Source: Mesotaenium endlicherianum
Taxonomy: Eukaryota
NCBI GenBank assembly: GCA_009602735.1
Contig: WELA01000853.1
Coordinates: 205,967-246,264, forward strand
DNA: 40,298 bases
Direction: 5' to 3'
Shown: positions 1-40,298 of the stretch, in pieces
How positions within the stretch are numbered: position 1 is the first letter of the stretch
Layout: each line of letters opens with the position of its first letter
The notes under the pieces: model-generated
Databases searched by the model: none
Told to the model about the DNA's origin: nothing
What the model saw: only the letters and a program-made list of their open reading frames with translations
Translations under genes and position numbers: made by a program

Positions 1-12
1 TGATTCATTACA
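1..12 (-). repeat. First 12 nt of the chromovirus 3' LTR
   Basis: tgattcattaca is identical to 8231-8242. It reads TGTAATGAATCA on the minus strand, directly after a purine-rich tract. Confidence 0.8.
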
Positions 13-27
13 ATCCCTCCAACTTAA
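13..27 (-). promoter_or_regulatory. Polypurine tract (3' PPT)
   Basis: Minus strand TTAAGTTGGAGGGAT abuts the TG of the 3' LTR. Confidence 0.75.
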
Positions 28-124
28 CTTGTTGTCGCCTCGACAACATTAAACTGCAGAAATAATAATAAGGGAACTGAACCTGACCAGCCTCCCTTAC
101 TGATTGCCTCTTCAGCGTGTCACC

Positions 125-1801
125 TTAAGGGGTTGTTCCTGGGGCTTCAGGGTCAGGAGACGGAAATCTGGACCTAGATCTGGACAGCCCTCTAGGCCTG
201 TCAGCTGGCCTTCTAAAGAACCCTGTTTGCTCTAAAGTTGGCCCTCGAGGAGAACGGAGGATGGTGGCCTGCTCTTCAACCACTTGGGTGTTGATTCCCA
301 CATAGACAGGCATTCCAGTAGGATGCTGAAATACATTGGCTAGAGGTACATGCCCCTGAGCGGAGGGGGAGGCTGGCATACCTCTGGCCCACCCGCGTGT
401 CCCTCTTCTGGCACCCCTGTCCTCTGGGGAATCCTGCCTGTGTCTGCTGCCCAGTACAGTCAGATTAGCTTCTTCCCCTGCTTGGGCAGGTGGGCTGGGG
501 TCGCGAGCGCGGGGTCCAGTTGTCGCCATAACGGGGATCACATTCCACACCCCTGATCGTGGTTCTTTAGGAAGTGCCACTGCCTGTCCCTGGGTATCCT
601 GAGTACCTGCTGCTGATGCTTCTCCTCTGCCTTGTTGTTCTTCCTCATCCTCCTCATCCTCCTCCTCGGAAAGAGTAGGGGTCTCGTCCACTAAGTCGTC
701 CTGCTCCCTAGTAGACATGGAGTAGTCTACCGACCTCCCTTTCTCAGGGCGCGCTGGAGGTTGCTTGGCCTTCAGCCTACTGGTATCAATCCGGCCTGCA
801 TTCTTTGCCCATTTGACAAAGGCATGCTTTCCCTTAGAGAAGTAGTCTCTTCCCCTCCTCCTATGTTCCTTGGTCTCTGCATTCATATTGCTCAGGCATC
901 CATTCAGCCTGGGGTCCCAAGGGGCAATGTGAGGTGGTAGGATGAGATAGCCGTCTAGGCCATAGTGGAAGTCATCCGGTTGGGCTCGGTCACACTCCTG
1001 CTTCTTATTTGTGACGGTCATCCACCTCCAGTCTGTTGGCTGCTGGTAGTACTGGGGTCCGTGCTCAGCCTTCCTCAGTTTACACGGGAACCAGTGGGGA
1101 GAGAACATCTGCTGTCCTGCTTCCCTGGCCAAGTACTCCCAGCTCCTTCTCTCAACTTCATTGTAAGCTGGCAGGAGTGTGAGGTAGAATACCGTATCCT
1201 TAAAGCTATCGGGCCGCATGCTCACCATCCGGATGAGTCTCTGATCTTTCACTATTCCCGGTATGGGGACCGGCTTGTCCTCTGAATCATGTGCGAGATA
1301 CCGGGCCTGCTCCGCTGTATAGCCCACCATCTTAGCATAATCTTTGTAAAGGACCACGCCGGTGTGTGTTTCGATGTACCTATCCAGTGCTGTAGCTCCT
1401 TCCTTCTGTAGCAGTGTTGTCTGTTCCAGCCTGTTGATCTCCTGGGCTGCCAGCAATGCTTCCTTCAGGTTATCGAAGTTTTGGCCACCCACCACAGTAT
1501 ACCTGTAAGTGGCCAAGCTCTTCTGTCTGTCCGCTTCAATCTTTTTCCTTTTCTCCTCTTCTGCCGCTGCCGCTTCTTCTTGCTGTTTCTTCTGTCTCTC
1601 CTCCTCAGCCTTCCTGAGGTTTTCCGCTTCCTGATCCTTCTTCCTCTGTGCCTCTTCTGCCGCCTCTTGTTGTTTGCGGACCCTTTCTTGTTCTCTCCTG
1701 GTGAGGGACGTCGCCGCCAGCTCCTTCTGGTATTGCTCCATTGTCCTCCTGGCTTCTTCTGCCTTGCGCTTTCTGTCCTCCTTTTGTGTGGTGGGCGCCA
1801 T
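125..1801 (-). CDS. Accessory ORF3 of the chromovirus (about 558 aa): N-terminal coiled coil, aromatic-rich globular-looking core, acidic/disordered C-terminus; function unknown
   Basis: Uninterrupted 1.7-kb ORF in the same sense as gag/pol, between the pol stop and the PPT. Likely start ATG at 1801 (MAPTTQK...), directly after a splice acceptor. No transmembrane-length hydrophobic run seen. Confidence 0.85.
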   Translation of the reverse strand: MAPTTQKEDRKRKAEEARRTMEQYQKELAATSLTRREQERVRKQQEAAEEAQRKKDQEAENLRKAEEERQKKQQEEAAAAEEEKRKKIEADRQKSLATYRYTVVGGQNFDNLKEALLAAQEINRLEQTTLLQKEGATALDRYIETHTGVVLYKDYAKMVGYTAEQARYLAHDSEDKPVPIPGIVKDQRLIRMVSMRPDSFKDTVFYLTLLPAYNEVERRSWEYLAREAGQQMFSPHWFPCKLRKAEHGPQYYQQPTDWRWMTVTNKKQECDRAQPDDFHYGLDGYLILPPHIAPWDPRLNGCLSNMNAETKEHRRRGRDYFSKGKHAFVKWAKNAGRIDTSRLKAKQPPARPEKGRSVDYSMSTREQDDLVDETPTLSEEEDEEDEEEQQGRGEASAAGTQDTQGQAVALPKEPRSGVWNVIPVMATTGPRARDPSPPAQAGEEANLTVLGSRHRQDSPEDRGARRGTRGWARGMPASPSAQGHVPLANVFQHPTGMPVYVGINTQVVEEQATILRSPRGPTLEQTGFFRRPADRPRGLSRSRSRFPSPDPEAPGTTP

Positions 1802-1802
1802 C

Positions 1803-1832
1803 CTGCACATGTAACCAGGGCACAAGTTAGTA
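1803..1832 (-). promoter_or_regulatory. Branch point plus 3' splice acceptor in front of ORF3
   Basis: Minus strand TACTAAC (1832-1826) ...TACATGTGCAG|G ATG, with AG at 1804-1803 and ATG at 1801-1799. Confidence 0.7.
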
Positions 1833-2130
1833 GGATATGGACCTTTGTCATAGGGATTGCAGGAAGTATGTTAGTATTAGTATAGTGGCTTCGCTGCTGT
1901 TTACCTTACAGGATGATTGTTAAAAGTTGACGTAGTTGCGATGCACTACACATAAACGTATGAGTGTGTTTTAGGGTGAGTTAAGTGATGTAGTGTTATG
2001 CGAGGCCCTTTTTCCTTCTGCTCAAGGTGCGTTATGTGGGCCAGGCTGTCCCCTCTGTCATTATGTTGACACTTAGGGTTCACGTAACTGTTCTTTTATC
2101 GCTCTCGCTCACTAACTGTCATATATTTTC

Positions 2131-2143
2131 CCCTCCAACTTAA
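2131..2143 (-). promoter_or_regulatory. Second (internal) PPT copy
   Basis: ccctccaacttaa is identical to 15-27 and lies about 80 nt downstream of the pol stop. Confidence 0.65.
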
Positions 2144-2155
2144 ATGGAGACAGGA

Positions 2156-2220
2156 CCGCCTGTCACCTTCCCGTGTCAACTGAAATGNCCGCCTGTCACC
2201 TTCCCAAGTCAACTGACATG
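2156..2220. repeat. Two 32-nt tandem units separated by an N (possibly a collapsed array)
   Basis: ccgcctgtcaccttcccgtgtcaactgaaatg N ccgcctgtcaccttcccaagtcaactgacatg. Confidence 0.8.
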
Positions 2221-2224
2221 ACAG

Positions 2225-5094
2225 TTATGGAGGGACTCCAGCGGCCTGAAGGTGGAACCGTGTCATCGCCCCTTTGGCATTGGTCAAGTGGTTCTTAAAC
2301 TCCCAAGTGTCCCCAGAGGCATCATAACCCTTCCATCGAATGAGGTATTTCATGACATATTTAGACGATCGACGGACGGAGCGAGCGTCTAAAATCTCAT
2401 CGACCTCATATTCCTCAGGGTCGCCGTCCCGGACAGCGGGGACCGGTCCCGGTTGGACAGGGAACCGACTTGTGAACAGTGTATCACCTTTGATATACGG
2501 TTCCAGGAAGGAGATATTAAAGACCGGGTGCCCCTTGTATTCAGCTGACATGTTCAGTTTGTAAGCATTCTGACCGACACGACGGACCACCGAATATGGA
2601 CCGACCCAGACAGGGCCAAGCTTTTTCTTGACCACACCAGGGAGGTACAGGTGCTGAGAATGCAGTTTGACTAAATCCCCCTTGGAAAATGTCAGTTCCC
2701 GACGGTGTTGATTAGCGTATTTTTGTTGGTTTTCTTGGGCCGTGTGCAAGTTTCGTTGGACTTCTGACAGGGTGTCAGCAAACTCCTGAGTTAACTGGAG
2801 GGAGACCGGGTTGTCAATCCCTTCAGGGTGAGTTAAAGATTCCCCTAGCACATCTAGAGGAGACTTAGGGACTCTACCCAGGCTGAGTTCAAAAGGAGTT
2901 TTGCCCGTTGACGCGTGCACCGCACTGTTGACCGCAAACTGAATTTGAGGCAACAGGTCATCCCAATTATCTTGTTTTTGGTTAATATATGCTCTCAGCA
3001 CCTCCTGCAGAACTCGGTTAGTTCTTTCAGTCTGCCCATCAGTCTGAGGGTGGTTTGCTGTGCTGAGCAGCTGTTTGACTCCCATTAACCCCATTAAAGC
3101 TCTCCAGAACTTAGAGGTGAATTTTGAGTCTCTGTCTGAGATGATATTAGAAGGGAGCCCATGTTGGCATACTACATGGTTGTAAAACTGTCTCGCTGTT
3201 TCGAGTGCAGTCACTTTGACAGTTGTGGGGATAAAAATGACCATTTTTGTCAGTTTATCCACGACTACCAGTATTGAATCATGCCCGTTGGCAGTTCTTG
3301 GTAGTGAGACCACCCAGTCCATGGATATAGTTTCCCAGCGTCCCGCTGGGATGGGTAGCGGTTGCAAGAGACCTCCGGGTGGTGTGTGCCGAGACTTATT
3401 TCTCTGACACTGGTCACAGGACTTGACATATTTCAAGACCTCCCGGGGTAACCCCTCCCAATGATAATGTTTTGCCAGTTTGCCAACAGTTTTGGCCTGC
3501 CCCAAATGTCCACCCAGGAGACTGTCATGAGCTTGACTCAGTAAGAGAGACCTTATTTCCAAATTATTAGGAATGACCAGCTTCAGCCTGCCTGAAGTGG
3601 TTTCAGTCACCCAGACCCCTCCCTTGAGCTTATACCCGAGTGCGGTAGCACGACACATACCAGTAGTGGGGCTGGGCTCAAATGTTGGGTCAGAAAGGTA
3701 GGCTTTCCTAAGTTGTTCAAGGAAGGACTTTTTCACCTTTAGTGAAGTGAGTGCACACAGGACTTTATCTACAGTATGCTGACTAAAGTTCCTTTCTTGC
3801 AAGTCAGGTCTTCTAGAGAGTGCATCAGCAGGATTCAACTTCCCTGGTTTGTAGTCGATCTGGACTTGGAACTGCTCCAGCATCTGGCTCCAGCGGTTCT
3901 CCCTCCTCGACAGCTTGGACTTCTTCTGAAAGTGGGTCAGAGCTAGATGATCTGTAATCACCTTAAAAGCTTTACCATGTAAGTATGCTCTCCACTGTTT
4001 GAGTACATGAATGATAGCTAGCAGCTCTTTATCATGCACTGAGTAATTAATCTCCGCTGGATTAAATTTCATAGACTCATACAACACAGGATGCCACTCC
4101 TGCCGTACCTTACCATCCTTTGTGGTTTTGTCAGCAGGCTGCAACAAAATAGCACCCATGGCAAAATCAGAGGCATCAGTAACCACCTGCACCGGTTTGC
4201 TGGGGTCATACACGGCTAGCACTGGGGCAGAACAAAGGGCATCTTTAAGGGTCTGGAAGGCAGCCTGCTGCTCTTCCCCCCACACATACCCGATGTCTTT
4301 CTTAGTAAGGTCAGTCAGTTTACTGGCCTTTGTGGAATAATTCTCAATAAATCTCCTATAGTAGTTAGCCAACCCGAGGAAGGATCTAACTTCAGAGACA
4401 GACTGTGGTACTGGCCAGTCCCTTATGGTCTGGACTTTCTTAGGATCCACACTGATGCCCTCTTTACTGACAACGTGGCCTAAGAATTCAATACTTTCCT
4501 TAAAGAAATCACACTTGCTCATTTTAGCATACAAGTGATTTTTCCGCAGAGTGTCCAGCACTTTCTTTAAGTGTTCAGTGTGCTGAGCTTCATCTTTAGA
4601 GAAAATTAAAATATCATCCAGGAAAACTTTCACAAACTTATCCAAATAAGGCCTGAAAATGTCATTCATAGCACCCATAAAGGTAGCAGGAGCATTAGTC
4701 AGTCCAAATGGCATCACGTTGAACTCATAGTGTCCATAACGTGTGCGGAAAGCAGTCTTGTGTTCATCCCCCTCAGCAATTCTGATTTGATGATAACCAC
4801 TCTTGAGATCTATCTTACTGAACACCTTAGCGCCAGACAGGGTATCAAGCAAGTCCTCGATTCTGGGTAAAGCATACTTGTTCTTTACTGTAATTCTGTT
4901 CAGGGCTCTGTAATCCACACACATCCGCATACTGCCATCCTTTTTCTTAACAAATAGGATAGGTGCGCCGTACGGTGATTTACTGGGAGAAATGTAACCA
5001 TTTTCCTCCAGCTCTGCAATCTGTGTTTTCAACTCCTCACTCTCCAAATAAGACAAGCCATACGTGCGTTGCCAGGGTGGCTGGCTACCAGGTA
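2225..5094 (-). CDS. pol: pol: reverse transcriptase, RNase H, integrase, chromodomain
   Basis: [55 protein letters not shown]. RNase H: TDASD, ELLA, TDH, ADALSR. Integrase: HHCC (H..GHLG..C..CQ), D,D,E (SMDW, SDRD, GQTER), GPY. Chromodomain: [19 protein letters not shown]. Confidence 0.97.
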
Positions 5095-6033
5095 TAAATC
5101 AATCCTATGATCTACTTCCCGCTTAGGGGGTAGTCCTGGAGGCATATTAAACACTTCCGCGTACTGAGCAACAATGTTTGCAGCAGTAGGGTGTTCCGGA
5201 GGGTTTACCTTTTTCTCAACCACTTCTTCAGGTTGAGGAGGTACCTCTCTTAGCAGCAGACAGAACATTCTGTCTTCCTTCTGGTTCCAGCTTTTGACGA
5301 ACTCCATTGCATTCAGCAACTTGCATCCTTCTGGAAGCCTCTTCTTTTCCTTCATTTGCCATCCACACAGGACAAGAGGAAGAGCACTGGTGGGTGCCAA
5401 GTCAGTCTGCCCATCACTGGCTCCTCTCACTTTAACTGTACCTCTGCTCCAACACACTTCAGCTTGATGTCTATTAAGCCAGGACCTGCCTAGCACGAGA
5501 TCATAAAAGCCAGTGTTGAGTACCTCAAATGTAAGCGTTTCAGTTAGAACTGCAATGCCAGAACCTAACTGGACCTCAATAGGCTTGGTTATAACTCCTC
5601 CCGGGATACTTGAGGCATCTCCAAGGAATATTTTTCTATTCCCTTGGGTGACAGTAGGCAGCCTTAGCCGCTTAACTAAGTCCTTGTGAATAAAAGTATG
5701 TGACGCCCCTCCGTCAACAAATGCCCTCACCTTCCTACCTGCAATCATGCAATGCAGTAGGATAGGGGGGACTGTCTTTTCCTGACTTTCGCATTGTTCT
5801 CCTGACGTAGCAAAGAAATGTTGGACATCAGGTGGAACAAGAGCATCCAGAGTGTGCACTCTCTGGACGTCTATATTACTGATGGTCTCCTTTATCTGTT
5901 TGTCAGGCATGCATAGTGAATCCAGTTCAGCAGGACCCATAATACCTGCTACGAGGGCAGCTAGTGACGACTCACTATCTCTAGCATCCTCACAGTCAGT
6001 AGACTGGATTACTGACTGTTGCTGTCTTTTAAA
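5095..6033 (-). CDS. pol: pol N-terminal part: aspartic protease, joined to RT across an apparent 1-nt deletion near 5095
   Basis: [12 protein letters not shown] and [10 protein letters not shown] protease motifs, then [16 protein letters not shown]. Restoring one base (TTA ATA CCT) gives the typical [20 protein letters not shown] linker in the RT frame. Confidence 0.9.
5992..6033 (-). promoter_or_regulatory. Programmed -1 ribosomal frameshift signal (gag to pol)
   Basis: Slippery heptamer T TTA AAA (6033-6027) in the gag frame, a 7-nt spacer, then a perfect 10-bp stem ACAGTCAGTA/TACTGACTGT with an 8-nt loop. The pol frame is -1 and open from 6054. Confidence 0.85.
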
Positions 6034-7487
6034 GGCTGGTCTTTTCTCTCGACCTTAGGCAGGTGCTTGACCGGACACTGTTCTCTGTAGTGGCCTTTCT
6101 GCTGACAATGGTAGCAAGTAGATTTTGCTGAGGCTGGTCTCGGCTTAGTCCTACCACCACCCCTTCCATAGCCACCTCGAGAGGGACCACCTCTACCTCT
6201 AGACTGAATAGCATTGTACTCATACTCATATTCATCACCCTGATTATCCTCAGCCTGGTCTCCTTCAACTGCATTGTAGGAACCGTGGGGCTTTTTGACA
6301 ATCTTAGACACCAAAGCGTTACTCTGGCGCTTGTGATTGAACTGCTGCTGATCCCAGGCGTCAGCATCCTGGATCAAGTCAGCCAGTTTCTCATACTTTT
6401 TCTCAGCAAAATGACCAGAGACCTCGGATTTCAAGCCATACCTGAAGTATGCTATCCTATACCGTTCTGGCAAATCAGGCTGCTTCATCATGTTCTCTTG
6501 GAACTTTTGAGCAAACTCAGCAACTGAAGTGGTCTGCTTCAGTGTCAGGGAGATCATCGCATAGATAGCTTTCTCCTGCTGGTTGATGACATCAAACTTC
6601 TCATGCAACTTCTCGACAAACTCTACCCACGTAGGGTCACCGAGTTGCCGAGCCTTACGCTCTTCCTTCCAGTAAAGCCACCAGTCTGCGGCACTGCCTT
6701 TCAGTAGCGCACCGGTGTGCCTGACCTTCTCGTAATCTTGCAGTTCTGGGTAGTTCTCCAGCCACTGCTCAACATCCGCGAGAAACTTGATCAGGTAATA
6801 TTTTCTGTTTCCCTCAGGATCATAGTCCTGGGGAGGTTTCGGCTTGGGCTTACTAGGCCCTCGGCCACCACCACTAGTGGTGTGAGACCCCAGTTGGTCT
6901 CTGTCCCGGAGTAGGGACATTATGATTCTTTTGTCCTCCTGCTGGGACTGATACATGGTCGCCATTTGCGACTGCATCTGAACGAACAATGCTCCCAAGT
7001 CTACATTTTGGGGTGGTAGATTAGCAAATGCAGCAGCAGCATTGGCATCTACTCGCTGAGTAGTGTCCTCAACAATCCCTCTTGCTCCTGCAGCAGCAAT
7101 TCCTGCCGCATTCAGCCGGTCACGTATTTGACCTAGGGGTACATTGAGTTGTACGGCAGGAGGTGGGTTCAGAACATTGGCCCTTGATGCCATAAGTTCT
7201 TCAACAGTGCGCTCGTCAGCTGGCTGTCCTTCCCTCCTTTGTATATCTTCAGCGGCCTTTGCTACTTGTTCAGCTTCTAGTCTGGCTATCTCCTCCTCAG
7301 CTTGCTGAGCTGCGACTGAGGCAATAGCAGCTGCCTCATCTGCAGCCTCCCTAGCTGCAGTATCCGCTACTGCTTCCGAATAGGTACGGTTTCCCGCTAC
7401 ATGGCTTTCCGCCTGGTTTTCGACATTCTCGTTATCCTGGTTCTCCATGTCTCGGGAGTTGCTAGTTTGAGACCTTGTCCTTACCAT
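6009..7487 (-). CDS. gag: gag (capsid plus CCHC nucleocapsid), 492 aa
   Basis: LLKGSAADWW, TWVEFVEKLHEKF, LKQTTSVAEFAQKF, YFRYGLK, an RGG tract and the CYHCQQKGHYREQC zinc knuckle. Starts 21 nt after the PBS. Confidence 0.95.
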   Translation of the reverse strand: MVRTRSQTSNSRDMENQDNENVENQAESHVAGNRTYSEAVADTAAREAADEAAAIASVAAQQAEEEIARLEAEQVAKAAEDIQRREGQPADERTVEELMASRANVLNPPPAVQLNVPLGQIRDRLNAAGIAAAGARGIVEDTTQRVDANAAAAFANLPPQNVDLGALFVQMQSQMATMYQSQQEDKRIIMSLLRDRDQLGSHTTSGGGRGPSKPKPKPPQDYDPEGNRKYYLIKFLADVEQWLENYPELQDYEKVRHTGALLKGSAADWWLYWKEERKARQLGDPTWVEFVEKLHEKFDVINQQEKAIYAMISLTLKQTTSVAEFAQKFQENMMKQPDLPERYRIAYFRYGLKSEVSGHFAEKKYEKLADLIQDADAWDQQQFNHKRQSNALVSKIVKKPHGSYNAVEGDQAEDNQGDEYEYEYNAIQSRGRGGPSRGGYGRGGGRTKPRPASAKSTCYHCQQKGHYREQCPVKHLPKVERKDQPLKDSNSQ

Positions 7488-7507
7488 ACAAAGAAGACTG
7501 TGATAAC

Positions 7508-7520
7508 TGCTCCGATACCA
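7508..7520 (-). promoter_or_regulatory. Primer binding site, tRNA-iMet type
   Basis: Minus strand TGGTATCGGAGCA, 1 nt after the LTR end; one difference from the plant consensus TGGTATCAGAGC. Confidence 0.9.
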
Positions 7521-7521
7521 C

Positions 7522-8242
7522 TGAAATGAATCGACTTACCAAATAGGCGATTAACAATTAATAAAGATCTTTATATCAGCAAGTAATCTTTATGGTATTT
7601 TCCGTTAACTGGTTAAACGGCAAAGGACAACACACTAGCAGTGAATAATACTCGTAAGTCAAATGCGAGTAAACTAGCATCAATAATGCAAATCAGTAAA
7701 CTCATACATAAGCAAGGTTAGAAGACAGTGCGTATCAATGGCTTCTCGCCTTGGATTCAGATCTCTCTCAGTAAGCTGTACAAGAGAGTTGGCCTCGTTT
7801 CCGAATGCCGAACTCGAGAGCAATGCCTAGCATATGTACATGGAATGAGATTACTGTTCAACGGTCAGTGCGATGGCACCGCCTACCCGGGAGTTAACCA
7901 CGTTGGTAGGACCTCGGTTAACCAAATCCACCGCCATCTCCCATCATCCCGAATAGCCATCCATCATAGGGATGTCATCTGGCTATTCATCTAGCATATC
8001 GCACTTAGATGATATCAAGGCAGTTCGCTGCTACCGAGTACGGAAGTCAGCTTGTTGTCAAAAGAATGTGTCAGCAAGCTGACTTATATGGACTTTCAGC
8101 CTGCTGCTTTCGACTGAGTCATTAAACTGATAATTATGTAAAGTCCAGCAGACTGACTATTAACTAAAGTTCAGCAAGCTGATCTTAATTAACTATTACA
8201 TTTAAATGAATATTATATCCACTGATATACTGATTCATTACA
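7522..8242 (-). repeat. 5' LTR of the chromovirus (721 bp)
   Basis: Minus strand TGTAATGAA...TTCATTTCA (TG...CA with a short terminal inverted repeat). Bounded by the PBS and by the 12-nt match to the window start. Confidence 0.88.
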
Positions 8243-8971
8243 TTGAGCATGACAAGCATGACTGGGATCTGGCCCTGCCATGGCTGGTTATGGGTTACAG
8301 ATTTAACAAGCAGGTTGCCTTGGCGAATTACTTGCCATATCAAATACTGTTTGGTAGAAGTCCAGTAATGCCTTGCAACATCAAGCAAGAGATTGAACAG
8401 GTGAAAGACCTGGACAGCCCTGATGAACTGTTAAAATGTGATGGTGCGCCGTAAGGCGTTATTTGAGCGCATGATGCCGGCTGCACTAGACAATCTGAAA
8501 ATTGCACAGAAAAGAGATACGCAGCGTTACGCCAGGACGCGAGACGGGAGCTACCGCCTGCAGATGACGCAGATTCAAGAAGGAGACTTTGTCTACCGCA
8601 AGCGCCAGACCAAGACCTCCATCGACACCAGTTCAGGCGCAGTGATCTTACGCGTGAAACATGCGTTTGACAATGGTGTGTTAGAAGTGGAAGGTTCTGA
8701 TGGTAAAACCATGAGAGACCACATGCAGAATTGCTCGCTATGCCATTTGCCGAATATTGATCCTACAGTTAGGGTTGTGCTCGAGGAATTGGTGCCAGCC
8801 ACGCCTTGTGCCAGCTGCAAAGTGCTGGATGATCAGGAAGCAATGGTAACTTGCGATAAGTGTGGTGCCCGTTGGCACACTTTCTGCATTGGCGAGGAAG
8901 AAATTATGGCAGGACGATGGGAATGTCCTGATTGCCTTCCTAAAACCCCTAGCCGCAGGGCTGGAAAATAA
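8243..8971 (+). pseudogene. Integrase C-terminal half plus PHD finger; frameshift near 8435
   Basis: DWDLALPWLVMGYRF...PYQILFGRSP, then ALDNLKIAQKRD..RYA and EGDFVY. Ends in C-x2-C...C-x2-C-x4-H-x2-C...W-x-C-x2-C (8807-8935). One extra A at 8433-8436 splits the two ORFs. Confidence 0.88.
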
Positions 8972-9006
8972 TAGCTTTCAGCAGAAGAGGCAGGGACGCC
9001 TCAGCT

Positions 9007-9018
9007 GAAAGGGAGGGG
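9007..9018 (+). promoter_or_regulatory. Polypurine tract of the PHD-Gypsy
   Basis: GAAAGGGAGGGG immediately followed by TGTAAG. Confidence 0.85.
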
Positions 9019-9322
9019 TGTAAGAGGAATTAAGGCAAGCCAAGTATTTTTAAAATTTTTGCTAAAGTCTTAGGATAAGCAGATGGCGAGAGCTGGGTGA
9101 CGGAGAACGTTGCCCTGAGTGTTGGTCATGGTTGCATGGTGCAAGTTCAGGAGCCCAGGGATGGGTTAACCCTGGTAAGGCTTGTAACCGACACACGTGC
9201 GAAGGTCGATCGACCATGTTTGCCCACACGAGAGGAGGGCCACCGACACATCCACCAGGTCGAAGACACACGTGCTGAAAGGCTACGCACTTGTCGAGGG
9301 ACCGACACTGTTAGGCACGACA
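9019..9322 (+). repeat. Direct repeat A1 (304 bp, TGT...ACA), start of the 3' LTR
   Basis: Follows the PPT; roughly 90% identical by eye to 10555-10859. Confidence 0.9.
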
Positions 9323-10554
9323 GCTGTCGCGACTACTATCCGTTTGACGGTGTCGCACGCGCAGCACAAGCTACGGCCATCTAGTACGGAAAGTCAACGT
9401 TGACTCACCGACCACTTGACCGATTACATCGCAGTCAGCGGTTATGTCGGCGTCAAGGCCACTGGCAAGGGGTCAATGTCAATGTGCCCCACACCCAGGG
9501 ATGGGAGAGGCTTTGACAAGACAGCCGCGAGGCTAGAAGTTGGGGATCAGCGATGAGCCGCCCAGCAAGTACCAAGTCAGGTACTGTGTAACTGGCAGAT
9601 TAAGCCAGGTCATGGCCGCAATGCCAAGATAGGTTACGGCCGCCCGGTTGGGAATCTTGAGCAAGTGGCATTTGCTTGAACGCCGCTGAGGAGTTCTTAG
9701 CCATGAGCCAATTAGGCGTGACTGCCAGCCGAGAAGCTAAGCAGCCACGCGCGACAGTCACGAGGTGTGCATGCATGCTGAGTGACTACGAGTTTGAGTT
9801 GAGCATGGCTAGGCAGAAGCACATGCAGCTTAGTTGTGTGACTAATCACGACATTCTCGAAAGATGACGCTGTGTAGTGCCTGCGAAAGGCACGAATCTT
9901 GCCTGAGACATGTCATTCACTCTCACGCACTTTTGCCAAGAAGCAGAAGGAGCAGAAGGAAGAAGAAGAAGGGCGTAAAGAAGAAGGAGTTCCCAAGGCC
10001 ATTGGAGGGCCAAGGCCCCACACTTCTGCCGACGCTGAAGATTCTTCTCAGTGTATCATAGATAAGTTAGGATTGTAGGAGTTCCCAAGAGGGAATCTCA
10101 CTGTTGAATTAGGAGAACTGCAGAATAGAATCTGCTAGGAGATTAGCACAGATTCGGCCGAACGCCACAAGTGTGTGTGAAGCAGCCTTAAAATGGTGAG
10201 TTGTGTATTAGTTTCCAAGTTCTCAAAAGTCGCATTCGCATCTCAAAGAGAGAGAGTAGTATTGACAGATAAAGCTCTCAGTGAAGAACTGAGTGAGCCT
10301 AGCCTGGCAGTGAAGAGCTCTTAAGGCGCGGTGTTAAGTGAAGAGCTTGACCCAGGCAAGCATAGACATAGTTTCAGAGTTTAATAAGCTGACTTGTGGA
10401 AGTTAAGCGAAAGCCTGAAGGGCGATTTTCTCTGAATCTGACGTTGTATGTCAAGCTGCTTAGAGTGTGATTTCTGCAAACTACAATCTGCTCGCCTGTG
10501 AAGCCAAGAACCTTAAGGCATAAAGCCTATGTGGAAGTAAGAGACTTCCGTCCT

Positions 10555-10859
10555 TGTAAGAGGAATTAAGGCAAGGCAAGTATTTTCTAATGTTTCTGCT
10601 AAGTCTTAGGATAAGCAGATGGTGAGAGCTGGGTGACGGAGAACGTCGCCCTGAGTTGTTGGTCAGGGTTGCATGGTGCAAGTTCAGGAGCCCAGGGATG
10701 GGTTAACCTTGGTAAGGCTTGTCACCGACACACGTGCGAAGGTCGATCGACCATGTTTGCCCACACGTGAGGAGGGCCACCGACACATCGACCAGGTCGA
10801 AGGCACACGTGCTGGAAGGCTACGCACGTGCCGAGGGATTGACACTGTTAGGCACGACA
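10555..10859 (+). repeat. Direct repeat A2 (305 bp, TGT...ACA)
   Basis: Near-identical to 9019-9322; similarity stops exactly at ...ggcacgaca. Confidence 0.9.
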
Positions 10860-11048
10860 ACATGGCCTTCGAAACGCTTAACATGACTGGACACATGTAT
10901 CTTCGATGACTCGAAATGATTGCCACAGTTCATTCGAGCTCATTATCTAGGCACCAAAGAATACATTCAACGTGTTCTGTATAAGCCTATAGCTCAAGCA
11001 CACATCTTAGAAGTGAAGATCTGCAAATCACCAACACTACCGTGATCA

Positions 11049-13380
11049 ACGGGTTTGCAACGTATAAAGGGGAAGAATGAAGAAAAGGGTTGAGACTGAC
11101 GCAGGAGGCAATATAAATTCTCATGGAAGACTTTGTACTGTCAACGAGGTATCTAACTTGGTTTCAGCTTTTCAAATTGGCATCAATTAATATTACTGCT
11201 TTCGATTCTGATTTCCTGAAGAGATATACTATAACACCACATCAATTAATAGATGTAGGTTCAGAAGGTCGACTATAGTATACTTGGGGTTCATCTTGTT
11301 TCACTGATTGGTACAGGGCATACTTTTGTTTACACTAATCCTCATACATACTATTTCTGATTCTTCAAGCACCTCCTGCCAATCATCTTTTGAAGGTCCC
11401 GTGGGTAGTTATGGCTGCTCAAAATTGTGGATTTTTGAGACTGAAGTGAGGGGTAGGTGCAAGTCGAGTTTTATAGACAACAGCAGCATGTCGAACGCTG
11501 GCCTTTGACCTGTGCAAATAAAATCCATCAATATGTGCATACTATTGATCCTACAGAACTGAGCTTGTAAAGGTCTTTCGTGCAGTGTTGTACCCACTGT
11601 ATCAACATAGTGGGTTTTTAAGTGGAAGGACATGACCTTGGTTCAGTATTCTTACTCAAGTGATGGTGCGACTTATTTGTGGCGAGTCATTGACGTCTTG
11701 TTGCAACCTTTTGCATTGATATGAAAAAAGGTGTGGCCTTCTGAGATCATAATTAATATATTAGGCTCTACCCATGTTGCTTCTCAATGGTAGGGCATTG
11801 TGTCAAAAACTGTCCACTTTCAAGCGTGCCGAGTGTCAATCCCTGGTGGATGTAGACATGGTGCTCAGAACGTTGCACAGTGTCAAGAATGTCACACATG
11901 TCGCTGTAAGCGCATCAATAAGGAGCAAACACGAGGTGTTCTTGAGAAGGCTTGCCACGGGATTTCTTCTGGTCTCGACCTTCACCTACTAAGATTTTGA
12001 GGACCCAAAGAATCTGTCCATATTTCTTTCTTGGAATGCAAACATCCAAGAGTTGTATCTGTCTATCTCCATATCGTCTATTAGCAGTCGTATGGGCTGG
12101 CGCAGCTATCAGGAAGCTCTGGAAAAATTGGACTTTAGCCAGCAAGTGAATATGAAGAAGCTCGTACTTGAGTATTACGATCACAGATTCACCAGCATTC
12201 CTGTCAGCACAACTTTAAAACAGCTCAGGAATCTCCAGGAGCTTAGCATTTGTCTAAATAGATTGACCATTGAGGCACCCTTGCCCCCGTGGCTGGCAAA
12301 CTTCCCTGCATTTGTAGGATTTGACTACCATAGTTGCTCTCATTCTCCCGGCAAGTTGCTATTGGACTCTCTTTAAAAAGCGAAGGGTCTGAAGAAGGTG
12401 GCAAGAACGTGTCCTCCGATGAGTGCCCTTTTGTTATTGACGGCAAAGTTCTTGTTTTTACTCAAGCTCAAACTCTATTCTTTGACCCAAAAGTTTGATT
12501 ATTATCTGTATCTTGTTGCTGCTGCAGTCTGGCGCACAGCAGATGGCCGACATCTTCAGGGAAAAACATGTGACATCTCTCTCCATTACCTCCTATGACG
12601 AGTCTGGGTCAACCCCCTTCATGGAAACGTTACAGCCAAGCCCATACCTCAAGGATATGCACATTGTTGCTGATGCTATTCCCAAGCTGGAAGAACGACT
12701 ACCTCTTCTGGAGGACCTCACTTTAGCGACCATGGGTCCTGTGGCAATCCAGCCAAGCTATTTTGCCTTCACACCCAACTTGCGCTCTTTGAGTGTAACC
12801 CTCTGCAAAGAGGTTGCATGGCCTCGTCTCGAGTACCTCACCCACCTGACCTCCCTGACAGTGGAATTGTCTTGCAAGCATGGCCGACTTAGACTTTGAG
12901 GATCAAGATCAAGAGGAGCCCTTGCCGCAAGCACAAGAGTCCAAGTGGCGCATTGGCAAGGCAAGCACACCCGCCCTGCAGGTGCTGAGGCTGGGCTCTT
13001 GCATGTTCTCTATCTCATTGATGGCCTGCACGCGCTGGAGCGCCATGTAGCAGTCTCACTGCGCTGCTCATGTCGTAACAGGCAGATCTGGTATGACAGC
13101 TATGCTTAATATGCAGCTGGAGGGAGCCCCTGCGACATACTTCTGCCTGGCAGTGCCAGGCAGCTCTTTAAGGACACTAGGCGCTCTATCACAAGGCCGC
13201 TTGGGTCGTACCCTGCCTGCCCTCCAACAAGTGCAAGGTAGAAGTCTAGAAGACCTTGCAAATTATGGGCCTGCTTTATGGGCACATGTGAAGCAAAGTC
13301 GTTCGAGTGAAAGGTCGGGCGGTAAGTGAAGGGTGGTGTCAGAAATTGTGGGGGTTGACTACTGCTTCTGAGGGGAATAA
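11049..13380 (+). pseudogene. F-box/LRR-like paralogue 1 (F-box deleted, multiple stops and frameshifts)
   Basis: Exon 1 relic at 11049-11148 (ATG>ACG). Coding similarity resumes at 11813 (STFKRAECQS..KNVTHV), WRSYQEALEKLDFSQQVNMKKLVL. Donor at 12419 reads AT. Exon from 12528 has FAFTPNLRSL..VAWPRLEYLTHLTSLTVELS and ARQLFKDTRR. All align to paralogues 2 and 3. Confidence 0.85.
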
Positions 13381-15585
13381 GCGATCAGATTGTGGCACTT
13401 GGACGTCCAATGAAGTGAGGAGCAGTAGTGGCTACTCTTGCGTCCAATCCGCTGTATTGCTTTAGACGTACCAAGAGGCTCGTGCCAGGTGCTTGTCAAA
13501 TTGCGTTGCTCAAGTGGCTGGCGTCATGCTGGCATCATCATGTTCTCCGTGAGTTTGCCCGTCGATTGCTATGTTGGCATTTTATATTGTGGGACTAGAG
13601 TATACACTTGTACGTGTATTCATAGACTCTGAAGCTGCGAAGCTGAGGTTCTGGAGTGTCACCTCCCGTATATGTGCAAAGCGTCAGGGTGGTGCTGCAA
13701 TCTAGATTAGCTGTGTACTATATAAAGACCTAGCCACCCAAAGCTTACAGGCCAGCCAGGGCTGCTTATAGGAAGGGCTGTGTTAAGATCTGGAAGCGCT
13801 GGATGCTCTCTCTAATCTCAAATTATGGTGGGGGTGTGCATGCTGAGAAGTACCCAGATTGAGAAGGTAATGTGTACATACATTGAAAGTGTTAAACATC
13901 GGTACAACTGAATTGCACTCTTTGCTCGCGCACAATATTGGGAGATTTGGTACACAGGGGATTGCTGGCATCATGGAAGATTTCTTTTGCAAGACAGAAA
14001 AACCACTGTCACCTGTTTGTGCAAACTTCGTGGACCTGTGAAGCTTTGTGCAGAACCAGAGAGTTTTATTCAAGTCGTAGCACGCATGAGAATCATAATA
14101 CTGGTTGTTTAAATTGACGACTAACTAGACTTTGTCAGCCGGCTGGAAAACGATGGGTGTAAATTGTAATGATCAAGAGTGTATACTTAACTTGACGACA
14201 CCCTTCATGTTGCTGCAACGCCCATACGTTCCACGATCAAATTTCAAGCCTTGTCCTACATAGTACAATGGCCAAAGAAGTTGCCTCCTTGAAAGTTTTA
14301 GTTTCTCTCAACTCAAATGTGTGATGCGTCATGCGCAAATAATCAAAGTACACAAGAAGCAACCCTGCTCATAAGGAGAGCACAGTCCAATAGCTCATCA
14401 TCGTGTACAACATTCAACCACCAACTAGTCATGCCTACGTCAAAATTTGAAGTACCTCAGAACTTCGGGTGGCGCTAAACCCTAGACCCTGACCTCACAC
14501 TCTACATCGTTAGGCTCTAGCAACACTGTCCAGAATCACTGTCGGCATGCAATTATGACATCCAAATCTCCAATTTAGGGCTCCATGACGCGTGAGTGGT
14601 CAGGTCAGTTCAACTCGGCCACAGCTTTGACCAAAGAGCAGGGAGCGCGAGCAGCCACGCGAGCGCTGACTCAACCGCCACATGTGCAGCCAGCTGGTCC
14701 TTCCAGCAGATCCTCCCACACCATCGTCGCACATCACCGTGTAAGCAGGAGTACCAAAGTGAACTTGCGGCTCCACGTGTTGCACCTGAACTGCACCAGC
14801 ACGACAAGTATCCCCACATGCCAAACCCGCAATCAGGTCGCAGAATGTCAGAACCCCACTTCCCCCGTCAGCCGGTCGCATGCCACCACGCAGGCCCCCC
14901 CACCCCAGCCGACCTTACTCCCCACGGGCCCCGTTTTCAGCTCCTTGCTCAATCCATGCTCGTGTAGCGTACTGCGATGCTCCCCTCCTCTCTGTCGTGA
15001 CAGGGCCGATCGAGCAGAAACAGCGCAGCGGCGGATACACACAGAAGCAACAGCGCAGCCTCCGCCCTCAAGTTCCCAGCAAATAGATGAAGAACGCGAG
15101 ACAGACAGAGAGGTTCAAGGCCCACATAGCCCACAAGGCTCACTTCACCACCAGAGACAATGCGCGCGCAAACGTGCCTGCCTCCCTCTAACCCAAATGG
15201 CCCTCTCAAGCCTTGCGCATAATACAAAGTTCTTCCCCAACCCCAGGCTAACTCGTAAGTTCCTTCGACCTCATCTCTGCCTCCAACCATGACCCCGGGC
15301 CTTACTCTGCCCAGACTTTACCCGTCGGTGACAGCAGTCAGCCTCGCACCAGATCCCAGGTAAGCCCCCCATGCCCTACCCCGCTGTGCAGTCTCCACCC
15401 CTGCATCCCTGCATAGTGTCCCCGCCCCGTCTGACCTGGCCGCCAATCCAGGTAGCAACTAGCTATTTGCATGTGAGACTAAGCCCACACACACGGAGCG
15501 CAGCAAGACCCCAACCTAACCCAAACTTGAATCTTTGCTCCTATCCCCCAGCGTTACCTGCCGCCCTCCCCCCCCCCACGCCCCA

Positions 15586-15691
15586 NNNNNNNNNNNNNNN
15601 NNNNNNNNNNNNNNNNNNNNNNNNNNNNNNNNNNNNNNNNNNNNNNNNNNNNNNNNNNNNNNNNNNNNNNNNNNNNNNNNNNNNNNNNNNN
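15586..15691. other. Assembly gap (N run)
   Basis: 106 N between C-rich tracts. Confidence 1.
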
Positions 15692-15719
15692 ACCCCCACC
15701 CCCACCCGCACACAAAGAG

Positions 15720-15880
15720 GCCCCAGGCCCATCGGGCATCAATGTGGCGCCAGCCCCACATGGCTCTCTTGCTTGCAACATGCACTCGCCCTCCAGCCAG
15801 CCCTGAGCGCCTGTTTGCCAGCCAGCCTGCCAGCCTGCCTGTCAGGCAGGTAGGCAGGCAGGCAGCGGGAGCGAGCACAC
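15720..15880 (+). repeat. GC-rich dispersed repeat; inverted homologue at about 30870-31040
   Basis: 15749-15785 matches the reverse complement of 30969-31005 at 30/37 without gaps. Both continue into GCCA/GCCG runs and GGCAGGCAGGCAGCG. Confidence 0.65.
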
Positions 15881-16187
15881 ACGCAGCAGAGTGGGGCCTG
15901 GCTGCGCCACCTTCCTCTTCTTCTTCTGAGCAGAGGTCCTTCCCATGGGCCGACACGAGCTATCACATCATGGTCTGATAAGTGATAACCTCTGATCCCC
16001 CCACCCCCTCCCTTCATCCACCGCCCCATGTGGCATCCTTGCTGCTCGTGAACTCACAATGCCCATTCAGTTGCAACGGCCCCTGCTCCCGCAGCGCTGA
16101 ACCGTAACAGGCTACAGCATCCGCATACGCATCAGCATGGGGGGCCTAAGACCAGGGCCCGACAAATTTGGAATCCTTGGTTCCCGC

Positions 16188-16275
16188 CTTTCAGGCCCTT
16201 CAGCCCTTGAGCCTCTCAGCCCTTCAGCCTCTCAGCCGTTCAACCCTTCAGCCTTTCATCCTTTTGGCCTTTCAG
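16188..16275. repeat. Degenerate ~8-nt tandem repeat (TTCAGCCT-like)
   Basis: cttcagcc, ctcagcc, tttcagcc and ttcggcc units in tandem. Confidence 0.7.
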
Positions 16276-17671
16276 CCTTTCGGCCTTTCAGCCTTTTAGT
16301 CTTTCGGGGCTCAAGAGAATCAGCAGCAGGGTTAGAGGCGGCGGCGGAGCGGGCCCACAACCTCTGCTCTCTCGCCCGCAGCGAACGACGCTGAGGGCCA
16401 CGACCATGGCCACAGCCACGGCCGCGGCTACGGCCACGGCCACGGCGAGGGCCAGGGCCAGGGCCCGCGCCAGGCGCTAATGATCAATCAGCTCGGGCAG
16501 CCCCTGCCAGAGGCGTTGCTCCTCACCCGTCTGCAGCTGCTTCCGAGAGAGCCTCTGCGCCTTTGAGCCTTAGCGCCTTTTGCGCCTCTGCGCGCCCCTC
16601 CCTTCAGGCTTCAGCAGCAGGGTCAGAGCCAGAGCCGGCATGGCACCCCTCTCACAAGTCGCCTGCGATGAACGGCGCCGGGAGGCCTGCGGTAAGCAGC
16701 CAGCTCGGCCGACGCCGCCGACAGCCGCCGACACCAACAGCCGCCTCAGAAGAAGAAGGGGAGCATAAGGACCCCCAGATGCCTCTGAGAGGAGCACGCG
16801 CGCCTCGCATCTCCCGCTGGCGACTCGGCAATCTTTGCAGCGCCTCTTCGTCTTCCGCGTGCTGGAACCGTGTGCTTCTTCTCTTGCTCGGTCCATTTGA
16901 CGACCAGCTCTCTCAGCTCTCAGTCCACGCTGGCACAAGTAACGAGTCACCGGCAGCCGGAGCTGCGCCACCTCACCACACTGCCACACCTGAAGTGACA
17001 AGTCCTACGTTCTTGCCCAAAGCCCTACACCCTGATTCAAAGTTGAAAAGCCCCTGGACCGTTGATCGTCGACCGTCCACGCACACACCCCACTTTCCTT
17101 GAGCCCGACACTTCAAAGCGCAGGTGGCAAGGCCAGGCTGTGCTCAAGCCACCTAGTCCTCCAATCTCCTCACGGTGCACGCCCCAGGCCCTAAAACCCA
17201 AACCCTGACTCCGAATTCCCCAGGCTCCACCCTCTTCCCTGATCCAGCTGGGCCCTAGTCTGCCCAGGGTGGGCTAATGCCTTACCCTCCTGGGCCCTAG
17301 CCCCAAAACCCCCCAGGCGTGCACCTAACTCTCAAATGGCAAGCGGCGCTCATGGCATTTAGAGGGCACAGTCATCCCGCCACAAGCGTGGCACACCCAA
17401 ACGTGCGGAGGCCGTCGATTGACTCGTGCGGAGAAGGATCAGGAGACAGCACGCCCGCCATGCTGTGTAGTGTGCCACACATGCGCGTGTGGCGACGTGC
17501 AGTTGCACCACAGGCGAGCCCTTGGGGTTTGTTGCAGTCATTGTTGCAGCCGCCAGTGTTGTCAGCGCAGCGAGAGCACCAGGGAGGAAGAGCAGCCGCG
17601 TGAGGGTGCACTCCGGCAAACATGCAGCTGTGCAGACCTGCTCTGCCCCTGCCTAGTCGCTATCAAGCTGT

Positions 17672-17798
17672 AGGCGCAGCGAGCGGAGGCTAGGGGTGTG
17701 AATGCAAAGTAGTCACGCGGGGTTGCTGGTTGTGAGGGTGAGTGTGAAATCCAGCGTGACTACTTTGCGTTCACACCCAACCCCCGCTCGCTGAGCCT
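17672..17798 (+). repeat. Imperfect inverted repeat / stem-loop (miRNA-precursor-like or MITE-like)
   Basis: Arms at 17672-17718 and 17754-17798. The core 17694-17718/17754-17778 pairs 25/25 with one U-G. Confidence 0.8.
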
Positions 17799-18090
17799 GC
17801 CACTCATGGCCACTCACGGCCACTCACGGCTAGCCAGCTGGCGCAGTTGCACTCTGCACCTGTGACCAAGCAGGAGGAAGTGCACCTCTGCACGTCTGGC
17901 GGACTCTGCACTTTTTGAGCCTTACCCCCCGATAGAGCAAGAGGAACCTCTTGAATCCTGACTTCCAGGGCTAGCTGGAGTCCTGACCAAGAGCTCTTCC
18001 ATGAGGGGGGATAACCCACCCGGTGGAGGGAAACATTTCATCTTCAGAGCCCAGATAAGGTCGCCTCAACTCCTGGAGTTGCTAGCTCAG

Positions 18091-18250
18091 CCAGCTCCGC
18101 TGGAGGGGCTCACCAGTTGAGGGGCCCACTTGGAAACGATTCCAGTGGGAAGTGGGGACCCTAAACCCTAAACCGAAACCCTTAACCAGCTCCGCTTGGG
18201 GGGCTCACGAGTCTTTGGTGAAATTTGGAAACGATTCCAGTGAGAAGTGG
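18091..18250. repeat. ~65-nt direct duplication flanking a telomere-like tract
   Basis: ccagctccgct..ggggctcac..ttggaaacgattccagtg(g/a)gaagtgg at 18091-18155 and 18186-18250, with CCCTAAA CCCTAAA CCGAAA CCCTTAA between. Confidence 0.8.
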
Positions 18251-18986
18251 CGAGTTGGAACTTCGAACCACTGTTGTCAGGCTGTAGGCGGAAAGAGAGA
18301 TGGAGACGTCTGCCGGCGCAGCGCCGCGCGGAGGCCATGGTCGTCTCTCCAGCGGTGCCTGCTTGCAGAGGAGCATTGACATCACCCGAGCTTCTTGTGA
18401 CGTGCTTCATAAGTGTCAGCTTCATAAGTGAGCGCGGCAGGCTGGCAGCCAGGTCAGAGCGCATGCAAATTTAGGCAAGAGGCACTTCAGGCAAGAGCTC
18501 TGAGGCCCCAACGTATCATAGGTGGAAGCTGGAGCAGCTTAGAAGTGAGAAGATTGTTAAGGCTGTCTGGCACTTTAAATTGCTGAAATATTTAGGCCGT
18601 GCTTTTCTTGAGTCCCAACAAAGGCAGCAGAGGGAGAGGCGACCCAAAGTGCTTGCTCTCAGTTGACAATTTCAGATCCGTGAGCCTTCAAGATTTTACG
18701 TTTCGATTCCTGAGCCCCTGCGGTTCCGAGCAGTCACCCTATACCCATGCAAGCCCATACTGCGGTCTGGAAAGAAACAATAATGAACCCCTCCCTACTA
18801 CCTAGTGAGGCATCACTCAAGCACACAGAGGAAGTTGATGCATGCAAGAACAACTTGCATACATGCGTCACATGGGGAGAAGGAGTCTGCCAGTGAAAGA
18901 GACGCACAATTTTTGCACTCTGAATGACAACAAGCCAAGTAGTGAAGCACATGTTCCTCTAAAACTACTGCACGATCTGCCTGAAG

Positions 18987-19059
18987 CAAGCCTGGCCCAA
19001 GCCAGAACCAAGCCTGGCTCAAGCCAGAACCAAGCCTGGCCCAAGCCCGGCCCAAGCCT
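18987..19059. repeat. 11-nt minisatellite with 22-nt higher-order alternation
   Basis: caagcctggcc and caagccagaac units alternate. Confidence 0.85.
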
Positions 19060-19199
19060 AATACACAACGCGTCCATTGCAGCATGCATGCAGTCATATC
19101 ACGTTTGAGCCCTATGTTTTTCCACCTTGCCTAAACTAGTGCCACCTTGGCGACACCATGCCACGAGCTGTCGCAAGCATGCAGGGTCAATTGGTATGC

Positions 19200-19440
19200 T
19201 TCCCTGTCTCCATTGCTCTCTCCCTCCCTCCATCCTTCCCTTCCCCCCTGCCTCCCCTCCTCACTCTCCCTCTCTCACACTCCCTGTTCTCTCTACCATT
19301 CCCTCCCCCCCCCCTCCCTCCCCCTTTTGCTGCATTACTCCCTCGCTTGCTCTCCCTCGATCCTATCCTCCCTCCCTCCCTCCCTCGCTCCCTCCCCTCG
19401 TTCTCCTTTGCTCCCGCCAGATCCCCCTCCCCCACCTCCA
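19200..19440. repeat. Polypyrimidine (CT-rich) low-complexity tract
   Basis: Almost only C and T for about 240 nt. Confidence 0.85.
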
Positions 19441-22274
19441 GTAGCACACAAGCAAATAGACAAGGAGTACCAACCTGTGATATGCTGATGATGCTTGTGG
19501 CCTCCGTTGAAGATGGCTAAACATTCTGCAATCCAAGGACCTTCTTCTGCACCAGTTGCACACTAAGCTTGGGGTATTTTAAGTGTGATACACACGACAA
19601 CTGCGGAAGAACTTTGAGAGTGACTCTTCGCCACATTCATTCTCAGATTCAATTTGCAGCCATAGCGATTTTATGATGATAAATCCCAAGGTAAAAATGT
19701 CAAGCAAATGAAGACTGGACACTCAGCGATATGAATCTACTGCATGCGGTAGCGTTGATACTGGTCAATCTTGACATAAGCAATGATAAAAAAAAAGCGG
19801 CAGACATGTAGGCATCCATTGGATCAAGTACATAGCAAGTGACATGTTTCTCTCCTACTTAATGCAAGTAGATTAGAAAATAGGTGCGCACCTGTGTGTA
19901 ATCTTCAAGAGCGAGCTAAGGCTTTCTGCACCAATATAATAATAATAACAGGAATTCTACTGGTGCTATCTTGCTTAATGGGACTCCAACGCCCATGGAC
20001 CGCAAACATTTGGCCTGTCGTTTCCATATCCTAGTCTCCTAGACCGCATATCACACAGCTTATTTAAACTCTACTTTGTGGACCAAGAAAGAGCAACAGA
20101 AGCTTACAGAGTTTAAGAAATTAATGGTGATAGAAGGCGTTTGATCAAACTCGGGATCTGGCTGTCTGGCTCAATTTTTCCAGAGAGCTGGAGGAAGGGG
20201 GGCGAAAATACTGAACAGAAGGGAATATGTTATATAGTATGCCCCCATTCACGGAATATAGATCGTACCTCGATCCTCACGTTTTTGGGTGCGCTTCATG
20301 AGAAAAGAGTACAAAATTAAGATGCCTGTGCACTCGACAAGTACCGACAAAGCACTGTTGTACAGTCAATTCTTGTAACCGATATGCAATTGACTAGCTT
20401 GCATGACTAATATCAATATAAATAGGAAAGAGAGTGTAAAACATCTAGACGTCTACATTTTCCTCCCAGTAATTGGTGCTGATGGGTGTGGCCCACGAGT
20501 CTAGCTGGCCTCGACATGTAGAATGTTGACTGGACTTATTCACCTTGTTCCAGATTACTTACTCAAAATCCTTCTCTTTACAATCAATGGACATCTTCAC
20601 AAGCTTGATTAGCAACAGGAAGAACTCAATTGGGGTACTCTCAGCTTGAATTAAGCACAACGCTCTAATCAAGAAGTCATTCATTGTCAATAAAAGATCC
20701 AATTCATATGTCACTTATGAAACTTTTCTTGAACAAGATGAAGAACAAGGTTGAGACTTGCAAAGCAGGCACTCTTTACCCTCACTGAAGACTTCATACC
20801 GAAGGAGGTATCAATATAGTGTTCACCTTTTTTTACTGTATAGGTTTTATATCTTTCCTTCAGCACGCACTTGACGGTTAAAAGAGTCACAAAATACACT
20901 GATTCTGACAATCAATAAGAACCATATGTCCACATGCAAAAAAAACTTGGATTCTCATTTTTTAATTCTAAATTTGGCATAGAGGATGTAAAGTGTACTG
21001 TTCACCAAGTAACTTGCTGGTACTGAACATGCGCACATTTAGGGTTTTTTTCTCATCTTGTCATGTGCTTTGCTGTCTCACACGAGTAATGGTGCGGCTT
21101 ATTTCAGGCGAGGCATCAATTTTAATCGCAAATCAGGACGTAGCTAATACTTGGAGGTCATATAAGGTATGCAGAGCATAACAAAGAAAGCAGGAGAAGA
21201 GCAGCGTTTTATTTGACTTGAACAGAATTGTGAGTGTATCATTCAGGTTCAGAGCAATGCATGGATCTTTGAAAGTATGCTTGGAGCAGCAGAGGGCATC
21301 TGAGGAGCAGCAAAGGATGTCAGCAGAGCAGCAGCAGGCATATGAGAAGCAGCAAAGGGGGTCAGAGAAGAAGCTTGAGGCATCTAATGCGCAGCTGAGG
21401 GAAGCAGAGCAGGTTGATGCAGCGATGGAAGCAGCGACATTGAGGCTGCACCCTACCAGCAAGGGTGTTTTTGCAGCTTGAACAAGAAGCAGTGTTGGGA
21501 GGGGAGAAGGGCTATCACACGCGGACAGTAAGCGTGAGTGCCTCCTTGCTTTTGCAATTTTTTCTTCATGCCGTGGGTGGAATCCAGTCAGAAACCTATC
21601 GGCAGGCAACAAAGCATCCCCAAGAAGCTGTATCAGTTATATTCATCTTCTTATACCTGATGTCAACAAAAAGTTGACGAGCTAGGTATTGCATGTGATC
21701 AGAAATTTAGATGAAAACTGCAAAATTGCGCAGTGAATTGATCCTGTCATTTATTTTTCAAAATTTTGTACTAACAGGCCCTTTCATTATGAGAATGCAA
21801 CCACCTCAAACAACCTCACCAGCTTCAGCAAATGCCTGGTGATATAGCCACTCAGTAACAAGATTGTGTGCACTTCAGCTCCTGGTCACGACTGTTGTCT
21901 TTGCTCCCCTACTCCTAACAGCTACAGGAGCGTCCCGAGGCTTTCAGCTCAGAAACTGGTGCCCCGAAGAAGCAAGTGGGAGGCTTGGCACATGGTCAGC
22001 TGGCAGCAAGTTCCTCGGGAGCCTCTTCCCAAGGAGCACAAGAGGAGCATGCTGACCAGCTTCAGCAGACAAAGGAGGAGGTCAGCTGCAGCAAAATATA
22101 AGGGAGGCCCAGGAAACCTTCGAGGAGCAGCATAAGTTTGCCCATCATGTATGCCCTTGCTCCTGAGACTTCTGTGGCGCCCGCTGGCAAGTTAGGAAAC
22201 CTGTAATGCTGCTGCAGATGTGCAGATGCATATACCTCCTGGTCATAACTTCCTTGTATCATGTTGCATGAAGG

Positions 22275-24603
22275 GGCAGGAATTATTGAATTCACAAAAC
22301 AAGCAACAAGAAGGAAGCATGGCCGGGCTAGCGGAGAGACAGATGGCGTTGCCTGTAGACTCTTTGGAGCCGGAGACAAATCATTGGTCTTGCAATTGTG
22401 GGTACACAGACATCGACAAAAACCATGCAGATTTTCGACAGTGTGCAGTCTATGCAAATGATATCTACCATCATTTGCGAGTAACAGAGGTAAGCTGGTG
22501 TTGACCGGGCCTACCTTTTGCTTATTGGTTTTTCTATTCTCTTGAGGCATTTTTTACGTTCATTATCAGTAATATAAGCTCGATTTGCATTTTGCATAGG
22601 TATGTCACTCATACTTGGAAGCTAGTTCTTTGAATGCCTTGACAGCTGTTAAGAAGGCCAGCACAAGGTTATATGGAAGAAATACAATATCATATGTCCC
22701 CCAAATGCCGAGGCATCCTTGTCGATTGGCTAGTTGAAGTAAGCAAGCTGTAACTAGCTCAAATTGTTGCTTTTGAAATCTATCACTACCGATCAAATGT
22801 ATCGTGATAATGCTTCTGTAGTCAATCTTGCTTTTAATTAGTCAATATAGCTGGTAATTTTGCAGGTCGCAGAAGAGTATAAACTGGTCCCAGATACTCT
22901 TCATCTGGCCTGTTCATATATCGACAGATTCCTTTCCTCAAATGAGATCACGAGGGATCGTCTACAACTCCTTGAGGTATCGAGTATGCTGATTGCTGCG
23001 TAAGTTGATTATCTTTGCTGTCTAGGACTTTGCCTCAAGTTGGGCATATGTAAATTAATATTTGTTGTATTATTGGAGCTTTTTGTGAGGTAGAGTGACC
23101 TTTGTCTTTGTCTTTTTCCAACAGCAAATTTTTAGAACAACAGGCACCCCAAGTTGAAGACTTGTGCAACATCACGGATCATACCTACGACAGAACGGAG
23201 GTATGTCAACACTTTTATATCCTTCAGGTGTGGAATGCCTATCCAGCACTGCAGTGCATACAAACAGGCTCTGGCTTACACCTATAACTGTAACTAATGA
23301 CCTACAGCATGTAGGCCTGCCATTAGATGTCAATATAAGTAATGATCTGTTCGCTTCTACTTGCAAGTAATCAAAATGGAAAGAACTGTCTTCAATGCTT
23401 TGAAATCTGAGTTGAACACTCCCACAACAATATCTTTCATACGATGAGCCAGCCATCCTGTAGGATGCACTTCCTTCCGGAGAGCCAGTTCTCAAGAACC
23501 ACACAGGTTTAAGTCAGATATTGAGTGACTACTCACCTTCTTTCATTGCCATGTCTTATGGCAGGCGTTTTATAAGAGCAGCACAAGTTGGTTACATGGT
23601 ATTGTCACATCTTGCCTGGAAATGTTTGAATTTACTTCCGCAGATCTTTCATGGCTGGGACAAGGTCTTAGTCCGACTTAACACTGGGATTATGCAATGT
23701 TGATATACAAAGGACACCAACTCTTTTGATATGGCAGCAGAATAATTTACAACTTGAATGTCTCGCAAAGTATCTGGGGGAAATAGCTCTTCTTGAGTAC
23801 AGCGTCATTCAGTTTGTGCCGTCTGTCATTGCTGCGTCGGCCGTCTTCTTGGCCGAGGTGATACTGCATCCACAAGGTCGCTCCTGGGTATGTATGCTAC
23901 TCATGTAGTATCCTTCTACCACATTGACAAACCTCATGGGATATGGGGTTTGGCTGTGTAAAACTGCTGCTGTTGGAAAGTTCTTAAACGAGAATCCGTG
24001 GTAAGTTCATCTCATAAGTACGATTATATATGACCACAAAAAATTCTGTTCAGTTTGCACCTTGCAGTATGGTCAGTGTACAATAGAATGATATGCATTG
24101 GAAAGTTGAGCGCTAACATTTGTGCCTGGGATTGCAGACACCAACTCTTCATCATTACACTGGTTACAAGCCGTCCGACCTTCAAGAATGTGTCCTGTCC
24201 CTTCACGCTCTTCAAGTCAATACCAAAGGGTGCACTCTTTCTGCAGTGCGGGAAAAGTATCGGCAGCCAGTGCTGTGTCTTCTGTAACCGCTGGTGCTTG
24301 ACGTGAAGCACTTCTATACACGTTGACACCTCTTCATGATCCAAAATATCCAGCAAATCCTGTATTGGAGTACTTGGGTTTGAATAATTATAGTAGCTAA
24401 TAGGTATTGTGTCAATGCTTCATGCATGGATCTCTTGAAGGCTGCGGCGTGCGCTTACTATCAGATGACCAGCACTAATTGCAGTCTTTTGTATCCACTG
24501 TATTCTCTTGCAGTATGAAGGAGTGTCTGATCTTTCACCACCGCAAGAAATTGTTCCTGAGCTTTTTGAGGACGTATTTGACGTGACGTCCCTATTTGCA
24601 TAG
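22275..24603 (+). pseudogene. CYCA: A-type cyclin, divergent and probably pseudogenised; exons ~22275-22489, 22646-22738, 22866-22999, 23125-23200, 23367-23443, 23565-23598, 23738-23887, 24138-24269, 24514-24603
   Basis: YANDIYHHLRVTE | LLRRPAQGYMEEIQ..CRGILVDWLVE | VAEEYKLVPDTLHL..YIDRFLS..RLQLLEV..MLIAA | KFLEQQAPQVEDLCNITDHTY | VIKMERTVFNALK..TPT..SFIR | RFIRAAQ | LECLAKYLGEIALLEY..PSVIAASAVFLA | TPTLHHYTGYKPSDLQECV..AVREKY. All exon phases are compatible, but the 23367-23443 exon has an AA acceptor and an AT donor. 5' exons unresolved (possibly from about 21250). Confidence 0.92.
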
Positions 24604-25805
24604 TGCCGCGTTAGGCTCCAAATTTTTTAACATTTTGTGCTGTACAGGTCTGCGAAATGAGTTCCTAGAACAAGTATAGATGTCTTTTTTTTCCAAGAAC
24701 AGTGATTGAACTTCCTGGGCAGCCATTTATTGAAGTAATCATGAAGTTTCTTACCTTTAATTGATTACAGATGCATTTACACTGCAAAATTTGACCAGAT
24801 ATTTAGACAATCATAATGGAGCTTAAGTTCTCAGCAAATTATTGCTTGGGTGAGGAACACCGACAAATTATATTGCATAATGGCTTCAATACCTCAGCGG
24901 AGTGTAACAGTCCTAAGGATCTGAATGATGTTTGTCAGCCAACAGGCTGTATCCTGTCAATCTAAGTGCTTCTTGGCAACCATCACGGTGCCGTTTCCTT
25001 GTCATTCAGACGAGTAAATCTCAAGCCGAAGTTACTGATGTATCCCACTGAGGGTACTAGTATTGCCGGTTATATCAGTAAAGGAAACTGAAGAGAAATA
25101 AGCATTCAGGAATCTTTTAGAGACAGTGATACAAATCCATAGTAGAGAATATTTTAGTGATTTTTATTTTTCAAGTACATTATACTTCGGGGATTTCTTA
25201 AATTTCTTTTTGGAGAATCCACATAAACTCGGCAAGGCCTGTGGAGGCCATGTGTACATGCTCGTGAACACGCTGGTTTGCGTTTTCCACTTTGAGGTGA
25301 GGCATAGCTTGCAAGATCCTAAGATTCTTGACCTAATTTCCCCGCCTTAGTGTCGGACAAATGATGGTCTTACTCTTCATAGTAATACTTATTCCTAGTC
25401 CCAGCTCTGTTTCGTCCCTCAACACCAGCTAGGAAAGATCATATGCTTTTTGGCTCACGCAACATCTACTTTTTACTCAAGCATACAATGTAGGATAGAA
25501 ACAAGTTACAACGTGTTAAATACTTGTCAAACTGTCGTCACATGGTCACAGTATACGTGCCGACCACCTGCATCAAGGTTGATCTTAGAGTATTCAGCAC
25601 CTCTCCTCACTTAAATAGGTGGCCAGCCTGCCTGCTAGGCCCTTAAGGGACCTATAAGTTGGCACCCTGGCCGTGTTGCCGTTTTGCAAAGGCCTAGCAA
25701 CACTGTAGCGCTTGCATGGAACATTCTTGTGGAAGTGAGAATCAATTTCAAGTTGTGCAATAACAAAAATTGTCCATGAACAGGATTGAAGCGAACCCCT
25801 ACCGA

Positions 25806-25854
25806 CCTGCTCTCATAGCAAACAAAGAGAGCCTGCTCTCATAGCAAACAAAGA
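25806..25854. repeat. 23-nt direct duplication
   Basis: cctgctctcatagcaaacaaaga occurs twice with a period of 26. Confidence 0.85.
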
Positions 25855-26235
25855 CGCTCTCTGTAATCTAGGGGATCAAACTCAGGGTGCCAACAGCCCC
25901 AACTACGGACTATTACCGTTTACACACAGACACGCATGAACTTAGTCTTGTACGCTGTAGAGAGATGTGGCAAGATTGACAACCGACTAGTTACACGTAA
26001 ACATACATGAACTTAGCCTTGCATGATGTAGAAAGGTCTGGCATGGTGGATTGACAAAGGTGAAAAACAACACAAGAACGCCAGCAACATATAGTCAAGC
26101 TATGCAAGTAGACAAGCACTCAACACTGGCCTCTTGAGGCGCAATAAAGCGGAAGTGAGACCTGTTAGAAGGACAGCATACACTGCTCTTCACCATATCA
26201 AATATCCATCTTTCATATGCACTCTTATGCGCTTA

Positions 26236-28773
26236 CTACTGACTTGCAATTGTGCAACTGCCAGAACTTTCACTCACCCTCAATCCAACCACCGGAACTT
26301 TTGACATCACGCTCCGCGTGACTATGTGACCTTCACCTTGCAAGTGTCCCCTCCGCATATGCCCCAAAGGCAGGCTCTAGAGGCCTCGGAGTTGGGCGCC
26401 TGGTATCTTTGAACAGCTGTCTAGCGTCAGCAGGCTGCAGCCTGCGGCAGGGGCTCCCTCCAGCTGCATAATTGGCATAGCTGTCATACCAAGCTTGCCT
26501 GTAGTCACACGCGCAGCGGAGTGAGACTGCCACATGGCGCTCCAGCAAGAGCAGGCCACCAATGAGGCTAAGCAGCATGCAAGAGTCCAGCCTCAACACC
26601 TGCAGGGCAGGTGTGGATTCCTTCCCGATGTGCCACTTGGGCCCTTGCACTTGCGACAAGATCTCCTCTAGATCCTCAAATTCCGAGTCAGGGTCACGCT
26701 TTCGAGACAATTCAACCGTCAGGGAGGTTAGGTGTGTGAGGTACTCAAGACGAGGCCATGCTACCTCTCTGAAGAGGGTCACATTCAAAGAGAGCAGGTT
26801 GGGTGTGTATGCAAAAATGTCTGGCTGAATTGCTACAGGTCCCATGGGCTCCAGAATGAGATCCTCCAAAAGAAATAGTTGATCTTCAAGCTTGGGAATA
26901 GCGTCGGCAACAATGCACATGTCCTTGATATTGGGGCCCAGCCGCAACGTGTCCATGAAAGGAGTCGGCTCATCTTTGTCAAAGAAGGTGATTGAGAGAG
27001 ACGTCACTTTGTGCCCCTTGAAGATCTTTCTCATCTTCCTTGCGCCAGACTGCAGCAACGACAAGACACGGAGAAAACAGATTCAGACTTCTAACTTAAT
27101 GTGATGAGGTTTGAGCTTGAGCTAAAGTAAGAAAACAAGTGCACCATAAGAAAGAAAAGCAAGACTTGGCTGAAGCTCTGGAGTACTTACCGGAGGACAC
27201 GTCATGGCAACCAATTTGAGACCCTTCATCTTGAGGAGAGACTCCAACAGCAACTTGCTGGGAGGCTCAGACCAATCATCGTACTCAAATCCTGCAAAGC
27301 TTGGGAAATCTGCTAGCCAGAGGGGCAAAGGTGCCTCCATTGTTGGCCTCCTTAGAGAGACGTGAAGCTCCTCGAGATTCTTAAGCTGTCTTAAGGTTGT
27401 GATGACAGGGATGCAGGTAAACCCGGGATAGTAGTAATCAAGTACGAGCTTCTTTAGATTCACTTGCTTGCTAAGTCCAAATTCTCTAATGCTCTTTGAT
27501 AGCTGCGCCAGTTGTTCTGTTCAAAGGAAGTTGCTGCTCTGGACATAGACAGATGCAGCTCCTGGACGTCGGTGTTAAGGGAAAGAAACAAGGACAGGTT
27601 TTCCAGGTCCTTGACTTTGCTATCAAAGGTGAAGTCAAAATACGTGATCATAGGAAACTCGGTGGCAAGCTTTCTCACGAACACCGAGTAGTGGCTTCTT
27701 ATTGGTGCATCAAAGGAGACATGCGTGACATTCTTGGCAGTGTGCAGCGTTTTGAGCAACACGTTTACATCCAGCATGGATTGACAATAAGCGCGCGTGA
27801 AAGTGGAGCGCAGGACGATGCACCACCTTGTGAACACACTGCTCACCCTCTTGACCTGATCCATCGATAGTTCACTAATCTGTGTGTGTGGTGGCTCTGC
27901 GGCAGGCTTGACACAAACTGATCGCAGGATGACTTTCAGAATGTCAGCGGGCAAATCTGCAATGCTTAATGTCGATGCTTGTGAGGAAGAGTTTCCCTGT
28001 TCCTGTGGACAACAAAAAGGTTGTGACAGACAATAATAGTGAGTCCTAATTCTTGACATAAAGAAGGATTCAGTTGTCACAAATAAGCTGCAGCAACACA
28101 TAAGCTCATCAGAAGGTGGGAGGTTGCAATGTGCCTGGATGGGATGTGGAAGAATTTAACCAGGTCAGAGAAGCCAGCCACAACTTAAATCCCCCTTTCT
28201 TTGACACTAGCCATTCAAAATTTCCAACATTAAGCAGGCACATTTAGCCTCATTCTGCAAAATTATTCAACATTTTCAGCAAATTGCGACAATCGTAACC
28301 CGGTAGTAAGACTTCAATATCAAGTGTGCTGTATATGATGCATCACCATATGGCAGTGATAAATTCTTTTGGATGTTAGACTCTGCCTTATACATGTACT
28401 CAAATGAATATGTGCACTAATTTTGTAGTTGCCTTCTGATAGACATGTGCCGTGGTGTGGATACATCAGTACCATAACCTTCTTTTTTTGATTTTACAAA
28501 AGTCACTCCAAGCTTGTGCTTTGATGATCCCCTGCTATGGTCCTAAGTTCCGCGTAGAAGCCATAAATATGGCTAACCAAGAGACCTCATGACACATTTA
28601 TTGACCTGCAGCTAAGCTGGCCATGCAGGCATATAAAGATGCAATCTTTGTTGCTGACATCCTGTTGTACGTACCTTCTTCACATCATTCCTTCTTTCAT
28701 GAGGTTTCAGCATGCAAGCTTATCCGCTCTTAGTCTTGCCCTCCATCTTCTCCTTCAAATGCTTCACATCCAT
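26236..28773 (-). pseudogene. F-box/LRR-like paralogue 2; exons 28773-28675, 28002-27191, 27049 onward
   Basis: F-box-like SIADLPADILKVILRSV...VKRVSSVFTRW, then LRR-like units (NLEELHV, LLEDLIL, PNLLSLNV, THLTSLTV, PALQVLRL). In-frame TAA at 28722-28720 in exon 1 and a 1-nt deletion near 27473. Canonical GT-AG introns. Confidence 0.88.
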
Positions 28774-30869
28774 GGATCAGAATATGTCGTCCCAACGATA
28801 AAACAAAGCACAGTGTTCTCACCTCGCAATGAACTAGTTTCTTCTTGAGCAACAGATGTAAACATGAACATAAATGCGCAACTAGCTAGTGCATGCCGAA
28901 GTTAAGTCTATGTAGCGCACTAATATAAATTGCGGCAGTGCCTCGACCAAGCTGAGATCAGATGGCTTAAGAAGGAATTTCTACTTACTTTATAGCTCCT
29001 TCCTATATACAGGTGAGCTTCTGCTCCCTTAAGGGCCAACCATCGATCATCATGCATGGTCCACGATCTGTGGCAAGTAAAGTGAGAGCATGTACGGGTT
29101 CGATCAAAAACTCACAATAAACTGGTCAAGCATGCACACCCATAATTGAACATTGAATGCTCTTTATCTTACATTTTTTTAGCCAAGCTTGTCTCCACGT
29201 GTTTGCATAAGCCTCCAAGACCTAGCTCGAGATCCTTACAGGGCCGGTCGAATGAGAATAACATGGTTGTGGTCATTGCAGTAACGAAATTTCTCGACCT
29301 GGAAATAACTCAAATAATGTATAGCTCCCAGTATGTGAAAAATTTGTGAATGTACAAAATGTACAATGAAAAATGTGCGGACAATGACAAATGTGCGGCC
29401 CACCTATATCAAGCCTCCAATTCCTACTTCAATTTCTAGCATAATTTCTAGCGAAGACAGAACCTGAGAAGCATGTCTTCACAATCCACAATCGACGTGT
29501 CTACCTAACTCTTACAGCAAACTAACGCTAGCCGGCCTCTACCTTCGATCCCAGCAAATGCTACTAACCTGTGGATAACGCCTCTCCCTTGCCTTAATCC
29601 TTTGGCCCCTCATAAAGATGGCTTTCTCTAGGCAGCAAAAGTCCTCTGTTTGAAGTTCTGCTTCAATGGCAACATCAGACAAACCCTGACTGACTTGAGA
29701 GGCATTGTAAAGGCTCTACGAAGATTGTAATTGGTGACAATCAAACGCATGATGAGGATATGTGCCACTTACCAGCTGTGGTGCTATTAAGAAGCTTCCA
29801 TGCAGCCAGCTAATAGAATAGCGAAGCAAACTGTGCAAACATGGACTAGAGGGAGGGTGAGAGGACGGAGAGAGGGAGGAAGAGAGGGAGGAGGGGCAGG
29901 AAGCAGCGTAGGGAGAAAGCAGTTTCATTGATTGAAAATTACCCTCCGAGCGCTGCCTCCTTGAGAGTTTGCCAGCTGGAGCTTTCGAGTGGATGTCTTG
30001 CCGCCAATGACTCGTTGCCCCTAGGCTGCTTGGCTCCCATGCGCCACATGGCGAGCCAGCCTCCCAAATATCTGGAGCCTGTGTAGATTGCTCTGAGATA
30101 GGCACCTCCTCCTTGAAGTCCCTGGCTCTGAACCTCCAGCTGGCAAGGAAAAATACCTCTCGTTCTTCCAGCGCTTTGCCACCTGTCCTACGGTGCGTGG
30201 CCTCATCCGACTCGTCTCCAGAGCTCTCTACTCTTCCTCAGGCCAGCCCCTCAAGGCTGGATCCCATGTTCTGCTCTGCCTCTGGCAAGCCCGGGTCTCG
30301 TGAGCTGCTGCCTTAAACCCTGAAAACCTCACCAGGCCCCGCATGCACTGCGCTTTGTCCTAGCTTCTTGTCGACTGGGGTGGCGCTGCTGCTCCTAATT
30401 CTTTCTCCTGCAGCAGGTTGCTGCGGGGATCCACAGCCATGGCGTCGACGTCTGACTTTGCGTGACTTCTGATCTCTGAAGCCTCAAAACCCTCCAATAT
30501 TGCTGTGAGCTGCAAGCCTTGGAGCTGCGGGCAAAGGGGCCCCAGAGCTGCGACACGCGAGCATGCCTTGAGCAGACCGCAGAACTCTCGAGAGCCTGGA
30601 GTCCGGAGCATGCGGCCGGTAGCGGGCCGAGGTCAAAGAAGGGGCCAAGGGACAGGAGGCCACCGACTCAGTGTGGTGCTCAAGCCTACTCCTGTCTGCC
30701 CTTCCCGCGGGCCTCAAGAGGGAAGCAGCCTCGGCCTCTCCTGGCCTGGGCTTCAGCTGCGCTGCCTGCGTTGCAACGGCGCGCACACGTGCGCCACCTC
30801 TGGCCCCCAAAAGACAAGGCGTTGCAAACTGCGCTCGCTTTGCTGCGGGGTCTGTGCTCTTCCCACTTG

Positions 30870-31040
30870 CTCGCTCGCTCGCACCCTCGCTGCCTGCCTG
30901 CCGGGGGGGCGGGCATGCTGGCCAGATGGCCGGCTGGCCGCTTGGCCGGCTGGCCGGCTGGCGGCAACGTGCACCTTGCAGGCTAGGGCGCCAGGTGGGG
31001 CTGGCATCAGATCGGCGTCGAAAGGGCCCAGCGGGGGGCT
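30870..31040 (-). repeat. GC-rich dispersed repeat, inverted relative to 15720-15880
   Basis: Reverse-complement match described under the 15720-15880 feature. Confidence 0.65.
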
Positions 31041-31686
31041 GGGGCGTTCAGCTTTGCTTGCAGGCGTGCTGGCACAGGCTGGGAGGGGGAGGCTTGGAGG
31101 AAGGGGGCAGGGATTGGGGATTGGGACAGAGACGGGCAGGGGTAGGCGTCAAAGAGTTGACCTGACTTCCACTTTATAATTTTTAATATCAGGCCAGGAG
31201 GGAAGAATGCTTGTGCGCATAGGGTTCGGCAGGGTTTAGGGTTCATATTTTCAGGTTCATGAGGTGCAGGGCTCCTGAAAGAGGAAGGCAGACGTACTTT
31301 CATGCGCTGTATTTGCTCATTTGCTGCACGCCACACACACTTCTTGCATTCCTTGTAGTGTAGGGTAGCCATATGATCCCGCGGGCTGTGTCTGAGTCGC
31401 CACCTGTCAAGGGCCGCTTTCACCTCTTGCAGGCCGCACGGCGGGCTTAATTAGGATTCAGGGTGCAAGCTTCCCAATTCAGCCTCAACCGCCAGCTAAT
31501 TGAGAATTTGGAAAGCACCTGGAGTTCGTCGGGAACTCAACTGCGCGGGTAGCACTTGCGAAATTCTTGTGGAGTCTAAATTGGCAGGCTATAGACGCGC
31601 CAAGGCAGCCTACTGCAGGGTGCGGGCTTTGGGGTTCAGGGAAGCAGGGCAGCCTTCGAGAGGATCTTAGGAGCATCCCCTCTCTC

Positions 31687-31722
31687 TGTGTTTGTGTGTA
31701 TGTGTGTGTGTGTGTGTGTGTG
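31687..31722. repeat. (TG)n microsatellite
   Basis: Direct read. Confidence 0.9.
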
Positions 31723-32186
31723 CGCGTGCACGCGCCACCTATTCCTTTTGCCCCTGCAAACCCTGAAGGCTGATGCCGCACGACACCCCTGAGTGAGTGC
31801 CAGGTGGAGCATGCGGGCTACGGGCACTCAGGAGAGGGTTGCGGAGGTTGCTGCCTCCGTGTGTACGTGCGTGTGTGCATGCGTGCGTGCATGCGTGCAT
31901 GCTGGCAGCTCGTGCGGCGTGAGTGAGATTTTAAGGCACGGAGGGGGACGGGCGGGGGAGGTGTGACGGAATTGATTGGGGAGGGGCTCGTCTCCCTGTG
32001 GACTTGCTTCACTTTGGCTCGCCTCAATTTTTGTGCGGCTTAGATTCGGGTTTCAAGCAGGCTCGTCTCCGTCTCTACTGCAGCCTAGTAGTAGTCCGCG
32101 AGAAGTTGTGCAATTGTGGGAGATCGAGGAGGTGCGAGCGGAGTCTGGAGGCGCTTGGCCGGCTAAATGCTGAGGGTGCGTGAATG

Positions 32187-32293
32187 GTGCTGCTGCTCTT
32201 GCTCCTGCTCCTGCTCCTATTTCTGCTCCTGCTCAAGCTCCTGGTCCTGATTGTGCTCCTGCTCCTGTTCCTGCTCCTGCTCTTGCTCCTGCT
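32187..32293. repeat. (GCTCCT)n hexamer repeat (Ala-Pro if read on the plus strand)
   Basis: Direct read; it explains the RS-repeat ORF on the minus strand. Confidence 0.85.
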
Positions 32294-34273
32294 TTGCATC
32301 CTGGCGCCTGCTCCCCTTCTGCTTGCTTGTGCACGTGAGTAAGGGCGGCCACAGTGCCAGATGGCATCAGAGTGCGGCGGTCCCCTATTACTCCTCATCA
32401 TCATCATGTACAAAAACTGTGGCGTTTTGACGAGCAGGGCGCCTTGCAAAAAAGATAATACGGAGCTGGAGCGTAGGCTCTTTGACACCTGGCGCTGGCG
32501 CACTGCCAATCACACCATAACTAAGCCATAGGTGAAAAAAAGCCTGGTCGTCTAGGCAGAAGCCCTCAGACCCAACTCCTCATTCCTCTGGGTGTGCATG
32601 AGCGCAGAGAGATGGTTTAGTAGCCACTGCCAGGTCACCATGTGGGGAGGGTAAGCGCAGTGAGGCAGGGGGCAAGCAACAGCTGGACAGGGGCTTGCGG
32701 TGGCGGTGCATGCTCTTGCGCTCTTTGATCTCCCGACGCTGCCGGCGTTGAGAGGGCGGAGGTGGACAAGCACGGGGCAGAAGCCATGCTTGACCAGAGG
32801 AGGACACCGCAAGGGGGTCTTCATTGGTAAAACACACCTGGATACACCTTGATGCCCCTTGACACCGGTGGTTGCTTGCTCTCTCGCTCTATTTATGCTT
32901 TTGTGGCAGCTGGGTGATCTAGCGCGTGGGTGTTTTTGCAAGTTTGCGTGCAGCGTGCTTGAACAATTGCTCTTGCAGGCGGGAAACCCAGCCGATGCAT
33001 TGCATCGTTTTGAGGGGATGTGGGGTAGTGGGAAAGTGGGGAAGTGGGAGATGGGGGGGGAGGGGGGGTGGAGGATTTTATGTTGGCAACCATCTACACT
33101 GGAAGAAAAGTGAGGGTGAGAGGCTTGGGATGAAAAAGGCGAGCAAGCGCCAAAAGAGGGGAGGGAGTGGGGGGGGGAGTAGATGTATGATTCATGACTG
33201 GTCGGGCTTCAGGCCAGCAGATGTCGACTCTGCCCCACCTCAATGGGGCGTTGGAAAGACGTCAAACAGGGCCCGCTGGCACGCTCTAGCTTTGCCACCT
33301 AGCTCCCTGGCTTGAGCCTTGCACTGACCCTCCCACTTTGTATCCCACTTGGCTGCATGCTGGCTAGCTGTGGCGTAAATTTTTGGTTGCTTCCAGCATG
33401 GGCTGCTCGCTCGCTCGCTTGCTCCCTTGCTTGCTTGCTCGCTCACTCTGGTGGGCTGCCGGCAAAGGCCATCCGATTGATAGGGACCGTGCGCTTTATG
33501 AGTGTTTCTTGATACGTTTATTAGATATTTTACTTCATACAGCTAGGTTGAACTTCTCTCTAAGATGGAAGTGGAGAAACGTGTACCTGTAAATTATAAT
33601 AAGACAAGAGTCCCAACTGTGCTTCTTTGATGTATAAGTACTCACAGCTTCATACACGAATATCTCATGTATATTTGCTTGTCAATTTGCCAGACAATCA
33701 TTTGAATTCCTGCATATTGCAATGTCTAATTGCGACAAAGCCACTTAGTTTCCTACCTTTTTCCGTAAAGAAGCAGCAACAAGCCAGATTATGAATTGCA
33801 TGTGCGCCAAACACCCTAGCTTGCACAAAGACAGCACTCCCTGAGTCCCTCCAATATTTTTATTCAAAAGTTTCATCAAGCATGAAAATTGAAACATTGT
33901 TTTTTCATCTCTATGCGTCGTCTTTAGTGACACTACTTGCACAAGTTGATGCCCACTTCTCGTAGTGTGCAATCATTTCAGAAAAAGAAAAAGTTCCTAC
34001 TTCCAAAATTTGGTGGTCAAAGCTATCGTCCCAGCAGAACAAACTAGTGACTACATACATGTCAAAGTTTCTGTACATGACTTACAATGACGAACACGCG
34101 GCAGAGTTGACTGGCAAATATGACCACACGATACCCATACAAGGTGAGTTGCTCACTTCCCGGGAGATGACGAGCCCACAACTCCAAACAGGAAGAATAA
34201 GAGGCTGGAAACACAACCAATAGCTAACTACAGGCGTCTGTCGTACTGCTACAGATTACCCGCTGTCAAAAAA

Positions 34274-36806
34274 TTAATTGTCCTCGGAAGCAGATGTCCA
34301 GCTGCCAGAAATCTCACTATCTTCCTCACTCCAGCTGTCCGAGCCTCCACTCTCATTGCTCCCCTCCACAGCTTGGCGCCTTGTGTCTTTGAAGAGCTGC
34401 CTGGCACTGCCAGGTGGCACTTTGCAACAGCGGCTCCCTTTAGCTGCATATTGTCCACAGCTCTCATACCAGGTGTGATTGATTATCGCATGTGCAGCGC
34501 ATTGAGACTGCCACTTGGCACCCCAACGTGAAGAGGCCACCAACAAGGCAAAGTGGCATGCAGGAGTCCAGCTTCAGCACCTGCAGACTGCATTTGAGTG
34601 CCGCGGGGATGTGCCACTTGGGCTCTCCTGGCTGCACTGTGAGCTCCTCTGAGTCCTCAAACTCCGAGTCATAGTCATCATTGCGAGACAATGTCACAGA
34701 CAAATAGGTGAGCTGACTGAGGTACTTGAGATGGGGCCAAGCCACTTTTTGAAAGAGGTTGATATCCAATGAACGCAGGTTAGGCGTTAACGCAAAGAAG
34801 TCTGGCTGAATTGCCACTGGATATATGGGCTCCAAATTGAGATTCTCCAGGAGAGTTAAGGGATCTCCAATCTTGGGAATAGCATCAGCCTCGATGTTCA
34901 AAGTTTGAAGGTTGGGGCCAAACCGCATCGTGTCCATGAAGGGGGTCGGCTCTTCTTCCGGATCTTCGTCACTGGGGGAAATTATTAGACTCATCAGATG
35001 ACGGCTCCTGAAGATTTTGCCCATCTTCTTTACAATAAACTGCAACAAAAAGGAGCCAATGCAATCCAAATTACGTTTCAGGTGAGTAAGGTCTGAGCTC
35101 AATATAAGTAAGAGCTGGGAGAGCAAGTGCACCGTAGGAGCTAACAGCAACGTCTGGCTTAAGTTTTAGGGCGCTTATCGGAAGACACGTCACCTCAAGC
35201 TTCTTGAGACTCGTCATTTCTTGCAAAGACTTTATCAGCAAGTTGCTGGAGGAGTCTGATAGGTCGTCAAATGCAAATCGCACAAATGGCGGAAAATTTG
35301 CCAGCCACAGCGGCGAAGGTGTTGACATTGTCGACCTTGTCAGCAGGATATGAAGCTCCTGAAGATTTTTGATCTGTCGAAGAGTTTTACTGACTGGGAT
35401 GCGGGAGAAAAAGAAGGAGTCATAGCTGAAAACGAGCTTCTTCATATTCACTTGTCTGCTAAAGTTCATGTCCTCCACTGCCTTCTCGTAGCTGCGCCAA
35501 TCAGTGTGATGAGAGCAGGTGAAATCGGAAGGCAAGCGCAGATACAATTCTTGGATGTTTACGTTGAGGGAAAGTAACAAGGAAAGATTGTTGAGGTCCA
35601 TCACATTGCCACCAAAGTCAAGGGTAAAGAACGTGACCAGCGGAAATTCTATGGCAAGCCTCCTCACAAAAATCATGTGGCCATTTGTCAAAGGATCCCC
35701 TACTGAGACATGTGTCACATTGTTGACTTCATGCAGCCGCCGGAGCGCCACATCTACATCCTCAACAAAATGACAGGATGCTTTCTTGAAAGTTGAGCGC
35801 AATACATTGCACCACCTGGTGCACACACTGCTCACGTTCTTGACTTGAGCCATGGATAGATTTGGCGTCTGCCCAGACCGCTGCTCAGCAGCTGGGTGCA
35901 AACAAACTGACCGCAAAATGACCTTCAGAATGTAAGCAGGCATGTCAAAAGTACTGGAAGCTGATGTCCCTGAAGAAGAGCAGCTTTGGTCCTGGTACAA
36001 ACAAGGACAAAATGAACTTCAATAAGTAACCTCCATAGTGACTAATTTTAATTTTAAACAAAGACAACATCACCAGGCATTCTTCTGTCGAACGGTCTAA
36101 CATTGAGGAGGCAGCAGGAGTTAGAGCCTAATACAGTGAAATGACCTACAAAACAAGGCTGCGTTTTGTAATCAAAGTGGATGCAGAAAAAGTTTGCAAC
36201 ACTTTGCAAATGGCGTGCTCAACATATAAGCTGCACCGTCACTTGTGTAGAGACATTTTCTGTAATTACATATGACCTGATGATAGCATATGAGACCACT
36301 GAAGCTTTAACATATAGATTGATATACTCACAGTACTTCTATTGATGAATTAAGATCATACGCAGGTCAAGTGAGGCCAGTGTCAAATAGGCTCTATCTT
36401 GCACTTATTCCTTGCTAAACGTACCATCTCATAATAAGCCTCACAATCTTTACCAGTCGCTGCTCCACATATATAGACTTAATAGTTGCCACTCATAGTG
36501 ATTAGGAACAGGTTGGCAGCATGTTAGCTGATATAATACAACGAGATATGCCTTCAACCAGCACATGAACCAAAATATTGGTCCTACATATATGATTCTT
36601 GCATGGAAAGTCCTTGCCAGTATATCTAGTTGCATGTGTATATTACAGTTCTGAAGTCAGAATTGAACCAATTTACAAACAAATATAGATGCTGAAAGTT
36701 GGTATACATTTTCCACGCCGTGAAGCTTCTCATGAGAACTCGAAGTGTCTGCTTTGCCTTTCCTAGTCTTGCCCTTCATTTTCCCCTTTGATTTTTTCAA
36801 ATCCAT
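34274..36806 (-). pseudogene. F-box/LRR-like paralogue 3 (best preserved); exons 36806-36708, 35991-35179, 35039-34274
   Basis: Exon 1 MDLKKSKGKMKGKTRKGK... (99 nt, phase 0). F-box-like FDMPAYILKVILRSV...VKNVSSVCTRW, followed by LRR-like units. The donor at 35178 reads AT instead of GT, and a +1 frameshift near 34481 precedes WYES..ARQLFKDTRR. Confidence 0.85.
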
Positions 36807-38285
36807 CGAGCAGAGTAGCTTCAGAGGCTATCTTCCAGTTACTGCAGGATGTGTATGTGACTACTTATAACTATATACTGGTATATGCTCAAGAAGCAAA
36901 CATTCAAGTCATGTTAAAGATTGACATGATGTCAATGTTTGGCGATTAAGGAGTGATTAGAAGAGTCCAGATAAGAAAAGTTCAGGAACTGTAGCTGGTT
37001 CTAATTAAGGGCTATGTTCATCGTCCGTTACAAAAGCTTGAGATCAATGTCTAAGAATGTTATGCAAATGCCCTGTAACCTTAATTTTAGCGCACATAAT
37101 TTTTTAATTGATGGTATATATTGAGCCGATTAAGTTGTGTATATACATATGTCCTTAAGTGAAGTTTTTGAGAGTCTTATGTTATGCACAAATGTCATTG
37201 CCAGGGACTAGTATGCGGAGAGTTATGTAGGCCGTCAATTGAAACGCTTTCGAAAAATAAAATACAATGTCTCGTTCCATTCCATTTTCCAGCGTGGATC
37301 GAGTACAATTGTTTCTCGAACAACCAAGGTAACTTTGTCGAAGGATATTATTGCTACTGCTTGCATGACAAGGCCCATTCAAAGTTGTCCCCCACTACTG
37401 CATACTTTACCATGAAGCAAACTACGGACGCGAGGCAATTCAGAGCGAGCCCATATACTCGTTAATTATTTAAGAAACTATATAACAATGTTCCGAGACA
37501 ATTTGGATTCACTTTATTCAAAAAGTAGGAGTTCGTCTTATTTCCCATCAGCCGCGTGTCGATTCGACCCGACCAGTTAAGCGACGGATCTGGGCGGCCA
37601 ATTAAGCTCAAAAATATACTGGCGCGTTTGTTTTGGACAATCATAACAGCGCGCGAGAAGGCGCAGAGAAGGCGTGATTGGTTACGACATTCTCTTAGTA
37701 TATATACCGTACGAAAAGTACACGTACGAAGGTAAAGCGTTTGATAGTTGGACGCAATCTCCGAATGATGAGCTTGTCCCAGCTCAACCTTGTTCCAGCT
37801 TGTCCCCCCTGCTTGTCCCGAATTCCGAAGTCCATCCAAAAACAGCTGTGCTTTTCATTTTGGCGCTGCTGGTCGATGAGACTGGAACGGTCTCTCCCTA
37901 GCTGTCTGCAGACTCCGCACTAATGATGAGCTGCTCTCCAGTTGAAGAAAAGATCACACCTAACTGCACAGTGCTGCTGTTCTAATAAAGGCCCGGGCCA
38001 TCTGCATTCCTCTTACTTCTTCAAACTTGCCTCTCTAGTTACTGGAGATGTGCAGATTTTAGCGACTGTATAGGGAGGGGCCTGCTTGTGGATGAGCAAA
38101 CACCTTTGGTCACACTGCCAGCTTGTGTACGGTCGCAGGGCCCAAAGAATAATACTGCTTCTTCGTTATTTGTGTTCTTCCTGACTAGGCATCGTAAGAG
38201 AGGGGTTTGGGAAAAGGGAGGTTGCTCGTCGTGCTGCGGGAGCAGGGAGGGAGCAGCTTTGCCAAGATGCCTTCCCCCACTGCAG

Positions 38286-39141
38286 GGTATAAGAATCACA
38301 CGTTTGAGCGTAGTCAGACGGGCGTCATGAACTTTCCGCGCTCGCTGACGTTCACACGCAGCATGGAGCGCAGCCACACCGTACACACGGGCGAGCGGAC
38401 GTTTGAGGACGCTGAGGCGGATCTGGAGGGTGACTACTACGAGGAGGAGGGCGACCTGTACGGAGCTCCTGACACTGGGACCTACTATGAGGACTCCGAA
38501 GCAGCAACGTCACCGCCGATGTCGCCGCCCAGGCGAAAGAGGACGGCCAGCATTGGCCAGGAAGAGGACATAGATATCCACCTGTACCCCCTCGGGCAGA
38601 GGCTGTCAGACAGGCCGCCACCTGATGTGAGTTTGTCGGTCCTGTTATTCTCGTCCTCCCTTTATAATTGCCATGGAACTCTGAGCCTTCCCTAGGAACA
38701 ACCTTCTTCAGGGGTATCAATATTGACATCGGTGTTCTATTTACACAGTTTGAGAGAGACTTTATTCTTTTCACATAATTTGGCAAACAACATGCTACTG
38801 TAGGTACCAGATTAGTACACTTGGGTTTAATCGCTCCGGAGGGGTACTCTTAGACACAGTCAGATGAAGCCACTGGTGCTCTTTGTGAAGCACATCATCT
38901 CATGGGAGAAATTGAGCGTTCGAAGGATACCATCGTGGTGGGGTCAACTTGGGTCAACTCGGAGTCAACTTCCGATGAGCAGGCGCAATCAGCTGGGGGC
39001 AGCATAGCAGGGGAACATCCTCGGTCAGCAGTTCACAGTCGGCCGAGGAGTCAAACAGGTCAACAGGTCACCCCGGTCAACATCACGAAGCGGTCAAAGC
39101 GGCAACCCCACGAAGGAATAAGCAGTAGAAGGGTGCTATGA
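38286..39141 (+). pseudogene. Unidentified acidic, low-complexity protein fragment (exon 38286-38626 plus probable downstream exon with an in-frame stop)
   Basis: Acceptor ccccactgcag at 38285 and donor GTGAGT at 38627. Coding-like text FEDAEADLEGDYYEEEGDLYG..SPPRRKRT. The downstream frame 38806-39141 contains one TAG. Confidence 0.4.
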
Positions 39142-39378
39142 GACTGACAGAGAGGGAGAGGTGGCTGGGGGGGCTGGGGGGGGTGTCCATTTGTACCTTT
39201 CCGACTGGTGGGAGGAAGGTAGAGCTGGGGCATCTCCTGGGGCAGGAGATGCCCCACAGCTTGGGAGCTATCTGTCATGACAGCTGGACTCCTGCTGTGC
39301 CGTGTGTCGCCCGTAGAGGCGTCAGATTGTGTCCGCACCTCACCCGCCCCACCACCCGCCCGCAGTCTCGCCCACCCC

Positions 39379-39382
<4 letters not shown>

Positions 39383-39415
<33 letters not shown>

Positions 39416-39422
39416 GCGCGCG

Positions 39423-39453
<31 letters not shown>
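39383..39453. repeat. Compound (CT)n-(CG)n-(CA)n microsatellite
   Basis: Direct read. Confidence 0.95.
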
Positions 39454-39458
<5 letters not shown>

Positions 39459-40298
39459 CTGCTCTTCCTCCGCCCCCCCCTTCCTCATGCCTCCTCTCTC
39501 GCCAGCGAGCAATTCCTCTCTCAAGTGGATGTCAAGAGGGAGAGATATTGGGAGAGCAGGAAGGGGCAGCAGAATTCACCCCCTCTTTCCGCATGTCCGA
39601 GAAGTGTTGCTCATGAGACTTGTTGAATGTTGTTGTTGTTGTTAGAGGGCCGGGGGGGGGAAGGGAGAGGAAGAAACTGGGGGGTGGCGGGGGGAAGGTG
39701 GAAAGGGTGAAGCTGAAGGATGAAGAGATGAGAAAGGGGAGGGGAGGGGAGGGTGAGCTGATATCGTGCCCCCCTTGTCACTGGTGCGGGCCAAGTATCA
39801 AGCATGACTTTTTGCATGTGGGTGCGTGCGTGGGTGCGTGGGTGGGTTTGGGGGCGGGGCTGGCGGCGGGGGCGCAGGCGCGGAGGTGCTGCTGACGCCC
39901 AAGTTCCTGGCCACCACTTGGGAGGGCTGGGGCACCAGCCTCTGCTGGTGCGTTCCAAACCCTAGCCCTAATCTGTTTGGAGAATCGTGAGCCTGACCCC
40001 TGGCCCCTGGTCAAACCCTACCGTCAACCTAGCACATAGGATGGGGAGGGGGAGGAGGGGCTGGGGGAGAGTGAGGGGGATTGCGCAGAGGCAAGGTAAC
40101 GTCGTCATGTCGCACGCGTGCCGCCTGCCGCCTGCTACTTGCCGCTGGCACCACCCGCTACTTTTCACCTGTCAGTTGCCACTTGTCAACATCGGCCGCC
40201 TGGCGCCACCTGGGGGCCTGCCGTGGGAGCCACCGAGAGAGGGACAGCGCGAGAGTGGGTAGGAGTCTGGAGTGTTCTTTGGTGGTGGGGGGGGGGGG

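What the first reader, a model, noticed from the sequence alone, without database searches (positions are those of the whole stretch)
125..1801. Chromovirus with a large, intact, non-Env third ORF in the env position
Seen: a ~558-aa sense-strand ORF between pol and the PPT with no disabling lesion. It has a K/E/Q/R coiled coil (about aa 5-100), a W/Y/C/H-rich core (FSPHWFPCKL..DWRWM..HYGLDGYLILPPHIAPWDP) and an acidic/disordered tail, with no signal peptide or transmembrane segment. Established: env-like 3' ORFs are typical of Athila, SIRE and errantiviruses, and accessory ORFs of Tat/Ogre, while chromoviruses normally carry only gag-pol. Inference: this is an element-encoded soluble accessory protein I do not recognise, possibly an anti-silencing, targeting or movement factor.
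Basis: partly seen in the sequence, partly recalled or inferred. Interest (0 to 1): 0.85.

Follow-up and report, generated by a model that had tools for sequence, protein, structure and literature searches.

The report
Orphan third gene in algal chromovirus
A high-copy retrotransposon, likely from a green alga close to land plants, carries an extra 558-amino-acid gene with no detectable relatives that is likely kept by selection and likely encodes a soluble nuclear helper rather than an envelope protein; extra genes in this position are known from other plant retrotransposon lineages, so the layout is not new but the protein appears to be.

Summary
The ORF is real: 558 codons, sense strand, between pol and the 3' PPT/LTR of a chromodomain-bearing Ty3/Gypsy element. 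It has no signal peptide or transmembrane segment and no homologue in any search run. Contigs from five runs cover it. No frameshift inside it was listed, while indels occur in both flanks. Differences among copies are 9 synonymous of 13 (about 4 expected, P 0.003-0.007); differences private to this copy look neutral, 6 of 18. This copy has a frameshift in pol, so its own intact ORF3 proves little. New here: a branch-point heptamer and TGCAG|G acceptor sit directly before the ATG, suggesting env-style splicing; a duplicate PPT follows pol; and sister elements appear to lack the cassette. Three RNA-seq runs gave 816 reads on the element and none on most of ORF3 (278-1939). The premise is overstated: REXdb lists 3' sense extra ORFs in 18% of Tekay chromoviruses, though in none of the algal or non-seed-plant clades. 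The host is likely a zygnematophyte-like alga. Best reading: a selected, likely nuclear accessory protein; function untested. New variant of a known kind.

The parts
7522..8242 (-). 5' LTR, 721 nt, TG...CA
   Evidence: Its first 12 nt match window 12-1; PBS follows after one base
7534..7540 (-). Candidate 5' splice donor G|GTAAGT in U5, 20 nt before the PBS (use untested)
   Evidence: Only GGTAAGT on the element's sense strand; no read shows its use
7509..7520 (-). Primer binding site of tRNA-Met type (TGGTATCGGAGC)
   Evidence: tRNA identity is recalled, not tested
6009..7487 (-). gag (Ty3_capsid, Retrotrans_gag, zinc knuckle)
5991..6033 (-). Likely -1 ribosomal frameshift signal: T TTA AAA heptamer, 7-nt spacer, 10-bp hairpin
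   Evidence: gag and protease frames overlap at 6054-6009
5029..6054 (-). Protease frame of pol; runs out of frame with RT through a one-base lesion near 5093 in this copy
   Evidence: a contig of X6 lacks the lesion (table 4)
2225..5098 (-). RT, RNase H, integrase, SH3 and chromodomain (aromatic-cage Y/W/Y present)
   Evidence: Pfam RVT_1, RT_RNaseH, Integrase_H2C2, rve, SH3_Tf2-1, Chromo 8e-08; cage read by eye against the recalled HP1 pattern
2149..2214 (.). 33-nt tandem repeat, two copies, with TGACAG motifs
   Evidence: family D11
2131..2143 (-). Internal PPT copy, identical over 13 nt to the 3' PPT; sister elements diverge right after it into a TGT... sequence
   Evidence: loose ends at 2130 in X5, X7, X8 and X24
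1901..1906 (-). Alternative local donor AG|GTAA, which would give a 102-nt 5'-UTR intron (untested)
1870..1876 (-). Upstream branch-point-like heptamer TACTAAC
1802..1832 (-). Branch-point heptamer TACTAAC (1832-1826) and acceptor TGCAG|G ending one base before the ORF3 ATG
   Evidence: 2 of the window's 4 TACTAAC lie here; strict composite P about 0.001, relaxed CTRAY P 0.04, post hoc
125..1801 (-). ORF3, 558 aa: charged helix aa 4-102 with RKRK and KRKK; aromatic core aa about 101-345; acidic patch 346-400 (net -12); P/G/S/R-rich disordered tail with RG and RS motifs
   Evidence: selection signal
15..27 (-). 3' polypurine tract
1..12 (-). Start of the 3' LTR (rest lies outside the window)
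   Evidence: X6 contig joint 8230 to 1

Best explanation
ORF3 is a third gene of a high-copy chromovirus-type LTR retrotransposon family, likely kept by purifying selection and likely translated from a spliced sub-genomic RNA, and its soluble product most likely acts in the nucleus as a trans-activating or anti-silencing helper of its own family. Shown: position, intact frame, no TM segment, presence across copies, synonymous excess among copies, splice-signal-like motifs. Inferred: splicing (about 0.55); nuclear import through RKRK and KRKK; the charged helix as a rigid spacer; the aromatic core as the module that binds element DNA or chromatin; the acidic patch as a recruiter of host factors. 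Also inferred: the cassette was gained late, downstream of an older PPT, by a lineage whose sisters seem to lack it. My odds are about 0.8 that it is a functional accessory protein and about 0.35 for this specific mechanism.
For: ORF far longer than chance. Covered by contigs in 5 of 5 contig runs laid (X6; X1, X5, X7, X8; X7 has a gap at about 658-803). One search lists 4 indels at 5% or more: 61, 66 and 1876 in the flanks, a minor one at 126 in the stop codon, none in 127-1801 (630-670 skipped in X1). Among-copy differences are 9 synonymous of 13, with 4.0-4.4 expected under context-matched nulls, P 0.003-0.007; copy-private ones are 6 of 18, P 0.23-0.37. X1 holds 826 of 7648 contigs under 90% identity, so the ORF3 region is old; a neutral frame stays stop-free in under 1% of simulations at 8% divergence or more. 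TACTAAC-N20-CAG|G-ATG resembles the spliced env-position gene of ATHILA and Bagy2. Architecture. Precedents for nuclear extra-ORF proteins: Grande GENE23, Tekay 5' ORF with predicted NLS; accessory TE proteins counteracting silencing.
Against: No function was tested and no homologue or fold supports one. Three poly(A) RNA-seq runs (one study, 6-12% of each read) laid 816 reads on the element and gave zero depth in bins 278-1939, with no splice joint to 1803. Most of those reads were 90-99% alike, so they come from older or sister copies. The selection test rests on 13 sites, some linked, taken from 40 displayed of 144 rows; I sorted them into shared and private by eye. Splice-motif P values are post hoc. 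NLS-like motifs inside a K/R-rich helix are expected by composition. Elements with the same pol end or the same LTR appear to exist without this cassette, so it is not essential.
Confidence: 0.38

Rival explanations
1. ORF3 is a functional RNA-binding helper. It is made from the spliced RNA and would promote export, stability or packaging of the unspliced genomic RNA, as Rev-like regulators do, or would suppress small-RNA silencing.
For: Splice signals imply that the genomic RNA must escape splicing. The tail has RG repeats at 462 and 469 and RSRS at 541. A dsRNA-binding-like fold was proposed for a Tekay extra-ORF protein (PMC11728184 abstract passage).
Against: The RG and RS motifs are short and lie in a low-complexity tail; no RNA-binding domain was detected; splicing itself is unshown.
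Confidence: 0.22
2. ORF3 is a passenger: a coding sequence captured from a host gene or another mobile element, still open because the family amplified recently, with no role for the element.
For: This copy is only about 1-2% from the family majority, and a neutral frame stays open 27-52% of the time at that distance. No transcripts seen. The host genome could not be searched. Sister elements appear to lack it.
Against: Synonymous excess among copies; indels confined to flanks; older copies at 80-84% identity exist (table 8); no donor gene found among 1.84 billion representatives.
Confidence: 0.17
3. ORF3 is an integration-targeting or nuclear-import adaptor that bridges the integrase-cDNA complex to host chromatin.
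For: Basic motifs and a long rigid helix; this copy sits inside another retrotransposon's integrase gene.
Against: The integrase already has a chromodomain with an intact cage, which would explain the nested insertion; no interaction data.
Confidence: 0.13
4. ORF3 is a highly divergent envelope, fusion or movement protein.
For: Env position, sense strand and a splice acceptor before the start.
Against: No hydrophobic segment (highest 19-residue hydropathy 0.73), charged N-terminus, 3 Cys, a single N-glycosylation sequon in the disordered tail, no Pfam, PDB or Foldseek match.
Confidence: 0.04

Closest known systems
Tekay chromovirus extra ORFs (REXdb eORF-3'F; Tekay 5' aORF)
   Same: Chromovirus with an extra sense ORF of 250 codons or more between pol and the 3' LTR (18% of 782 Tekay elements); a Tekay 5' ORF protein lacks known domains and has a predicted NLS.
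   Different: Tekay is reported only in seed plants. This element falls outside the nine angiosperm rows of the RT tree and keeps the aromatic cage. No sequence link to a Tekay ORF was found in the databases searched; the REXdb sequences themselves could not be read.
ATHILA ORF2 / Bagy2 / SIRE env-like genes
   Same: Sense ORF in the env position; ATHILA's and Bagy2's are made from spliced sub-genomic RNA.
   Different: Those hosts are non-chromovirus Gypsy or Copia elements, and some of the proteins have TM segments; ORF3 has none and does not match PF03078.
Chlamyvir and Tcn1 chromoviruses
   Same: Algal or non-seed-plant chromoviruses with an aromatic-cage chromodomain; tRNA-Met PBS in 41% of Chlamyvir; overlapping gag/pol frames in 60% of Tcn1.
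   Different: No extra ORF is tabulated for either (44 and 1500 elements). This element combines a tRNA-Met PBS with overlapping frames, the minority state in each.
Grande GENE23, Retand TRP28, VANC
   Same: Element-encoded accessory proteins that are nuclear, predicted to bind DNA, or anti-silencing: what ORF3 may work like.
   Different: GENE23 and TRP28 are antisense in Tat/Retand elements; VANC belongs to MuDR DNA transposons; ORF3 matches none of their Pfam models.

Membership tests
Ty3/Gypsy chromovirus | gag then PR-RT-RH-IN order with a chromodomain at the integrase C-terminus | tested here: met
Ty3/Gypsy chromovirus | LTRs with TG...CA ends, PBS and PPT | tested here: met
   only 12 nt of the 3' LTR are in the window, target-site duplication not visible
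Tekay clade | RT groups with seed-plant chromoviruses | tested here: not met
   nine angiosperm rows form a separate clade (SH-aLRT 100); quick tree, rows carry no clade labels
Chlamyvir clade | Phylogenetic grouping with labelled Chlamyvir RT/RH/IN | not testable with these tools
   REXdb FASTA too large to read; the element groups loosely (93) with Closterium and environmental rows
Chlamyvir clade | gag and pol separated by a single stop (80%) | tested here: not met
   Overlapping frames with a -1 slippery site
Tcn1 clade | Self-priming, no tRNA PBS (83%) | tested here: not met
   tRNA-Met-type PBS at 7520-7509
Env / env-like protein | Signal peptide and/or transmembrane segment | tested here: not met
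   Hydropathy scan only, maximum 0.73
Env / env-like protein | Expression from a spliced sub-genomic RNA | tested here: inconclusive
   Motifs present; no reads on 278-1939 and no joint
Known plant eORF domains (ATHILA ORF-1 PF03078, Transposase_28 PF04195, plant mobile domain PF10536, DUF390/601/1204/1633) | Pfam match | tested here: not met
   list
VANC-like anti-silencing factor | Sequence-specific demethylation or activation of cognate elements | not testable with these tools
   Needs expression and methylome data
Captured host gene | A non-TE parent gene in the host genome | tested here: inconclusive
   No host assembly; no homologue

The most novel reading that the evidence does not exclude
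An algal chromovirus independently evolved a complex-retrovirus layout: a new protein fold in the env slot, expressed by env-style splicing and bolted on behind the ancestral PPT and LTR start. It would act as a trans-regulator (Tat/Rev-like or anti-silencing) that let this subfamily out-amplify sister elements lacking it. It would be the first regulator of this kind shown in an algal LTR retrotransposon, with natural ORF3-less sisters as built-in controls.
Probability: 0.2. Interest if true: 0.75.

Novelty: new variant of a known kind. Interest (0 to 1): 0.45.

Why it matters
The function of extra ORFs in plant LTR retrotransposons is a long-standing open question (PMC7264820). This case extends sense-strand 3' accessory genes to chromoviruses of a likely streptophyte alga, where REXdb tabulates none. 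It adds an orphan protein with evidence of selection. It also offers an unusually testable setting: a young high-copy family with apparent sister elements that share either the pol end or the LTR but not the cassette. It does not show an envelope or a new class of element.

Tried and rejected
Homology, all blank: Pfam (only sub-threshold hits such as Borrelia_P83 on the charged helix); PHROGs (70, E 0.12 or worse); word-indexed search of the core among proteins of 306-977 aa (12; longer and shorter lengths not searched); phmmer of the core against 1.84 billion representatives (18, 0 hits); exact look-up; metagenome, viral and prokaryote contigs; PDB sequences (52, helix-composition hits at E 0.24 or worse); ESM Atlas (46, 67; small clusters are not covered). 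Single-sequence AlphaFold2 gave mean pLDDT 41.9 for the whole protein and 32.7 for the core, so the Foldseek blank (58) says nothing; VIA searches and complex prediction were not run for that reason. Distant chromovirus loci: 0 of 79 matched ORF3 by tblastn. Of the 24 with 1 kb or more after pol, the long ORFs were by my reading gag/pol of permuted contigs or low-complexity frames; at 38-64% best-segment pol identity they are too distant to date the gain. No RNA holder was listed by the run search. A donor right after the gag ATG (7485) was rejected because it would put that ATG out of frame with ORF3 (worked out by hand). L1 ORF1p, Ulp1 protease and zinc-finger resemblances were considered from memory and have no support. 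Earlier-finding look-ups by place and sequence were empty. Contig depths were not used as copy numbers.

Full report
Observation. The window's first 8.2 kb is one LTR retrotransposon on the minus strand: 5' LTR 8242-7522, tRNA-Met-type PBS 7520-7509 (tRNA identity recalled), gag 7487-6009, protease frame 6054-5029, RT-RNaseH-integrase-SH3-chromodomain 5098-2225, ORF3 1801-125, PPT 27-15 and the first 12 nt of the 3' LTR. A contig of run X6 joins the LTR start to 1-223, so the same LTR follows ORF3. Gag and pol overlap, with a T TTA AAA heptamer and a hairpin 7 nt downstream, a likely -1 frameshift. ORF3 is 558 aa. No simulation of 2000 reached its 581 open codons (maximum 407). This copy's pol has a one-base frameshift near 5093 that a contig of X6 lacks, so the copy is probably dead. 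It sits inside the integrase of another Gypsy-type element.

Protein anatomy. Residues 4-102 are a confident helix (pLDDT about 70-90). They are about half charged with almost no heptad hydrophobics, so a single alpha-helix is a better description than a coiled coil. Residues 101-345 have globular composition (31% hydrophobic, 15% F/W/Y/H, 3 Cys). Residues 346-400 are acidic (net -12), and 401-558 are P/G/S-rich with RG and RS motifs. The highest 19-residue hydropathy is 0.73, so there is no TM or signal segment. Every homology and fold search was blank or uninformative.

Host and clade. No host assembly is held. A neighbouring host F-box/LRR-like ORF has one homologue among 2603 candidates, from Mesotaenium, at 35%. 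In a quick RT-RNaseH tree of 58 rows, the element lies outside the nine angiosperm rows (SH-aLRT 100) and loosely (93) with three Closterium and eight environmental rows. Rows were the hits P0005-P0060 plus named ones that aligned over 380 aa; the careful search did not finish. Full-length pol hits reach about 50% identity. The host is therefore likely a zygnematophyte-like alga (inference), and the clade cannot be named without labelled references.

Is ORF3 a family feature under selection? Twenty of 24 listed runs hold the element or part of it, 16 with half its words or more; one of them may be the window's source. Contigs of X1, X5, X7 and X8 (four studies) and X6 cover ORF3 (X7 has a gap at about 658-803). 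X1 alone lays 7648 contigs, 826 of them under 90% alike, and its longest diverged pieces are 80-84% alike, several with gaps: a large family with old decayed members. Of four indels listed at 5% or more, three are in the flanks and one is a minor variant in the stop codon; none lies in 127-1801 (630-670 was skipped in X1). Of 144 substitution rows 40 were shown, 31 in ORF3. I classed 18 as private to this copy (nearly all depth differs in every covering run) and 13 as varying among copies. The varying sites are 9 synonymous and 4 not, against 4.0-4.4 expected under context-matched nulls (P 0.003-0.007). The private sites are 6 and 12, as neutral decay predicts; none creates a stop. A pol sample gave 13 synonymous of 24. 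The sample is small and partly linked, but the contrast is the one expected if replicating lineages keep the protein. One copy's intactness alone is weak: a neutral frame survives 1-2% divergence 27-52% of the time, but 8% less than 1% of the time.

How it is likely expressed. Two of the window's four TACTAAC heptamers lie in the 423-nt spacer, at 1876 and 1832. The second is followed 20 nt later by CAG|G and then the ATG. Chance for the strict composite is about 0.001 and for a relaxed CTRAY version 0.04, both post hoc. Candidate donors are G|GTAAGT in U5 (7540), which would skip the PBS and gag-pol as for env, or AG|GTAA at 1906, giving a short 5'-UTR intron behind an internal promoter. ATHILA's env-position ORF2 and Bagy2's are spliced in the first way (PMC7197481, passages; PMC7264820, parts 1-2 of 3). 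Against: three poly(A) runs of one study laid 238, 362 and 216 reads on the element, with zero depth in bins 278-1939 and no such joint. Only 46 of the 816 reads were 99% alike or better, so they mostly report older or sister copies.

How it was likely gained. A 13-nt copy of the PPT lies 80 nt after the pol stop. Contigs in X5, X7 and X8, and RNA reads in X24, follow the window up to this PPT and then diverge into a TG-starting sequence. In the DNA contigs it shares 13 nt with the window's next bases. Other contigs share the LTR and 3' PPT but diverge at about position 50. The simplest reading is a cassette added behind an ancestral PPT and LTR start, in a family of modular 3' ends. The rival is a central PPT, as described for EVADE, with a sister whose ORF3 is too diverged to map. 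Only 30 letters of each loose end were visible. None of 79 distant chromovirus loci matched ORF3.

Comparison with what is known. REXdb's summary table lists 3' sense extra ORFs in 18% of 782 Tekay chromoviruses, 74% of SIRE and 22% of Retand, and none for Chlamyvir (44), Tcn1 (1500), Galadriel, Reina, CRM or unclassified chromoviruses (PMC6317226: passages and supplements 4 and 5; supplements 1 and 3 were too large to read and could hold a relative). The same paper notes that such ORFs are usually unrelated to one another, so an orphan is the norm. A Tekay 5' ORF protein with a predicted NLS is described in PMC11728184 (passages). Retand TRP28 and Grande GENE23 and VANC (PMC13547354, passages) are functional analogues, not relatives. 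Eight literature searches showed no description of a third ORF in a streptophyte-algal chromovirus. The library is open-access only, and Steinbauerova 2011 was seen only as cited. Also seen with little bearing: passages of PMC2864245, PMC6696364, PMC2774666 and 10.1101/835561 and the abstract of 10.64898/2026.05.21.726589. An earlier scan note (e1-7335529) reports a parallel non-Env third ORF in a Euglena element; I did not test it.

Verdict. The feature is real and probably functional (about 0.8). I commit, at about 0.38, to a nuclear trans-activating or anti-silencing helper: basic motifs, a rigid charged helix, a folded core and an acidic patch fit that best, but none of those steps is shown. 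An RNA-binding regulator (0.22), a passenger (0.17), a targeting adaptor (0.13) and Env (0.04) follow. The layout is a known kind; the lineage and the protein are new. Interest 0.45.

Noticed in passing
window 8243-8971 (+): The chromovirus is inserted in the integrase gene of another Gypsy-type element whose integrase region ends in a PHD finger (Pfam PHD 6.7e-06; frames), followed by a PPT at about 9007-9018.
   Followed up: partly
window 9019-9322 and 10555-10859 (+): Two 305-nt TG...CA repeats, 93% alike and 1536 nt apart, directly after that PPT: either one 1.84-kb LTR with repeated ends or a short LTR plus a tandem non-autonomous unit.
   Followed up: no
window 11813-13184 (+), 26395-27953 (-), 34375-36018 (-): Three paralogous F-box/LRR-like host genes, 65-73% alike, with long unbroken coding stretches and some frame breaks; the one searched has a single homologue, from Mesotaenium.
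   Followed up: partly
window 2217-3324 and joint 3978-4138: RNA reads from about 90%-alike sister copies over the integrase end are mostly first-mate-minus, which would be antisense to the element in a usual stranded library; a GT..AG skip of 159 nt on the + strand appears in 3 reads of X23.
   Followed up: no
window 2055-2224: Five TGACAG/CTGTCA hexamers cluster around the internal PPT, and the sister sequence after the PPT has more; the motif resembles a TALE-homeodomain site (recalled), possibly an enhancer relic.
   Followed up: no
window 1970-2093: A 124-nt deletion variant of the pol-ORF3 spacer is present in all five contig runs laid; it leaves the internal PPT and the splice motifs in place.
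   Followed up: partly
window 7419 and 7522: Many RNA reads leave the element at the LTR end (7522) or just inside gag (7419) into fixed unrelated sequence: transcribed solo or truncated copies elsewhere in the genome.
   Followed up: no
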